Below are positions 1 to 64,000 of a stretch of DNA of 64,000 nt, one piece after another (position 1 is the stretch's first letter; each line of letters opens with the position of its first letter). The translations under genes were made by a program, and so were the position numbers. The notes under the pieces were generated by a model. The model did no database searches. It was not told the origin of the DNA and saw only the letters and a program-made list of their open reading frames with translations. This DNA comes from a virus: IMG/VR virus record IMGVR_UViG_3300030104_003924, positions 15,495-79,494 of that record; one strand, 5' to 3'.

Positions 1-1398
1 GACGGTGTTACAGTAGCAGAATCTGTAGTCTTATTTGACCCGGTTGAGAATATGGGTGCTACCCTTATTAAAGAAGCTGCTAAAAATACAGTGAGAGAAG
101 CAGGTGACGGTACTACTACAGCTACTGTTCTTGCTGAATCTTTGTTAAAACAGGTTAATAATCGCGAAAAAAGCGTGACTATTAGAGAAGTGAAAGATGG
201 TATTAAATCATGTTTCACAAAAGTAAACGATTACCTTGATAAGATTTCTGTCAAGATCGAAGGCGATATGCTCGAATCTGTTAGTTCAATTAGTTGCAAT
301 AATGACGCGGAACTAGGAAAGATTATAGCAGAAGCTTATACTAAAGTAGGTAAAGATGGTGTGGTGTTAATGGAAGAGTCACCAACTGAAGAAACATATG
401 TCGAAATTGTAGATGGTGTGCAAATAGACTCAGGACTCACATCTCCACATTTTATTACTGATAAGGACAAGCAGATAGCAGAACTTGATAACCCATTAGT
501 ATTGATAGTTGGATCAGAAATCCCTAACATAAGAAAAATACAAAAAATATTAGAGCACGTTATAAAAAACAAACGTTCTTTATTAATTGTAGCTCCAGTA
601 GAGCAGCAGGTTAAAGCCGCTCTTCTTATGAACAAAGTAAAAGGTAATATTAAAGTTAATATAATTGACTTACCAGGCTTTGGTCCTACTAAAAAAGATA
701 CTGTTGATGATTTTGCGTTTTTAACAGGAGCAACAGTAATAAACGAAGAACTCGGTGATGATTTAGATTTAATTGATGTTAGTTGTTTAGGAGAGGCTCA
801 TACGGCTATAACAAAAGAAAATAACACTGTATTAACTATAGATACTCCACACTTAGAAATAGAAGAAAGAATTAAGAGTATACAAAAGTTAATCGATAAG
901 GAAGATAAAAATCCTTTTTTAAAAAAGAAACACCAACAAAGGTTAGCAATGCTATCAGGAAGTGTTGGTATTATAAAAGTAGGCGCTGATTCTAAAGTTG
1001 AATTAAAAGAAAAGAAAGATAGAGTAGAAGATGCTATTTATGCTACAAAAGCAGCTTTAAAAGAAGGGATTGTTCCAGGAGGTGGTGTAGCTCTTATAAA
1101 TGCTTCTCAAAAAATTTCAACCGACTCCGTCGGTGAAGAGATACTTCTCAAGGCTATTCAAGCTCCTTTCTATACTGTGCTAGAAAACGCGAGTATCACT
1201 CATCCAGATTATGATGATATAGAAGGAGAAGGTATAGACGTTGTTACGGGAGAAAAAGTTGATATGATTGAAGCTGGAATAATAGATCCGGTTTTGGTTA
1301 CAAAATCGGCGCTAAAAAATGCAGTAAGCGTAGTATCAACAATAATATCTGCAGATTGTGTAATTTCAAATATGAGAATGAATGAAAGCAATCAATAG
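1..1398 (+). CDS. groEL: Chaperonin GroEL (5'-truncated by window edge)
   Basis: The frame is open from base 1 (DGVTVAESVVLFDPVENMGA...). Contains the GDGTTTATVLA ATP-binding motif, KKDRVEDA, GIVPGGG and IIDP. No GGM tail. Confidence 0.97.
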   Translation, partial: DGVTVAESVVLFDPVENMGATLIKEAAKNTVREAGDGTTTATVLAESLLKQVNNREKSVTIREVKDGIKSCFTKVNDYLDKISVKIEGDMLESVSSISCNNDAELGKIIAEAYTKVGKDGVVLMEESPTEETYVEIVDGVQIDSGLTSPHFITDKDKQIAELDNPLVLIVGSEIPNIRKIQKILEHVIKNKRSLLIVAPVEQQVKAALLMNKVKGNIKVNIIDLPGFGPTKKDTVDDFAFLTGATVINEELGDDLDLIDVSCLGEAHTAITKENNTVLTIDTPHLEIEERIKSIQKLIDKEDKNPFLKKKHQQRLAMLSGSVGIIKVGADSKVELKEKKDRVEDAIYATKAALKEGIVPGGGVALINASQKISTDSVGEEILLKAIQAPFYTVLENASITHPDYDDIEGEGIDVVTGEKVDMIEAGIIDPVLVTKSALKNAVSVVSTIISADCVISNMRMNESNQ

Positions 1399-1639
1399 AT
1401 ATATAATAGTAGATAAAATAAAGACAGAACCTAAAAAGGTTGCTGGTCTTATAATGACGGATGATACTGATGTAGATAACCGTTATATAAAAGCAAAAAT
1501 AATATCGTGTGGTAATTTAGTTGAAGGATTGAAAGATGGAGACACGATATATTACGATAAACATGCTGGACACGACATTTCATGGAAAGACGCTCTTTAT
1601 AGAGTTATTCGCGATGGTGACGTTGTTCTAGTAGATTAA
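1382..1639 (+). CDS. groES: Co-chaperonin GroES
   Basis: 85 aa overlapping the groEL stop, with GroES-like pattern (KKVAGLIM mobile loop, LKDGDTIYY, YRVIRDGDVV). Confidence 0.9.
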   Translation: MKAINRYIIVDKIKTEPKKVAGLIMTDDTDVDNRYIKAKIISCGNLVEGLKDGDTIYYDKHAGHDISWKDALYRVIRDGDVVLVD

Positions 1640-1710
1640 GCCCAAACCTTATACTAAAAACCATAAACTTAACAACTAAAACAAATTAATAATAAAAAAA
1701 ATTACGAATT

Positions 1711-2160
1711 ATGAACGTAAAACACACGATGAATGCACAAGAAAAAGAAGTGTATTTATATGTAGCGGAAGACGCTACTTACGCTACTGGTAATCAAGCT
1801 ATTTTTAAAGCAAGTGATTTTGTAGGAGCAACAGCTGTTAATGCCGCGGAAAATCAAACTATTTTTAGATTTTTTCCACAGGATAAAACTAAGATGGCTC
1901 AATCCGCTGGAGATCCAGCATATGACACGTTTACATTAACCCATACTAACAACGCACATGTTGAGATAATGAAAACGGTTGCTGGCGCAATGGCAAACCC
2001 TCATGGAGGTTTTGTAGTGATACAAGATGATTTAGGTACTGCTTTTGGTGATGGGTCAACTACAGGTGAGGCTAGAACTGATCTTAAGTATCCAACAATT
2101 GCATCTACAGGAACTGCAGTTGCAGTAAGTGCTGTAGCAATAACAACAGTTGACGCTTAA
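1711..2160 (+). CDS. Hypothetical virion protein, paralog A1
   Basis: Ala/Thr-rich. Shares YLY...F.G...T...D...THT pattern with the next two ORFs. Confidence 0.6.
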   Translation: MNVKHTMNAQEKEVYLYVAEDATYATGNQAIFKASDFVGATAVNAAENQTIFRFFPQDKTKMAQSAGDPAYDTFTLTHTNNAHVEIMKTVAGAMANPHGGFVVIQDDLGTAFGDGSTTGEARTDLKYPTIASTGTAVAVSAVAITTVDA

Positions 2161-2188
2161 TAATTAATAACTTTAAAAATATAAAACG

Positions 2189-2551
2189 ATGAAATATTTA
2201 TTTGCAAACGAGGTAGGTACATTAGGAGACATCGACGCATCTGATGAGATAGTGTTATTTCCTCAAAACGCGGTTTTATCTATAGAAAGTAAGACCGATA
2301 CAACTTCTTCAATTTTCGCACAAAGTTCAGCTGATGTTGACGCGGATATTGAACTAGTTATTACGCATGCAGACAAATCTGCTGCGGCAACACACAAAAC
2401 AGAAAGAAATCTAATTGATGAAATAGTAGCTGTAATTAACAATGACAACAGAAGTGGAGTTGGTGTTTTATTTGATGTTTTAAATAACATTAAGTTACCT
2501 AGTCAAACTATAACATCTGGAGCTGTGGTTGGAACAGTAACTGAGGATTAA
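2189..2551 (+). CDS. Hypothetical virion protein, paralog A2
   Basis: Same motif order as its neighbours (YLF, LFP, VITH, VLFD). A-rich leader. Confidence 0.6.
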   Translation: MKYLFANEVGTLGDIDASDEIVLFPQNAVLSIESKTDTTSSIFAQSSADVDADIELVITHADKSAAATHKTERNLIDEIVAVINNDNRSGVGVLFDVLNNIKLPSQTITSGAVVGTVTED

Positions 2552-2576
2552 TAATAACTTTTAAAAAATAATAAAA

Positions 2577-3374
2577 ATGAAAACACCTTATATATATTTT
2601 GGACAAAAAGGTTATTACTACGAATCAGACGCTAGTGGTGACCAGGAGGTAGGTGGTGATTCCGCTACTTCCTTAACTTTAGCTGGCGCTGGACTTTTAC
2701 CAGTAGATCACGCTAATGGAGCGAGCGATGATAGTACTTCGCTTGACGCTTATAGAATAATAATTAAAGCTGCTGCTGGTACAACTGGTGACAGGGCAAA
2801 CGACAATACAACTGACTTTTTAACTGGAGCTCTTTTTGCTGCTGCTGCAAACCCTGCTACTGGAGATGTAACAGCTTTAAGAAGAAAAGACTATGATGTG
2901 GCTAATACTTCTCAAGTAACTATTATAACAGCTTCTGGAGCAGTTGGATATGATATTCAAAACAATGATAAACTTTGGTTAGAGCAAGTAGCTAGACATG
3001 ATGCCGCTGGTAATGGACCTAGCGCTTCTAACTTATCTAGTGCTTTTGCTTATCCAATGGCAAACTTTATGGGAGCTAATCCTGTTGCTTACGCTGGTGA
3101 ACATTATGATGGAACTGCTTTGGATCAAACTGATCTTTACTTTTTAAAATCAGATGGTACTGGAGGTACGGATATAATTAGAATTATACATACAGCTAAT
3201 AAATATCCTGATTTGGTTAAAACCATGGAAGCGATAGCAAACTGTGGTATCTATAATAGAGCAATAACATTCTATGATTTAGATATCAATGGGCTTGAAA
3301 CTTTTGCTGGTGGACCATCATTAAGTGGTGCTAACGACTTAGGTATTAAAGGTTGCTGGAGAACAACAGCATAG
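2577..3374 (+). CDS. Hypothetical virion protein, paralog A3 with internal insertion
   Basis: N-terminal YIYFG and C-terminal AYP..FMG...DQTDLYF...DIIRIIHT resemble 1711..2160. Confidence 0.6.
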   Translation: MKTPYIYFGQKGYYYESDASGDQEVGGDSATSLTLAGAGLLPVDHANGASDDSTSLDAYRIIIKAAAGTTGDRANDNTTDFLTGALFAAAANPATGDVTALRRKDYDVANTSQVTIITASGAVGYDIQNNDKLWLEQVARHDAAGNGPSASNLSSAFAYPMANFMGANPVAYAGEHYDGTALDQTDLYFLKSDGTGGTDIIRIIHTANKYPDLVKTMEAIANCGIYNRAITFYDLDINGLETFAGGPSLSGANDLGIKGCWRTTA

Positions 3375-3375
3375 T

Positions 3376-3750
3376 TTGAGATTAACCGCGCAGGATCTGC
3401 GTGAAATGAATATCCTTAAGTATTACAGGCTCACTAGAAAGTGGGTCTGTAAAACTTACGGGTTAAAAGATGCAGATTTAGAATTATTAATTTATTTAGA
3501 TTGTAAAGGAAGATTTACACGACAAGACTTTATCGATGTATGGAGACATAGAAATAGAACTACTATAATGTACTCTGTATTTAAAACCTCGTGGAAATGC
3601 TCTCAAATGATAAGTAGGATATATAGAATCCTATTAGGTGAGGAAGACTTACCCACTTCAGAACGAAGTGTATTTTATAAGAATAAATCATATACGGATA
3701 AAGTTTACAATAAAGCTATAGATGATATGATTAAAGATAAAGATAGATAA
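3376..3750 (+). CDS. Winged-helix (MarR-like) DNA-binding protein, possibly internally deleted
   Basis: TTG start. YGLKDADLELLIYL...FTRQDF resembles wHTH helices 1-2. The recognition-helix region looks short (see findings). Confidence 0.55.
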   Translation: MRLTAQDLREMNILKYYRLTRKWVCKTYGLKDADLELLIYLDCKGRFTRQDFIDVWRHRNRTTIMYSVFKTSWKCSQMISRIYRILLGEEDLPTSERSVFYKNKSYTDKVYNKAIDDMIKDKDR

Positions 3751-3751
3751 T

Positions 3752-4066
3752 ATGCCAAATTTTCCAAAAAACACAGATTATAAAATGAAAGGATCTACCT
3801 TTTATGGCCACGGAAACTCATCACCAGCAAAAGTAAGTGATGACAAAGTGGTTGCAGCGCAAAAAAATCTTGACGAAATACAACTTAAGTTTAATGAACC
3901 AGGTTGGGCTAAAGCTGCTAGAGGTATACACGAAGGCGCTAAGGGAGTTGTTAGTAAATTTATGAATCAAGATCCAGACGAAGACGGCAGTGAGACAGAA
4001 AATCAAATGGATTCAGTAGAGGATATAGCCGCGAACAATATGGATATAGAAGGTGAATTAGAATAA
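3752..4066 (+). CDS. SPxK-leader protein with acidic C-terminus
   Basis: YKMKGSTFYGHGNSSPAK near the N-terminus. Confidence 0.7.
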   Translation: MPNFPKNTDYKMKGSTFYGHGNSSPAKVSDDKVVAAQKNLDEIQLKFNEPGWAKAARGIHEGAKGVVSKFMNQDPDEDGSETENQMDSVEDIAANNMDIEGELE

Positions 4067-4067
4067 T

Positions 4068-4433
4068 ATGTTTAAACTACCAAAACAAAATCATAGAAAA
4101 GTAACTAAAGGACGTTTTTCTCATTTTAATGAAGAAGCATCTCCTGGTACACCTTTGTATAGAAAAAAACTAGATCAAAGTATACAGGCGGAAGCTAATG
4201 ACGATGGCACTATATTTATAGATGTGTCTGTAGAGCCTGGAAGCGCACAAGAGAGACAAATTTTAGCTCATGAAATGAGACATCTTGTTGATATGAAAAC
4301 TGGTAAATTAAGATACGATGACAATTGGATAAAGTATAACGGTATGGAATATCCAAGAAAAAACGGATTTATATTATATGAAGGAGAATGGGTACCAGAA
4401 GGAGGAAAACAATTCCCTTGGGAGCAACATTAA
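4068..4433 (+). CDS. Small zincin-like metallopeptidase (HExxH)
   Basis: ANDDGTIFID strand followed by ILAHEMRH helix and a C-terminal PWE (candidate third ligand). Confidence 0.75.
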   Translation: MFKLPKQNHRKVTKGRFSHFNEEASPGTPLYRKKLDQSIQAEANDDGTIFIDVSVEPGSAQERQILAHEMRHLVDMKTGKLRYDDNWIKYNGMEYPRKNGFILYEGEWVPEGGKQFPWEQH

Positions 4434-4439
4434 AAACAT

Positions 4440-4673
4440 ATGTGGAAGTTATTTAAAGATAAGAACGATATAAATGAAAAGAATGTAGTTGGTTTTATAT
4501 CTTTCGCTGTAATGGTATTATTTGCCATTATAGACTTAGCTACAGCTATTATATACATGGGATACGTAGGGGGTGGAGAACTAGAAATTAACGACACAAT
4601 ATATAATTCGTTTGTAATGGTAACATTAGGTTGCTTTGGCATTAGTGCATTTGAAAAAGTAAAAAAGAAATAA
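4440..4673 (+). CDS. Small 2-TM membrane protein (holin-like)
   Basis: Two hydrophobic segments and a basic C-terminus FEKVKKK. Confidence 0.6.
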   Translation: MWKLFKDKNDINEKNVVGFISFAVMVLFAIIDLATAIIYMGYVGGGELEINDTIYNSFVMVTLGCFGISAFEKVKKK

Positions 4674-4675
4674 CT

Positions 4676-4912
4676 ATGGGATACAAAATGAATGGATTTT
4701 CTGGTTTCGGTAATTCCCCAGCAAAACAAAGTGCAGATAAAAAAGCAACACAAGTTATAGATGGTGTTCTATGTGATGCTTATGGAAGACCAATTGATCC
4801 AAAGAAAAAATGGGAGGCTAATACAGTTCAAAATTACAAAGGTCCTGGTGGTAGAAACGATTCTAACAAAGTAATGAGAGGTCAAAATTTTAGACCAACA
4901 ACAACAATTTAA
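4676..4912 (+). CDS. SPxK-leader small basic protein
   Basis: Starts MGYKMNGFSGFGNSPAKQ. Confidence 0.75.
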   Translation: MGYKMNGFSGFGNSPAKQSADKKATQVIDGVLCDAYGRPIDPKKKWEANTVQNYKGPGGRNDSNKVMRGQNFRPTTTI

Positions 4913-4924
4913 AAAAAATAGATT

Positions 4925-5410
4925 ATGGGATACAAAATGAAAGGGTTTAGCGGATTTGGAAACTCTCCAGCAAAACAAAAAAAAGACACTACAAGAACAT
5001 ATCCACCAAGCTATACTAAAGAAGATATAAAGTTTTTAAAAGAACAACGCGAAGACGTTGTTAGATATGAAGATCTAGACGAGAAAGGTAAAGCTATATG
5101 GAGAAAACAAGGTAAACCAGTACCTAAAAAGAAAAAATCTCCAGCTAAACAAGAGGGGCCAATAGATAAAAAACAGATTAAATTACAACCATCTGAACAT
5201 AAAGACACTTGGGTGTACGATCCAACTAAAGATGATAAATCATCTGCTTATAGGAAGAGAACAGAAAGAATCATAGATCTAGAAGAGAGAATTGGTTTTA
5301 TTGATGAAGATGCTAATGCTTCTGGTAAACCTTTAACAAAACAACAAAAGAAAGATCAAGCTAAACTAAGACAAGAATTAGCAATATTAAGAAAATCTAA
5401 ACATAAATAA
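4925..5410 (+). CDS. SPxK-leader basic protein with a second internal SPAKQ
   Basis: Starts MGYKMKGFSGFGNSPAKQ and has an internal KKKSPAKQ. Confidence 0.78.
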   Translation: MGYKMKGFSGFGNSPAKQKKDTTRTYPPSYTKEDIKFLKEQREDVVRYEDLDEKGKAIWRKQGKPVPKKKKSPAKQEGPIDKKQIKLQPSEHKDTWVYDPTKDDKSSAYRKRTERIIDLEERIGFIDEDANASGKPLTKQQKKDQAKLRQELAILRKSKHK

Positions 5411-5411
5411 T

Positions 5412-5822
5412 ATGTCATATAAAATGAAAGGTTTTAGCGGATTTAAAGGATCTCCAGCTAAACAGAAAAAAAAGAAAGGTGGAGATGAATTTGGTAAAAT
5501 TAAAAAAGGAGAATATCCTAATTTAGTAGAAGACCAAAGTAAAGTTCAGAAAGATAAAAAAGGACTTTTCACAACTGGAATTGGTGATCATGGTCATCAT
5601 AGTGTAACTGACACAACTAGATATCCTCAAGGATTCTCTGATTGGCAAGGAGAGATAAAAGAAGGTAATTATATAGATGAGACAACTCACGAGGCTTGGG
5701 GCGGTGTAGATGTTGAAGATCATTCTGAAAAAGCAAATAAAGAAGGTCAAAAAGCTACTGGTAAAAGAAAAGTTTATAATAAGAAAACTGGCAAGTACGA
5801 GGACTATAAAAAGAAAAAATAA
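5412..5822 (+). CDS. SPxK-leader basic protein
   Basis: Starts MSYKMKGFSGFKGSPAKQ. Confidence 0.75.
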   Translation: MSYKMKGFSGFKGSPAKQKKKKGGDEFGKIKKGEYPNLVEDQSKVQKDKKGLFTTGIGDHGHHSVTDTTRYPQGFSDWQGEIKEGNYIDETTHEAWGGVDVEDHSEKANKEGQKATGKRKVYNKKTGKYEDYKKKK

Positions 5823-6208
5823 TGTTAGGACAATTGTTTTCAGGAGGAGCTGCTGATTTAGTAAAAGGTATAGGAGGCGTTGTAGATAATCTACACACGT
5901 CAGCTGAAGAAAAACTAGAAGCAGAAAGAAAAATAAAAGAATTAATTGCTAACTACGAGGTTGAAATGGAGAAAAACATTACAGCTAGATGGGAGGCAGA
6001 TTTAAAATCAGATTCATGGCTTAGTAAAAATGTTAGGCCACTAGTATTAATATTTTTAATAGTATGCACCATGCTATTAATATTTATAGACGCAGGTGCA
6101 TTAAAATTTGAAGTTAAATCATCATGGGTTGACTTACTTCAATTAGTATTAATAACTGTGATCGGCGCGTATTTTGGCGGACGATCTTTTGAAAAAGTAA
6201 AAAAATAA
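5822..6208 (+). CDS. Holin (3TM-holin-like)
   Basis: Amphipathic N-terminus, coiled coil, SDSWLSKNVRP, two TM helices, GAYFGGRSFEK. Confidence 0.75.
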   Translation: MLGQLFSGGAADLVKGIGGVVDNLHTSAEEKLEAERKIKELIANYEVEMEKNITARWEADLKSDSWLSKNVRPLVLIFLIVCTMLLIFIDAGALKFEVKSSWVDLLQLVLITVIGAYFGGRSFEKVKK

Positions 6209-6212
6209 AATT

Positions 6213-6800
6213 ATGGGACAAAATTCAACAGAAGTCGCTTATGGCTTCGGACAAATGGGTAGCGCGTATTCTGGTAACGCAGCTAACAAAATAACTGCTC
6301 CACATGGAATGGTTATTGTAGCTATTCAATTTTTAGCGGATAACACTTTAGATGAGTTAACAGCTGAAACGCCTGCTAATGCGGTTTTCCCGGGTTACAC
6401 AACAGTTGCTCACGCAGGAACAGTTACAGACACAGTAGACGAAGGTGGTGGTGTTTCTGGCGCGGCCACGTTTACCATGGACACTAGTTATATTACAAAA
6501 GGATATGAGGTTGGTTGGTATGTAGATGGTGTTGGTGTTCCTTATGGAACTAAAGTAGCGGCTGTTAATGTTGGTAGCTCTAATGTGGAAATAACACTAG
6601 ATACCAATGTAACATTAAGTGATGCTCAAACTTTGTATTTTACAAACCCAGCAACAACAGGTGTTGGTACGGGTGGCGAAGCTTTTACAACTGGCACTGA
6701 TACTAAATTTCCAAAAGGATTAACAATAGTTGGCAGATGGGTATCTGTAACTCCAGAGACAGATGACGATGGGGGTATAATTGCTTACTTTGGTATATAA
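6213..6800 (+). CDS. Hypothetical virion protein with inserted beta module
   Basis: Gly/Thr-rich. IVAIQFLAD and FPKGLTIVGRW flank a VGWYVDGVGVPYGTKV module. Confidence 0.6.
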   Translation: MGQNSTEVAYGFGQMGSAYSGNAANKITAPHGMVIVAIQFLADNTLDELTAETPANAVFPGYTTVAHAGTVTDTVDEGGGVSGAATFTMDTSYITKGYEVGWYVDGVGVPYGTKVAAVNVGSSNVEITLDTNVTLSDAQTLYFTNPATTGVGTGGEAFTTGTDTKFPKGLTIVGRWVSVTPETDDDGGIIAYFGI

Positions 6801-7585
6801 TGTTAGGATTAGGACATAATATAGCTACACCAATGGTAAGTGGGGAAATCCCATATTCAAACGACTATTATTACACGGGAACTCATGCTACCGCCGCGTT
6901 TGTTAATACAAACTCTGCTATGCAATCATTATTTAGAAGTTCCTGGACGTTTTCTGGTTGGTTTAATTGGGACGATGGACAAACTAACCCTCCAAACGGA
7001 ATAATGGGAGCTTTACACGACTCTAACAACTCTATTGCAATCTCTACTACTAAAAATGACTCTAAAGTGATTGTAAGTTATAAAGCTAATGGAGACCTAC
7101 ACTTCAATACAACAGATGCAGTTTGTTGGTTGAATGGACCCACTGGTTGGGTTCATGTCGCTGTTTCAATGAACATGGATCCCGGTGGAAATGTAGGCAG
7201 TGTAATCTATATAGATGGATCTGCGGTATCTTCAACAGCCTCTGCAACTTGTACTACATCAAACGCGGGATCATTTACAAATACTACAAATATATTTATT
7301 GGCGGAGCTAATAACGCTGGTACTGGAGCTGTAGAAAGTCTTCGAGGCGATATGGATGAAGTAGCTTTTCATTCCATAGCAATGGGAGGAGCTCAGATAG
7401 CGGAGCTTTATAACGGAGGAGTATCACTTGATTTAAGAACAATTTCCACTTCTGGCGATCTCGTGCATTATTATACATTTAACGAGCAAAATGGTTATGA
7501 TGATGGCACTGCAGGGTCACATGCTACTTTCGCTGAAGAAGGTTACGCTTTTAACGCACATTCAACACCAACATCAGCACCATAA
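6800..7585 (+). CDS. LamG/concanavalin-A-like domain virion protein
   Basis: WTFSGWFN, GWVHVAVS, IYIDG, IFIGG, GDMDEVAF, IAELYNGG, LVHYYTFNE. Confidence 0.85.
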   Translation: MLGLGHNIATPMVSGEIPYSNDYYYTGTHATAAFVNTNSAMQSLFRSSWTFSGWFNWDDGQTNPPNGIMGALHDSNNSIAISTTKNDSKVIVSYKANGDLHFNTTDAVCWLNGPTGWVHVAVSMNMDPGGNVGSVIYIDGSAVSSTASATCTTSNAGSFTNTTNIFIGGANNAGTGAVESLRGDMDEVAFHSIAMGGAQIAELYNGGVSLDLRTISTSGDLVHYYTFNEQNGYDDGTAGSHATFAEEGYAFNAHSTPTSAP

Positions 7586-7620
7586 CATAACAAATAAATA
7601 ATTAACTTAAATTAAATAAA

Positions 7621-7914
7621 ATGACAAAAAAAGAAGAGGTTCTGGACCTTAAACCAGAAAAAATTAACGAAGAAGAATTAACTCGTTTGCAGAATACAAT
7701 AAGAACTATGGATAGGTTAACTTCTGATGTAGGTAGACTTGAAATGCAAAAATATACAGTAATGACAAGTATAGAAAAAGTTCAAGGAGAGATACAGGGG
7801 TTGAGAGAAGAATTTATGAAAACTTATGGAACTGATAACGTTAACATTCAAACGGGTGAATTAGCTTATCCTAAAGAAGAAAAAGAAAATGGCGAAGCTG
7901 ATAAGAAAGATTAG
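7621..7914 (+). CDS. Hypothetical coiled-coil protein
   Basis: Heptad pattern ending YGTDNVNIQTG. Confidence 0.6.
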   Translation: MTKKEEVLDLKPEKINEEELTRLQNTIRTMDRLTSDVGRLEMQKYTVMTSIEKVQGEIQGLREEFMKTYGTDNVNIQTGELAYPKEEKENGEADKKD

Positions 7915-8110
7915 TGTAGGTAAAGACTACAAGAACGACGCTATGCACTACGCTGTTGGCCAAGAAGTTTATGGTGGACACACTATTTGTGATATATTAG
8001 AAGAAGACGACAAGTATTCTATTTACATAAAAAAGAACAAAGATGTGTTACCTTGGAAAGACTTCAATAAAAACATGGCTGTGTCTATAGAATATAATCT
8101 TGAATACTAA
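7889..8110 (+). CDS. Hypothetical protein
   Basis: 73 aa, overlapping and coupled to both neighbours. Confidence 0.65.
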   Translation: MAKLIRKISVGKDYKNDAMHYAVGQEVYGGHTICDILEEDDKYSIYIKKNKDVLPWKDFNKNMAVSIEYNLEY

Positions 8111-8700
8111 TGAAGAGTGTTTACAACTTTGTTGTAACGCCAAAAGGAAAAAGATATAATAACACTAAAAAAGTTGGAGATTCAGAGTTAATACTTAACA
8201 CAGAGATATTCAACCATCAATATGTAAATAAAGAAGCAATAGTTATATCAACTCCAATTATTGGTGATACAAATATAAAAGCTGGAGATACAGTTATTGT
8301 TCATCATAACATATTTCGTAGGTGGCACAACGTAAAAGGTATTGAGAAGAATAGTAGATCATATTTCAATGAAGATACTTATTTTATAAACCACGATCAA
8401 ATCTTTTTATACAAAAGAAATGACAAGTGGATAGCTCCAAAAGGTTATTGTTTTATAAAACCTTTAAAAGCTGTAGATCAATTTAATATTGAATCTGAAA
8501 AACCATTACAAGGTATTGTAAAGTACTCAGACGGCACAATAGAGATTGGAGATTTAGTAGGATATGTACCAAGGACTCAATCTGAGTTTATCGTAGATGG
8601 AGAAAGATTATATAGAGTTTTATCAAATTTAATTACAATCAAATATGAATATCAAGGAAACGAAGAAGAATATAATCCAAGCTGGGCAAAGAGCAGTTGA
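8110..8700 (+). CDS. Divergent GroES-like (tandem co-chaperonin-fold) protein
   Basis: Two repeats of V.P...G/A.V...I..GD.V (FVVTP...IKAGDTVIV and FIKP...GIVKY...IEIGDLVGY...LYRV). Confidence 0.55.
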   Translation: MKSVYNFVVTPKGKRYNNTKKVGDSELILNTEIFNHQYVNKEAIVISTPIIGDTNIKAGDTVIVHHNIFRRWHNVKGIEKNSRSYFNEDTYFINHDQIFLYKRNDKWIAPKGYCFIKPLKAVDQFNIESEKPLQGIVKYSDGTIEIGDLVGYVPRTQSEFIVDGERLYRVLSNLITIKYEYQGNEEEYNPSWAKSS

Positions 8701-8920
8701 AGAACTGATTAAAGTTGCGAAAGAACCGATTGTAGATTCAGACGACGACATATCAGCAGATAGACTAAAAAATGCAGCAGCTACTAAAAAGTTAGCAATA
8801 TTTGACGCATTTGAAATACTTAACAGAATTCAAGAAGAAGAGCAATTACTTGAGGGCAAAGCACCTGAAGAGGCAAAGAAAACGGTCTTTAGAGGATTCG
8901 CAGAAGGCAGATCTAAGTAA
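8645..8920 (+). CDS. Probable terminase small subunit
   Basis: Helical 91-aa protein directly upstream of and coupled to terL (TAATG). Confidence 0.5.
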   Translation: MNIKETKKNIIQAGQRAVEELIKVAKEPIVDSDDDISADRLKNAAATKKLAIFDAFEILNRIQEEEQLLEGKAPEEAKKTVFRGFAEGRSK

Positions 8921-11136
8921 TGTACGAGCAAAGTTTAGTTAAAATAATAGAACCTATTAAACGCACGACTATAAGTCGGCTTAACAAATCTAAAAAATGG
9001 AAATATGGATACAATAAAGAACACGATGTCATCGTTATATCAAAAACTGGTAAAATTGGTGAAATACTTGAAATACAAAACTTGCGCATTGCTTTACCGT
9101 TGCAACCAAAAGACGTGTACGTGCACCCTAAAAACAAATGGGTAAAACAAGAACAACCAAAAGAATTATCTCGTCTAAAAAATATATTTGATTGGAGAAA
9201 TTATCCAGAAGAAAATAAAGAACAATGGTTTGATTATATAGACGAGGAATTTAAAAGAAGAGACGAAGGATTTTGGTTTACAAATAGCGGTAAACCAACT
9301 TATATAGTGGGCACGCACTACATGTATTTACAATGGAGTAAAATAGATGTTGGTGCACCTGATTTTAGAGAAGCAAATAGATTGTTCTTTATATTTTGGG
9401 AAGCTTGCAAGGCAGACAAAAGATGTTATGGAATGTGTTATTTGAAAAACAGACGATCTGGGTTTTCTTTCATGAGTTCTGCCGAAACAGTAAACCAAGC
9501 AACTTTAGCAAGTGATAGCAGGTTTGGTATATTATCTAAAACTGGTGCGGACGCGAAAAAGATGTTTACGGATAAAGTTGTACCTATTAGCATAAATTAT
9601 CCATTCTTTTTTAAACCGATTCAAGATGGTATGGATCGTCCGAAATCGGAATTAGCATATAGAGTTCCTGCTAGTAAATTTACTAGAAAGAAAATGTCTG
9701 CTACAGATGGCATGGAAGATGTTGAAGGTTTAGATACAACTATTGATTGGAAGAACACTGGTGATAATAGTTATGACGGTGAAAAATTAGCGTTACTAGT
9801 ACATGATGAAAGTGGTAAATGGGAAAGACCCGATAATATATTAAACAACTGGAGAGTTACAAAAACGTGTTTACGATTAGGTAGTAGAATAGTTGGTAAA
9901 TGCATGATGGGCTCAACTTCAAATGCATTAGACAAAGGTGGGGACAACTTTAAAAAACTATATAACGCTTCAGACGTCACGAAAAGAAATAGAAATGGAC
10001 AAACAAAATCTGGTTTATATTCTTTGTTTATCCCAATGGAGTGGAACTACGAAGGATTTATTGATGAACACGGACATCCAGTCTTTGATAATCCAAGTGA
10101 TGATGTACTCGGACCAGACGGTGAATTAATAGACATTGGTATTATAGAGCATTGGCAAAATGAAGCCGATGGTTTAAAAGGAGATCACGATGCTTTAAAT
10201 GAGTTTTATAGACAGTTTCCAAAAACTACTGAACACGCGTTTAGAGATGAGGCTAAAGGAAGTATATTTAACTTAGTAAAAATATACGAGCAGATAGATT
10301 ATAACGATGAAATGTCTAGGACATTAGGTTTGACAACCGGTAACTTTCAATGGGTAAATGGAATAAAAGATACACAGGTGATATTTTACCCAGATCAAAA
10401 AGGTAGATTTAACATAACTTGGGTTCCACCTCAGCATTTACAAAATAATATCGTTTTAAAAAATGGTTTAAAATATCCGGGTAACGAGCACATGGGAGCT
10501 TTTGGCTGTGATAGTTACGATATATCAGGAACCGTAGATGGTGTAGGATCTAAAGGAGCATTACACGGTTTAACTAAGTTTAGCATGGAAGATGCTCCTG
10601 CAAACACATTCTTTTTAGAATACTTATCAAGACCGCCTACGGCGGAAATATTCTTTGAAGATATGTTAATGGCATTAGTATTTTATGGAATGCCAATATT
10701 AGCAGAGAATAATAAACCTCGACTTTTATATTATTTAAGACGTAGAGGATATAGAGGGTTTAGTATGAATAGACCTGATAAGATATGGAATAAATTATCT
10801 GTTGCAGAAAAAGAAGTTGGTGGTATACCGAACTCAAGTGAAGATATAAAACAAGCACACGCCGCAGCAATCGAAATGTATATACAAAGCCACGTGGGGT
10901 TACAGCGAGATGGAAATCTTGGTAATATGTATTTTAATAGAACCTTAAACGATTGGAGTAGATTTGATATAACAAAGAGAACAAAATACGATGCGACGAT
11001 AAGTTCAGGTTTAGCTATTATGGCTAACAATAGGCATTTATACGCACCAAATGCTAAAATAGAAAAACCAAAATTAAATATACATATTTCTAGATATTCA
11101 AATAGTGGAAATACGTCAAAAATAATAGAAAAATAA
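8920..11136 (+). CDS. terL: Terminase large subunit
   Basis: Walker A-like KNRRSGFS, Walker B LLVHDESGK, coupling motif MGST, nuclease GCDSYD and YDATIS. Lies before the portal. Confidence 0.93.
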   Translation: MYEQSLVKIIEPIKRTTISRLNKSKKWKYGYNKEHDVIVISKTGKIGEILEIQNLRIALPLQPKDVYVHPKNKWVKQEQPKELSRLKNIFDWRNYPEENKEQWFDYIDEEFKRRDEGFWFTNSGKPTYIVGTHYMYLQWSKIDVGAPDFREANRLFFIFWEACKADKRCYGMCYLKNRRSGFSFMSSAETVNQATLASDSRFGILSKTGADAKKMFTDKVVPISINYPFFFKPIQDGMDRPKSELAYRVPASKFTRKKMSATDGMEDVEGLDTTIDWKNTGDNSYDGEKLALLVHDESGKWERPDNILNNWRVTKTCLRLGSRIVGKCMMGSTSNALDKGGDNFKKLYNASDVTKRNRNGQTKSGLYSLFIPMEWNYEGFIDEHGHPVFDNPSDDVLGPDGELIDIGIIEHWQNEADGLKGDHDALNEFYRQFPKTTEHAFRDEAKGSIFNLVKIYEQIDYNDEMSRTLGLTTGNFQWVNGIKDTQVIFYPDQKGRFNITWVPPQHLQNNIVLKNGLKYPGNEHMGAFGCDSYDISGTVDGVGSKGALHGLTKFSMEDAPANTFFLEYLSRPPTAEIFFEDMLMALVFYGMPILAENNKPRLLYYLRRRGYRGFSMNRPDKIWNKLSVAEKEVGGIPNSSEDIKQAHAAAIEMYIQSHVGLQRDGNLGNMYFNRTLNDWSRFDITKRTKYDATISSGLAIMANNRHLYAPNAKIEKPKLNIHISRYSNSGNTSKIIEK

Positions 11137-11139
11137 GAT

Positions 11140-13539
11140 ATGTCAACATTTAAAAATCGTAATTTCCCGAGTCAAGTAGTGAGTGATGTAGAGAAGATTA
11201 GCTACGAGTATGGTTTAAAAGTTGCGAAAGCTATAGAGGCAGAGTGGTTTGAAGAAAATACCACGTCTAACAGATGGAAAAATAATCATAACGACTTTCA
11301 CAATTTAAGATTATACGCTAGGGGAGAGCAATCTATTCAAAAATATAAAGATGAATTATCTATCAATGGTGATTTATCCTATTTAAATTTAGATTGGAAA
11401 CCAGTTCCTATCATACCTAAATTCGTAGATATTCTAGTGAATGGTATGACACAGAGAAATTATGACATAAAGGCTTATTCTCAAGATCCTTATGGCGTTG
11501 GTAGAAGAACTGCTTATATGGACGCTATATTAAAAGACATGCGTGCTAAAGAGTTAAACGATTACGTTAAACAAGCATTTAGTATAAATTTATATAGTAG
11601 TGATCCAGAAGAACTTCCACAAACAGAAGAAGAATTAAAGCTGCACATGCAATTGACATATAAGCAAAGTGTTGAATTAGCAGAAGAACAAGCATTAAAT
11701 ACTTTATTCGAAGGTAATAATTACGATTTAACTAGAAAACGTTTTTATTATGATTTAGCCGTTCTTGGAATTGGCGCTGTAAAAACCTCATTTAACACCT
11801 CTGAAGGTGTTGTTATAGATTATGTCGATCCTGCTAATCTAGTTTACTCTCACACAGATTCTCCTTATTTTGATGATATATATTACGTTGGTGAAGTTAA
11901 AACTATTCCTATAAATGAATTGGTTAAGCAATTTCCGTTTTTAGAAAATGAAGATATTGAAGAAATATTAAATACTAAAACTTACAATAGAGGTAATTAT
12001 AATAGATTAAACTCTTTAGACAACGAAGATAATAATAAAGTTCAAGTTTTATATTTTAATTATAAAACTTATATGAACGAAGTTTATAAAGTTAAGCAAA
12101 CAGGTAGTGGTTCTGAAAGAGCAATACAAAAAGATGATACTTTTAACCCACCAGAAGGAATGGAAGGAGGATATAGTAAAGTTGCTAGATCTATAGAATG
12201 TCTTTACGATGGGGCTATAATTCTTGGCACCGATAAATTACTTAAGTGGGAGATGGCAAAAAATATGCTACGTCCAAAAAGTGATTTTACTAAAGTGAAA
12301 ATGAATTATTCTATAGTAGCGCCAAGAATGTATGATGGTAAAATAGAATCTTTAGTTAGTAGAATAACTGGTTTTGCCGACATGATACAGTTGACTCATC
12401 TAAAATTACAACAAGTATTATCTAGAATGGTTCCTGATGGTGTTTATATGGATGCAGATGGTTTAGCTGAAATAGATTTAGGTAATGGTACGAATTACAA
12501 TCCACAAGAAGCGTTAAACATGTATTTCCAAACAGGTTCTGTTATCGGTAGATCCTTAACCCAAGAAGGTGATATGAACGCTGGTAAAATGCCGATACAA
12601 GAAATATCAGGTGGTCAAGGTGCTGGAAATAAAATGCAAGCGCTTATAGGTAATTACAATTATTACTTACAAATGATAAGAGATGTAACCGGACTTAACG
12701 AAGCTAGAGACGGTAGTAATCCTGATAAGTATTCTTTATTAGGTGTGCAAAAGCTAGCGGCAGCAAACTCAAATGTGGCAACTAGACATGTCTTACAATC
12801 CGGGTTATTCTTAACAGCCTCTGTGGCTGAATGTTTATCACTTAGAATATCAGATATATTAGAGTACTCTCCAACTAGAGAGGCGTTTATAAGAAGTATC
12901 GGGATGCATAATGTCGCTACTCTACAAGAAATAAGTGAATTACACTTATATGATTTTGGTATATTCATAGAGTTAGCTCCTGACGAAGAAGAAAAACAAA
13001 TGTTAGAAAACAACATACAAATGGCCCTTCAACAACAAAGTATTGATTTAGAAGATGCTATTGATCTTAGAGAGATTAAAAGTGTAAAGTTAGCTAATCA
13101 AGTTCTTAAAATAAGAAGAAAAAAGAAACTAGAACGAGATCAACAAATGCAACAAGAAAACATGCGGGCTCAAGCTGAAGCAAATGCACAACAACAACAA
13201 GCAGCTGCTCAAGCCGAAGTTCAAAAACAACAAGCGTTAACACAATCTCAAATATCATTAGAACAAGCTAAAGCTCAAATGGCTTCTCAAACTTTAGTTC
13301 AAGAAACTGAAATGAAAAAACAATTAATGGAAATAGAGTTTGGTTATGATATGCAGTTAAAAAGAGCTGATGTAGATAATGCTAACCAAAAAGAAACGGA
13401 AAAAGAAAACCGTAAAGACGAAAGAACTAGAATTCAAGCAACTCAACAAAGTGAGATGATTGATCAAAGAAATAACCAAAAACCAGCTAAAAACTTTGAA
13501 ACTCCAAGTGATGATATGATGGAGGGTTTTAGTCTTTAG
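11140..13539 (+). CDS. Portal protein
   Basis: 799 aa after terL. PIIPKFVD, DVTGLNEARDG and a Gln-rich C-terminal barrel helix typical of podoviral portals. Confidence 0.88.
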   Translation: MSTFKNRNFPSQVVSDVEKISYEYGLKVAKAIEAEWFEENTTSNRWKNNHNDFHNLRLYARGEQSIQKYKDELSINGDLSYLNLDWKPVPIIPKFVDILVNGMTQRNYDIKAYSQDPYGVGRRTAYMDAILKDMRAKELNDYVKQAFSINLYSSDPEELPQTEEELKLHMQLTYKQSVELAEEQALNTLFEGNNYDLTRKRFYYDLAVLGIGAVKTSFNTSEGVVIDYVDPANLVYSHTDSPYFDDIYYVGEVKTIPINELVKQFPFLENEDIEEILNTKTYNRGNYNRLNSLDNEDNNKVQVLYFNYKTYMNEVYKVKQTGSGSERAIQKDDTFNPPEGMEGGYSKVARSIECLYDGAIILGTDKLLKWEMAKNMLRPKSDFTKVKMNYSIVAPRMYDGKIESLVSRITGFADMIQLTHLKLQQVLSRMVPDGVYMDADGLAEIDLGNGTNYNPQEALNMYFQTGSVIGRSLTQEGDMNAGKMPIQEISGGQGAGNKMQALIGNYNYYLQMIRDVTGLNEARDGSNPDKYSLLGVQKLAAANSNVATRHVLQSGLFLTASVAECLSLRISDILEYSPTREAFIRSIGMHNVATLQEISELHLYDFGIFIELAPDEEEKQMLENNIQMALQQQSIDLEDAIDLREIKSVKLANQVLKIRRKKKLERDQQMQQENMRAQAEANAQQQQAAAQAEVQKQQALTQSQISLEQAKAQMASQTLVQETEMKKQLMEIEFGYDMQLKRADVDNANQKETEKENRKDERTRIQATQQSEMIDQRNNQKPAKNFETPSDDMMEGFSL

Positions 13540-13574
13540 GATGTAAAATTTATTAACTATTATTATATTATATT

Positions 13575-14825
13575 ATGGCAGAAAAAGAAGAAGGACCAAT
13601 CGTAGATAACGAAGTTGGTTCATTAAAAGTAAAAGAAAAAACAGAAAAACAACCAGATGGCAACGAAACTAAAGGTGATGTTACCAAGGTTAAAGAAAAA
13701 ATGAAAATGAAATCACAAGTTATTGAGGAGTCAGTGACTAAAATTGATTTAAACAAACCAACAAAACCAGAAGAAAATGAAACTAAAAAAGATAACACTA
13801 ACGACAAGGGAGTGGTTGGAGAGTCTAAAGACACCAACACCTCACAAGAACAAAAAGAAGTACAGTCGAAAGCAGAAGCACAAGAAGCTCCAGTTTTAGA
13901 AGAAATAACTTCAACTGAAGAAACAAAAGAAGAAGTTGTTGAATCTACACCTGAAGAAGTTATAGAGACTATTAAAGAGGCGGAAGCGACTGGAGAACCT
14001 TTACCAGAAAATATACAAAAACTTGTAAACTTTATGAGTGAAACTGGTGGAGATTTAAATGATTACGTTAAACTTAATCAAGACTATAGTGAGTTAGACA
14101 ATCAAGATTTACTATATGAATATTATAAACAAACAAAACCTCATTTAAATGCAGAAGAAATTAACTTCCTTATGGAAGATCAATTCTCTTACGACGAGGA
14201 TAGAGACGAAGAGAAAGATATTAAAAGAAAAAAATTAGCGTTAAAAGAGCAAGTTGCCAACGCTAAAAGCCACCTGGACGGGCTAAAGTCCAAATACTAT
14301 GAAGATATCAAAGCTGGATCGAAACTCACGAGTGAGCAACAGAAAGCAATTGATTTCTTTAATAGATACAATGAAGAAGAGGCAAAAAACAAAGAGGGTA
14401 ACGAGAAAAGAGTATCTAATTTTAAAGAAAAAACTAAAAATGTTTTTAATGATAAATTCAAAGGTTTTGAATATAGCATAGGAGACAAAAGGTTTAGATA
14501 CAACGTTCAAGATGCAGAAAAAGTTAAAGACACTCAAAGCGACATAAGTAATTTTATCGGAAAGTTTCTTGATAAAGATCAAAATATGAACGATGCTGAG
14601 GGTTATCATAAATCGCTTTTTACAGCAATGAATCCTGACGCTATTGCCAAACACTTCTACGAACAAGGCCAAGCTGATGCTTTAAGAGAAAGCGTTGCTA
14701 AAGGTAAAAATATTGACATGGAACCTAGGCAAGCACACGGTGAAGTACAAGCTGGTGGAGTTAAAGTTAGAGTGTTAGGTGATGACACTTCTGATTTCAA
14801 GTTTAAAATTAAAAATAAAAAATAA
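13575..14825 (+). CDS. Capsid scaffolding protein
   Basis: Acidic low-complexity N-terminus, helical C-terminus, lies between portal and capsid. Confidence 0.7.
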   Translation: MAEKEEGPIVDNEVGSLKVKEKTEKQPDGNETKGDVTKVKEKMKMKSQVIEESVTKIDLNKPTKPEENETKKDNTNDKGVVGESKDTNTSQEQKEVQSKAEAQEAPVLEEITSTEETKEEVVESTPEEVIETIKEAEATGEPLPENIQKLVNFMSETGGDLNDYVKLNQDYSELDNQDLLYEYYKQTKPHLNAEEINFLMEDQFSYDEDRDEEKDIKRKKLALKEQVANAKSHLDGLKSKYYEDIKAGSKLTSEQQKAIDFFNRYNEEEAKNKEGNEKRVSNFKEKTKNVFNDKFKGFEYSIGDKRFRYNVQDAEKVKDTQSDISNFIGKFLDKDQNMNDAEGYHKSLFTAMNPDAIAKHFYEQGQADALRESVAKGKNIDMEPRQAHGEVQAGGVKVRVLGDDTSDFKFKIKNKK

Positions 14826-14844
14826 CAATTAAAATTACAAAATT

Positions 14845-16356
14845 ATGGCAATTACTGCAGGAACTAGTTTGAATAGTGTGCCAGCTCCAAAGAAGCAAAC
14901 ACTAGCTACAAACTATCTAGACCTTTCATCTGCGTCAAACGCAGGTTGGGGACAACAATATGTACCAGATCTAATGGAGAAAGAAGCTGAGGTATTTGGT
15001 CCTAGGACTATATCTGGTTTCCTTTCGCAAGTTGGAGCTGAAGAAGCGATGCAAGCTGATCAAGTTATTTGGTCTGAGCAAGGTCGTTTACACTTATCAT
15101 ACAAAGCTTACGTAAGTTCCGCTTCTGGTGGTGCTAACGCGGGTACTGGTGGTACTTCCGTTATTACGGTAGAAAAAGATATCGATGGTATCGCTATTTC
15201 TAGTGATGGTCACGGTATTAGAGTTAACGATATGATTATAGTATCTGATACAACTAATGGTATCGTTAAATGTTTAGTTACAGCTGTATCAGCTACAACA
15301 GTTGATGTTTTACCTTACGACCTTGGTGCTGCTAATTTAGGCACAACAACTTCAGAGCAAACAACTATATTAGTTTTTGGTTCTGAATTCGGTAAAGGTG
15401 CAAGCTATCCTGATGGAGGTGCGGCTACTACTTCTAGTGATTCTAGAGGTGCTAACGAGCCAAGATTTACTACTTTCACAAACAAACCAATTATAATGAA
15501 AGATTACTACGAAGTATCAGGTTCTGATGTTTCTAAAATCGGTTGGGTTGAAATCGCTGCTGAAGATGGTACTTCTGGTTACTTATGGTACTTAAAAGCT
15601 GAGTCTGACACTAGAGCACGTTTTAATGACTATATTGAAATGGCAATGATTGAATCTGAGAAAAACGATGCTTCATCTTTAGTTGACAACTCGATTAACT
15701 TAGGTTCTACTGGAACTGGTACTGGTGCTGCTGGTACTGAAGGTTTATTCGCTGCTGTTGAATCAAGAGGTAACTTAACTTCTGGTATTACTGGTGTTAA
15801 CGCTGCTACTGATTTAGCTGAGTTCGATGCTATCTTAGCTGAGTTTGATAATCAAGGTGCTATTGAAGAAAACATGATGTTCGTTAATAGAGCTACGTCT
15901 CTAGCAATGGATGACATGCTAGCTTCTATGAATTCTTACGGCGCTGGTGGTACTTCTTATGGAGTATTCAACAACTCTGAAGATATGGCTTTAAACTTAG
16001 GTTTCTCTGGATTCCGAAGAGGTTCTTATGACTTCTACAAATCTGACTTCAGATACTTAAATGACAAGGCTACAAGAGGTGGAATTAATGCTGCTAGTAC
16101 TGCTAACGCTACTAGAGGTATAATGATTCCAGCTGGTACTTCTACTGTTTATGACCAAATGTTAGGGAAAAACTTAAAACGTCCGTTCTTACACGTTCGT
16201 TATAGAGCTTCTCAAACTGATGACAGAAGAATGAAAACTTGGACAACTGGTTCTGTTGGAGCTGCTACATCCGCTTTAGATGCGATGCAAATCCACATGT
16301 TAACTGAAAGATGTTTAATTACTCAAGGTGCTAACAACTTCATGTTATTGAAGTAA
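14845..16356 (+). CDS. Major capsid protein
   Basis: 503 aa after the scaffold, strongly biased codons (gct/ggt/act), followed by a terminator. Confidence 0.88.
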   Translation: MAITAGTSLNSVPAPKKQTLATNYLDLSSASNAGWGQQYVPDLMEKEAEVFGPRTISGFLSQVGAEEAMQADQVIWSEQGRLHLSYKAYVSSASGGANAGTGGTSVITVEKDIDGIAISSDGHGIRVNDMIIVSDTTNGIVKCLVTAVSATTVDVLPYDLGAANLGTTTSEQTTILVFGSEFGKGASYPDGGAATTSSDSRGANEPRFTTFTNKPIIMKDYYEVSGSDVSKIGWVEIAAEDGTSGYLWYLKAESDTRARFNDYIEMAMIESEKNDASSLVDNSINLGSTGTGTGAAGTEGLFAAVESRGNLTSGITGVNAATDLAEFDAILAEFDNQGAIEENMMFVNRATSLAMDDMLASMNSYGAGGTSYGVFNNSEDMALNLGFSGFRRGSYDFYKSDFRYLNDKATRGGINAASTANATRGIMIPAGTSTVYDQMLGKNLKRPFLHVRYRASQTDDRRMKTWTTGSVGAATSALDAMQIHMLTERCLITQGANNFMLLK

Positions 16357-16374
16357 GCATTTATATTTTAAAGA

Positions 16375-16407
16375 GACTGGGATTAATTTCCCAGTCCCTT
16401 TATTTTT
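16375..16407 (+). terminator. Rho-independent terminator after the capsid gene
   Basis: Stem-loop gactggga-ttaattt-cccagtc followed by cctttattttt. Confidence 0.75.
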
Positions 16408-16431
16408 ATTAATTTTATTATATATTATATT

Positions 16432-17289
16432 ATGGCAAAAAAAGCAAAAAAAGTGGCAAAACCACAAGTAGAAGAAACGTTTGAAGAAACGTTTGAAGAA
16501 GTAGCGGTAGAAACACCGCCGGTTGTAGAACAACCAAAAGCAAGAGAAAGAAAAAAACCATCTAACGAATGGGAAATAAGAGATAGATTATATTTATTAA
16601 AGGGTGGTAAAAAACCGCTTTCAAGATCAATAAAATCAGCTAGTATATATTATTTTGACGAGGAAAAAGGTTACGAAAGAGAACTTAAATATTGTCAAAA
16701 TCAAAAAACTCCTTTTGTAGATGAAATGAAAGGTGATCAAAGATTAGAACATATTATCTTTAGATCTGGGCAATTATTTGTACCAAAAGAAAAAACAACA
16801 TTACAAAAACTTTTATCATTATATCATCCTCATAGAGATAAATTATATGAAGAATATATGCCAGCAGCAATAGCAGCTGATGAGATAGATGTGCTAGAAA
16901 TGCAAGTTGACGCCTTAATGGCAGCTAGAAATATCGATATTGATATGGCAGAGGCTATTATGCGTGTAGAGGTTGGTTCTAAGGTATCAGATTTAAGTTC
17001 TAAGGAACTTAGAAGAGATTTATTAGTATTTGCGCGTAATAATCCTAAACTATTCTTAGAACTCGCGGATGATGAAAACGTAATGCTAAGAAATTTTGGT
17101 ATTAAAGCTGTAGAAAGTGGAATATTAAGATTGTCTTCTGATCAAAGAAATTTCTTATGGGGTTCTAATGGTAGAAAAATAATGGTTATACCATTTGACG
17201 AGCATCCATATACTGCTTTAGCACATTGGTTTAAAACTGATGAAGGTATGGAGATATACTCAAATATAGAAAAAAGATTAAATCAATAA
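16432..17289 (+). CDS. Conserved head-associated hypothetical protein
   Basis: 285 aa directly after the capsid gene, charged N-terminus. Confidence 0.65.
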   Translation: MAKKAKKVAKPQVEETFEETFEEVAVETPPVVEQPKARERKKPSNEWEIRDRLYLLKGGKKPLSRSIKSASIYYFDEEKGYERELKYCQNQKTPFVDEMKGDQRLEHIIFRSGQLFVPKEKTTLQKLLSLYHPHRDKLYEEYMPAAIAADEIDVLEMQVDALMAARNIDIDMAEAIMRVEVGSKVSDLSSKELRRDLLVFARNNPKLFLELADDENVMLRNFGIKAVESGILRLSSDQRNFLWGSNGRKIMVIPFDEHPYTALAHWFKTDEGMEIYSNIEKRLNQ

Positions 17290-17298
17290 TCAATTAAT

Positions 17299-17327
17299 AT
17301 GGTTGCCCTTCGGGGCGACCATTTATT
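17299..17327 (+). terminator. Stable hairpin with cUUCGg tetraloop, probable terminator
   Basis: atggttgccc-ttcg-gggcgaccat followed by ttatt. Confidence 0.75.
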
Positions 17328-17341
17328 AAAAATCAAATTAT

Positions 17342-17530
17342 ATGAAAAAATCAAAAGGATTAGGCGATACAATAGAAAAAATAACACAAGCGACTGGTAT
17401 AAAAAAAGTTGTAGACACCGTTAGTAAAGCTACTGGGAAGGATTGCGGTTGCGGGAAACGCAAAGAAAGTCTAAACAAATTATTTCCTTATAATCCAAAA
17501 GGGCAATGGCTAAGTCAAAGGTTTAAATAA
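17342..17530 (+). CDS. Small basic protein with CGC motif
   Basis: GLGDTIEKIT.ATGIKK...DCGC.KRKE.LN.LFPY, a pattern I recognise from aquatic phages. Confidence 0.7.
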   Translation: MKKSKGLGDTIEKITQATGIKKVVDTVSKATGKDCGCGKRKESLNKLFPYNPKGQWLSQRFK

Positions 17531-17539
17531 AAAAATAAA

Positions 17540-18247
17540 ATGGTTAATATAGATACGGTATATCAAAGAGTTTTAGCTTTAGCTAATAAAGAGCAAAGGG
17601 GTTATATAACACCTCTAGAGTTTAATCTTTTAGCTAACCAAGCACAGCTAGACGTTTTTGAGCAATATTTTTACGATAGAAATCAAACAACTAGAGTTCC
17701 TGGTAATGGTACTCATTTTTCAGATGTAGACAGCATGTTGGATGAAAAAATATCTATATTTGAAGTTGAAGTTAATTCTTCAAATGGGATTTTACCAGTT
17801 AATCTTTATCGATTAGGATCTATAATGACAAGTCCTTCTCAGGGCGTAACAGTAGAAGCAAAAAACGTTAACATAAGAGATTGGTCTAATATTAGCAATT
17901 CACCTTTATTACAACCAACAGATAATAGACCTGTTTATATAAGAAGAAACAACACAGTTGAAGTGTTTGGAACTGATAATGTTAATATAGCTCTTGGAGC
18001 TAATACCGCTGTTATTAATTATATAGCACAACCAAACAGAGTTGAATGGGGATATGATGTAGTTGGAGAGAAAGCGTTATATAATGGTTCTCCAAATAAA
18101 ACAACTCACTTTCAACATCATCCATCTGAAGAAACCACTCTAGTTATAAAGATATTAGAATTAGCGGGTGTTATAATACAAGATCCAGGTGTTATACAAT
18201 ATGCTGATCAAGAGCAAACAAAGAAAATACAACAAGAAAAATCATAA
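17540..18247 (+). CDS. Tail adaptor/ring protein
   Basis: NKEQRGYITP.EFN...QAQ. Position between head and tail genes. Confidence 0.65.
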   Translation: MVNIDTVYQRVLALANKEQRGYITPLEFNLLANQAQLDVFEQYFYDRNQTTRVPGNGTHFSDVDSMLDEKISIFEVEVNSSNGILPVNLYRLGSIMTSPSQGVTVEAKNVNIRDWSNISNSPLLQPTDNRPVYIRRNNTVEVFGTDNVNIALGANTAVINYIAQPNRVEWGYDVVGEKALYNGSPNKTTHFQHHPSEETTLVIKILELAGVIIQDPGVIQYADQEQTKKIQQEKS

Positions 18248-18250
18248 TAA

Positions 18251-19450
18251 ATGGGATTAATAAAGCAAACGCAACAACAGTATTATGGAGGAACCAAGTC
18301 ATTTACTGGTGATGGTGTAACAAATATATTTACTATATCAACAACAGTAACTCAATTCCCAACAACTTTTAGCGCAACGGGTGTAGAGAATCCAAATGTA
18401 AATGTTTATATAAATGGAGTTTTATATGCACAATCTTTTTTAGACGCAGGTGGTATACAAACAGTTAACTATGATTTTAATTATACAGTTACAGATGGCT
18501 GGCATGTTAACTTTCTTATAACAACACCTGCTGTTGGTGAAAATATAAAAGTAGTAGTAGACACGAGTCAATACCAAAACCCGGCTACAAATATAGTAGA
18601 GGACGTTGTGCCTTATCAATTTACTACACTTAAAGATATTATCAATAATTTTATAATAGCATATACTGGTGAAGATAAAATAATATCTAAAGCAAATAGA
18701 ACTGACATACAGTTTCATGCCATGAGAGCACTGCAAGAATTATCATTCGATACTTTTAAATCGACTAAAGCCCAGGAAATAGAAATACCTCCATCTTTAA
18801 AAATGATACTTCCACATGACTATGTTAACTATGTAAAACTAACATGGAAAGATTCTGCTGGTATTGAAAAAGTAATATACCCTTCTATAGTATCATCTGA
18901 TCCAAAAGCTATAAAACAAAATAGTGATGGTACGTATGATTTTGATATTAATGGAGACGGTATAAACGACACGCCAAACCTAATAAGTCCAGATGATTCA
19001 GATACATGGCAAAGTTATAATTCCGCAACGGTAGTTCAAAATAACATTTCTAGCTATGAAGATGACACTTATTGGCCTTTAGATGGTAGTAGATATGGTA
19101 TAAACCCACAACAAGCGCAATCTAATGGTGCTTTTTACATAAACGATACCGAAGGTTATATACATTTTAGTTCAAATATGGCAGGACTAACTGTAACGCT
19201 TAAATATATAAGCGATAGTCTTGGTACAGATGAAGAGATGCAAGTACATAAACTAGCTGAAGAAGCTATGTATAAACATATTATGTATGCGTTACTTTCA
19301 ACAAGAATGAATATACCGGAGTACGTAATACAAAGATATAAAAAAGAAAGGTTTGCTGAAACAAGAAAAGCAAAACTAAGACTATCAAATATCAAACTAG
19401 AAGAAATCACTCAAATTTTAAGAGGTAAATCCAAATTTATAAAACACTAG
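18251..19450 (+). CDS. Tail ring protein with N-terminal beta insertion
   Basis: RALQELSFD, ILPHDYVNYVKL, LKYISD. Inserted FTGDGVT...VYING module. Confidence 0.65.
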   Translation: MGLIKQTQQQYYGGTKSFTGDGVTNIFTISTTVTQFPTTFSATGVENPNVNVYINGVLYAQSFLDAGGIQTVNYDFNYTVTDGWHVNFLITTPAVGENIKVVVDTSQYQNPATNIVEDVVPYQFTTLKDIINNFIIAYTGEDKIISKANRTDIQFHAMRALQELSFDTFKSTKAQEIEIPPSLKMILPHDYVNYVKLTWKDSAGIEKVIYPSIVSSDPKAIKQNSDGTYDFDINGDGINDTPNLISPDDSDTWQSYNSATVVQNNISSYEDDTYWPLDGSRYGINPQQAQSNGAFYINDTEGYIHFSSNMAGLTVTLKYISDSLGTDEEMQVHKLAEEAMYKHIMYALLSTRMNIPEYVIQRYKKERFAETRKAKLRLSNIKLEEITQILRGKSKFIKH

Positions 19451-19453
19451 AAT

Positions 19454-22400
19454 ATGCCTGAAATGAAACACAACTTTCAGAGAGGTCGAATGAATAAAGA
19501 CCTTGACGAGAGACTAGTACCAGATGGTGAGTATAGAGACGCGTTGAATATTGAGGTGTCTACCTCGAATGACTCTAATCTTGGAACTGTACAAACCCTT
19601 AAAGGTAATTTATTTCTTCCAGGTCAATTACAAAGTGGTACCTGTATTGGTTCTATAGCTAACGATAGAGTTAATAAATTATACTTCATGGTTGCTGGTG
19701 ATACTAGAGATGTTATAGTTGAATATGACTATGATACAGAAACATTTTTACCGGTATGCGTTGATAATCATGCGCAACAAGGTGTTAGAGCGTTAAACTT
19801 TAATTCTGACTTTTTAATTACAGGTATTAATATTATTGAAGATTTATTATTTTGGACGGACAACAACTCTGAGCCTAAAAGAATAAACATAACAAGAGGA
19901 AAAGCGGGTAGTTCTAACTGGACTACCCATACTAGTTTAATGGTAACTGATACTTCGGTTAACGCGGCTCCCAACGCGCTCGTTAACACAGGTAAACCCA
20001 TAGAAGAACAACATTTAACGGTTATAAAAAAAGGACCGCCAGCTGCCCCGGTTTTAGAGATGATCGATACTTCGTTTGGTGATGAAGATGGCGATGGAGA
20101 TGTTGGTGGTGACGAGTTAAATAGAGAGTGTACTGTTGGGATGGGTGGAACTATGGATCAGTTTGTAGATATAAATACTGGTCAAATTGCTGCTGGTAGT
20201 CAAATAGTGATAAGTGTAGTTGGTGATTTAGACGGGGATACCGGTTATCAAGCTGGTACTGATTTTGTGGCTGGAGATTACATAATTGTCTACGCTTGGG
20301 ACGACACTTCTGTTAAGGTTAGGTTAAAAGTTGTTAGTGGCGGTTCTATTGGTTATACTTGTAAAATATTATCTGGGGACATAGAGATAACAGATTACGA
20401 AAGATTAATGGTAAAACTCGAGCAAAAAGATCCTCTTTTTCAGTTTAAATTTGTAAGATTTGCTTGTAGATATAAATATGAAGACGGGGAATACTCAGCG
20501 TTTTCACCTTTTACCCAGCCAGCCTTTTTACCTGGAAAATTTAACTATGTACCAAAGGAGGGCTATAATCTTGGTATGTTTAATAATTTAAGAAAACTAG
20601 CTATAAGAGATTTTGTACATGATAGACAAATAACCGATGATGTTGTTGCTATTGACATTTTGTATAAAGAATCAAATTCTCCTAATATTTACTCTGTAAA
20701 AACTATAAAAAAAAGAGACTATAACCAAAACAAATGGGACGAGTGGAATGGTATATCTAGCACTGAACTTTTAAACCCAGCTAATGCATCGTACTGGAAC
20801 AACACTAAAGGTAGGGTTAAAGGATATATGCCTATATTAACAGAGTTAATACACGCTGTTCTACCTGCAAACCAACTGCTTAGACCTTGGGATAATGTTC
20901 CTAGAAAAGCTCTAGCTCAAGAGGTGATAGGAAATAGATTGGTTTATGGTAACTATTTACAAAATTATAATTTTCAAAATTCTAATAATAGTCATATAAA
21001 AGTAGATATACAAACAACCCTACATAGCGCTACCGTTGGTGATCAATTTCCTCAAGAATTACCCGTTGGTTTATTGGACCACATGGAGTATAATCCTGCT
21101 AAATCCATTAAATCACTTAGAACTTATCAAGTAGGTGTTGTTTATTTAGATGAATATGGAAGAGAAACGCCTGTTTTTTCTGAAGACAAGCAGGGCACTA
21201 GTAATGCAAGTAATGTAACAACTCAATCTTCTATATATATAGAAAAGGTTAAAGCGCCTAAAAGAAACGCCTTGCAGGTAACAATGAGAAACAACCCGCC
21301 AAGTTGGGCTACCCACATGAAGTTTTTTATTAAAGAAACATCTAACGAGTATTACAATTTATGTATGGACCGTTGGTATGACGCTGAAGATGGTAATATT
21401 TGGCTATCATTTCCAAGTGCTGACAGAAATAAAGTAGATGAAGAAACTTTTTTGATACTTAAAAAAGAACATGATAATAGTGAGTTTGTTCACGAGCCTG
21501 GTAGGTATAAAATTATAGCTATAGAAAACGAAGCGCCTAGATTTATTAAACTACAAAATATTTCCATGGGTTCTATTGTTGATTTCTATGACAACTCTGA
21601 TCCAGCAAATGCTTTTTGGCAATTAGGACCAAACGCAAATGGTTTTCCAGGATCTTCAAGTAGTAGTTTACACTCTTTTCAAGTTAACGTGCATAAAACA
21701 GCGTTTGAAGCAGCTGGTTGGAAAGAAAGTTTGATAAATCAAGATATATCTCAATGTTTTTTTAGAATGGTTGGAGCAGGTGTTGGTACTAGTAAATGGT
21801 ACAGAGTAAAACAAATTACTTGGGACGGTGGAGATGGAACATATGTTATAAAATCCGGAAAACAGTTTGGTGGAGATATGGAGTTTACATCTGCAGATGG
21901 TACATATCTCAATAGATTAACAAATTTGGAGTTACAAGTAATGAAAAAAATACCTGAAGACAGAGCAGAGTTTGACGGTAGATTTTTCGTAAAAATATTA
22001 AAAGATGGAACGTTAATAAATAGACTTGGTATTAGTTCTACGGTACAAGATAATTTAGTTGTAACCGCTAGTATGAGAGTTCAGTATATATCTCCATTTG
22101 CAGAACATCAACCTAGTGGAGGTTGGCATGGCTACGGCACTGAACAGTATAAAATATCTATTGACTCTGGTAGTGGTAGTCACGAATTTCACCCACCTGG
22201 TTATGACGGTGGTGATGGCCAAAAATTTTGGAAAATGGCTGGAGATGACGAAGACTCAGCTTCTACTAGTGCTTCTTCTGGTTGGTTTATAGATAAAGTT
22301 GAGGCTTTTAGACCGTTAAAAGGATCAGTCAAGCATTTTATTGGGTTTGCTAATGAGGATAAAGTTAAATGGACCGCTGCTCAAAGCTCTGATAGTGTTA

Positions 22401-25400
22401 ACTGGCAGTATGATTGGGGTAATCCTATAAAAAAATTATTACAAGCAACTGGTATTGGTACATACGGATATGGTAGTGGTAATTATTTAGACATGGGTAT
22501 AAAAGGACCTCCTTCATCACTAACGTCGCAACACGACGTTTCTAAAAGTCACGGTATTAATAAAGACATTGGTTTGATACATCTTTCTTATGCTGGTTTA
22601 AATACGTCTGAGAGTGGTGGTAATTATTCTGGGGCAAGTGATGGTTATAGTAATGATAATTGGGACTTCAAGCAAGGCGCTAAGCATAGTATTGATTTAG
22701 CATTTATTGATAAAATTAGAGAAGCAGGTACAATATGGAGGTGGCGAGAAGATCCGGGTCAAGTTGTATATAGAACCATAGTTGGAACAGCGGATAATCA
22801 AGCGAGTAATTATACCGCAGCCATGATGGGTAGAGAAAAAATGGATAGAGACGGCGGGTGGGGAGTTTTTCTTTATAATTACGCTAAAATTAATGATTAT
22901 ATTATAGAAGATCACCATTGTCACTCCGCAAAATGTTGTGGAATTCAAAACCACTGGTGGAAAACAGATTTTGGAAGTAGAAACATTAGTGATACAAGTT
23001 GTTCAGGTTGTAGTCTTGGTTTTAGCGCTTGTTGTTGGACTGGTTACAGTCTTGAAGTATCTCTAAGTGATTTAACGGGACACGGTGGTACGGGTGGCGC
23101 TGGAGCATGGGACACAAGCGCTTGGATTAGCACTTTTGGTCAATGGCCTGTACATAGAAAATTTCCAACTGGTATTCACGATTGGCAGACTTGTTATAAT
23201 AGACGTAGAAGATTTGCTATTTTTGCAGAGGTTTTAGAAACAGGTGGCAAAATAGGCTCTGTTGGTCCGCATTATTACTCTCCAACAAACGATCCAAAGC
23301 TACCACCACACTTCGATGTTAACGCAAATCCTATAACAGCCTTTCCAACTGGACACGCTTTAGCCGGTCAAACTTTTGAATCACAAGGTTCTATAGCCCC
23401 TGGTATTAGACCAGATGGTATGTATTCTGGGTATAATAATCACCCAGGTGGACCTTATACTTTTGATAAAGGAGATGGAAATGGTGCTCAATCAATAGAT
23501 CAAATACCAGAGTTCAAACGTTGGGACGCTAACCACGCTACTAATAACATGGCTCCTAGACAATCTGGAGAGCCTGGTAGTGTTACTTTTGAAATTTTAG
23601 AACACTTTGAAGAAGATTCTGAGAAATTTACTAGCACAAACCCAGCTATATGGGAGACAGAACCAAAAGAAGATGTTGGATTAGACATATATCACGAAGT
23701 AGGACAAATATACCCTATATATCTTAATAATGACACTATAGAACAATTTGTTGGGCCAGTCCATATAGATATATCGCGCAACTCCTATGTCCAATGTTGG
23801 GACCCTCCATACGCACCGGGTAACAACGGTGGAACTATAAACTTAGCAGTAAACGGAATTAGAGATGTAAGGGTATTAGCTGCTAAAAATAATTATGTTC
23901 GTTTAGGTGTCGTGCAGGGCAACGCTTGGATAGCTCCAGAAGTTTATATGGATATAACTGGTGGTGGTTATCCTTCTATAGTTCCTCCTATTGGTTCTTA
24001 TTTAATATTTCACAGAGCAGATGGAGGTAGAACAGAAGCGCACGTTGGTCCAAATACTTACACGGTTCCGGGAGAAGGAACTTGGTTTGAGTTAGTTGGA
24101 ATGCCTGGCGAAGTTGGTGTTCATAGTAAACAAATAAGATTACCTTGGTATAATTGCTATTCTTTTGGTAATGGTGTAGAATCTGATAGAATAAGAGATG
24201 ATTTTAATCAAGTTACAATAGATAATGGACCAAAAGCATCTACAACATTAGAGCAACCATATTTAGAGGAAAGAAGAACAAATGGGTTTATATGGTCAGG
24301 TTTATATAATTCAACGAGTGGTGTTAATGATTTAAACCAATTTATTGCGGCTGAAAAAATAACTAAAGATACAAACCCTTCTTATGGTAGTATTCAAAAA
24401 TTACACGCTAGAGATTCGGACCTAGTTGCTTTTTGTGAAGATAGAGTTTTAAAAGTATTTGCAAATAAAGACGCTTTATATAACGCTGATGGAAATCAAA
24501 ATTTAGTATCTACAAATAGAGTTTTAGGTAATATAAGACCTTTTATTGGCGATTACGGTATATCTTTAAACCCAGAATCATTCGCTTCTGATTCACATAG
24601 AGCATATTGGTCTGATTCAAGTAGAGGTGCTATCCTTAGATTATCTCAAGATGGTATCACGGCGATATCACAAGCTGGAATGGATGATTTCTTTTCTGAT
24701 CATTTAGCTGAAACAGGAAATTACAATATAATTGGTAGCTTTGACGATGACAAAGGTGAGTATAATATTACGTTAGAATCAATACTTTATAATTATGAGG
24801 CTCCAGTTGGCCCATGTGGAACTGGTACTTCAGTGGTAGGTGGCACTACAACTACAACTACAGCCACAACCGTTTTAAATGACGGTCCAACACCAACCCC
24901 AGGGAATCCTCTTGGTGATTACCAAAGATATGGTGGTGCTGTAGATGCGTGGGCAACGTATATGGAGAGCGGCGGAACTTGTACTAATTGGTGGGTAAAT
25001 CAAAGCACGGGTGTTGGACAGTGCGTGCAAAACATTGGTTTAGCCGCTATACCACAAAACACTATCGGAGGTGGAAGCACTGGTACGTCTAATTTTTACA
25101 ACCATCAAAGAGGCTGGGCTGGTATACAAGGCGGTAGCAACCACCCAGTAGGCGTAGGGCACGGCCAACAAGGTCTTATAGCGAATCAAGATTTAACAAA
25201 TCCTATAACGCTCTGGTTTAACAAGATAACGTGTGGACATGGGGCTGCTCCTGCAATAGATGCCACTTCTAATTTCGACGCTTTAATATTAGCTTTAAAC
25301 AACAATGGGCCTGGTAACGTTTATTTATATCAAACACATAGAAACGCTAACTACTCTCTGTATGCTTCTTCTTGGGCTGGATATACTCAAAACTGGCCTA

Positions 25401-28216
25401 ACAACTGGCCTCACGCACATCAACCAGAAACTATTTATTCTATACAAAGTATAAGTTACGATGCAACTACGGAGGCTTATGAACTTGTTGTTGATTGGTT
25501 AGTTGGTTATAGTGGTTTTTCAGATTTTAATACTTTCGTTTGGTCTTTAGAAGGACCAGGAGGAGGAAACGGGAACACAACGTCCACGTCAACTGTTCAA
25601 AGCATGATTAGTGATGTTAATTATACTCTATCTTTTAGCGAAAGAAGTAAAGGTTGGGTTTCTTTCAAATCTTGGAATCATGAAAATGGAATAAGTTTAA
25701 ACAATAGTTATTATACGTTTAAAAACGGGATGATGTATCAACATCACATCAATGAAACTCATAATAATTTTTATGGAAATCAATTCGAATCATCTATAGA
25801 CGTTCTTTTAAACAAAGCCCCTGGAAGTGTTAAAAGCTATTCTACATTTAATTACGAAGGTTCACAAGCTAGAATAACACCTGGTATAAACAATAATCCA
25901 GATTACTATGACAACCTTCCTAAAGACGGTTGGTATATAGATAATGCTTATTCTGACGCACAAGAACTAGGTAATTTAGAATTTTGGGATAAAGAAAACA
26001 AATGGTTTGCCCAAGTAAAAGGTGTTACTACGCAGTGGTTAAACGATGGAACCGCTGGTAATATAGATCCTAGAGAGTTCTCTTTCCAAGGCATTGGTAA
26101 TTCTTACGCGGTTAGTTGCCCAAAGTGTCCAACTGTATCAACTTGGGATTGCGTTGTTGGTAATAACGGTTGCGAGTGTCAGCCTGTAGCTGGAAGTGGG
26201 GGTCAGTTTGCTACACTAGATGAGTGCAGATGTTCTACTACTTGTTGCGGTGAAGATTATACTCAACCATCTTATACTTGTGATGGTCAAGGTTTCTGTA
26301 CTGATCCTGGTGATGGCAGTGGTCAATATTCAACTTATTGTGATTGTGTTGAAAATAGTATGTGCTGTAACGAGGGTGTTGCTTATACGTATGGGTGTGG
26401 ATCTAACTTAACACAACCTTCTAGTTATATATTTGGTTGTATGGATGACGGTTTAACAACAGATCCTTTTATAACACAGCAACGACCTTTTGGATGGGTT
26501 GGACCAGCAACAACCTACAACTCAAACGCAAATGTTCATAGTTGTGATTGTAATTACAATACCGCTCAAAGCTGGGATTGTATAAAAGGTGATTGTGTAG
26601 AAATATTTAACGGAACAGGTCAATATCCTAGTTTGCTTGATTGTACTAATGATTGTGGAATTGATATTAATCCTTGTGATAACCAAAATATGGGATTACA
26701 AAAAATTGTAGTAAACCCAACAGCTATTGGAGGTGGTGATATACCTTGTTCTCAAACGGCTAGTGATGGCTCTGTTAGTATAATGGTTACTAACCAAAAC
26801 TCAACATCTCCAACACCTTTCACCCATTGGACCATGGAAATATATGACTCTGATTGGAGTGGTGGTTCTCCCACCGTGGGTAATCTTGTATATGCAGATC
26901 CAAATACTTACACAGTTGGTTCTTGGTCTAATGTTTACGTTGGACTAACTACTATACCTGCGGGTTCAACAGGATTTAACATTTATTATATAAAAGTTAC
27001 TGATAATAACGGCTGTGATTATGGGCCTTTTACTATAAGAGTTAACTGTAACGATACAGCTATCGATCCTTGTGACAGTTATCCTGGAGACATGAATTTT
27101 ACTTATCAAGGACATAGCGGAACGTGTTGTGGTAGGTGTAATACAATCTTGAATTCACCTTATGGTTCACTTCATCCTTGTTATGACTTTTGTGAAGAAT
27201 GGGTTGGTTGTTGCGAATCTGTTTACACACCTGATCCATGCGAGTGTGATCTTGATAATCATCCTATGGGCGCTACACCGTGGGATCCTGTAGCATCTCA
27301 ATATCTGAGTTACATGGTGGGTTATGTTGTAGAATGGCAGGGTAATTTCTATCATATGCTATCGACTGGTTTAAATATAGCTCCTGATCAAGCTGGTTCT
27401 AAATGGCAACTTTGTACATCTACATGTGGTGTTTATGATCCAAACGCGCTTGACCCTACTGATCCTTACGTAGGTATGAATCTTACTGATTTTGTTTTAA
27501 CAGGAGATGGAACCACAAACGCAACTCCTGCGGACGAAGATCCTGCTCTTGATAATGTATTAACGTTTGACGATCTTTTAGGTAGTGGTAGTACAGATCC
27601 TTGTAACGGCCTACCTTCTGGAACTATTAATGCTTGGTCAACTTACACTGTTGGTGCTCCTTTCAACTATTCTGTCAACTGTGAGTTTAATACAGAATTA
27701 TCTTATTTACCACCAATGTCATATAATAATGGTCACGATTACGGGGAAATACTTAAGTGGCTTAGTAAGCTTAGCAACGGTTGGACTAGTGTAGATACTA
27801 GAACCACTAGACAATGTTTAAAATCTAATTTTACTTATCTCCAATCTTTACAGGGCTTAATTGATAGTGACCATTGTCCTTGTACAACTAGTGATGGCTT
27901 GCAAGGTTCTTGGTATACAGAGTTTACTTTTAGACATTCCAGAGATTTCTTTATTAATTCAAATGGAGCGTGGGAAGCTCAAAACACTATAACAGAATGG
28001 TCATGGCAAGATTTTGTTAACGCTTGTTTAGCCACGGGTGATCCTATATACTCTGGAATGGCGGTTGGTTTAGATTGGGATCAAACACACGCTTTGTGGA
28101 ATCAAAACTGGTCAAATTTAGGTTCGCCACAGTCTTACGTTGGTCCTTTTACTCCTGGTATGGTTAAACCAATGGACAAGGGAATGAGCCATTGTCATTG
28201 TGAAACTTGTCCTTAA
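19454..28216 (+). CDS. Tail nozzle/'stabilization' protein with large insertions and a Cys-rich C-terminal extension (2920 aa)
   Basis: N-terminal GRMNKDLDERLVPDGEYRDALNI, LFWTDNNSEPKRIN, GNRLVYGNY, NGVESDRIRD, YGISLNPESFA, KENKWF, FSFQGIG. This motif order is typical of Bacteroidota podovirus nozzle proteins. Confidence 0.8.
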   Translation: MPEMKHNFQRGRMNKDLDERLVPDGEYRDALNIEVSTSNDSNLGTVQTLKGNLFLPGQLQSGTCIGSIANDRVNKLYFMVAGDTRDVIVEYDYDTETFLPVCVDNHAQQGVRALNFNSDFLITGINIIEDLLFWTDNNSEPKRINITRGKAGSSNWTTHTSLMVTDTSVNAAPNALVNTGKPIEEQHLTVIKKGPPAAPVLEMIDTSFGDEDGDGDVGGDELNRECTVGMGGTMDQFVDINTGQIAAGSQIVISVVGDLDGDTGYQAGTDFVAGDYIIVYAWDDTSVKVRLKVVSGGSIGYTCKILSGDIEITDYERLMVKLEQKDPLFQFKFVRFACRYKYEDGEYSAFSPFTQPAFLPGKFNYVPKEGYNLGMFNNLRKLAIRDFVHDRQITDDVVAIDILYKESNSPNIYSVKTIKKRDYNQNKWDEWNGISSTELLNPANASYWNNTKGRVKGYMPILTELIHAVLPANQLLRPWDNVPRKALAQEVIGNRLVYGNYLQNYNFQNSNNSHIKVDIQTTLHSATVGDQFPQELPVGLLDHMEYNPAKSIKSLRTYQVGVVYLDEYGRETPVFSEDKQGTSNASNVTTQSSIYIEKVKAPKRNALQVTMRNNPPSWATHMKFFIKETSNEYYNLCMDRWYDAEDGNIWLSFPSADRNKVDEETFLILKKEHDNSEFVHEPGRYKIIAIENEAPRFIKLQNISMGSIVDFYDNSDPANAFWQLGPNANGFPGSSSSSLHSFQVNVHKTAFEAAGWKESLINQDISQCFFRMVGAGVGTSKWYRVKQITWDGGDGTYVIKSGKQFGGDMEFTSADGTYLNRLTNLELQVMKKIPEDRAEFDGRFFVKILKDGTLINRLGISSTVQDNLVVTASMRVQYISPFAEHQPSGGWHGYGTEQYKISIDSGSGSHEFHPPGYDGGDGQKFWKMAGDDEDSASTSASSGWFIDKVEAFRPLKGSVKHFIGFANEDKVKWTAAQSSDSVNWQYDWGNPIKKLLQATGIGTYGYGSGNYLDMGIKGPPSSLTSQHDVSKSHGINKDIGLIHLSYAGLNTSESGGNYSGASDGYSNDNWDFKQGAKHSIDLAFIDKIREAGTIWRWREDPGQVVYRTIVGTADNQASNYTAAMMGREKMDRDGGWGVFLYNYAKINDYIIEDHHCHSAKCCGIQNHWWKTDFGSRNISDTSCSGCSLGFSACCWTGYSLEVSLSDLTGHGGTGGAGAWDTSAWISTFGQWPVHRKFPTGIHDWQTCYNRRRRFAIFAEVLETGGKIGSVGPHYYSPTNDPKLPPHFDVNANPITAFPTGHALAGQTFESQGSIAPGIRPDGMYSGYNNHPGGPYTFDKGDGNGAQSIDQIPEFKRWDANHATNNMAPRQSGEPGSVTFEILEHFEEDSEKFTSTNPAIWETEPKEDVGLDIYHEVGQIYPIYLNNDTIEQFVGPVHIDISRNSYVQCWDPPYAPGNNGGTINLAVNGIRDVRVLAAKNNYVRLGVVQGNAWIAPEVYMDITGGGYPSIVPPIGSYLIFHRADGGRTEAHVGPNTYTVPGEGTWFELVGMPGEVGVHSKQIRLPWYNCYSFGNGVESDRIRDDFNQVTIDNGPKASTTLEQPYLEERRTNGFIWSGLYNSTSGVNDLNQFIAAEKITKDTNPSYGSIQKLHARDSDLVAFCEDRVLKVFANKDALYNADGNQNLVSTNRVLGNIRPFIGDYGISLNPESFASDSHRAYWSDSSRGAILRLSQDGITAISQAGMDDFFSDHLAETGNYNIIGSFDDDKGEYNITLESILYNYEAPVGPCGTGTSVVGGTTTTTTATTVLNDGPTPTPGNPLGDYQRYGGAVDAWATYMESGGTCTNWWVNQSTGVGQCVQNIGLAAIPQNTIGGGSTGTSNFYNHQRGWAGIQGGSNHPVGVGHGQQGLIANQDLTNPITLWFNKITCGHGAAPAIDATSNFDALILALNNNGPGNVYLYQTHRNANYSLYASSWAGYTQNWPNNWPHAHQPETIYSIQSISYDATTEAYELVVDWLVGYSGFSDFNTFVWSLEGPGGGNGNTTSTSTVQSMISDVNYTLSFSERSKGWVSFKSWNHENGISLNNSYYTFKNGMMYQHHINETHNNFYGNQFESSIDVLLNKAPGSVKSYSTFNYEGSQARITPGINNNPDYYDNLPKDGWYIDNAYSDAQELGNLEFWDKENKWFAQVKGVTTQWLNDGTAGNIDPREFSFQGIGNSYAVSCPKCPTVSTWDCVVGNNGCECQPVAGSGGQFATLDECRCSTTCCGEDYTQPSYTCDGQGFCTDPGDGSGQYSTYCDCVENSMCCNEGVAYTYGCGSNLTQPSSYIFGCMDDGLTTDPFITQQRPFGWVGPATTYNSNANVHSCDCNYNTAQSWDCIKGDCVEIFNGTGQYPSLLDCTNDCGIDINPCDNQNMGLQKIVVNPTAIGGGDIPCSQTASDGSVSIMVTNQNSTSPTPFTHWTMEIYDSDWSGGSPTVGNLVYADPNTYTVGSWSNVYVGLTTIPAGSTGFNIYYIKVTDNNGCDYGPFTIRVNCNDTAIDPCDSYPGDMNFTYQGHSGTCCGRCNTILNSPYGSLHPCYDFCEEWVGCCESVYTPDPCECDLDNHPMGATPWDPVASQYLSYMVGYVVEWQGNFYHMLSTGLNIAPDQAGSKWQLCTSTCGVYDPNALDPTDPYVGMNLTDFVLTGDGTTNATPADEDPALDNVLTFDDLLGSGSTDPCNGLPSGTINAWSTYTVGAPFNYSVNCEFNTELSYLPPMSYNNGHDYGEILKWLSKLSNGWTSVDTRTTRQCLKSNFTYLQSLQGLIDSDHCPCTTSDGLQGSWYTEFTFRHSRDFFINSNGAWEAQNTITEWSWQDFVNACLATGDPIYSGMAVGLDWDQTHALWNQNWSNLGSPQSYVGPFTPGMVKPMDKGMSHCHCETCP

Positions 28217-28234
28217 TAATAAATAATAAATATA

Positions 28235-30790
28235 ATGGCGAAATATAAGAAAGACAAAAGTAAAAGTGTAAAATCAAGATCGGAAAGACCTTTGAGGACA
28301 GAGGTAAGAAATGATGTCAGAGGTGGTGATGAACCGAGAGATGATAGTGTTGGACCATTAGGTATAGGTGATTTATTGCTAGAACCTATAGGTGAAACTA
28401 GAGGTAACACTGGTAGACCTGACACTGGAGGTCCTGGCAACACCGGTGCGCCTACTGGAGGTGGCGAGCCAATGGTTGATATATCTATAGGCGCGGATAT
28501 TGGCGCTTCTGAACAGGGTTATATCGACGCTGTTAACAAGTATGATCACGACGGCCACGATCACCATGACCAAGACGACATGACAAACGTTCAAGATCAT
28601 GCTAGTAACATGATCTTTAACACTCTATCGTGTCCATGCTCAACTAAAGCCATAGAATTAGATAATGGTGTAATTGCTTGTGAAAAAAATAATTTTGGAG
28701 AAGTTACAGTTATAAACGCTATACCTGTACATAACCATCTTATAGCTGGTTTAAAGCCAAAAATTAGAGACAAATGGAGATGTATTGATGTGAGATGTAG
28801 TGAAGGTGAGTTTAAATGGGAATCGCTGTATATTGTTAGCGTTGTAGAAAGTATTGATAACAATATTAACACGTCTATTCTTAACTCTAAAATATCAACC
28901 TCTAATTGTTACATTCCAAGATCAAGCGTTGTAGATTCGAACGATTACATTGTTTCAAATGGTTTAAACTTAGAGAAATATGCGCAAAATTTAATATCGG
29001 GCGGGGTTAACGTTCCAACTAGCGGTTTTAATATAGATGAAAACATTGGCCCAGATAAAAATAATCCAGTTTTTAAAACTAAAGAACAAGCTTGGTGGTT
29101 TAAATTTTCATCCGGCGTGGGTGCTAGTCTAAAAGACCTAGACCTACGTTTAGACGCATATGATTATGATTTTAATGGTGTTAAGGGTTACACTAACGAT
29201 CCTTATTCTAGCACTATAAAAATAATAAATAAAGCAACTTTAAATGGAAGAAACCTTGTGTTTGAAAATGATCAATCTGGAATTCAAAACAATTATCCAC
29301 ACAAAGCTTATAACCCAATAATAGGTTCTAATGGTGGAACAATAAAGTTAAATTTAACAGGTAGAAACAAACCGGTGTTTAGTGTTAGCATAAAAAATAG
29401 TGAGGGTAGAAACGTTTTAAAACAACAAGTAAAAGATGTATCTAGTGACAACTACAATCTACAACAAAGCATACCAGCATTACCACCTGGAAAAACTAGT
29501 GAAGAATACACGGTAGAAATTAAAACTAGCTCTGACACTAAGTTTGATTTTTTTGGATTTTTAAACAATAGGGTAATAAAGTCAAAAATATATCAATACG
29601 CTAGACCAACTTTCACCTTGTCTCCTTCCGCGCCTAATTTAGCGTCAGTAGATAATTATGCCACAGCGGGTTCAGGTACGGCTTCTGCGACTGGAGAAGC
29701 ATTGTCGCATGTAACATCTTATAATAGATCAATATCGTATTTACCCTGGGTGCATACTACAACCATAACTCGAAGTAGTGGTAGTAAAAATCTTTATGTA
29801 AGTAAAATTCCTAAAGTAAAAGATGTTGTGACTAATGGCAATGTAATAAAAAAAGAAGTTATAAGTAGTGAGGGAAGAGAGGTTTTGGTTATACAAAGTT
29901 CTGATTCTAGTGATGGCTCGACTATATCTAACACTGGGGATGTTGCTGTTGGAATGAAAGTAAAAGGAACTACCACTAAAACAAAAGAAGTTATTGGTTT
30001 TATAGATATAGATAAAAACGAAGACCCTTGTTATGATTTTACAGATGAAATTTATACAAATAGGTTTGAAATAATAAATAGTGAAAGCGATATTTTCGCT
30101 GGAATGTCGGTAACGGGTGTAAACGCTAATAACGAGATTTTTTATAGCGTTTTAGCTTCTGTTGATAGTCAAATTGGAGGTAAGTCATGTATAACTTTAG
30201 AAAACAAACAAGTGCTTGACAAAGGTGCGGAGTTAACGTTTACTTATAGAGCGTTGGCAAGTGTCTTGAGGGTGACGGAAACTAGTCAAGGCGCATTATT
30301 AGTGTTAAATGATGTGGTTAGTTTCCCTAGCAAGACTACGTTAGAATTTACAAGTGGAAATGAAGCTTATATTGATGGTCAAATTACCCACACCCAAACA
30401 GGTGGTAATTCTTTAGTAATAACAACAACTATTGATGAGGTTAAATTTGGACATGAAGACGTTACATTTACTCTTAATATTGAAGATTTTGTAACTGTAA
30501 CGCCTCCAGCTAGAGATCAAAAGGTGTTTGTAGGTAAAGATACCCCTAGACTTATTAATTTCACAGAAGGAGACACTAGTGATAACGCTCAAAGCATGAC
30601 TGTTAACATTATTAGAAATCCTAGCAATGGAACATTGACATCTTTAAGTAAAGGTGGTTCTCTTACATATCCTAATTTATCTTATTATACTCCCAGCGAA
30701 CATTTTACTGGCGAAGACAAAATAAGATTTACGCTTAGCGATGGAGTTGAAACTAGTGAAGAAAAAACAATTTTTATAACAATAAAATAA
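28235..30790 (+). CDS. Tail-associated structural protein with C-terminal Ig-like (Big_9/cadherin-type) domain
   Basis: C-terminal P.NGTL...YTPSEHFTGEDKIRFTLSDG and internal VGMKVKG/AGMSVTG modules. Confidence 0.65.
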   Translation: MAKYKKDKSKSVKSRSERPLRTEVRNDVRGGDEPRDDSVGPLGIGDLLLEPIGETRGNTGRPDTGGPGNTGAPTGGGEPMVDISIGADIGASEQGYIDAVNKYDHDGHDHHDQDDMTNVQDHASNMIFNTLSCPCSTKAIELDNGVIACEKNNFGEVTVINAIPVHNHLIAGLKPKIRDKWRCIDVRCSEGEFKWESLYIVSVVESIDNNINTSILNSKISTSNCYIPRSSVVDSNDYIVSNGLNLEKYAQNLISGGVNVPTSGFNIDENIGPDKNNPVFKTKEQAWWFKFSSGVGASLKDLDLRLDAYDYDFNGVKGYTNDPYSSTIKIINKATLNGRNLVFENDQSGIQNNYPHKAYNPIIGSNGGTIKLNLTGRNKPVFSVSIKNSEGRNVLKQQVKDVSSDNYNLQQSIPALPPGKTSEEYTVEIKTSSDTKFDFFGFLNNRVIKSKIYQYARPTFTLSPSAPNLASVDNYATAGSGTASATGEALSHVTSYNRSISYLPWVHTTTITRSSGSKNLYVSKIPKVKDVVTNGNVIKKEVISSEGREVLVIQSSDSSDGSTISNTGDVAVGMKVKGTTTKTKEVIGFIDIDKNEDPCYDFTDEIYTNRFEIINSESDIFAGMSVTGVNANNEIFYSVLASVDSQIGGKSCITLENKQVLDKGAELTFTYRALASVLRVTETSQGALLVLNDVVSFPSKTTLEFTSGNEAYIDGQITHTQTGGNSLVITTTIDEVKFGHEDVTFTLNIEDFVTVTPPARDQKVFVGKDTPRLINFTEGDTSDNAQSMTVNIIRNPSNGTLTSLSKGGSLTYPNLSYYTPSEHFTGEDKIRFTLSDGVETSEEKTIFITIK

Positions 30791-30796
30791 TAATAA

Positions 30797-31204
30797 ATGG
30801 CATTAGTAACACTAACATTTAACCATCAATTAAACGTATCTGTACAAGTAGGAGATACCGCTTATTATATTTCTACAGCTCCTTTTCCAGGGCAAACAGC
30901 TGGACAAAATGGAAACTGGGCATCAACCACAACGCCTCATGATACTGGTAATAGAGAAGACATTAGAATGATAGGCGTTATAACCGCTATTACAGCTAAC
31001 ACTATAGAGTGTGATATGCCGCCGAATTTAGCTAGTCAATATGGCCCACCTAACCCTAATGACTTTATTATGTTTAGCAAAGACAACAAGGCTAATTTAA
31101 GCAGTTTACTAGGTTATTACTGTTTGACTAAGCTTAAAAATAATTCAACTGAAGAAGCAGAACTATTTACTATTGCAGCAGATTTCTTAGAAAGTAGTAA
31201 ATAA
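30797..31204 (+). CDS. Tail-associated hypothetical protein
   Basis: LNVSVQVGDTAYY...FIMFSKDN.AN.SSLLGYY. Confidence 0.6.
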   Translation: MALVTLTFNHQLNVSVQVGDTAYYISTAPFPGQTAGQNGNWASTTTPHDTGNREDIRMIGVITAITANTIECDMPPNLASQYGPPNPNDFIMFSKDNKANLSSLLGYYCLTKLKNNSTEEAELFTIAADFLESSK

Positions 31205-31225
31205 TTGATAAAAAATGTAATTATA
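31197..31225 (+). promoter_or_regulatory. Putative phage promoter GTAAA-N14-TGTAATTATA
   Basis: Same bipartite motif and spacing as at 41958 and 60558(-). Upstream of the ejection genes. Confidence 0.65.
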
Positions 31226-31244
31226 AACACATAAAAATTATATT

Positions 31245-31898
31245 ATGAGTAAAAATATTAAAAGTAGTCCCTTAAAAATTCTTGGTGGTTTAATATCAGC
31301 TGCTGGAGCATACGATTGGGGTGGTAAAAGAAAAAAAGCCATAGCCGCGGCTCAAGAAGAATACGATCAAATGAAAACCCAGTTCATGGGATTAGATACT
31401 AGTAATTTATACGGTGATGTTTCTAATCCATATGCTAATATGCAAAATACAATGGAAGACCTTACTGTAAACCAACAGCAAGCGCAGTTTGAGGCACAGC
31501 AAAACCAACAAAACCAAGCTAATATACTTGGTTCTATGAGAGGAGCAGCTGGTAGCTCTGGTGTTGCTGGTTTAGCACAAGCAATGGCTAATCAAGGTGC
31601 AACACAAGCCCAAAGAGCTTCAGCATCGATCGGTCAACAAGAAGCAGCCAACCAAGCTAAGCAAGCTGAGATGGCTGGATCATTACAAAAAATGGAAAGA
31701 CAAGGAGATTGGAAAGCTGACATGACTAGACGTGCTGGAGCGGAACAATCTAGATCTTTAGAAAAAGACAAGGTAAATACTTTGTTTACTATGTCTGCTA
31801 ATAAACTTGGAACGGCGGAAGCACAACACCAAAAAGCACAAGATCAAATGTGGAGCGGTATTGGTGAAATGTTTAGCCCAACTGGAGGATTATTTTAA
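31245..31898 (+). CDS. Probable ejection (internal virion) protein 1
   Basis: Gln/Ala-rich helical protein with Gly-rich hydrophobic ends. Starts MSKNIKSSPLK-ILGGLISAAG. Confidence 0.65.
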   Translation: MSKNIKSSPLKILGGLISAAGAYDWGGKRKKAIAAAQEEYDQMKTQFMGLDTSNLYGDVSNPYANMQNTMEDLTVNQQQAQFEAQQNQQNQANILGSMRGAAGSSGVAGLAQAMANQGATQAQRASASIGQQEAANQAKQAEMAGSLQKMERQGDWKADMTRRAGAEQSRSLEKDKVNTLFTMSANKLGTAEAQHQKAQDQMWSGIGEMFSPTGGLF

Positions 31899-31910
31899 TA
31901 ATAAATAAAT

Positions 31911-32960
31911 ATGGCAAAAAAACAAAAAACCCCACATATAAAATTACCACAAGTAGATGTTGAGGCTCAAGCACTTCCTGATATAATAGAGCTAAAAACA
32001 ACTAATGGTTATAACTATTTAAGTTCAGAAACTAGAGAGAAGTTAGGAAGACCAGACTATATACCTGGGCATCTACGTATTCCATTAAATCCTTGGGTTA
32101 GAAATAAACGCGATTTATTTGATCAATTAACAGAGATGATGGAGGCTAGTGATAAAGCTAGCGACGAATATATGGCGGCTGAAGCAGGTAGAGAAAAAGT
32201 AGCAGATGCATTAATAATGGCTAAAAGTCAAATAGAAGATTATAAAAAAGGTACAATAATTTTAAAAGATGCTTTAGGCGCTATGAGCAATGGAACGCAG
32301 GACTCTCATTTATATACAAACATGTTAGTTTTTGGTGCGCAGGCTGATGGTGTTAGTTTTGATGATAATGGTAAATTAAGTTTCGCTGGTAAATACGCTT
32401 CTCCAATGGGAAGTCCTAGGGGTAGCGTTAAAGACATAAAAGAAACAATGGAAAGCGTTGCCACTTTTAATCTTGATGATATGAAAAATCCTACTAGTGG
32501 AGGTTCCCCTATTATAACACAACCATATGATACTCAACGGTTCATTTGGGGATTAGCGGATGAAACTAAAAGAAACCAAGAATTAGGTAAAAAGTTTGAT
32601 TATGATTGGATGTACACTAGATTATATAACGACCTAACAAATAGAGGTAGTCAAAATACAATTGGCCTTGCTTTTGCTGATTTAGCCGGTGATAATCAAA
32701 GCAAATCTTTTGCAGACCAGTATGAAGACGGTTTGGCAGACCCAATATACTATATACATCCAGTCACTGGAGAACCATTACCTAGGGACAACTCGTGGAT
32801 GAAAGACCCGAAAAACGCTGATGTCTTAAAAAACTTTCTAGGTAAATATGTAACAGAGGTAATGAAAGAGGTTTATGGTGAAATTGATCAAGAAACACTT
32901 CAGGTTAAAAAAACACCAGGTGATCTCGCTAGAGAAATCGCAGAAAAATACAATAAATAA
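31911..32960 (+). CDS. Probable ejection protein 2
   Basis: Helical, lies between ejection protein 1 and the giant protein. Confidence 0.5.
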   Translation: MAKKQKTPHIKLPQVDVEAQALPDIIELKTTNGYNYLSSETREKLGRPDYIPGHLRIPLNPWVRNKRDLFDQLTEMMEASDKASDEYMAAEAGREKVADALIMAKSQIEDYKKGTIILKDALGAMSNGTQDSHLYTNMLVFGAQADGVSFDDNGKLSFAGKYASPMGSPRGSVKDIKETMESVATFNLDDMKNPTSGGSPIITQPYDTQRFIWGLADETKRNQELGKKFDYDWMYTRLYNDLTNRGSQNTIGLAFADLAGDNQSKSFADQYEDGLADPIYYIHPVTGEPLPRDNSWMKDPKNADVLKNFLGKYVTEVMKEVYGEIDQETLQVKKTPGDLAREIAEKYNK

Positions 32961-32966
32961 AATTAT

Positions 32967-35900
32967 ATGTTTAAAGGAACAAAAGCAGAGTATATTGCTA
33001 GTTTAATAGCTAAAAACGCTGAGGAAAAGGAAATAAAGCACATGAAATCCCTTTCTGAAAAAGAATTAATAGAGCTAGGGATAATAGCGGGAAAGGAGAA
33101 CGACGTTGTGTCAGTGGATGCGAACGTGACGTCAAAAAGTGCAGCGTCCAAGAATGGGGGTTCAAATTCGGAAGATATTTCATCGGGATACGAAACGCCT
33201 GAGTATTTAAAGCCTCAACTTATATTTCCGCCAGATAAAGAAGAGGTATCAGAAGAAGACCCGTATGAATCTTTTTATATAAAACCTGAATTTTTTGGTG
33301 TGCTAAACATAGCTAAAGATGGGACTAATCTTGGGGTAAGTAATAGACCGTCTGAAGAAGAAGCCGCTAAAGAATTAAACGAAAAGCTTAGTGGTCTTGG
33401 CGTTAAAGTTGTTGAGGATAGACCAGGAGTTAATGCTATAAAAATAATAACACCAGAGGGAGAGGAAGATATAAATTTAGGTTTATGGGAAAAATTCTGG
33501 ACGATGGATAATGAGACACCAACTGAAAAAGCCGAAAGATTAAATGGTATAATTAAAGAAGTTATAGATTATAGAACGCAAGAGAACCCATTGTTTGACA
33601 TAGACACTTATGTCAACGCTATGCAAGATGCTAAAAACGACGCTCCAGAGGTGTATTCTTACAGCGAAGATGGTGGTAGATTTTTATCAGTAGACGAATT
33701 AAATTACGAACAACTTAGCGATCACACACATAGAGTTCATTTAAACCTAATGAATAAATATTGGGATAGTAATGAAGGTAAGAAAAATTTACAAACAATA
33801 TCTAAACAACGCAAAGAACAACAGCAAATCTTATGGAACGAGGCTGTTGATAAAATACAAGCGGGGTTTGGTCTCGATAAAGTGGTAAAAGAATACCACG
33901 CTAAACTTGAGAATCAATACTCTGAAATACTTAAAAACAACGGGAGTTATCAACAAATGGTAACTAACACAACCGCTGTAGTTGGGAGTTTGTTTAATGA
34001 TAGATTAGCAGAAGCAAGGTATAAAGCTGGCATGAAAGAAGAGTTTGGTGGTTTTATAGCTAGTAGTGATATATTAGGTGCTTTTGCAAAAGGAGCGACT
34101 GTTATATTTCCAAAGGAAATACAGGAGTTCACTGCTATGCAAAAAGGGAATAAAATAAGGGCTTTAAAAGAGAAACTTAGCGCGTTAGACGGTCTTGATC
34201 CTGAAAGTTACGCGAAAGGTTATCATTTCTCAATGAAGGGTGGTTTTGATTATAAAGCAGGTCAAACAGGGACAAACTTTCCCTTGGGCAATTACAAGGT
34301 ATCAGAATTAAGGCAAAAATATTTAAAAGCTATAGTTTTTGAGGAAATGTCAATGATTGATAACTTACTTAAAGCTGATCAATACAAAGAAGTATTGTCT
34401 AAAATTGAAAAACCCAATTCAGCACTATACACCGCTGATGGTAGATTAAATATAACGTCTGACAATTGGCAGTATGCTGTGGGAGATCAAGCATTTAGAA
34501 TGTTATCAAGTATATTTTCTCTTGGAATGACAACTTTAGTTTCTGAAGCTTCTGGTGCTTATTCTCAAATATTAGAAACAAATGCTGCTAAAAAAGCAAA
34601 AGCAGCTGGCTTAGATTGGGCAAGTATGTCTAAAGAGGATAAAATGACGTACATGCTAGATATAATAGATTCTGGCGAAGATGGTTACAACGAGGCTATG
34701 GCTGTTGGTGGTGTTAATGCGGCTTTAGACGCTGCTAGTAATTTCTTTTTTGTCAGTAAATTTGCTAAATTTATTCCTTCAAACATGAAAGCACATTTTG
34801 CGCTGTTTATGAAAGGAAAATTCAAAGCAGCGTTAAAAGGTATATCTAAAAATGCAAATGTAGGAAACGCTGTTGATATTTTACAAACTACAGGTTTAGA
34901 AATGTTAACAGAGGGTTTACAAGAAGAAGTTACTCAAATTGGAGTTGGTGTAGCTACTGATGATTACAGTCACAGTTGGAACCCTACTTTAAATGCCATG
35001 TTAACGGCAGCGGTAACAACACCATTTCTTGGTGGTGGTGCTAAAGCTACCAGCGCTGTTTATTCTGAAGTAAGTTCTAGAATAGCAGCAATTAAAAACC
35101 CAAAAGGAATAATAGCTTATTGTAGGAAACAAAAACAACAATACGCTTTTGATAATGCTTTACCAAAATCTGACCCAAACTACATATCTGATGAAAAGTA
35201 TGAAGAATTAATGATACAAATTCATGCTGCAGAAAAAATGTTTACTGAGACAGATAAAATTGTAACAGACACGAAAGCTGTTGAAATGATATTAGAAGCT
35301 CAAGTTGAAATAGAAAAACAACTTGTAAAAGTTAGAGATTTAAACAAGGATATTGAAAACGCGAAAAAAGAAAATCCTAATTATAATGAAGAAATTGATG
35401 GTGTTGAAACAAGAGCTGAACTTCAGATTGTTTTAGACAAAATAAAGGAACAAAATATTATAAAAGGAAAAGCTAAAAGAAAAGACGCTTACAAATCAGG
35501 AACTAGAGACAAGGCTAAGCAGATAAACGAAGATCCAATTAAAAGTAAAGATTTTGACGCTAAGTGTTTCAGTACAAATCAAGAGCTTATTAATACTTTA
35601 GAAAGCGATTATGGTATAACTGTAGAGCAGTTTCAATCGTTAAGAATATTTGCTGGAGGTAAAGGTAACGGTTTTACAATTACTAAAGAAGAAATTCAAA
35701 AGATAATACCAGGTTACGAAGGTAAAGGTGTTGTGTTTTGGTCAGACGAAGCTATAATTAAAAACATCGACGAGGGTGATAGATGGGCTGGTAACTCTGA
35801 TGTTCATGAGGCTCTTCACGTTGACATGTATTATAAATCTGACGAGGAATTAGTTAACGCTCAAAACGCTGTTTTAACAATCTTAAATGATTCAAAAAGT

Positions 35901-38900
35901 CCTCAAATGCAAGAAATACGAAGACTTCTTGGTGATAGATTAAGGGATTATGAAAAAGAGTTTGGTAAAGATTATCTTAAAACAAGAGCAGGTATTGAAG
36001 AGTTTTTCGCGGCGATTAGTGATGCTACTAGTGTTTTAGCTACAGATGCGCTTACTAAAGAAGACCGGGTAGCAATACTTCAAATAGGAGAAGAACTGCT
36101 TGGTATGATGGATGGTTACGTTGATATAAACGTAGATAATACAGTTGAATTTTTACAAAACCTACCTGGAGGATCTTTAGCTGTTAATCGTGAAACTTAT
36201 TTTGATTCAAACGGAAACATTGTAGAATCTATTGATGTTGATGGAGATGTTACAGAAAGAGTTTCTAATAGTTTAAAAGACGGTAAAGTATCTGATTTAA
36301 TACTCATTGAAGAATCTAATCCATATCCAAAAGGTAGAACAAGTGGAGAAGGCGGACAAATAGACACAGAAAATAAAAGACTTTACGAGTTAATAAAAAA
36401 GCACGAAACCTATGTTGATCCAAATGGCGATCTTGAAATGCAAGCCAGAGTAAGAGCTGGTGGAAAAAAATATAGAGACTTGTTGTTATATAATAACTAT
36501 GGTGCATTCATGGATAGGGTATTAAGAAAGTACGACGACACTAAACCTGGGCATAGCGACGAAAGAAAAGAGTTTTTTGTTGGAGAGTCTATGGTAGAGT
36601 TTGTTAAAGCTTTGCAAACTTACAATAGAAAAAAAGATCCTGAAACTGGAGAATACGTGTTTGAGGACAAAAGCAATTCTTTTAGTGCTTATTATTTCTT
36701 TACCCCTACTCAACAAGGTCATGAGAGTGTTGCCGCGGCTCGTTTAGCAAGAATTTGGGATGAAATGCAAATGGATTTTAAAAAAGATATTAGCGATGTA
36801 ATTCCAGGTAATATTGATCCAGATCAAACCACAGAGGATATGATCAGTGATTATAATCAAGATTACGTTTTAGATATTGAAACTAAACTTAATGATTTTA
36901 GTGAAAGATCTGAACTTAGACAAAAACTTGCTGAAATAATGGAGTTTGAAGTTGATGGTAAAAACTATAAGGTATGGATTAAGAAACAGTCAGACTTAAT
37001 GAAACAGTTTGATTTTTCAGAGATATACGGTCCAAATGCTACCCAAGATATGAAAAAGATGGGGCAAGCTTTATGGAAAAACTTTCAAGAAATAGTTAAA
37101 ACTGGTGGTAAACTAAATAAAAACGGAGAACCAACACAATACTATAAAGATTTCTTAGAAGAAACTATAGAAACTTTCTATAAAAATATAAACCAAAAGA
37201 CTTTTAATAAAATTTTCCCTGAGTATGTTGATACAGAAGGACGAGCTACCGTAGATCAATCTAAAGAGTTAAAAGGAAAAGGAAAACCTAAAGATCCTAA
37301 AGCTGGCAATATTCTTGGAACGAAGATGGAATTCACAGATGAAGTAAAGCAAGAAATATTAAACAAACTATTAAGAACAGATCAAATTGAAGAATTAAAA
37401 AACACTGTTTTATACGATAAAGAGAGTTTTACAGAGTTTCAAAAAAGAGAGGTACAAGTAACGTTAACAAGCGGTAAAATCCATAAGGGTAAAGTAAAAA
37501 TTTCTGGAAAGAACTTAATACTAATAACATCGAAAAAAGATCCAAAAACTAAAAAACCTATAGAGGTTAAAATATCTTGGAATGACATACAGAGAGGTAA
37601 ATTAACATCTGCTGGGATACATAGTATAGTTAGAATAGATATGGTTCAAGAGTCGACGTTAAAACACTTCTCTGAGATGCTTTTTGACGATGCTGCAATG
37701 CAAATTGTTACTAGTGAAGAATTTAAGAAAGAAAACGGTGTTGCTCAAAGTGAGATATTACAAACAGCATTATTATTAGACAAAGGTCAAGATGTTAAGT
37801 TTAGTTTGCCTGACGGTGGAGAACAAACGTTAAGTGCTGAAACGTTAAACTCTGAAGTTTTTGCACAAGAAACTAGTAGATTAATTCAACTTGTAGAAAA
37901 TTACGAAGATTCAAATAACTGGGAAGACGTTATAAGTGTTATACAAAATGATCCAACCGCTTCGCAAGAGATTAAAGATTGGGTTTCTAGTATGTATGAC
38001 AAAGGATTGGTTGAAAGCGCTGGAGAAAAGAGATTTAAATCATTTGCGATAAATTATTTAAAAAGTACTGGTCAAAACAAACTAGCAAATGAATTTCAAA
38101 AAGGTGGTAATATAAGATTTAACAAAAAAGCTAAAGACAATATGGTTAAAAACGCGGCCGTATTTTCTAAAATATTTGGTAAAGAATTTATGACATCAGT
38201 TGGGTTTGAATGGCTAGGGTTTAAGAGTGGTAATAGATATTTAAACACGACTCAAGGTTTAAGAGGTAGTGTAAGGGGAGAGCATCGTGATAATTATGAG
38301 AGTTTAGTTAACGACTTACAAAGTACGCCAGAAGAAAATTTACCAGGTAATCTTACCTATGAAGATCTTGCGAATGTTCGTATGATGAATAAAATGTCTG
38401 GCACTAAAGATACTGGTATATTTAAAAGAATAATTGCTTTAAATAAAAGAATAGCTGACGGGGAGATTACTAAAAAAGAAGCTCAAAAAATAATTGAAGA
38501 CACTGGTTTACAAGCTGAAATTGATGCGGCAAATAAAGCTAACGAAAAAGTACTTAAAACTATAATAAAAGAAATAATTACCCAAACGCACGATGGCAAC
38601 GTTGATGAGGTTGCTATTTTAGAAATGTTTAAAATGCAGTCTAATTTAGTAGAAGGACTTCGGGGTTTATCAAGGGTGGATGCATACTTACTTCTTAGTG
38701 GTAAAATGTCTAAAGAAAAGTTTGATGCTATAAACTGGAAAGGTGAACACTTAAAACCCATGTCTGTGGTTAGTTCTGAAATTATGGAATTAATGCAGAG
38801 GTATAAAGCGGATTCTAGTATCGATTTAGATTCTGAAATTGATTTAATATTAGCTGATTATACACAAATACTTGGTGACAGTAAAACCTTTGACACTTTA

Positions 38901-41900
38901 GACGTTCCTGGAAAAGCCAACGTTGCAGGTGTTAATAGATTAGCATACATGAGTGATAAAGAGCTAAGAGGCCTAACAAACGCTAGTGGATTTACTGCTA
39001 GACAAATACAAGCTGAGCTTTTAAAAAGAAAATCAACAAAGCAAGCTGTTATAAATTCTAAAAAAGAATCTCAAGCTGTTGAGAATATAAATCTCAAAAA
39101 TACTGCAACTGGAAATATTCAAGGTGCTTCGGTTATGGATTTTGATTTAACAGTTGGTGTTAGTGAAAATTATGTTATAGCTAGAAAAGATGGTCAAACA
39201 CGAAGGTTATCTGCTACTGATTGGCCCACTCTTGGAGAAAAAATGAAAAATGAAGGTTGGGAAATGGATTTTTCAAACTTCAACAAAGTAACAAAAGGAA
39301 AGAGAGGACCTTTATTTGATAAACTTAAAAATCAAATTGAAAAATACGGCGTTACTAATGTTCATATTTTGACAGCTAGAGCCGCTGAAAGCGCCCCTGC
39401 TATTCAAGCCTGGCTTGCGTCAGAGGGTATAAACCTTCCTTTAGAAAATATAGTTGGACTTGGTAACAGTACTGGAGAGGCTAAAGCTGATTGGATAGAG
39501 CAAAATCTAGTTTGGAATGGTTTTAACGATATTTATTTTGTGGATGATCATCATGAGAATGTAGATGCCGTTCAAACGATGTTTGATAAATACCCACCTG
39601 GATTACTAGTTGATGGCGGTAAATCTGTTATTGTAAATCCTTTTGAATACAACGAAGACGGTGGTAAATTATCGTTAAGCGATACCTTTAACAAAGTTTT
39701 AGAAGATACTGAAGGTATAAAAGCTGAGGCAACATTTTCTAAAGCACAGGGTGAGATAAGAGGGAGAAACGCTGGTAGTATTTTAGATATAGTATATCCA
39801 CCTTCTGCTTATGACTTTGAAATGTTTACTTATAAATATATTGGCAAAGGTCAATTAGGGGAAAACCAACAGTTATTTTTTAAAGAAAAATTATTTGATC
39901 CATATGAGCAAGCGATCCAACAAATTGACAAAAAGAAACAAGTAATAAGAAATGATTATAAGGCTTTAGTAAAAGAATTACCTCAAGTTAAAAAGAACTT
40001 AAAACAAAATATAGAAGGTACAAATTATACCATTGAACAAGCCGTAAGGGTTTACACGTGGACCAAGAATGGTATGGAAATACCTGGTTTATCTAAAAGA
40101 GACCAAAAAGCATTAATCAAAGTTGTTGAAGCGGATCCACAATTAATTGAGTTTTCAGACAAATTATCAGCGCTATCTAGATCAAAAGACGGGTATGTTA
40201 AGCCTAGCGAGTACTGGACTGTAGAAACAATAGCTTACGACTTAACAGAAATGGTTGGGAAAGCGGGTAGAGCTGAAGCTTTAAGTATTTGGAAGGAAAA
40301 TGTAGATCAAATATTTTCTGAAGAAAATAAAAACAAATTAAGAGCTTTATATGGTAACCACCACGTTGAGGCGTTAGAAGACATGTTATACCGCATGGAG
40401 TATGGTAGAAACAGAGGCAAACCTGGTAGAATAGAACAACAATGGAACAATTGGGTTAATAACTCTGTTGGTGCTGTGATGTTTTTTAATATGAGATCTG
40501 CTAGTTTACAAACTATATCTGCTTTTAACTATATAGATTGGGAAAATAACAATATGGCTAAAGCAGCGTTAGCCTTTGCTAACCAACCGCAGTATTGGAA
40601 AGATTTTGGTTATATATTTAATTCTGATTATCTTAAAGAAAGAAGAGCTGGTAGTAAAAGAACAATCAATGAGGCTGAACTAGCCGCACATTTAAAAGGT
40701 AAAGATAATAAAGCAAAAGCCGCTTTAGCCTGGTTATTAGAAAAAGGATTTACACCTACACAAATAGCAGATAGTTTCGCTATTGCTTCCGGTGGGGCTG
40801 GTTTTTATAGAAATCAAGTTAAGTTTTACGAAAAACAAGGCATGACTACTGAAGACGCTGAAGCACAAGCTTTTTTAGATTTTAGAGATAAAACAGAAAA
40901 AGGCCAACAGTCGTCTAGAGCTGATATGATATCCCAACAACAGGCTGGTGGTTTAGGTAGATTAATATTAGCGTTTAAAAATACACCTATGCAGTACAAT
41001 AGGTTAATGATAAAATCTATAGCTGATTTGAAAAATGGTAGAGGTAGTGCTAAAACTAACTTGTCTAAAATTGCTTATTATGGAGCTGTGCAGAACGCTA
41101 TATTTACATCTTTACAAACAGCTTTATTCTCCGCTTTAGGAGATGAAGATCAGTGGGATACTAAAAAAGAAAGAGTTGCAAATGGTATGATTGACTCTAT
41201 ATTAAATGGCATGGGATTAACTGGAGCGGTCGCTGTTACTATTAAAAATGGATATTTATCTTATTCTAAACATAAGAAAAGAGGCTTTAGAGGTGATCAA
41301 ACCAGAACTATTATAGAGTTTGCCAACATGTCACCTACTATTGGTTCTAAGTTAAGAAAATTATATACTGGTATCAAAGGAGAACAGTTAAACCAAGGGG
41401 CTATTGAAGAAATGGGTTTCAATATAAACAATCCCGCGTTCAATTCTTTAGCAAACGTTATCTCAGCCACAACAAATATACCTGTAGACAGAGCTGTTAA
41501 CAAAATACAGAATATATTACTAGCTTCTAAAAGTGAAACTGAAGCCGCTGATAAAATAGCTTTATTGTTAGGTTGGAACCCTTGGGATCTAGGAATAGAA
41601 CAAGAGTCTAGAATAATAAATAAAGAAGTAAAAGAAAAGAAAAAAATAGAAAAGAAAAAGAAAAAGAAAGAAGAGGAGAAAATTAAAAAAGTCGAAGAAG
41701 AAAAGAAAAAAATAGAAACAAATAAAGAAAAACAAAAAGAACAAAAGAAAAAAGGTGAACAAGTAACTTGTCTTAAATGTAATAGAGCTGTTGTAAAAGG
41801 CAAGACACTTTGTACTGTTCACGAGGAGAAAGAACAAAGAAAAGATGGTAAAAAAGTTCGATGTAGTTTAATATACCCAAAAGGACACAAGAAATCTGGT

Positions 41901-41957
41901 AAGCAGTGTGGTGAAATGACAACAAATAAATCTGGATTATGTCCTTACCACGATTAG
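32967..41957 (+). CDS. Giant polyvalent ejection protein (zincin HExxH, sigma region-2-like segment, HAD phosphatase, C-terminal Zn fingers), 2996 aa
   Basis: DVHEALH...IEEFFA; EFVKALQTYN...NSFSAY; VMDFDLT...ILTAR...KADW...YFVDD; terminal CxxC...CxxH and C...C...CxxH. Confidence 0.75.
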   Translation: MFKGTKAEYIASLIAKNAEEKEIKHMKSLSEKELIELGIIAGKENDVVSVDANVTSKSAASKNGGSNSEDISSGYETPEYLKPQLIFPPDKEEVSEEDPYESFYIKPEFFGVLNIAKDGTNLGVSNRPSEEEAAKELNEKLSGLGVKVVEDRPGVNAIKIITPEGEEDINLGLWEKFWTMDNETPTEKAERLNGIIKEVIDYRTQENPLFDIDTYVNAMQDAKNDAPEVYSYSEDGGRFLSVDELNYEQLSDHTHRVHLNLMNKYWDSNEGKKNLQTISKQRKEQQQILWNEAVDKIQAGFGLDKVVKEYHAKLENQYSEILKNNGSYQQMVTNTTAVVGSLFNDRLAEARYKAGMKEEFGGFIASSDILGAFAKGATVIFPKEIQEFTAMQKGNKIRALKEKLSALDGLDPESYAKGYHFSMKGGFDYKAGQTGTNFPLGNYKVSELRQKYLKAIVFEEMSMIDNLLKADQYKEVLSKIEKPNSALYTADGRLNITSDNWQYAVGDQAFRMLSSIFSLGMTTLVSEASGAYSQILETNAAKKAKAAGLDWASMSKEDKMTYMLDIIDSGEDGYNEAMAVGGVNAALDAASNFFFVSKFAKFIPSNMKAHFALFMKGKFKAALKGISKNANVGNAVDILQTTGLEMLTEGLQEEVTQIGVGVATDDYSHSWNPTLNAMLTAAVTTPFLGGGAKATSAVYSEVSSRIAAIKNPKGIIAYCRKQKQQYAFDNALPKSDPNYISDEKYEELMIQIHAAEKMFTETDKIVTDTKAVEMILEAQVEIEKQLVKVRDLNKDIENAKKENPNYNEEIDGVETRAELQIVLDKIKEQNIIKGKAKRKDAYKSGTRDKAKQINEDPIKSKDFDAKCFSTNQELINTLESDYGITVEQFQSLRIFAGGKGNGFTITKEEIQKIIPGYEGKGVVFWSDEAIIKNIDEGDRWAGNSDVHEALHVDMYYKSDEELVNAQNAVLTILNDSKSPQMQEIRRLLGDRLRDYEKEFGKDYLKTRAGIEEFFAAISDATSVLATDALTKEDRVAILQIGEELLGMMDGYVDINVDNTVEFLQNLPGGSLAVNRETYFDSNGNIVESIDVDGDVTERVSNSLKDGKVSDLILIEESNPYPKGRTSGEGGQIDTENKRLYELIKKHETYVDPNGDLEMQARVRAGGKKYRDLLLYNNYGAFMDRVLRKYDDTKPGHSDERKEFFVGESMVEFVKALQTYNRKKDPETGEYVFEDKSNSFSAYYFFTPTQQGHESVAAARLARIWDEMQMDFKKDISDVIPGNIDPDQTTEDMISDYNQDYVLDIETKLNDFSERSELRQKLAEIMEFEVDGKNYKVWIKKQSDLMKQFDFSEIYGPNATQDMKKMGQALWKNFQEIVKTGGKLNKNGEPTQYYKDFLEETIETFYKNINQKTFNKIFPEYVDTEGRATVDQSKELKGKGKPKDPKAGNILGTKMEFTDEVKQEILNKLLRTDQIEELKNTVLYDKESFTEFQKREVQVTLTSGKIHKGKVKISGKNLILITSKKDPKTKKPIEVKISWNDIQRGKLTSAGIHSIVRIDMVQESTLKHFSEMLFDDAAMQIVTSEEFKKENGVAQSEILQTALLLDKGQDVKFSLPDGGEQTLSAETLNSEVFAQETSRLIQLVENYEDSNNWEDVISVIQNDPTASQEIKDWVSSMYDKGLVESAGEKRFKSFAINYLKSTGQNKLANEFQKGGNIRFNKKAKDNMVKNAAVFSKIFGKEFMTSVGFEWLGFKSGNRYLNTTQGLRGSVRGEHRDNYESLVNDLQSTPEENLPGNLTYEDLANVRMMNKMSGTKDTGIFKRIIALNKRIADGEITKKEAQKIIEDTGLQAEIDAANKANEKVLKTIIKEIITQTHDGNVDEVAILEMFKMQSNLVEGLRGLSRVDAYLLLSGKMSKEKFDAINWKGEHLKPMSVVSSEIMELMQRYKADSSIDLDSEIDLILADYTQILGDSKTFDTLDVPGKANVAGVNRLAYMSDKELRGLTNASGFTARQIQAELLKRKSTKQAVINSKKESQAVENINLKNTATGNIQGASVMDFDLTVGVSENYVIARKDGQTRRLSATDWPTLGEKMKNEGWEMDFSNFNKVTKGKRGPLFDKLKNQIEKYGVTNVHILTARAAESAPAIQAWLASEGINLPLENIVGLGNSTGEAKADWIEQNLVWNGFNDIYFVDDHHENVDAVQTMFDKYPPGLLVDGGKSVIVNPFEYNEDGGKLSLSDTFNKVLEDTEGIKAEATFSKAQGEIRGRNAGSILDIVYPPSAYDFEMFTYKYIGKGQLGENQQLFFKEKLFDPYEQAIQQIDKKKQVIRNDYKALVKELPQVKKNLKQNIEGTNYTIEQAVRVYTWTKNGMEIPGLSKRDQKALIKVVEADPQLIEFSDKLSALSRSKDGYVKPSEYWTVETIAYDLTEMVGKAGRAEALSIWKENVDQIFSEENKNKLRALYGNHHVEALEDMLYRMEYGRNRGKPGRIEQQWNNWVNNSVGAVMFFNMRSASLQTISAFNYIDWENNNMAKAALAFANQPQYWKDFGYIFNSDYLKERRAGSKRTINEAELAAHLKGKDNKAKAALAWLLEKGFTPTQIADSFAIASGGAGFYRNQVKFYEKQGMTTEDAEAQAFLDFRDKTEKGQQSSRADMISQQQAGGLGRLILAFKNTPMQYNRLMIKSIADLKNGRGSAKTNLSKIAYYGAVQNAIFTSLQTALFSALGDEDQWDTKKERVANGMIDSILNGMGLTGAVAVTIKNGYLSYSKHKKRGFRGDQTRTIIEFANMSPTIGSKLRKLYTGIKGEQLNQGAIEEMGFNINNPAFNSLANVISATTNIPVDRAVNKIQNILLASKSETEAADKIALLLGWNPWDLGIEQESRIINKEVKEKKKIEKKKKKKEEEKIKKVEEEKKKIETNKEKQKEQKKKGEQVTCLKCNRAVVKGKTLCTVHEEKEQRKDGKKVRCSLIYPKGHKKSGKQCGEMTTNKSGLCPYHD

Positions 41958-41986
41958 GTAAAGAATTAAAAAAATAAGTGACTATA
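41958..41986 (+). promoter_or_regulatory. Putative phage promoter GTAAA-N14-AGTGACTATA
   Basis: Intergenic, same spacing as the other two copies. Confidence 0.6.
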
Positions 41987-41991
41987 TAACA

Positions 41992-43092
41992 ATGGTGAAA
42001 AGACTAATAACAATAATAATAACAACAATACTTGTGGCCTGCTCGGTTCCAAAAACTTGTTGTTCACAAACATTTGGAAAAGAAGAAGTTAAGAAGCTTT
42101 TAAAGTTCTCTACGTTTTATGCCGCAGTAAACGGTGGAACGTCGTTATCTGATGTTGACGTGTTCTCTGTGGATAATGGTTTATCTACTCAGACTATCTC
42201 AACTCCTTATGATTATAATTTTACCATAGGTTTACGTAAGATAGCAAGATTTGGTTATGAAAATAAAGCGCAAACGTTTTATGACGGAACGGAATCTAAT
42301 TACAGTGACGCGGCAACTGTAGGTAAAATCAGAGGAGTTGAATATCTATTTGAAATAGATTACAAAAGACAGGAAGGTGTAGACTACATGGATCAGCATC
42401 ACTTCATAAGGTTCAGCTCTGACGATGGTTGCCCTGATGAATTATGTGTAAACTTTTTTGCTTTAAAAGTAGAATATTTAGAAGATGGTTTTGCAGATAT
42501 TAAATACTTTGAGGCTTCAGAAAGATATAGACACCGTAAATCTAAAAACTTATCTTGGAATATTGGATTGACACATCGGCTTGCAGAACCCTATGGTTAT
42601 AACGCTTTAGACGAGTGGATGTTAGATAACGGCGATTTGCATTATACGTATTTAGCACTACAAGAAGGATATACTGTTGATATTGCTAATAGCGAATACT
42701 ATGCTCCAAACGGTGAGGTTGTAGCAACAAGCCCTGAGGTTTGGGAAGCGGTTGTTATACCAACAGTTTTATCTGATTACACACAAAGAAAAAGAAATGA
42801 ACTAAAGAAAGTTATACAGCATTCTTTGGTTGTAGGTTTTGATTATTACAAATATACTAAACAAACTTGGATGCATGCTTGGGGCAGCTTTATGCCTTAT
42901 CATTACGATGACGGTAGCGAGTTCTCATATCATAATTATGTTGATGGGCAGTGGTATGATTATTCGTTTGGATTAATATATGGGATAAAACAAAGCAAAA
43001 GTTTAGGTTATTTTGTAGAAGGCAAATATAACAAGTACTGGAATAGAGAGTGGTACGATTTCAAAATAGGAATGAATTATACTATATTTTAA
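41992..43092 (+). CDS. Exported protein, probable outer-membrane beta-barrel
   Basis: N-terminal signal (lipobox-like LVAC), aromatic-rich alternating strands, C-terminal beta-signal-like YDFKIGMNYTIF. Confidence 0.65.
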   Translation: MVKRLITIIITTILVACSVPKTCCSQTFGKEEVKKLLKFSTFYAAVNGGTSLSDVDVFSVDNGLSTQTISTPYDYNFTIGLRKIARFGYENKAQTFYDGTESNYSDAATVGKIRGVEYLFEIDYKRQEGVDYMDQHHFIRFSSDDGCPDELCVNFFALKVEYLEDGFADIKYFEASERYRHRKSKNLSWNIGLTHRLAEPYGYNALDEWMLDNGDLHYTYLALQEGYTVDIANSEYYAPNGEVVATSPEVWEAVVIPTVLSDYTQRKRNELKKVIQHSLVVGFDYYKYTKQTWMHAWGSFMPYHYDDGSEFSYHNYVDGQWYDYSFGLIYGIKQSKSLGYFVEGKYNKYWNREWYDFKIGMNYTIF

Positions 43093-43093
43093 A

Positions 43094-43375
43094 ATGGCAA
43101 AAGAATTAAACGAAGATACTGGGTTTCAGGTAAGTATAAAAAGCTTAATAGCTATTGGTTTCGCAATGGCTACAATTATAGGGATGTGGTTTGCTTTACA
43201 AGCAGATATTGCAGAAGCAAAAACACTTCCAGCGCCACCAGACCCAGAAGTTACACGTATGGAGTTTGACATGAAAGATCAAATGATACGTAATACTATT
43301 ATGGAAACAAAAAGTGACGTTGAAGAAATAAAAGAAACTTTAGACAAAATAGAGGACAAACTTTACAATAGATAA
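43094..43375 (+). CDS. Single-TM protein with periplasmic coiled coil
   Basis: LIAIGFAMATIIGMWFAL, Pro linker, heptads. Confidence 0.65.
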   Translation: MAKELNEDTGFQVSIKSLIAIGFAMATIIGMWFALQADIAEAKTLPAPPDPEVTRMEFDMKDQMIRNTIMETKSDVEEIKETLDKIEDKLYNR

Positions 43376-43699
43376 ATGAAAAAGCTACTATTCATATCAA
43401 TGCTATTTAGCGAAGCTATCTTTGCGCAAATAGAAGCAAAACACTTTAATGCCGGTTGGAATGAAGCTAATAATGTTTCTTGGTTTATGGATTTAGACTG
43501 TAAAACAAAAGGCCTTACTGATATAGCTAAAAACCCAGATGAGGCCAAAAAATATAAAATAGCCGTTGTACCCACTATTATTATATTTAAAGATGGAGAA
43601 GAAGCCTTAAGGTTTCAGGCTGACTTATCGTTTAAAATGGTGGCAACAAAAGAAGAAGTAATTGAAGCTTTAGATGAATTATTAATGAGCGATTTTTAA
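43376..43699 (+). CDS. Exported thioredoxin-fold protein lacking CxxC
   Basis: Signal peptide ...IFA|Q. FNAGWN replaces F.A.WC. KYKIAVVPTIIIFKDGEE is the cis-Pro loop. Confidence 0.75.
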   Translation: MKKLLFISMLFSEAIFAQIEAKHFNAGWNEANNVSWFMDLDCKTKGLTDIAKNPDEAKKYKIAVVPTIIIFKDGEEALRFQADLSFKMVATKEEVIEALDELLMSDF

Positions 43700-43701
43700 T
43701 T

Positions 43702-43878
43702 ATGGCAAATAGAAGAAGAAGGATAAATGGTAAGTTAAGAAGAAAGAAGAAAGATGAAAGAACTGAAAATCAAAAAGCTATTGATAACGCAATATACAAG
43801 GGTTACGTGCCTAAGCCAAATACTAAGGAAAAATTAAAACAATACGGGGAAGCATATTTCGAAGAAAAATCAGTATAA
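43702..43878 (+). CDS. Small basic protein (58 aa, not in ORF track)
   Basis: MANRRRRINGKLRRKKKDERT...EEKSV*. Fills the gap exactly between its neighbours. Confidence 0.6.
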   Translation: MANRRRRINGKLRRKKKDERTENQKAIDNAIYKGYVPKPNTKEKLKQYGEAYFEEKSV

Positions 43879-43879
43879 A

Positions 43880-45904
43880 ATGAAAAAATTACTACTATTA
43901 TTATTACTACCAATATTTAGTTTTGCACAAAATTGTGTACCAACTACTATTGTTATAAATTTAGATCAATATCAAAGTGAGACGTCTTGGACTATAGAAG
44001 ATACATCTGGCAATGTAGTAGCTAACGGTGGTAACTATGGTGGTCAACCTGATTATGCTTCTGTTTTAGAACAAAGATGTTTACCAGAGGGCGATTTAAT
44101 ATTTACGATATACGATAGTTATGGAGATGGTTTAAATGGGGCTATTTGGGGAGGTTTAGACGGTTCTTATTACTTAATACAATGTAATGATACTTTAGTA
44201 TATGGGGACGATCCTGCTTTTGACAATGACTCGATACATGTTTTTGTGTCTGATGGTTGTCCTCCCGTCCCTGGGTGCATGGACCCTGCTTACGTGGAAT
44301 TTAATCCATTAGCTGATACTAACGACGGTTCATGCACGACTTTAAGAGTGTTTGGTTGCACTGATTCAACCATGTATAATTACGATCCAAACGCTAATAC
44401 AATGGCGTTAATAAACAATTGTGATTATGTTTTGACTTTATACGATTTAATAGGCGACGGTTGGGTGGGTTCTTATTTAGAAGTAATCCAAGATACTAAT
44501 ATATATTATTATTGGATAGATACCGCTGCTTACACTCAAGATTTTATAATAAACTTAAACGCGCCACAGCAAGTAGAGTTTAAGTTTTACGTAACGTCTC
44601 AAGCACAACTTACAACACCTCATTGCGGTTTTAAATTAACAAACCCATTAGGACAAACGATAATAGAGGTTTTACCCCCGTTTATACAACCTATGTATAA
44701 ATATAAAACACCAACGTTTTGTGGTGACTTATGTATTGAAAAGACATTTGGATGTATGGATTCGTTAGCCGTAAACTATATAGACACTGTAAATACAGAT
44801 GATGGAAGCTGTTACTATTTACCTGGTTGTACTAACTCTTCATATTTGGAATATTATACCCAAGGTTTTACAGCAGACTATAACGACGGTAGTTGTGTCA
44901 CTCAAGCTGTGTGGGGATGTACTGATGCTACGGCGTTTAATTATGATAACTTAGCAAATATTGATAATGGTGGTTGTGTACCGGTTGTTGTTGGTTGCAT
45001 GATACCAGGTTCTTTTAATTACAACGCACAGGCAAACACACCTTCAACTTGTATACCTATTGTCTATGGCTGTACTAGCGATCTAGCTATAAATTTTAAT
45101 CCTAACGCTAACACAGACGATGGTAGTTGTATAGGCGCTATATTGGGTTGTACTGATACGTCTGCCTTTAATTTCGCTCCTTTGGCGAATGTTGATGATG
45201 GAAGTTGTGTTCCAGTTATATATGGTTGTATAAACCCAACTATGTTTAACTATGACTCTTTAGCAAATACAAACGATGGAACATGTATACCGTTTACTTA
45301 CGGTTGTACGGATTCTACAATGTTAAATTATAATCCTTTAGCAAATAGTGACAATAATACTTGTATACCTTATATATATGGCTGCACGGATCCTTCTATG
45401 CTTAACTATAACCCAGACGCGAATACGGAGGATTTTAGTTGCATTGCTTATGTTTATGGGTGTATGGACAGTAACGCTCTTAACTTTGATCCACTTGCTA
45501 ACACGGATAACGGTTCGTGTGTCGAAATCGTTATGGGTTGCATGGATCCAAACGCGTATAACTACGAATCAATTGCTAACGTTAACGATACTTTATCTTG
45601 TTTATATGATGCTGGTTGCATTACTGGTCCAGGAAATCCTTACTGGCTTAACAACGAATGTTACGCCTGGGTTATTTCAGTAGATGATTATTGCTGTGAA
45701 AACGAGTGGGATACTATTTGTCAAGCAACTTATGACTATTGCGAGGGGACTTGGGTTGGTCCATTATTAACAAGAGAAACAGTAAACAAAAAACTAGTAG
45801 CGGTTACAGACTTATTAGGTAGACCGTCAAAAATAATTAAAAATAAACTATTATTCTATATTTACAGCGATGGAAGTGTAGAAAGAAAATTAATAAAACA
45901 ATAA
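43880..45904 (+). CDS. Secreted Cys-repeat protein with T9SS-like C-terminal domain
   Basis: Signal peptide ...SFA|Q. More than 10 copies of GC(T/M)D..A.NY...AN.DDGSC. C-terminal KKLVAVTDLLGR...LFYIYSDGSVERKLI. Confidence 0.8.
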   Translation: MKKLLLLLLLPIFSFAQNCVPTTIVINLDQYQSETSWTIEDTSGNVVANGGNYGGQPDYASVLEQRCLPEGDLIFTIYDSYGDGLNGAIWGGLDGSYYLIQCNDTLVYGDDPAFDNDSIHVFVSDGCPPVPGCMDPAYVEFNPLADTNDGSCTTLRVFGCTDSTMYNYDPNANTMALINNCDYVLTLYDLIGDGWVGSYLEVIQDTNIYYYWIDTAAYTQDFIINLNAPQQVEFKFYVTSQAQLTTPHCGFKLTNPLGQTIIEVLPPFIQPMYKYKTPTFCGDLCIEKTFGCMDSLAVNYIDTVNTDDGSCYYLPGCTNSSYLEYYTQGFTADYNDGSCVTQAVWGCTDATAFNYDNLANIDNGGCVPVVVGCMIPGSFNYNAQANTPSTCIPIVYGCTSDLAINFNPNANTDDGSCIGAILGCTDTSAFNFAPLANVDDGSCVPVIYGCINPTMFNYDSLANTNDGTCIPFTYGCTDSTMLNYNPLANSDNNTCIPYIYGCTDPSMLNYNPDANTEDFSCIAYVYGCMDSNALNFDPLANTDNGSCVEIVMGCMDPNAYNYESIANVNDTLSCLYDAGCITGPGNPYWLNNECYAWVISVDDYCCENEWDTICQATYDYCEGTWVGPLLTRETVNKKLVAVTDLLGRPSKIIKNKLLFYIYSDGSVERKLIKQ

Positions 45905-45907
45905 ATC

Positions 45908-46279
45908 ATGGCATTAATACCAACATTAACAATAAAAGACACTACTAGCTTTAGTGACGAATTAAATTTTTCAGTAACAGACAGTTTAACAGTAACTACT
46001 CCAGCAGCGGGTTTATCATTAGTAAGCGTCGCTGGAGCTGGAACAGCTATTTTATATGCTGATTCCGGTGGTGCTGGAACAGCTTTTGTATATATTAGAA
46101 ATACTAATACATCAAACTCCTACTCTATAGATATACAAACTGATAATGGTAACACAACTTATGGGACTTTAGACAATGGAGAGTTTGCTTTTATACCTAT
46201 CGATACAAATGAGGGTGTACAAGTATTAGGAGTAGGAGGCACAGTAGTAGTGGAATACGCTTACTGGACAAAATCATAA
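45908..46279 (+). CDS. Virion protein, paralog B1
   Basis: FVYIRN...GTLDNGEFAFIP matches KVYIKN...GRLYAGDWMFIP of B2 and B3. Confidence 0.6.
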   Translation: MALIPTLTIKDTTSFSDELNFSVTDSLTVTTPAAGLSLVSVAGAGTAILYADSGGAGTAFVYIRNTNTSNSYSIDIQTDNGNTTYGTLDNGEFAFIPIDTNEGVQVLGVGGTVVVEYAYWTKS

Positions 46280-46316
46280 AACAATTAATTAATTAAAAAC
46301 AAAAACAATAAAAATT

Positions 46317-46979
46317 ATGGCAACAACAACAGCAACATTTTCTCTTTCTAGTGCTGATATTGCCCCATCACCAGTAAACGTGTCTTCAACGACTACACTT
46401 TATAAAGCTGGTTTGAGTACGGGTTTAGATCAAACTACTGGGATGAGTAGAAGAATTTTAAAAACATCAGAAACAGGTAAAACATTATTAATATCACCTG
46501 CTTTATATGGAACACAAGTTTTACATGGTGTAACTTTAGCAAACGCAGACGCTACAGTGGAGTTAGCGAGCGCAAGTCCAACTTTAGCAGAGCTTGGTAT
46601 TAAGGTAGGTGACTATCTTGAAGGAACTGGTGTTCCAGCAGGCGCAACAGTTTTATCTATAACAGATGCTGATACCTTTGAGATGTCTGTAGCTGCTGAT
46701 CAAGATGTAGTTACAACTGATGGTTCTATAGCGGTTTTCGCTAAAGCAACAGCTAGTAAAGCCAACAAGGTTTACATTTGTAACTCTTCAACATCTAGTG
46801 AAGATTACTTCGTAGTTACTATTAATCAAGAAGAAATAGGTAGATTATATGGAGGAGATTGGATGTTCATGCCCTGGAGTGCTTCGGATGATGATGCAGA
46901 AATATACGTAACAGCAGCTGTTCATACTACACCAGTAATTATAGACTATATGGTAGTAGGTGAAGGTAACGCAGCTTAG
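46317..46979 (+). CDS. Virion protein, paralog B2 with inserted beta module
   Basis: Collinear with B3 apart from an ~80-aa insert (IKVGDYLEGTGVPAGATVLSI). Confidence 0.7.
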   Translation: MATTTATFSLSSADIAPSPVNVSSTTTLYKAGLSTGLDQTTGMSRRILKTSETGKTLLISPALYGTQVLHGVTLANADATVELASASPTLAELGIKVGDYLEGTGVPAGATVLSITDADTFEMSVAADQDVVTTDGSIAVFAKATASKANKVYICNSSTSSEDYFVVTINQEEIGRLYGGDWMFMPWSASDDDAEIYVTAAVHTTPVIIDYMVVGEGNAA

Positions 46980-47006
46980 TAATAATAAATAAATAAATAA
47001 ATAAAT

Positions 47007-47414
47007 ATGGCAACAACAAACGCAACTATCTCTATATCTAGTTCCGACATGATACCTGGTATGGCGATGAATTATTATAAAACATCTACGCTTCACAAAG
47101 CTGGCGGCTGTAAAGGTTTAGAAAAAATGATGAGTGGTACAGCTGAATATACTTCAACTGCAGAAGCTATTTTACTAGACCAATCAGCATTATCAGTAAC
47201 AGCTGACAAAGCTAATAAAGTTTATATTAAAAATCTTTCAACAGACACTACAGAATATTTCACTATAACAATTAATGCTGAAGAGCTTGGTAGGTTATAC
47301 GCTGGTGATTGGATGTTTATACCTTGGAGCGCTGAAGACTCTGCTGCTGATGTAAAGGTAACTCCTAGCGTGGCTTCTAGCATGAAATTAGAGTATATAG
47401 TAGTACACGAGTAA
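47007..47414 (+). CDS. Virion protein, paralog B3
   Basis: MATT.AT.S.SS.D, KAG, KANKVYI.N.ST, TIN.EE.GRLY.GDWMF.PWSA shared with B2. Confidence 0.7.
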   Translation: MATTNATISISSSDMIPGMAMNYYKTSTLHKAGGCKGLEKMMSGTAEYTSTAEAILLDQSALSVTADKANKVYIKNLSTDTTEYFTITINAEELGRLYAGDWMFIPWSAEDSAADVKVTPSVASSMKLEYIVVHE

Positions 47415-47417
47415 AAT

Positions 47418-49712
47418 ATGAAATGGTTAGGTCAGTATGTACAGAGTTTTACAGCTAGATTTAGACATGATGTTTATTTAGAGGCTCTAACCACCTCTAC
47501 AGAAACAGACATGTTAGTAGTTGATTCTAATGGTAAAGTTACCAAAAGAGCAATCGATGCTATAACTGTAGACGTATCTGATTTTATGACCAACGGAGCA
47601 GATAACTATGTTCTAACAGCTACTGGTGCCGATGCTATAAACGCTGAGGCTAACCTGCAGTTTAATGGTAGTGCTTTAAATGTTATTGGTGTTGCGGATA
47701 TATCACCGGCTAATGATGCTGGCGCTGCCGCGTTGACTATAGACAATGACGATGTTGATCAAATAGCTTTAGATATTGATGCTGAAAACACCACTGCTAA
47801 CATAATAGATATAGACGCCGCAGACTTAACAACTGCTAACGCTATTAAAATAACAAGAGGTAATAGCGCTGGAGGCGTGTCCGAATCCGCCACAAGCTCA
47901 ACTATTCACATTGATCAAGATAATTCTTCAACTGTTTCATCACAAGAATTTTATAATGTAATTCACCTTGATTATGATACTGATACCGAGGCTGCTGGCG
48001 CTCAATTTACAAGAGGTGTTTACGTTGATATCAATGATACTTCACCCGCTAGTGGTGTTGTTAATGCTTGGAAGCAAAAACATGGTTTTTACGCTAAAAT
48101 TAGCAAAGACAATACATATTCAAATAATTTCCACGCTGGATTCTATGCTGATATATCAGGTGGTGACGCCACTTATCAATATGGAACCAATCCGGAGTTT
48201 TACGCAAGTAGTATATATAAAAGTGGTAATGTAGGGTTTTTCTCTAAAGGCGAAGCTTTTTCTTTAGTAGCTACAGCCGGCGATGATCCAGACTATTTCG
48301 GTATAAGAACAACAACACACGGTGCTACAAAACTAGTAACCGCTGATTACGCTGGTGCTGCAGCTAATTTTGAAATAGAAGCTGATGGTGCTATAACATT
48401 AGACGCGGAAGGAGATATAAATCTCGAAGTAGGTGGTGATGACCTTACAATAGATACAAATAACGTTACTATAACATCAGCTGATAGCGGTTTCCCGGTT
48501 ATTGGTATGGTAACAAATAACACTGATAAAGATAAGTCTGGAGAATTACGATTTAAAAAAGATGCTGCTGATACTGAAGATGGAGAAAATTTAGGAAAAA
48601 TCACTTGGTACGGAGAGGACGAGGGAAACAATAACACACAATTTGCTGGAATATTAGGTGAAATATCTGAATCTGACGATGGTACTGAAGCTGGTAGACT
48701 AACTTTTTCTGTTGCGGAAAGTGATGGTGCTAATACAGCTGTAACAGCTGGGTTGGTTTTAGAGGGTGAACACGCTACTGATGGTCAAATAGACGTTACA
48801 ATAGCTGCCGGTGCCGCTTCTGACACTACTATAGCTGGGAATTTAACAGTAACAAGTGATCTAACCGTAAATGGTGACACGATTACTTTTGAATCTGCGA
48901 ACGCTGATGATCCAGCTGTGATTATTAGAAATACATCAAATGATAATCAAGCCGCTAGATTACAAATGCGGAAAAATAGAACTGATACTCAAGCTGACAA
49001 TGACCGTGTTGCTGAGTTAGATTTTATGGGGGAAGATGCTTCTGGTAACCTTCAACAATATGGTAAGCTTATGGTTCAAGTATTGGAAGCAGATCATGGC
49101 AGTGAAACTGGTATAGTGAAGATTCAGGCTGCGGAGTATGATGGTACTCTCACAAACGGTTTGCAAGTTTGGGGTGGCACCGCTGATGGAGTGGTAAATG
49201 TAACCCTTGGCGCTGGAGTTGCCTCAACAACGACTGTTGGTGGCGAGCTTGTAGTAACAACAGGGACACCAACTACCGTGTCTAGTGGTAGCCAAGTAAC
49301 CCTTGGGGTGCCAATGATAGCTAGACGTACAATAACTCAAGGTGAAATGAATGCTTTACACACAACACCTATTCCAATAATACCAGCACAAGGAGCTAAT
49401 TTAATTGCAATACCTACACATTGTACTATATTTGTAGATAGAGCGTCTACAAACTCTGGTACAGGTGATCTTGTCTTTGGTTACGATAGTCCCGCTAGTT
49501 TTCAAAACGCTATATTTTATTCTAGAAGGTTTAACAACAGTGTAACTACAGATATGCATTATGAGATAGGTCGTTATCTTGGTAAATGGGGAACCTCTTT
49601 AACAGCCGGTGTTGATACGGTATTTGATGTCCATTTAACGGGTGCCGCAAGTAACAATTGCTTTACAAGCGTGGATGTTTATGTAACTTATTATGTAATT
49701 GATAGATCTTAA
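47418..49712 (+). CDS. Tail fibre / receptor-binding protein
   Basis: Acidic Ala/Thr/Gly-rich beta protein, N-terminal fibre-type motif (NYVLTATG...NAEANLQF), internal ~130-aa duplication. Confidence 0.75.
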   Translation: MKWLGQYVQSFTARFRHDVYLEALTTSTETDMLVVDSNGKVTKRAIDAITVDVSDFMTNGADNYVLTATGADAINAEANLQFNGSALNVIGVADISPANDAGAAALTIDNDDVDQIALDIDAENTTANIIDIDAADLTTANAIKITRGNSAGGVSESATSSTIHIDQDNSSTVSSQEFYNVIHLDYDTDTEAAGAQFTRGVYVDINDTSPASGVVNAWKQKHGFYAKISKDNTYSNNFHAGFYADISGGDATYQYGTNPEFYASSIYKSGNVGFFSKGEAFSLVATAGDDPDYFGIRTTTHGATKLVTADYAGAAANFEIEADGAITLDAEGDINLEVGGDDLTIDTNNVTITSADSGFPVIGMVTNNTDKDKSGELRFKKDAADTEDGENLGKITWYGEDEGNNNTQFAGILGEISESDDGTEAGRLTFSVAESDGANTAVTAGLVLEGEHATDGQIDVTIAAGAASDTTIAGNLTVTSDLTVNGDTITFESANADDPAVIIRNTSNDNQAARLQMRKNRTDTQADNDRVAELDFMGEDASGNLQQYGKLMVQVLEADHGSETGIVKIQAAEYDGTLTNGLQVWGGTADGVVNVTLGAGVASTTTVGGELVVTTGTPTTVSSGSQVTLGVPMIARRTITQGEMNALHTTPIPIIPAQGANLIAIPTHCTIFVDRASTNSGTGDLVFGYDSPASFQNAIFYSRRFNNSVTTDMHYEIGRYLGKWGTSLTAGVDTVFDVHLTGAASNNCFTSVDVYVTYYVIDRS

Positions 49713-49714
49713 TT

Positions 49715-50251
49715 ATGGCATTAAACGATAAAAAATACGAAAAATTTTATTCTACCTCGGGTAGTGACGCTGACAAGGCAGACGCTGCAAAGTTAACAAA
49801 AGCAGAGAGAGATTGGGATTATGAAAGAGCGACGGGTTGTGAATTTTATTTAAATCACGATGAATTCGCTCCATTATTATTTCAGCTTCAACAAATGCAA
49901 GATGAATTAGATGCTTTGAGAACTGAAATATCAGCTAACAAAGACAAGGCTACATTTCCCGGGTTTGGCACAAGCGGTACAACAGCTTTGGCTGGCAACA
50001 CAACAACTATATCAAATTCACAGGCAAATGCTATTACTGCTAACACCGCTAAAAATGGTATATCAGATTCGCAAGCTGATGCAATAACAGCTAACACAGC
50101 TAAAGTAACATTTCCGGTTACATATCACGAAGCTTTGCTTGGTTCTTTAAGTTTCGCTGTTGACAAAACCGGTGCTGGATTAACTATATCAAACACTTAT
50201 ACGGAAAAAGGAAAGTCAGTAACAAAATCGTTGACATTAACATTAAAATAA
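49715..50251 (+). CDS. Fibre-associated protein with coiled coil and AITANTAK repeats
   Basis: QLQQMQDELDALRTEI and two copies of IS.SQA.AITANTAK. Confidence 0.6.
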   Translation: MALNDKKYEKFYSTSGSDADKADAAKLTKAERDWDYERATGCEFYLNHDEFAPLLFQLQQMQDELDALRTEISANKDKATFPGFGTSGTTALAGNTTTISNSQANAITANTAKNGISDSQADAITANTAKVTFPVTYHEALLGSLSFAVDKTGAGLTISNTYTEKGKSVTKSLTLTLK

Positions 50252-50252
50252 A

Positions 50253-50813
50253 ATGGGATTACTTATTCAAAAAATACCTGATGGAAGTAAAACAGAAATA
50301 GCTTTAAACACCGACAGTTTCAGGTCTATGATTTTTACTAATACTCACGCAACGGATGCCGTTACTATAGATCTTTGGTTAACCGATTTATCAGGAGATA
50401 ATGTTGTTACAACTGGAGTTTATGTAAATAACGGTAGTGGTTATACTAGTGCGCCGGGAACAGCGATGACAATGGCTGTTGATAATGGAGCTGGTGGTTC
50501 TTCTGCAGCTACTGATGATATGTTCAACAGTGAAAAGGTTTACAAGTCTGATGGTACCCATATAGGCACATGTACTGAAGCTCTTAGTAGTACATCCTTA
50601 AGTTTTGCTAACGGATTAGTTAAATTGGTTGCAGATAACACCATTTTATATGTTGGGCAAAAATATTACATTTATAACAACGTTGTTATACCAAATGGAG
50701 CTTCTTTACAATTAACAGACCACGAAATTGACTATAATAATAATAATTACAATTTATATATAGAATCTAGTAATGCTAGTGGATATATAGATATAATAAC
50801 TACAACAATATGA
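50253..50813 (+). CDS. Hypothetical virion protein
   Basis: FTNTHATDAVTIDLW and VVIPNGASLQL flank an inserted module. Confidence 0.55.
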   Translation: MGLLIQKIPDGSKTEIALNTDSFRSMIFTNTHATDAVTIDLWLTDLSGDNVVTTGVYVNNGSGYTSAPGTAMTMAVDNGAGGSSAATDDMFNSEKVYKSDGTHIGTCTEALSSTSLSFANGLVKLVADNTILYVGQKYYIYNNVVIPNGASLQLTDHEIDYNNNNYNLYIESSNASGYIDIITTTI

Positions 50814-51265
50814 TAAGTAAACATGTAAGTTACAAAGAGGGTGTTTATAGTAACACTGCTTTAAGAAGAGGTATAGACAATACTCCTACGGATGACCATC
50901 TTCATTTTATGGAGTTAATTGCTGAAAATATATTTGAACCTCTTAGGCAACACGTAGGAGGACCAATAAAGATTAACAGTTTTTATAGATCGCCAGAATT
51001 AAACACGGCAATTGGTGGGTCTAAGACTTCACAACACTGCAAGGGTCAAGCTATGGATATTGACGATACTTTTGGGGTTATGACTAACGCTGAAATGTAT
51101 AAGTTTATAAAAGAAAATTTAAACTTTGATCAAATGATATGGGAGTTTGGGGACGACGAAAACCCTAACTGGGTTCATGTTAGTTATGTGTCATCTGAAA
51201 AAAATAGAAATAGATGCTTAAAAGCGTATAAAGAAAATGGTAAAACTAAATACATGGTAATATGA
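50810..51265 (+). CDS. Endolysin, peptidase M15A family
   Basis: INSFYRS.ELN.AIGGS..SQHCKGQAMDID...FDQMIWE...WVHVSY. Confidence 0.9.
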   Translation: MISKHVSYKEGVYSNTALRRGIDNTPTDDHLHFMELIAENIFEPLRQHVGGPIKINSFYRSPELNTAIGGSKTSQHCKGQAMDIDDTFGVMTNAEMYKFIKENLNFDQMIWEFGDDENPNWVHVSYVSSEKNRNRCLKAYKENGKTKYMVI

Positions 51266-51759
51266 GTTTCAAAATGAAAGGTTGGAGTGGGTACCAAAAT
51301 TCACCATTAAATAAAAAAGAAAGCTTTAAGCCTCATAATATGTATGATAAAAAAAAGGCTGAAACATATAAAGAGCATTTAGATTTAAAAGAAAAAGGCT
51401 ATGGCCACAGTCCTATGAAAGAAAAATCTTGTAACTGTTGGAAGGGTTATAGTAGAGTTCCTGGAACAAAACCTTGTGCTCCTGGTAGTTGTAAAAAATC
51501 TTCTCCAGCCAAACAAACAAATAAAAGAACAAAGGGTAAAGGGAGACATTTTAGAACGTCAGAAGAAGGGGCTGGTATGACTAAGGCTGGTGTTACTTCT
51601 TATAAATCTCAAAACCCAGGTAGTAAATTAAAAACAGCTGTAACTGGTAAGGTTAAACCTGGTAGCAAGGCTGCTGGAAGAAGAAAATCATTTTGTGCTA
51701 GGTCTAAAGGTTGGACCGGCGAAAGAGGTAAGGCCGCTAGAGCAAGATGGAAATGTTAA
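51262..51759 (+). CDS. SPxK-leader modular basic protein (CWKGY and RRKSFCAR modules)
   Basis: MSFKMKGWSGYQNSPLNK...GHSPMKE...KSSPAKQ...RRKSFCARSKGW...RWKC. Confidence 0.75.
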   Translation: MSFKMKGWSGYQNSPLNKKESFKPHNMYDKKKAETYKEHLDLKEKGYGHSPMKEKSCNCWKGYSRVPGTKPCAPGSCKKSSPAKQTNKRTKGKGRHFRTSEEGAGMTKAGVTSYKSQNPGSKLKTAVTGKVKPGSKAAGRRKSFCARSKGWTGERGKAARARWKC

Positions 51760-51815
51760 CAATTATTTAACACAATAAATATTAATATACTATTTAATGT
51801 AGTAATATTATATTT

Positions 51816-51893
51816 ATGGAGACACATAAAATTGATATTAGTCCTATTATATATATAGTACTAATGATCACTATCTTTTTGATAGCAATATAA
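51816..51893 (+). CDS. 25-aa single-TM peptide (not in ORF track)
   Basis: METHKIDISPIIYIVLMITIFLIAI*. Last ORF before the terminator. Confidence 0.4.
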   Translation: METHKIDISPIIYIVLMITIFLIAI

Positions 51894-51931
51894 AAAAAGG
51901 GGACAACTTTCGTTATCCCCTTTCTCATTTT
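51892..51931. terminator. Bidirectional terminator between the convergent genome arms
   Basis: aaaaaaa-ggggacaac-tttc-gttatcccc-tttctcatttt. Confidence 0.8.
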
Positions 51932-51940
51932 AAGAACGCT

Positions 51941-52135
51941 CTAGAACTGAGCATTCTTTTGTTTTTGAACTTCAATTCTACATTCTTGAGCTAGTGCTTT
52001 TACAGCTTGCATAGCTTTTCTAACTCGCGTTCCCGCTGAGTTATTCCCTTCAACAAATTTTGTTACATCTGCTTGACAATCATTAACAGCGTCTTGTAAC
52101 TCATCAAAGAGAGTATTTAATTTATTAAAACTCAT
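51941..52135 (-). CDS. Histone H1-like Hc1-family nucleoid protein
   Basis: KFVEGNNSAGTRVRKAMQ..K...Q..R..VQ. Confidence 0.8.
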   Translation of the reverse strand: MSFNKLNTLFDELQDAVNDCQADVTKFVEGNNSAGTRVRKAMQAVKALAQECRIEVQKQKNAQF

Positions 52136-52164
52136 AATTTAATTTAATTTAATTTATACTTAAT

Positions 52165-52419
52165 TTATTTTTTACAGTTTTTTGGAACACCACATTCGTC
52201 ACACATAAGAAAATACATGATTACTAGTAAAGCTAATAACCCTGTAAATCCAGCGTTACCAATTCCGTTTACCATTGTTATAAAATTATCTATAACATTC
52301 ATTCCAAACATGTTATCGCCTGTTAATAGCGTCCACAAAATTGTTACTGGCACTATAGACATTAATATAGCCACTATACCACCAAGAAATCCTGTAAAAT
52401 ACTTCATTACTTTTTCCAT
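52165..52419 (-). CDS. Small membrane protein
   Basis: Two to three hydrophobic segments (GMNVIDN...IGNAGFTGLLALLVI). Confidence 0.7.
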   Translation of the reverse strand: MEKVMKYFTGFLGGIVAILMSIVPVTILWTLLTGDNMFGMNVIDNFITMVNGIGNAGFTGLLALLVIMYFLMCDECGVPKNCKK

Positions 52420-52446
52420 TATTGTTTGTTTTAATTAATACTTGTT

Positions 52447-52866
52447 TTAAAGTCTATAAGATACACCTAATCTAAATTCCCCCTCTCTATTACCTTCAGC
52501 GTCTTCTTTTACAGGCATCACGTAATAAGGGTCAACGTATAATTTTTTCCACACGTTGAAAGAGTATCCTAATCCTAATTCTAACTTGTCTTTCATTTCT
52601 GCTTCAGAATCTTTTTCGTGATTATACACACAAGTAGCCCACACGCCATTGTATACATCATATCTACCGAACAATTCATAAGCGTCTTCACCGTCCATAG
52701 ATGCGCCTACCATTAACTTTTCGTTAACTACGTAACCAACACCTATTTTATCAGTGACGTTCCAAGTTGAATCAGTCCCTTCATTTAAAGTTGTTAATCC
52801 TACAAATTGAGCAGATGCTAAAGTTGTAGACACAGCAAACAACATTGTTAAAAATAGTTTGTTCAT
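52447..52866 (-). CDS. Small outer-membrane beta-barrel-like protein
   Basis: Signal peptide ...ASA|Q. Strands IGVGY, LFGRY, LGLGYSF, YVDPYY and terminal FRLGVSYRL. Confidence 0.7.
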   Translation of the reverse strand: MNKLFLTMLFAVSTTLASAQFVGLTTLNEGTDSTWNVTDKIGVGYVVNEKLMVGASMDGEDAYELFGRYDVYNGVWATCVYNHEKDSEAEMKDKLELGLGYSFNVWKKLYVDPYYVMPVKEDAEGNREGEFRLGVSYRL

Positions 52867-52880
52867 AATAATTGTTTTAG

Positions 52881-54593
52881 TTATAAGCTTGAAATTTCAC
52901 AAGAACCACCGGCGCAAGCTAATTCACCTGATAGATCTGTTTCGTCAGTTTTTTCAACAATGTTAGATAAATTTACATCGTTTAAACTCTTGACTCTTTT
53001 GTTAAACTCTTTTTCCGTTATATCTTCAAACGGGGCTTGAGTGTACGTTCCACCGTCGTAAGGTAGAACTGATAAACCATTATAACACTCTCTGTTATCC
53101 CACATCCATTTTCCAGCTTTATCCCATTCATCTTCTTTTAAACTAATTGTCGCGGACACGTTGTGGGTGTTGGAACCTTTGCGGTGTCCAGGTTTAACCC
53201 ATTCGGTAGCAACTTTCTTAACTCTTTTAAGTAAGTCAAAGGCAGATTCAGTTCTTAATATAGAACCTTCTGGTGCTGATTGTGGTATTTCGATAACAGC
53301 AGTATCATGTGGTCTAAAATATTCGTCCTGCACTAAGTCAGGATTATTTGTTTTTAAATAATTATATATAGGTTCATTTTTACCTACACGTAATCTTCTA
53401 ATATAAAAATCGTTATGCCAAGCGTGAATACCCGATGAAGTACCAAGCACTAGAGACGTTGTCCCCGCTGGTTTCACACAGGTTGTTCTTGCTGCTTTGT
53501 TTATACCTATTAATTTTGAAACCCTCGTGTTTTCTCGTTTTACGATACTTGCAGCGGCCTTCATATCCATTTGGAGCACAGCGGCACTTACATTAACTTC
53601 ACACAGGTTACAGAACTGATAAGGACGCAAGGCGATTTCACAACACGGATTGGTTCCCCAATCTTTATCGTGATTAAAATATATACCAGGTTCCCCGGCT
53701 CCGGATAATTCAATACGTTTCCACAAATCTAAGAAAAATTCCTTTGTTATTTTATGTCTCATTAATACAGCAGAGTTATTAGCTCTACCACGTTGTGGGT
53801 TTGTTTCCCACCAGCTTCCTGATTTACAAGAAATCATTTCTTCATCATAAGCTGAAAATAAGGATATGAGAGCAGCACGACGGATACCCCCGGCCAAAAC
53901 GGCATCAGCAATATGGCAAACAATGTCATGCACCTCAAGAGTTGATAATTTTGTTCCATCTTCTTTTCCATCTAATATTCCTTTAATTTTTACTAAACAT
54001 TCTTTTAATGGTTGTGGCCCTGGAGCTTTTCCCCCTGAGGTCACAAGCCTTGCGCCCTTTGGTCTAATATCAGAATAATCAAACTTGATCTTAGATGATC
54101 TCTTAGAACCCAAATAAGACTTGATTAAAACTTTAACCGCGTCTGACCAACCTTCAATTGAATCACCAATTACAAATCTTCTAGTTCTTCCTTGAAATGG
54201 TTTTGTTATCTCAGGGAGTACATTGATATGGTGCTTTTGAACTGAATAACCCACTCCACAACCAGAGAGAAGAAGAAACATGCATTCACTAAAGCTATCA
54301 ACATGATCAATAGGTAGGTAACTGCAATTGTATAATCTGTTCGGCGAAATTTCAATAGGCTTGCCGCTAAATTGAAGCGAGCGCATACTCGGTAAAACTT
54401 TTTTATCATAAACATATTTATAAGCTAATTGTATTTGATCTGTTAAATCTGGATATCTCTTTTGATGCATCTCTTTGTTTCTCGTGACTAACTCTCCCCA
54501 CGTTTCTCTTCTATTTAATTCAGGAATAAACTTAGCATACTTCATGTGAACAGTTAAATCAGATAATATTTTTTTATTTAAGTCGCTAGTCAT
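52881..54593 (-). CDS. nrdJ: Class II (B12-dependent) ribonucleotide reductase, apparently with an internal in-frame deletion
   Basis: LPSMR, NCSY, GCGVG, GGIRRAA, TNPCCEI, CNLCEVN, VKPAGT and C-terminal ACAGGSCEI. Confidence 0.9.
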   Translation of the reverse strand: MTSDLNKKILSDLTVHMKYAKFIPELNRRETWGELVTRNKEMHQKRYPDLTDQIQLAYKYVYDKKVLPSMRSLQFSGKPIEISPNRLYNCSYLPIDHVDSFSECMFLLLSGCGVGYSVQKHHINVLPEITKPFQGRTRRFVIGDSIEGWSDAVKVLIKSYLGSKRSSKIKFDYSDIRPKGARLVTSGGKAPGPQPLKECLVKIKGILDGKEDGTKLSTLEVHDIVCHIADAVLAGGIRRAALISLFSAYDEEMISCKSGSWWETNPQRGRANNSAVLMRHKITKEFFLDLWKRIELSGAGEPGIYFNHDKDWGTNPCCEIALRPYQFCNLCEVNVSAAVLQMDMKAAASIVKRENTRVSKLIGINKAARTTCVKPAGTTSLVLGTSSGIHAWHNDFYIRRLRVGKNEPIYNYLKTNNPDLVQDEYFRPHDTAVIEIPQSAPEGSILRTESAFDLLKRVKKVATEWVKPGHRKGSNTHNVSATISLKEDEWDKAGKWMWDNRECYNGLSVLPYDGGTYTQAPFEDITEKEFNKRVKSLNDVNLSNIVEKTDETDLSGELACAGGSCEISSL

Positions 54594-54598
54594 TTATT

Positions 54599-55060
54599 TT
54601 ATTTATTTTTAATTATTAATTCTATTACCTTATCACATTCCTTTTGGTTCTGAGGCTTATATAAAGTTACATGTTTCATCTTATGATTTACATATTTTTT
54701 AAACATTTTCCATCTCATTGGAAAACTTTCATTTGCTCTACCTTTGCATTCTATTATGAATGAACTACTTACAAAATCTGGTGTATATTTAATACTTTGA
54801 ATCTTTTTTTGACCACGATTAACCATATCACCCTTGCCATTAGCTTGTCGTTCGTAAGAGTCTATTTCAAATTTAAAATCTTCTTGTAACACAAATGTTG
54901 CTCCTTCATACTCAGCGTATATTTTAGCTTTCTTTAAAGCTATATACATATACTTTTCCAAACCAGAAGCGAACGTGATCCCATCAAAAGTAACTTTTTT
55001 ACTTCTGACAGGACCTTTCTTTCTTTTATATTTCTTCTTCATCGTATTTAAGCTTATCAA
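54599..55060 (-). CDS. PD-(D/E)xK endonuclease (T7 endonuclease I / DUF1064-like)
   Basis: FASGLE...YTPDFV...IIECKG. Confidence 0.8.
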   Translation of the reverse strand: MISLNTMKKKYKRKKGPVRSKKVTFDGITFASGLEKYMYIALKKAKIYAEYEGATFVLQEDFKFEIDSYERQANGKGDMVNRGQKKIQSIKYTPDFVSSSFIIECKGRANESFPMRWKMFKKYVNHKMKHVTLYKPQNQKECDKVIELIIKNK

Positions 55061-55337
55061 TTAAAGCTTCTTCAGATAAATCACGAAGCTCTTCACGTGC
55101 TGTCTGTATATATAATATCGCATCCATAAGTTCTTCTTGAATATCGTTAAGATATTTTTGAAGACCTTTCATTTTAAACCTGCGTTCATCATCTAATGTT
55201 GATCCATACTTTTCATAACCAACATCAGAACGTTTAACAAACTTGTCACAAACGTTTTTAACAACTGGATCTCTAAAGCCATAAGACTTTCTTACAGATA
55301 TACCATTTTTACCATCCATTATTTCTCTATCGCTCAT
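55026..55337 (-). CDS. All-alpha NTP pyrophosphatase-like protein
   Basis: RSDVGYEKYG.TL...IQEELMDAILY (EExxD metal-binding helix). Confidence 0.55.
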   Translation of the reverse strand: MSDREIMDGKNGISVRKSYGFRDPVVKNVCDKFVKRSDVGYEKYGSTLDDERRFKMKGLQKYLNDIQEELMDAILYIQTAREELRDLSEEALIDKLKYDEEEI

Positions 55338-55338
55338 A

Positions 55339-56142
55339 TTAATCTTTTTTAAATGTTCCGTTACTCATTTTACCTGTTCTATTTTTAATCTCATCATATG
55401 CAACGGTAATACAGTGTTCAATATCTGTTCCGCATAATTCAGCTAAATTAGTAAGTACAACTACGCAATCACCAATACCGTCTATTGTTTCTTTGTGATT
55501 GTCTTTTAGTATAGCTCTACAGGTCTCACCAACCTCTTCAACTAACTTTAAAGCTTGAGTTTTAGGATCGCCTTGTTTATACAACCCTCTTTCACTAGCC
55601 CAGATTCTAATTAAATCAAAATGACTAACTTCACCGTTGGTTTTAGTGTGATCCATCATAATACCGCCAGTTCTAGTTTCGTGAGCGTCGTTGTTGTCGA
55701 ACCACCTAGCAAATGCTTTATTGTATACATAACATCTTTCTTTATTATATTTAGATGTTAATACGTTGTTCATTATCCATTCTATAGACTTTTCTGTTAT
55801 TAAACAGTCTCCGTGTTCTGTTTCCCATTTCATACCCATGTTATCCATAAGTTGTCCTTTTAGTTTGTTTATAGGACAGGGAAATGTTGTTGTTTGTTCT
55901 GTTATGTTTATATTCATTTCTTTATTATTAAATTTAAGTTCACTATATAATACTTCGTCTACTTTATAGCCGTAGCATTTTTGCATTATTATTTCACCTG
56001 CAGATATAAAATCTATATCATCAGATGTTTCTATTATTTCGTATTCACCTGGGTAATATCCTTGTTGTTTGTGAACACGCTCTTCAAGATTAGTTGTTAC
56101 ACCAATCTTTTTTCCTGGTATATGATATAAGTAATATGTCAT
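55339..56142 (-). CDS. Fusion: GIY-YIG-like N-terminal domain + MazG-like NTP pyrophosphohydrolase
   Basis: YYLYHI..KKIGVT.NLEERV at the N-terminus. WASERGL...KLVEEVGE...DGIGDCVVVL...AYDEIKNRTG at the C-terminus. Confidence 0.8.
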   Translation of the reverse strand: MTYYLYHIPGKKIGVTTNLEERVHKQQGYYPGEYEIIETSDDIDFISAGEIIMQKCYGYKVDEVLYSELKFNNKEMNINITEQTTTFPCPINKLKGQLMDNMGMKWETEHGDCLITEKSIEWIMNNVLTSKYNKERCYVYNKAFARWFDNNDAHETRTGGIMMDHTKTNGEVSHFDLIRIWASERGLYKQGDPKTQALKLVEEVGETCRAILKDNHKETIDGIGDCVVVLTNLAELCGTDIEHCITVAYDEIKNRTGKMSNGTFKKD

Positions 56143-56816
56143 ATCTTATCGTTGTATAAATGCATGTTGTGTGCAAAATGATAATACACACCAGTTTCAA
56201 TATCTAACTGTTTAGAGACCATCTCTTGCAGTTTAGAGAATTGATATTGATCATTACAAAAACCGTACCAAAGATCGTTAGATCGCATCGTAACACACAT
56301 ATCAAGCCTATTATGCACAATTGTAAACTGTACGGCGTAAGTACATGGCGTATCGTGAGAATAATTAGTTATTTCTTTGCCATCATATATACTTATTGTA
56401 GCTCGCCTAGTCTCAGAGTCAGCTTTCAACATCGCCACAATGTAATGAAGTTGACGTTCTCTTTTCCATTGATGACCGTAGTTAGAGTTTACATAACCGT
56501 GTTTATCAGCCATACGTTTCCATATTTCAGGTATCTTACCGTATATATCTCCTAACTTACTTATATTAGGATCACCCGACAAATACCATTGCCATTCAGC
56601 CTCAGCATAATCTTCTTTCCAATTACGCTCTTTGTTTATTATCTTTCTATCTTTAGGATCTGTTATATAAAACCCAACATTAAAAAGAGCTTTAGTATCT
56701 CCAAACTCTACACCATCTTGTAATATACGATCGTGTATATACTCATATGCTTCGTTTGCGTTTCTAAAGACTTTATTATTTATTGTATTTATCATAATAG
56801 TATTTATAATATTCAT
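56139..56816 (-). CDS. Thymidylate-synthase-fold enzyme, probable dCMP hydroxymethylase/methylase
   Basis: NSNYG, TRRA, DTPCT (catalytic Cys), MRSNDLWYGFCND, HFAHNMHLY. Confidence 0.85.
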   Translation of the reverse strand: MNIINTIMINTINNKVFRNANEAYEYIHDRILQDGVEFGDTKALFNVGFYITDPKDRKIINKERNWKEDYAEAEWQWYLSGDPNISKLGDIYGKIPEIWKRMADKHGYVNSNYGHQWKRERQLHYIVAMLKADSETRRATISIYDGKEITNYSHDTPCTYAVQFTIVHNRLDMCVTMRSNDLWYGFCNDQYQFSKLQEMVSKQLDIETGVYYHFAHNMHLYNDKI

Positions 56817-57054
56817 TAACTTTATTGTAAACTACTTCGTTTTCATATCTGTTTGGATCTTGATGTGTCTTACCATTTATATTTATATCTATTTTCCATC
56901 TATTAAGACCATCTTTCCAATCAGGGCTTATACCTACGCCTATGTTTTTATTTAAGCACCAGCCTATTATTTTCATTTCATTTTCACTCCAAGACTTTTC
57001 TGGTGGTTTTTTACTAGGTGCTTTGCTCCAACGTTTAAACGCCATTATTCCCAA
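56776..57054 (-). CDS. Hypothetical protein
   Basis: 92 aa, overlapping its neighbours in the operon. Confidence 0.6.
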   Translation of the reverse strand: MGIMAFKRWSKAPSKKPPEKSWSENEMKIIGWCLNKNIGVGISPDWKDGLNRWKIDININGKTHQDPNRYENEVVYNKVNEYYKYYYDKYNK

Positions 57055-58757
57055 GGCATTGGTTCACCTTCTGCCACTGTTGATTCATGTGGAACGAAAG
57101 AGCCAGAACGTGGTTCCCAGGTAAAATTAGACTCAGCGCCATTCTCACCGAGGTTTTGGAACTTAACTTTGAGTACTTTAACTTTAGTAGTCTTAGCATC
57201 GTAATCTCGGTGTACCAGTAATCCGTGGTACGAAGCGTCGTACCATTCACCTCCACCTTTAATATTATACATAGTAGGTTCTTCAATTTTTCCATCATTT
57301 CCTTTATACATTTTAGTTGGATGAGCTACTATAAATACTAACACATCATACTTCTTGGCGAACATTTCAATTTTAGTTAAGTACTCCATTGTATAACGAT
57401 TAACGTCTTCCGTTTTACAATCTACATCTCTAACTTTATTATAAGGATCAATCACTAAACATTTGATACCCTTACGTTTTACTAACTCTGCTCCTTTACG
57501 TAATACAGATTCTAAAGTATATCTATCCATATCAATAAAGAAATAATTGTCGTTAACTTTCTCTGATACTTGCTTCCATTTGTCACTACCAATGTCACCA
57601 ACGTTAGGCATGTCTTGCCAAGTTTTACGCATTAGTTTATGAGCGTGGAGATAAGTCGGTTGGTTTTCCGGACTTGCAAACGCAGTTTTCCAACCATATA
57701 GATTATTATAACCAACAACCATTTGATCAACAAAGTCAGACTTACCAGAACTAGGGATCCCAGTAACAGTAATAAACTGCCCAGTATAAGTAGAAAAGAT
57801 TTGATCGAAGTTTTTAAGCCCGACCTGAAACCCTGGTTTAAATCCATTTTTAACAAATTCTTTAACTTCATCTTGTATATCATATAATGTTGTTACTCCT
57901 TCTAATGGAACTTGAGTTGCAGAGTTTATAGCATCTCTTAGCATCGCGTGCCCATGTTCTACTAAATACTCGTTAGCATCTTTTTCTCCATTAAAATCTA
58001 CTAGGTAGCAAACCTCAGCACCAAGACGTCTTATAAACTCTTGTTTTAAAGCGTTGCCCGGTTCATCAGCATCTACCGCTAATATAATCTTAGTTTTATC
58101 CTCAAGATAATCAATACAATTATCTAGATAATCTAAGTTGTTCGAATTCAACGTGGCTCCATTAGGAACTGATATTGCGTTCTTAATACCAGCCTCATGT
58201 AAAGCCAATACGTCCATTTCACCCTCCACAATAACACACCAATCATAACCTACAATACTGTTGATATTGTAAAATACTTTTTCAGCGCCTTTATATAGTT
58301 TGAAATTCTTTCTACCATCTCTATATTTCACGTTGATCAATTGATCACCCATGAAATAATTGAACTGTATAGTGTTTTCCGGTTTGCCCGATTGAGGCAT
58401 GAACTCTTTGCCTTCAGTTACACGTAACTCGTTTAAGGTTTTCTTTGTAATACCTCTTGTACCGAACCATGTCTCAACATTCGTACTTACCTCGTTAAAG
58501 TTGGCGGGCTCAGTAGGTCTAACATAGACCTTCTCGCTTGCGCCCTTGCGTTGATAAGTATGAAGTTGAAATGAGGTGTCACAGTTGTGACAAGTACCGA
58601 GACCACGTTCCCAATCATAGCTAGCACATTGTGCTTTCTGGTTTTTGGGTTTCCTAGTGTGCGAACACAGGGGACAAATCCCCTGCGTTGCATTTTCCTT
58701 TAGGCCATGTTGGTTGAATTTATCAACCAAAAATCCATTGATCTCTTCTACACTCAT
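57045..58757 (-). CDS. Bifunctional primase-helicase (T7 gp4/Twinkle-like)
   Basis: Zn finger CPLC...CHNC, TOPRIM IVEGEMD...DADEPG, Walker A GIPSSGKS, LVIDPYN, VAHP. Confidence 0.95.
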   Translation of the reverse strand: MSVEEINGFLVDKFNQHGLKENATQGICPLCSHTRKPKNQKAQCASYDWERGLGTCHNCDTSFQLHTYQRKGASEKVYVRPTEPANFNEVSTNVETWFGTRGITKKTLNELRVTEGKEFMPQSGKPENTIQFNYFMGDQLINVKYRDGRKNFKLYKGAEKVFYNINSIVGYDWCVIVEGEMDVLALHEAGIKNAISVPNGATLNSNNLDYLDNCIDYLEDKTKIILAVDADEPGNALKQEFIRRLGAEVCYLVDFNGEKDANEYLVEHGHAMLRDAINSATQVPLEGVTTLYDIQDEVKEFVKNGFKPGFQVGLKNFDQIFSTYTGQFITVTGIPSSGKSDFVDQMVVGYNNLYGWKTAFASPENQPTYLHAHKLMRKTWQDMPNVGDIGSDKWKQVSEKVNDNYFFIDMDRYTLESVLRKGAELVKRKGIKCLVIDPYNKVRDVDCKTEDVNRYTMEYLTKIEMFAKKYDVLVFIVAHPTKMYKGNDGKIEEPTMYNIKGGGEWYDASYHGLLVHRDYDAKTTKVKVLKVKFQNLGENGAESNFTWEPRSGSFVPHESTVAEGEPMPWE

Positions 58758-59066
58758 CTAAAATGGTAGATCTTCTTCAACCGCAGGAGCTGGCGCCGCT
58801 GGAGCTGATTGATTATCTCTCGGTGCTGGTTCAACGTTTGTACCGTTAGACCATACAACTTTTACATTTCCAAGGTAAGTCTTAGGTGCTTTCGCGTCTC
58901 TTTCCTCCTTAGTTTGTTCTACAACCACAGGTCCTTGATTTCCGAATTGATCTAACTCATCGTTAATCGTAATTGTGATTGGTAAGTATTTACCTTTCTT
59001 ACCTACAAAGATTCTCTCTTTTGGTATAGACTCAAGGTTTATACTTGCTTTAATAATACTTGCCAT
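58758..59066 (-). CDS. Probable ssDNA-binding protein
   Basis: GKKGKYL.I.I...DQFGN...YLGN, Pro/Ala linker, acidic DLPF tail. Confidence 0.65.
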   Translation of the reverse strand: MASIIKASINLESIPKERIFVGKKGKYLPITITINDELDQFGNQGPVVVEQTKEERDAKAPKTYLGNVKVVWSNGTNVEPAPRDNQSAPAAPAPAVEEDLPF

Positions 59067-59234
59067 TTAATAATTATTTATTTGGTTAAACATTCTGGTT
59101 AATTGCTCTTTGGTAGCACCAGTGTTTCTTCTTAAGTTATCTACAGCTTTCACATGGTTCTGATTTGCGTAGAAATTATTAACACTAGTTTTAACACCAC
59201 TTACAGTGCATATTCTTGATTTAGTTCTTGCCAT
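59067..59234 (-). CDS. Hypothetical 55-aa protein (not in ORF track)
   Basis: MARTKSRICTVSG...QINNY*. Fills the gap and its stop abuts the next start. Confidence 0.65.
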   Translation of the reverse strand: MARTKSRICTVSGVKTSVNNFYANQNHVKAVDNLRRNTGATKEQLTRMFNQINNY

Positions 59235-59244
59235 GATTTTTGGT

Positions 59245-59988
59245 TTAAAGGGTTTTGCTTATGAAGTACTGTTTAGGATCAAAATCCTTGGTCTTGTAAA
59301 ACAAGTCATAAGCCTCGCTTGCTTTACGCACCTTCTCCTCACCTCGTTCATAGAACTTTGGCGAACAGTCGAACATACCAATTTGATGGGTGTTCTTATC
59401 GATAACTATAAACAAAAACTCATATCCAAATAACTTACTATAAATATAAGCTTGTGAGTCATAGTTATACTTTGACGCTGACCATTGAAACCTTTCAATG
59501 TCTGCTGTTGTTTTTAAATCAATAATTAACTTTTCTTCATGGTTAACAATATCTGCTTTACCTTTCCATTTATTACCAAATAACTCTGTGATCATTGGAA
59601 CCTCATATTCTTTCCATGCTTTTTCACCGTTATTTATAATAAGGTCTCTACATATATCATTATCATATAGCTTTGTTCTCATTAATTCAATTTGGTCTAC
59701 CTCGTGTTGTAGTAGACAAAGTTCGCCACCTGCAACATCTTTATAAGCTTTGGTATTTCTAGTAGTTGACTTAACAATCTTGTATTTTTCTAGCTTGTCG
59801 GGTTCTAGAATACAAGTATGGAAATACCCACCAACTAAAAATGCTGGAGATGGTTTGCTTGGTTCGAAGGCTCTTAATGGATCTTTTAATAATCTACCAA
59901 CGTGAGAGTTGGATAAGAATTGATTACCAAATTCACCATAATAGTCTTCATCATTTTTTAACTTCTGTAAGATTTTTTCTTTGTTCAT
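59245..59988 (-). CDS. PD-(D/E)xK exonuclease (RecE/DUF3799-like)
   Basis: LSNS, GGYFHTCILEP, KGKADIV, IIDLKTT, YDSQAYIY. Confidence 0.85.
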   Translation of the reverse strand: MNKEKILQKLKNDEDYYGEFGNQFLSNSHVGRLLKDPLRAFEPSKPSPAFLVGGYFHTCILEPDKLEKYKIVKSTTRNTKAYKDVAGGELCLLQHEVDQIELMRTKLYDNDICRDLIINNGEKAWKEYEVPMITELFGNKWKGKADIVNHEEKLIIDLKTTADIERFQWSASKYNYDSQAYIYSKLFGYEFLFIVIDKNTHQIGMFDCSPKFYERGEEKVRKASEAYDLFYKTKDFDPKQYFISKTL

Positions 59989-60505
59989 CTGTTAATTTAT
60001 ATTTAGTTTCAATAGCATCGATTGATCCTCCTGCTGCTATGTATTCCTTAGCTTTAGCTAATTGATCTTTTGTTATAGCTGGTTTTGCCGCTTGTTTAAT
60101 TTTATCAATAGCTTTAGATGGTTTTTGAGCATCAGCGTCTTCAGTATCATCAATAAGCAATAGATTACCTAGGGCATATTTCTTACCGTAAGTTGATGCC
60201 GCGCCGAATTGCTGGGCGGTTTGCATACCTTTTTGATTAAGGTCTACTCCTACTAGAGCGGTCGCGTGTATAGCATTCTCGCCATCTGATATTGTTGCTG
60301 TTGATTGCATTGTTGGAACAGGGTCAGTTGCAATAATCTCTTCATTAATTGTAACCGTAACGCCATGTTCGATTAAGAAAGGCTTTATAGCCTCTAAGAT
60401 GTCTTCTGATTTACGGAAGTGATACTTACCGAACGAATTGTACGAAGACTTTTTCGCTTTTAATTTAGTCTGTATAACAGCTAATTTTTGGTTTAATTCT
60501 TTCAT
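59951..60505 (-). CDS. erf: ERF-family single-strand annealing protein
   Basis: YNSFGKYHFRK.EDIL..IKP and AQQFGAASTYGKKYAL..L..I.D..DAD. Confidence 0.88.
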   Translation of the reverse strand: MKELNQKLAVIQTKLKAKKSSYNSFGKYHFRKSEDILEAIKPFLIEHGVTVTINEEIIATDPVPTMQSTATISDGENAIHATALVGVDLNQKGMQTAQQFGAASTYGKKYALGNLLLIDDTEDADAQKPSKAIDKIKQAAKPAITKDQLAKAKEYIAAGGSIDAIETKYKLTDEQRKNLTEVKK

Positions 60506-60529
60506 AATTTTGGTCTTTTGGTGTATATC

Positions 60530-60558
60530 TATAATTACACATTTTTATTTAAATTTAC
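60530..60558 (-). promoter_or_regulatory. Putative phage promoter GTAAA-N14-TGTAATTATA
   Basis: Minus strand reads gtaaa tttaaataaaaatg tgtaattata, upstream of erf. Confidence 0.65.
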
Positions 60559-60577
60559 ATTAATCACTTCACTTAAC

Positions 60578-61336
60578 TTACAGGAAATCAATCACTTGTG
60601 AGTGGTCTACATTCTCTACTAATTTGTCTACGGCTTGCTTTTTTAACTGTGAAACTCTTACATAAGCTCCACTACCATTTATGTTTAATTTACTAGCTAT
60701 TTCTTTAGCAGAATGCTTGTCACAATCAAGCCCATAACTTAATCTTAGTACATGATATTCTTTATCGTTTAAATGTTGTTTTAATAAACTTACAAGATAC
60801 ATATTTAAAAATTCTTGATTATATGGTTCTGATTTATCTTCAATTTGTAAAAACAAATCGTCATCATCTCTAGTGCCAGCGTCGATACTTAGAAATATAG
60901 AATTAAAAAACATAGCTACTGCTTTTTTATCTTTACCAAAGTTTTTACGTATACTGTTTACAACATGTTCTGGTAATCTCATTTGTCCTCTATTTTTATC
61001 TATTTCTCTACGTATACCACCTTTAATTCTTTTAGAAAAGAAAGATTTTAATGTTTTCTCTTTGTCTTCAGATTCATTTATCTTTTCCCAGTCAATACGA
61101 TCAACTGCTTTAATCAGATTCAAATGTCCTTCTTGTATCATATCCGTTATAGCCATAACGCCTGAAGCTTGTTGTGATGTAGCGAATTTTCTAGCAACAT
61201 TTTCTACTAATGGCATAAATACCATTATTAATTCATCTCTAGTATATTCATGCCAATCTTTATTTTCAATTCTTTTTAATGTAACTTCAAGATCGTTTTT
61301 ATATCTTATATAGTTTTGTATATTATAATGTTTCAT
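60578..61336 (-). CDS. Phage sigma70-family RNA polymerase sigma factor
   Basis: Region 2 LVENVARKF...DMIQEGHLNLIKAVDR, MRLPEH, region 4 LNDKEYHVLRLSYGL...KEIA..L...VRVSQLKKQAV.KL. Confidence 0.9.
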   Translation of the reverse strand: MKHYNIQNYIRYKNDLEVTLKRIENKDWHEYTRDELIMVFMPLVENVARKFATSQQASGVMAITDMIQEGHLNLIKAVDRIDWEKINESEDKEKTLKSFFSKRIKGGIRREIDKNRGQMRLPEHVVNSIRKNFGKDKKAVAMFFNSIFLSIDAGTRDDDDLFLQIEDKSEPYNQEFLNMYLVSLLKQHLNDKEYHVLRLSYGLDCDKHSAKEIASKLNINGSGAYVRVSQLKKQAVDKLVENVDHSQVIDFL

Positions 61337-61446
61337 TAGTATCGTCTTCTTTTGTTTCTAATTTTTTCTAACTTGTCAAGCAGTCTTTCCGCTATCTCAA
61401 CGCTGATCTCATCAGCATAGTACATATCATATATTAATCTTCGCAT
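61336..61446 (-). CDS. Hypothetical 36-aa protein (not in ORF track)
   Basis: MRRLIYDMYY...NKRRRY*. Its stop overlaps the sigma start (TAATG). Confidence 0.55.
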   Translation of the reverse strand: MRRLIYDMYYADEISVEIAERLLDKLEKIRNKRRRY

Positions 61447-62063
61447 AGTTGTTTGTTTAATAATTCTTTTTCTCGTTTTAATTCTGTACACATATTTCTA
61501 TGTATAGTTCTAGTTGAACAATCACAACCTCTAGCTAATCTAGCTATTGTAATACTCCAACCACCATGATGTAGCATTAGCATAACATCGTATATATCAT
61601 CTTTATGTACTTTTTTACTTCTACCTATTAATTCACCTACAACTCTTAGCTTTTCTTCTTTAGATAACTTATTACCATATTTAAATATAACTTTTCTTAA
61701 CTTATTTTTAGGTGGCTCATCTAAGTCTAACATACTAACTTCATAAACCATTTTCTTTAATAAATCAATGTGTATTGTGAATGAAGTAAATCCTTGTTCT
61801 TTATTAGATATAACCTCAGCTATTTTCATAAAGTCATCTTGATCTAGTTGTGGATTAAGATACCATAATACTAACAAGTGCCATTTAAGACTCTTGTATG
61901 TGGTTATCTTAGCTCTAGATGAAAACAATGTATAACATTCATAAGTACCATTAAGATAGAACATGTAGCATTCATTCTCTTGATCTGGTTTATCAGTAAT
62001 TGGATCTCTTCTGTAAACGATACGTTTATCATTTAGGTATTTTAAATTTCTTTCGCGTGACAT
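61434..62063 (-). CDS. DNA-binding protein with C-terminal HTH (possibly replication-related)
   Basis: ITIARLARGCDCSTRTIHRNM HTH. Confidence 0.6.
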   Translation of the reverse strand: MSRERNLKYLNDKRIVYRRDPITDKPDQENECYMFYLNGTYECYTLFSSRAKITTYKSLKWHLLVLWYLNPQLDQDDFMKIAEVISNKEQGFTSFTIHIDLLKKMVYEVSMLDLDEPPKNKLRKVIFKYGNKLSKEEKLRVVGELIGRSKKVHKDDIYDVMLMLHHGGWSITIARLARGCDCSTRTIHRNMCTELKREKELLNKQLCED

Positions 62064-62108
62064 TAGCCTGTTACTCTTTATATTTAGGGGCTGTTGTCAC
62101 AGTCCCCT
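62057..62108 (-). promoter_or_regulatory. Overlapping alternative hairpins covering the 62063 start codon
   Basis: gtgaca(62057-62)/tgtcac(62095-100) versus aggggctgt(62086-94)/acagtcccct(62099-108). Confidence 0.45.
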
Positions 62109-62214
62109 CGGGTTTTAATGTTTTTAAAATAATTATTGTTCTATCAGTATAATCAATATTACCATATTTTTGATCATTCCATTGTTTTATTTTGCTTATT
62201 AAATCTTCGCTCAT
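62071..62214 (-). CDS. Hypothetical 47-aa ORF (not in ORF track)
   Basis: MSEDLISKIKQW...APKYKE*. Ends 7 nt before the next start. Confidence 0.45.
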   Translation of the reverse strand: MSEDLISKIKQWNDQKYGNIDYTDRTIIILKTLKPEGTVTTAPKYKE

Positions 62215-62554
62215 ATATTCTTTGTTTTATTATTATTATATCATTTGCTTCTACAGTATAATCATTCATTAATTCTTGTGGTACATTATCCCATGCACCT
62301 ATGTAATTCTGTACATTAAAACCTCGTTTAATACACTCGTTATACAAACTAATATATCTGTTCTTAAGGTATAACAGTTTGTTATAGAAGAACTTAACGT
62401 GACCTGTACCTAGTTTAAACTTATCAGGTATACCATCCATGTTATATTTACCTTTAGCAATACAGTTTGGTATTCGTTTTATTTCTCTGTGCTCAGCTAT
62501 TAAGTGTTGATTAACTAATTCAGCTGGTGGTATCCCTACGTTTATTCTTGTCAT
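62174..62554 (-). CDS. denV: Pyrimidine dimer DNA glycosylase (T4 endonuclease V)
   Basis: MTRIN (catalytic Thr2)...L.NQHLIAEHREIKRI...FKLGTGHVKFFYNKL.YL..RY..L..EC..RGF. Confidence 0.95.
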   Translation of the reverse strand: MTRINVGIPPAELVNQHLIAEHREIKRIPNCIAKGKYNMDGIPDKFKLGTGHVKFFYNKLLYLKNRYISLYNECIKRGFNVQNYIGAWDNVPQELMNDYTVEANDIIIIKQRIYERRFNKQNKTME

Positions 62555-62652
62555 TGATCTTTTGCTAATTTAGTTAATACTTTTACTAGTTTTTCTAGGG
62601 CTTTAGTTAAGTTGCTAATGTCCCTATATAATTGTTGTTCGTTTCTATTCAT
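62551..62652 (-). CDS. Hypothetical 33-aa helical peptide (not in ORF track)
   Basis: MNRNEQQLYRDISNLTKALEKLVKVLTKLAKDQ*. ATGA overlap with denV. Confidence 0.55.
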   Translation of the reverse strand: MNRNEQQLYRDISNLTKALEKLVKVLTKLAKDQ

Positions 62653-63598
62653 AATCTCTAATACATTTAAATAATGGGTGTCTGTAACTACCAGCTTTTG
62701 TACGTTCGAAGTATGTGAATGTTGCTACACAACCGACCCACGTTTTCATTGTTTCGAAGTTATCTTGTAAATATTTAAATTTATCCATAACAGGCATACC
62801 AAATTCATTACCATCAGCATCGACAGCCATAAATTTACCAATAGTACCTTTACGTTTACCTTTACCTTCAACCCAACTTGTTAACGTAGCTTCAGCATCG
62901 TGAAAATCTTTAAACTTTCGCAATGACCACGATCTACCACACTTGTATACGTCATTAGTACGTAATATAGAGCCTTCATAATCTTCGTTTAAATTATCTT
63001 GATGACAATCTTTAGCTTGAGCTTCTGTGTGTATTAATATAGTTGGAACATATTTAATGTAGTTGTTACGTGGTACAGATTTTGTAATAAATCTATTACG
63101 CTCATCAAATGTTTTAGTTTCATCTATTATATCATAACAATGAAACTGTACAAGATCGCGTGATTCTAGCATGTCTATATCATCAGGAGTTTGTCTTCTG
63201 ACTAACGATATGATAGTTTCAAAATCATCTCTTAGATCGTGATTGTATAACTCACCATCAAGTATAACGTTGGGGTGTTTTTGGAAGAAAGGAACTAAAC
63301 TCTCAAGTATATGATGCATATTTTTCCACTCTTTACCCGTGCGTGAATATGCTCTTACTACTGGAAGTCCCATAAATTCTTCAGATTGTATTACACATCT
63401 AACACCATCTAATTTTGGTTGCATAAATACATCTTGGTTATAATCTATTGGTTTATCGCTTACTGGATAAGCTAACATTGGTTTTTTTCTCATTATCATT
63501 TTTTGTTTTTCTGTTGAATAAACTAACTTTGGAAACGCTGGGAATACTAATCCCGCGATCGTTCCTAAGGCAGCTTGTTTTAAAAATTTCCTTCTCAT
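62645..63598 (-). CDS. ATP-dependent DNA ligase with Tat-like N-terminal extension
   Basis: KPMLA, QPKLDGVR (motif I), SRTGK, LDGELY, YDII, YEGSILR, KFKDFHDAE, RHP.F. Confidence 0.93.
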   Translation of the reverse strand: MRRKFLKQAALGTIAGLVFPAFPKLVYSTEKQKMIMRKKPMLAYPVSDKPIDYNQDVFMQPKLDGVRCVIQSEEFMGLPVVRAYSRTGKEWKNMHHILESLVPFFQKHPNVILDGELYNHDLRDDFETIISLVRRQTPDDIDMLESRDLVQFHCYDIIDETKTFDERNRFITKSVPRNNYIKYVPTILIHTEAQAKDCHQDNLNEDYEGSILRTNDVYKCGRSWSLRKFKDFHDAEATLTSWVEGKGKRKGTIGKFMAVDADGNEFGMPVMDKFKYLQDNFETMKTWVGCVATFTYFERTKAGSYRHPLFKCIRDYE

Positions 63599-63984
63599 TT
63601 ATTATGTTTTCTTAATATTTTATTTACTTCGTCCATTCGTTGTTTTATAATAGCACATTTTTCATATGCTTCTTCTTCTTGAAATAGATTCATAAGTGTC
63701 ATAAGCTTTGCAGCCTCACCTAACGCTTCTTCCTCTTCTGTTAGCTCAAGATCTTTGTAAGACGTTGACCAAGCTATGTCAGACTTGGACACATGAGAAA
63801 ACCAGTCTTCCATAGACTTAAGTTTCACCATACGACTTACGATCTTGATAGCCAACAGGTTAAGACCTTCTTCACCTACTTTAAGGTCGTTAATTTTATC
63901 TAAAATTTGTTTGTTTGTTACACGTTTATTATCCGTCATTGTTCGTATTTTGTTTGTATTTATTAATAAGTTTTTGTGGTTCAC
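63595..63984 (-). CDS. Hypothetical protein with C-terminal UVR-like motif
   Basis: EEEAYEKCAIIKQRM resembles the UvrB/C E.YE.AA.IRD motif. True start may be the internal Met. Confidence 0.55.
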   Translation of the reverse strand: MNHKNLLINTNKIRTMTDNKRVTNKQILDKINDLKVGEEGLNLLAIKIVSRMVKLKSMEDWFSHVSKSDIAWSTSYKDLELTEEEEALGEAAKLMTLMNLFQEEEAYEKCAIIKQRMDEVNKILRKHNK

Positions 63985-64000
63985 CTACAAATATACATTC

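What the first reader, a model, noticed from the sequence alone, without database searches (positions are those of the whole stretch)
51262..51759. SPxK motifs separate independent modules, suggesting a polyprotein
Seen: after the leader (…NSPLNK) come three distinct blocks separated by HSPMK and SSPAK: an FKPH…HLDLKEKGYGH block, a Cys block (CNCWKGYSRVPG…GSC), and a RRKSFCAR…WKC block. ORF 4925 also has a second SPAKQ between two blocks. From memory, CWKGY and RRKSFCAR blocks occur as mix-and-match modules in other aquatic phages. Inference: SPxK marks cleavage sites that release several small basic peptides from one precursor.
Basis: partly seen in the sequence, partly recalled or inferred. 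Interest (0 to 1): 0.75.

Follow-up and report, generated by a model that had tools for sequence, protein, structure and literature searches.

The report
Ser-Pro-x-Lys joints between shuffled phage modules
A small, very basic late protein of an uncultured marine phage is a string of three independently shuffled mini-modules, each fronted by a Ser-Pro-x-Lys joint; these joints look like processing sites for proteins carried in the phage head, but no cutting has been shown.

Summary
Window 51262-51759 (+) encodes a 165-aa protein (pI 10.3, charge about +32). It has a leader, block A (FKPH...KGYGH), Cys block B and a C-terminal DUF6321 module, with SPLN(K), SPMK and SPAK at the three joints. The motif is not chance: shuffle p about 8.5e-4, and 15 SP.K in this genome's leader-family ORFs (1.0 expected) against 1 elsewhere.

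In 120 close relatives the modules occur alone, in other orders and with other partners. [ST]PxK is about 70 times denser in linkers than inside modules. Homology breakpoints lie a median 4.5 aa from a motif (23.5 aa at random).

Cleavage is not demonstrated. The best indirect support is comparative. In T4-like cyanophages the same B and C modules are flanked by [ILV]-x-E, the T4 head-protease motif, and some metagenomic relatives with the same modules carry T4 targeting-type N-termini. One such protein is annotated as a virion protein. This genome has no S77, S78 or S49 head protease, but its lineage has a leader-tagged mini-zincin.

Main rival: uncut linkers of histone-H1 (SPKK) type.

The scan noted similar SP[ILV]K-fronted modules before on other genomes. 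I found no publication on them.

The parts
51262..51759 (+). Target ORF: 165 aa, pI 10.3, net charge about +32. Last gene of the rightward late operon.
   Evidence: more than 8,000 relatives
51262..51315 (+). Leader, aa 1-18 (MSFKMKGWSGYQNSPLNK), ending in the first Ser-Pro motif (SPLNK, nt 51301-51315).
   Evidence: The leader is shared with at least 10 ORFs of this genome. pLDDT is below 50 at aa 7-18.
51316..51408 (+). Module A, aa 19-49 (KESFKPHNMYDKKKAETYKEHLDLKEKGYGH): hairpin plus helix.
   Evidence: It occurs without B and/or C and with other partners (P0028, P0187, P0275, P0277, P0280). Model.
51409..51420 (+). Joint 1: SPMK (aa 50-53).
   Evidence: pLDDT below 50 at aa 52-54
51421..51501 (+). 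Module B, aa 54-80: Cys block (EKS)CNCWKGYSRVPGTKPCAPGSCKKS, a beta-hairpin.
   Evidence: It is found as the terminal module ending GSCKK[NDS] without SPxK (P0272-P0274, P0285). It is also found behind a T4 CTS-like leader (P0283, 88% identical). Model.
51502..51516 (+). Joint 2: SPAKQ (aa 81-85).
   Evidence: The BLAST query-start histogram peaks at aa 81. Mean pLDDT of aa 81-90 is 58.
51517..51756 (+). Module C, aa 86-165: DUF6321 with its basic N-terminal extension. Three helices; invariant C145 and C165.
   Evidence: Pfam PF19846, E 2.4e-9. Stand-alone in HTVC028P gp22, S-CRES3 gp110, HTVC023P gp43. Alignment A1. pLDDT 80-91.
50810..51265 (+). Upstream neighbour: M15 peptidase endolysin, translationally coupled to the target ORF (ATGA overlap).
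   Evidence: An M15 homolog lies within the fetched +/-6 kb flanks in 27 of 80 related loci.
3752..5822 (+). Cluster of paralogous leader-bearing ORFs (3752-4066, 4676-4912, 4925-5410, 5412-5822). In about half of the relatives the DUF6321 gene sits in this kind of cluster.
4068..4433 (+). Mini-zincin-like HExxH protein (HEMRH ... PWE). Its homologs carry the same MAFK[LM] leader. Candidate processing enzyme.
   Evidence: Pfam eCIS_core E 3.5e-4 and M91 E 1.5e-3, both below their cut-offs. Alignment A2. Fold matches proabylysin (Z 5.8) and selecase (Z 5.4). Present in 36 of 80 loci. Absent from 50,697 isolate phage records.

Best explanation
The ORF encodes a leader-tagged, three-module, strongly basic late protein. 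It belongs to a large pool of small modules that marine phages shuffle: A, the Cys hairpin B, DUF6321 and others. It is most likely packaged inside the capsid as internal or ejected cargo.

The Ser-Pro-x-Lys motif is a lineage-specific connector at the front of every module and at the end of the shared N-terminal leader. The most likely role is a processing signal. After loading, a protease would remove the leader (about 2.1 kDa) and separate the modules into basic peptides of about 4.2, 3.4 and 8.6 kDa. The candidate enzyme is the leader-tagged mini-zincin of this lineage. This would be the counterpart of the [ILV]-x-E sites that flank the same modules in T4-like phages.

Shown here: modularity, the link between motif and boundary, lineage co-variation of leader, joint motif and protease type, and disorder at the joints. 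Inferred: packaging, cleavage, the enzyme, and DNA binding by the products.
For: (1) Module boundaries coincide with the motif. The query-start histogram peaks at aa 12-20, 48-59 and 78-84. [ST]P.[KNQR] density is 2.49 per 100 aa in linkers and 0.035 inside modules. Homology breakpoints lie within 5 aa of a motif in 53% of cases against 13% at random.

(2) Modules occur in changed order and combination with SPxK at each joint (L006/P0020 E-D-B-C, P0007 A-B-D-C, P0273 A-D-B). When B is the last module the protein ends at GSCKK[NDS] with no SPxK, so the motif belongs to the joint.

(3) The AF2 model has confident modules, and pLDDT dips at the three motifs.

(4) Lineage swap. In 37 of 41 proteins of another lineage, the last Glu before the DUF6321 extension has I/L/V/M at P3. 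Among the non-SPxK proteins, 28 B modules have [ILVF]xE within 12 aa upstream. Some metagenomic relatives have T4 CTS-like N-termini (MKSFTEFREE, MSFKDFLKE directly before the same B module). All 4 T4-like cyanophages examined encode an S77 protease; this genome has none. T4 gp21 specificity (I/L-x-E) and the CTS are established knowledge.

(5) S-SCSM1_29 (517 aa, B-type module plus C-terminal DUF6321, E 1.4e-24) is annotated 'virion protein' in a phage whose virion proteome was measured by MS (PMC9602691).

(6) DUF6321 genes sit in head or packaging regions in many phages: next to TerL, portal or capsid genes, or between the terminase subunits.

(7) A mini-zincin that carries the same leader co-occurs with the SPxK lineage.
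Against: No cleavage product or virion proteome exists for this lineage. The genome is rated 100% complete by CheckV but has no S77, S78 or S49 prohead protease, and nothing in the head module matches a protease in Pfam. The zincin assignment rests on sub-threshold Pfam scores and modest fold Z values of 5-6, and 2 of 26 homologs lack the first His.

Some relatives have SPxK motifs only 3-5 aa apart (L009 ORF with 8 copies, L020 84-aa ORF). That looks like histone-H1-type repeats rather than sites that bracket modules. Some homologs lost the motif at a joint yet stay fused (P0013, P0023, P0024). Stand-alone DUF6321 proteins of pelagiphages have neither leader nor SPxK.

Low pLDDT at the motifs is equally expected for plain linkers. 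The many homologs are related, so the counts are not independent events.
Confidence: 0.4

Rival explanations
1. The protein stays intact as a multi-domain DNA-binding or DNA-condensing protein. The Lys-rich Ser-Pro-x-Lys segments are flexible linkers of the histone H1 / SPKK type, beta-turns that bind the minor groove of AT-rich DNA. Modules are shuffled by recombination in the linkers and nothing is cut.
For: Internal motifs sit in Lys-rich context (K at 19-39% of positions -5 to -1). Some family members are almost pure repeats (MAKKSPAKMAKKSPMKK...; SPAKKYKSPAKAHCKSPAKQ). The genome is 34.5% G+C. The protein has net charge about +32. The joints are predicted disordered. No canonical head protease was found.
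Against: Position 3 of the motif is usually A/L/M/V/Y, not basic as in SPKK. In T4-like lineages the same modules are joined by acidic [ILV]xE linkers that would not bind DNA, so DNA binding by the connector is not a conserved need. The motif also ends a conserved leader placed on non-basic cargo such as the HExxH proteins. Pfam finds no H1-like family in the repeat proteins.
Confidence: 0.3
2. The motif has no function of its own. It is an inherited linker and recombination scar: short conserved coding stretches (TCTCCAGCTAAACAA) at which illegitimate or micro-homology recombination swaps cassettes.
For: Breakpoints of similarity fall at the motif. The commonest DNA form of SPAKQ recurs 5 times in this genome.
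Against: Copies differ at synonymous sites, and the shared DNA form is what codon bias in a 35% G+C genome predicts. The variable position x (A, L, M, V, Y, N, T) with fixed S, P and K points to selection on the peptide. 12-15 nt is too short for homologous recombination.
Confidence: 0.12
3. A lysis accessory. Because it is translationally coupled to the endolysin, the cationic protein or its peptides permeabilise the outer membrane, like the cationic 'disruptin' reported for phage phiKT (recalled, not searched here).
For: The ATGA overlap with the M15 endolysin gene. An M15 homolog lies within the fetched flanks in 27 of 80 related loci. Endolysin genes lie within about 1.5 kb in HTVC028P, S-CRES3 and L010, and overlap the hit region in MW202825.
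Against: In about 40 of 80 relatives and in several isolates the gene lies in the head or packaging region far from lysis genes. A DUF6321 protein is annotated as a virion protein. No amphipathic or membrane-active feature was tested.
Confidence: 0.08

Closest known systems
Phage T4 capsid-targeting sequence (CTS) on internal proteins IPI, IPII, IPIII and Alt, removed by prohead protease gp21 (peptidase S77) at I/L-x-E
   Same: A short shared N-terminal leader sits on many unrelated, mostly small basic late proteins. The motif that ends the leader also recurs inside the proteins. The very same B and DUF6321 modules occur behind CTS-like leaders and [ILV]xE joints in S77-encoding cyanophages and in metagenomic relatives.
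   Different: The leader (M-x-F/Y-K-M-K-G...SPxK) and the joint motif are unrelated in sequence. The host phage is a Flavobacteriia-type podovirus relative without S77, S78 or S49 protease. Packaging and cleavage are untested.
Adenovirus core-protein precursors pVII and pX (Mu), cut by the adenovirus protease inside the capsid
   Same: Concept only: very basic small peptides released from precursors at a short consensus site inside a DNA-filled capsid (established knowledge).
   Different: A eukaryotic virus with a cysteine protease. No sequence or fold relation was tested or expected.
S/T-P-K-K (SPKK, SPXX) minor-groove-binding motifs of histone H1 and sea-urchin sperm H2B (Suzuki 1989, recalled)
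   Same: Ser-Pro-x-Lys in Lys-rich disordered segments, tandemly repeated in some family members, in an AT-rich genome.
   Different: Position 3 is usually hydrophobic or small, not basic. The motif marks module fronts and the end of a conserved leader. DNA binding is untested.
Pfam DUF6321 (PF19846)
   Same: The C-terminal module is a member (E 2.4e-9, 38.1 bits against a cut-off of 28.5).
   Different: The family has no known function or solved fold (no paper; no PDB fold match). Here it is the short variant that lacks the insertion between CARS and RRRWKC.
Minigluzincins (proabylysin, projannalysin, selecase)
   Same: The neighbouring-cluster HExxH protein of about 100-120 aa has a beta-sheet plus active-site helix. 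Its best fold matches are these enzymes (Z 5.0-5.8; 22-30% identity over about 60 residues).
   Different: The C-terminal half is a beta-rich subdomain with an invariant PWE, not the helical lower subdomain. Scores are modest. Activity and substrate are unknown.

Membership tests
Pfam DUF6321 (PF19846) | Match to the family HMM above the gathering score | tested here: met
   aa 103-154, E 2.4e-9, 38.1 bits against a cut-off of 28.5. Invariant G120, L123, R140, C145, R147, W163 and C165 in alignment A1.
Polyprotein / multi-core precursor | Segments are independent units that occur separately elsewhere | tested here: met
   A, B and C occur alone, in other orders and with other partners.
Polyprotein / multi-core precursor | A conserved short motif at every junction | tested here: met
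   Met within this clade: about 70-fold enrichment in linkers and breakpoints at the motif. Not conserved in distant lineages, which use other joints.
Polyprotein / multi-core precursor | A cognate protease encoded or available | tested here: inconclusive
   No S77, S78 or S49 protease (positive control for S77). A leader-tagged zincin-like HExxH protein is a candidate only.
Polyprotein / multi-core precursor | Cleavage products observed | not testable with these tools
   Needs mass spectrometry of virions or infected cells.
T4-type CTS / gp21 cargo system | N-terminal CTS of the type M-K-x-[YF]-x-E-F-[IL]-x-E | tested here: not met
   The query starts MSFKMKGWSGYQNSPLNK. CTS-like N-termini are seen only in relatives of other lineages.
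T4-type CTS / gp21 cargo system | S77 prohead protease in the genome | tested here: not met
   No PF03420 match in G000, which CheckV rates 100% complete. The same search finds it in 4 of 4 T4-like cyanophages.
SPKK / S(T)PXX DNA-binding motif | Ser/Thr-Pro followed by two basic residues | tested here: not met
   The query motifs are SPLN, SPMK and SPAK. Position 3 is A 45%, V 9%, M 8% in internal copies.
SPKK / S(T)PXX DNA-binding motif | Binding to the AT-rich minor groove | not testable with these tools
   Needs band-shift or footprinting assays.

The most novel reading that the evidence does not exclude
A head-cargo processing system of a new type in podovirus-like marine phages that lack any canonical prohead protease. 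In this reading, a leader (M-x-F-K-M-K-G...SPxK) loads many small proteins, including a mini-zincin, into the capsid. The zincin then cuts at Ser-Pro-x-Lys joints and releases a variable cocktail of small basic peptides (A, Cys hairpin, DUF6321). The same joints serve as the points where phages swap modules.
Probability: 0.3. Interest if true: 0.8.

Novelty: new variant of a known kind. Interest (0 to 1): 0.62.

Why it matters
DUF6321 and its partner mini-modules are among the most widespread unexplained small proteins of marine phages: more than 8,000 near relatives at 90% clustering and 2,238 representatives at 50%. They occur in pelagiphages, cyanophages and Flavobacteriia phages.

If the joints are processing sites, two things follow. 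First, a large share of 'hypothetical' late genes would be read as capsid cargo precursors. Second, different phage lineages would have independently put the same cargo modules under different address-and-cut codes (LxE with an S77 protease, SPxK with another enzyme). That gives a concrete, testable rule for predicting packaged or injected proteins from sequence. It also gives a handle, leader plus joint, for loading foreign proteins into such capsids in laboratory phage work.

Tried and rejected
- Fold of the target protein: Foldseek against PDB gave nothing (best E 8). VIA-align wide gave only generic helical matches, Z at most 3.3. So DUF6321 gets no fold assignment.
- BFVD returned only other DUF6321 proteins.
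- Modules A, B, D and E, the SAYA-type module and the repeat proteins have no Pfam family.
- Literature: no paper mentions DUF6321. Searches on SPKK in phages and on cyanophage virion proteomes gave nothing specific. The held supplement of PMC9602691 does not list the virion proteins. The link between the S-SCSM1_29 'virion protein' label and MS detection therefore rests on the GenBank label plus the paper's text.
- megablast of the region against isolate phages: no match.
- The closest isolate by capsid protein, Maribacter phage Panino (42.5% identity), lacks the whole family, so no isolate with a virion proteome carries it.
- The HExxH protein has no match in 50,697 isolate phage records.
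- Prohead proteases S78, S77 and S49 were not found in the genome, and no protease domain was found in the head-module ORFs.
- A terminator or promoter scan around the ORF gave nothing above chance.
- A pooled count of [ILV]xE in junction windows over all homologs showed no enrichment (1.17 against 1.52 per 100 aa). The signal appears only when the non-SPxK lineage is taken alone and the position is fixed.
- DNA-level conservation of the SPAKQ codons is explained by codon bias.
- Complex prediction, sequencing-run searches and the ESM Atlas were not used.

Full report
**What is there.** Window 51262-51759 (+) is an intact ORF of 165 aa. Its ATG overlaps the stop codon of an M15-peptidase endolysin gene (50810-51265). 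It is the last gene of the rightward late operon; the genes beyond it run on the other strand.

The window belongs to a 79.5-kb virus record, 34.5% G+C, rated 100% complete by CheckV. Its capsid, portal and terminase proteins are related to those of podoviruses of marine Flavobacteriia (Maribacter phage Panino, Flavobacterium 'elemo' phages, Cellulophaga phages).

The protein is extremely basic (32 Lys, 10 Arg; pI 10.3; net charge about +32). It reads as leader (aa 1-18, ending SPLNK), block A (19-49), SPMK (50-53), Cys block B (54-80), SPAKQ (81-85) and block C (86-165). Block C is a Pfam DUF6321 domain (E 2.4e-9).

**The motif is not chance.** Three SP.[KN] in a shuffled sequence of the same composition occur with p about 8.5e-4. 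In the whole genome, 15 SP.K lie in the 1,891 residues of the ORFs that share the leader (1.0 expected from composition). Only one lies in the other 23,335 residues (3.3 expected).

At least ten ORFs of the genome start with M-x-[FY]-K-[ML]-[KR]-[GS]...SP[AL]K[Q]. Five lie just upstream of the window and four at window 3752-5822.

**The blocks are independent modules and the motif marks their borders.** The protein has more than 8,000 relatives at E <= 0.001 in the 90%-clustered collection and 2,238 at 50% clustering.

Among the best 120, the architectures found were C alone, B-C, A-C, A-B-C, A-B-D-C, E-B-C, E-D-B-C, D-B-C, A-B, A and B. D is a KRGLWDNIHAKRKRG module and E an LEKVVxEL module. 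A search with aa 15-86 alone added A-D-B, X-A-B, A or B with a beta-rich C-terminus, and A with other tails.

- BLAST alignments of the query to 268 relatives start preferentially at aa 12-20, 48-59, 78-84 (mode 81, the S of SPAK) and 88-98.
- [ST]P.[KNQR] is 2.49 per 100 aa in inter-module linkers and 0.035 inside modules.
- Local similarity between two family members often stops while both proteins continue. These stops lie within 5 aa of a motif in 53% of cases against 13% for random positions. The median distance is 4.5 aa against 23.5 aa.
- When B is the last module the protein ends at GSCKK[NDS] with no SPxK, so the motif belongs to the joint, or the front of the next module, not to B.
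- Stand-alone DUF6321 proteins begin at the residue equivalent to aa 86-88 (HTVC028P gp22, many metagenomic forms).
- ORF 4925 behaves the same way. Its similarity to relatives ends at aa 75, its second SPAK.

An AlphaFold2 model built on 104 sequences gives three confident units: A, a hairpin plus helix; B, a hairpin; C, three helices with pLDDT 80-91. Confidence dips at aa 7-18, 52-54 and 81-90, which are the three motifs.

**Limits of the motif.** It is lineage-specific. Pelagiphage DUF6321 proteins are single modules with neither leader nor SPxK. Cyanomyovirus proteins join the same modules with other linkers. Panino, the closest isolate by capsid protein, lacks the whole family. Within the clade a few homologs lost the Pro or Ser at a joint but stay fused (P0013, P0023, P0024). 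The leader also occurs internally in some larger ORFs (L020:1146-1931, L014:296-1114).

**Where the gene sits.** In 80 related viral contigs the DUF6321 gene is found in two settings. In one, as here, an M15 endolysin homolog lies within the fetched +/-6 kb flanks (27 loci). In the other it lies inside the variable cluster of leader-bearing small genes between phage GroEL/GroES and the large terminase (about 40 loci). In isolates it lies after the capsid gene (HTVC023P), between the portal and head genes (023Pt_psg01), or next to the terminase genes in T4-like cyanophages: between the small and large subunit genes in S-CRM01 and S-RIM8, and just upstream of terL in ACG-2014f and S-SCSM1. Some copies lie near lysis genes.

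**Comparative evidence on mechanism.** The same B and C modules occur in T4-like phages, but with different punctuation.

- In 41 proteins of that lineage, the last Glu before the DUF6321 extension (M-[KS]-G-M-S...) has I (18), L (9), V (8) or M (2) two residues before it. The upstream partners are diverse.
- Among the non-SPxK proteins, 28 B modules have [ILVF]-x-E within 12 residues upstream. Examples are LGE-LKCW, LDE-LKCW, VDE-ACW, LEE-KGRCW and FLKE-AKSCNCW.
- Several of these proteins begin MKSFTEFREE, MLNFKEWLDEE or MSFKDFLKE. These resemble the T4 capsid-targeting sequence MKTYQEFIAE, which gp21 removes after its last Glu (established knowledge).
- P0283 has such a leader directly in front of a B module 88% identical to the query's.
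- S-RIM8 gp098, ACG-2014f _117 and S-SCSM1_29 are long basic chains of such modules with [ILV]xE at the borders.
- All four T4-like cyanophages checked encode an S77 (gp21-type) protease. The window's genome does not, and it also lacks S78 and S49.

So in two lineages the motif that ends the leader is also the motif at the internal joints, and the motif changes together with the protease repertoire. This is what processing signals predict. It is hard to reconcile with a DNA-binding role of the connector, because the T4-type connectors are acidic.

S-SCSM1_29 carries a full DUF6321 (E 1.4e-24). It is labelled 'virion protein' in the record of a phage whose virion proteome was determined by mass spectrometry: 45 proteins, 13 of unknown function. 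I could not find the protein list itself.

**A candidate enzyme.** Window 4068-4433 encodes a 121-aa HExxH protein.

- Homologs lie within 6 kb of the DUF6321 gene in 36 of 80 loci. They are present in both near-complete contigs tested and absent from all 50,697 isolate phage records.
- The 26 homologs themselves start with the MAFK[LM] leader. They keep E69, H72 and a C-terminal PWE invariant, with H68 in 24 of 26.
- The model (pLDDT 79) matches zincins best: proabylysin Z 5.8, selecase Z 5.4 at 30% identity, ArdC, SPRTN and IrrE.
- Pfam hits (eCIS_core/DUF4157, M91) are just below threshold.

It is a plausible co-packaged protease, but no more than that.

**What speaks for the main rival.** Internal motifs sit in Lys-rich context. 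A few family members are nearly pure repeats with motifs 3-5 residues apart (MAKKSPAKMAKKSPMKK; SPAKKYKSPAKAHCKSPAKQ). This resembles S/TPKK repeats of histone H1 more than sites that bracket modules. Plain linkers would also be disordered. No direct evidence of cutting exists.

**Verdict.** The polyprotein reading is partly supported: modularity and joint motifs are shown, while cleavage is inferred from a lineage swap of joint motif, leader and protease.

| Reading | Probability |
|---|---|
| Processing-site reading | about 0.4 |
| Uncut H1-like linker reading | about 0.3 |
| Neutral recombination-joint reading | about 0.12 |
| Lysis-accessory reading | about 0.08 |

The scan has met SP[ILV]K-fronted shuffled modules before on other genomes (e1-3474609, e1-3509575), and LxE-jointed cyanophage versions as well (e1-5643700, e1-5734486). 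Those notes gave me the lead for the T4-like comparison, which I then tested here. I found no publication on DUF6321 or on these joints.

Noticed in passing
window 4068-4433 (+): Mini-zincin-like HExxH protein (HEMRH, invariant PWE). Its homologs carry the same MAFK[LM] leader as the small basic proteins. Best fold matches are minigluzincins, ArdC, SPRTN and IrrE. It is absent from all isolate phage records.
   Followed up: partly
L004:11799-12845 (genome upstream of the window): A second leader-bearing protein (348 aa, MGFKLRSGNKPNF...SPLRQ) with an HEGTH motif. It is part of a second array of five leader ORFs (G000 11551-15289) just before the phage GroEL gene.
   Followed up: no
P0005, P0019, P0024 and many others; L020:5992-6366: A second, alternative N-terminal leader, MAY-x-QKNNPFPVTSCGRRR (sometimes preceded by MPGSxKQN), replaces the FKMKG leader on the same A, B and C modules in close relatives.
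   Followed up: no
L020:1146-1931, L014:296-1114: The 'leader' (FKMKGFSGFGN..SPAK) also occurs in the middle of larger Ala/Lys-rich ORFs, so it is not strictly N-terminal.
   Followed up: no
L009:2681-3406; L020:7689-7943: Small ORFs made almost entirely of Lys-rich SPxK repeats (8 and 4 copies, some 3-5 aa apart), reminiscent of histone H1 tails.
   Followed up: no
L092:3716-4036 (S-SCSM1_30); L088:3381-3707 (S-RIM8 gp099): In T4-like cyanophages the gene directly after the DUF6321 polyprotein-like gene starts MKTFKQFMSE / MKSYNEFISE, a close match to the T4 capsid-targeting sequence.
   Followed up: no
P0169: A cytidylyltransferase/NMNAT-like enzyme fused through an L-A-E joint to DUF6321. 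NMNAT-like proteins are reported in cyanophage virion proteomes (PMC9602691).
   Followed up: partly
P0176, P0203, P0182: DUF6321 C-termini joined abruptly to cellular-looking N-termini (POTRA-like, response-regulator-like). These are probably metagenome assembly chimeras at this very abundant conserved sequence.
   Followed up: no
window 5822-6208 (+): A three-TM protein with a sub-threshold match to GTA_holin_3TM (E 5e-4). It is conserved next to the leader-protein cluster in 36 of 80 loci, 45 kb away from the endolysin.
   Followed up: no
window 1-1398 and 8110-8700 (+): Phage-encoded GroEL and a GroES-like protein flank the leader-protein cluster. This arrangement is conserved in relatives.
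   Followed up: no
P0279, P0280: The leader plus module A or B is fused to a beta-rich C-terminal domain ending GLKINL/GLKINI, which may be an outer-membrane-type barrel. It was not compared with window ORF 52447-52866.
   Followed up: no
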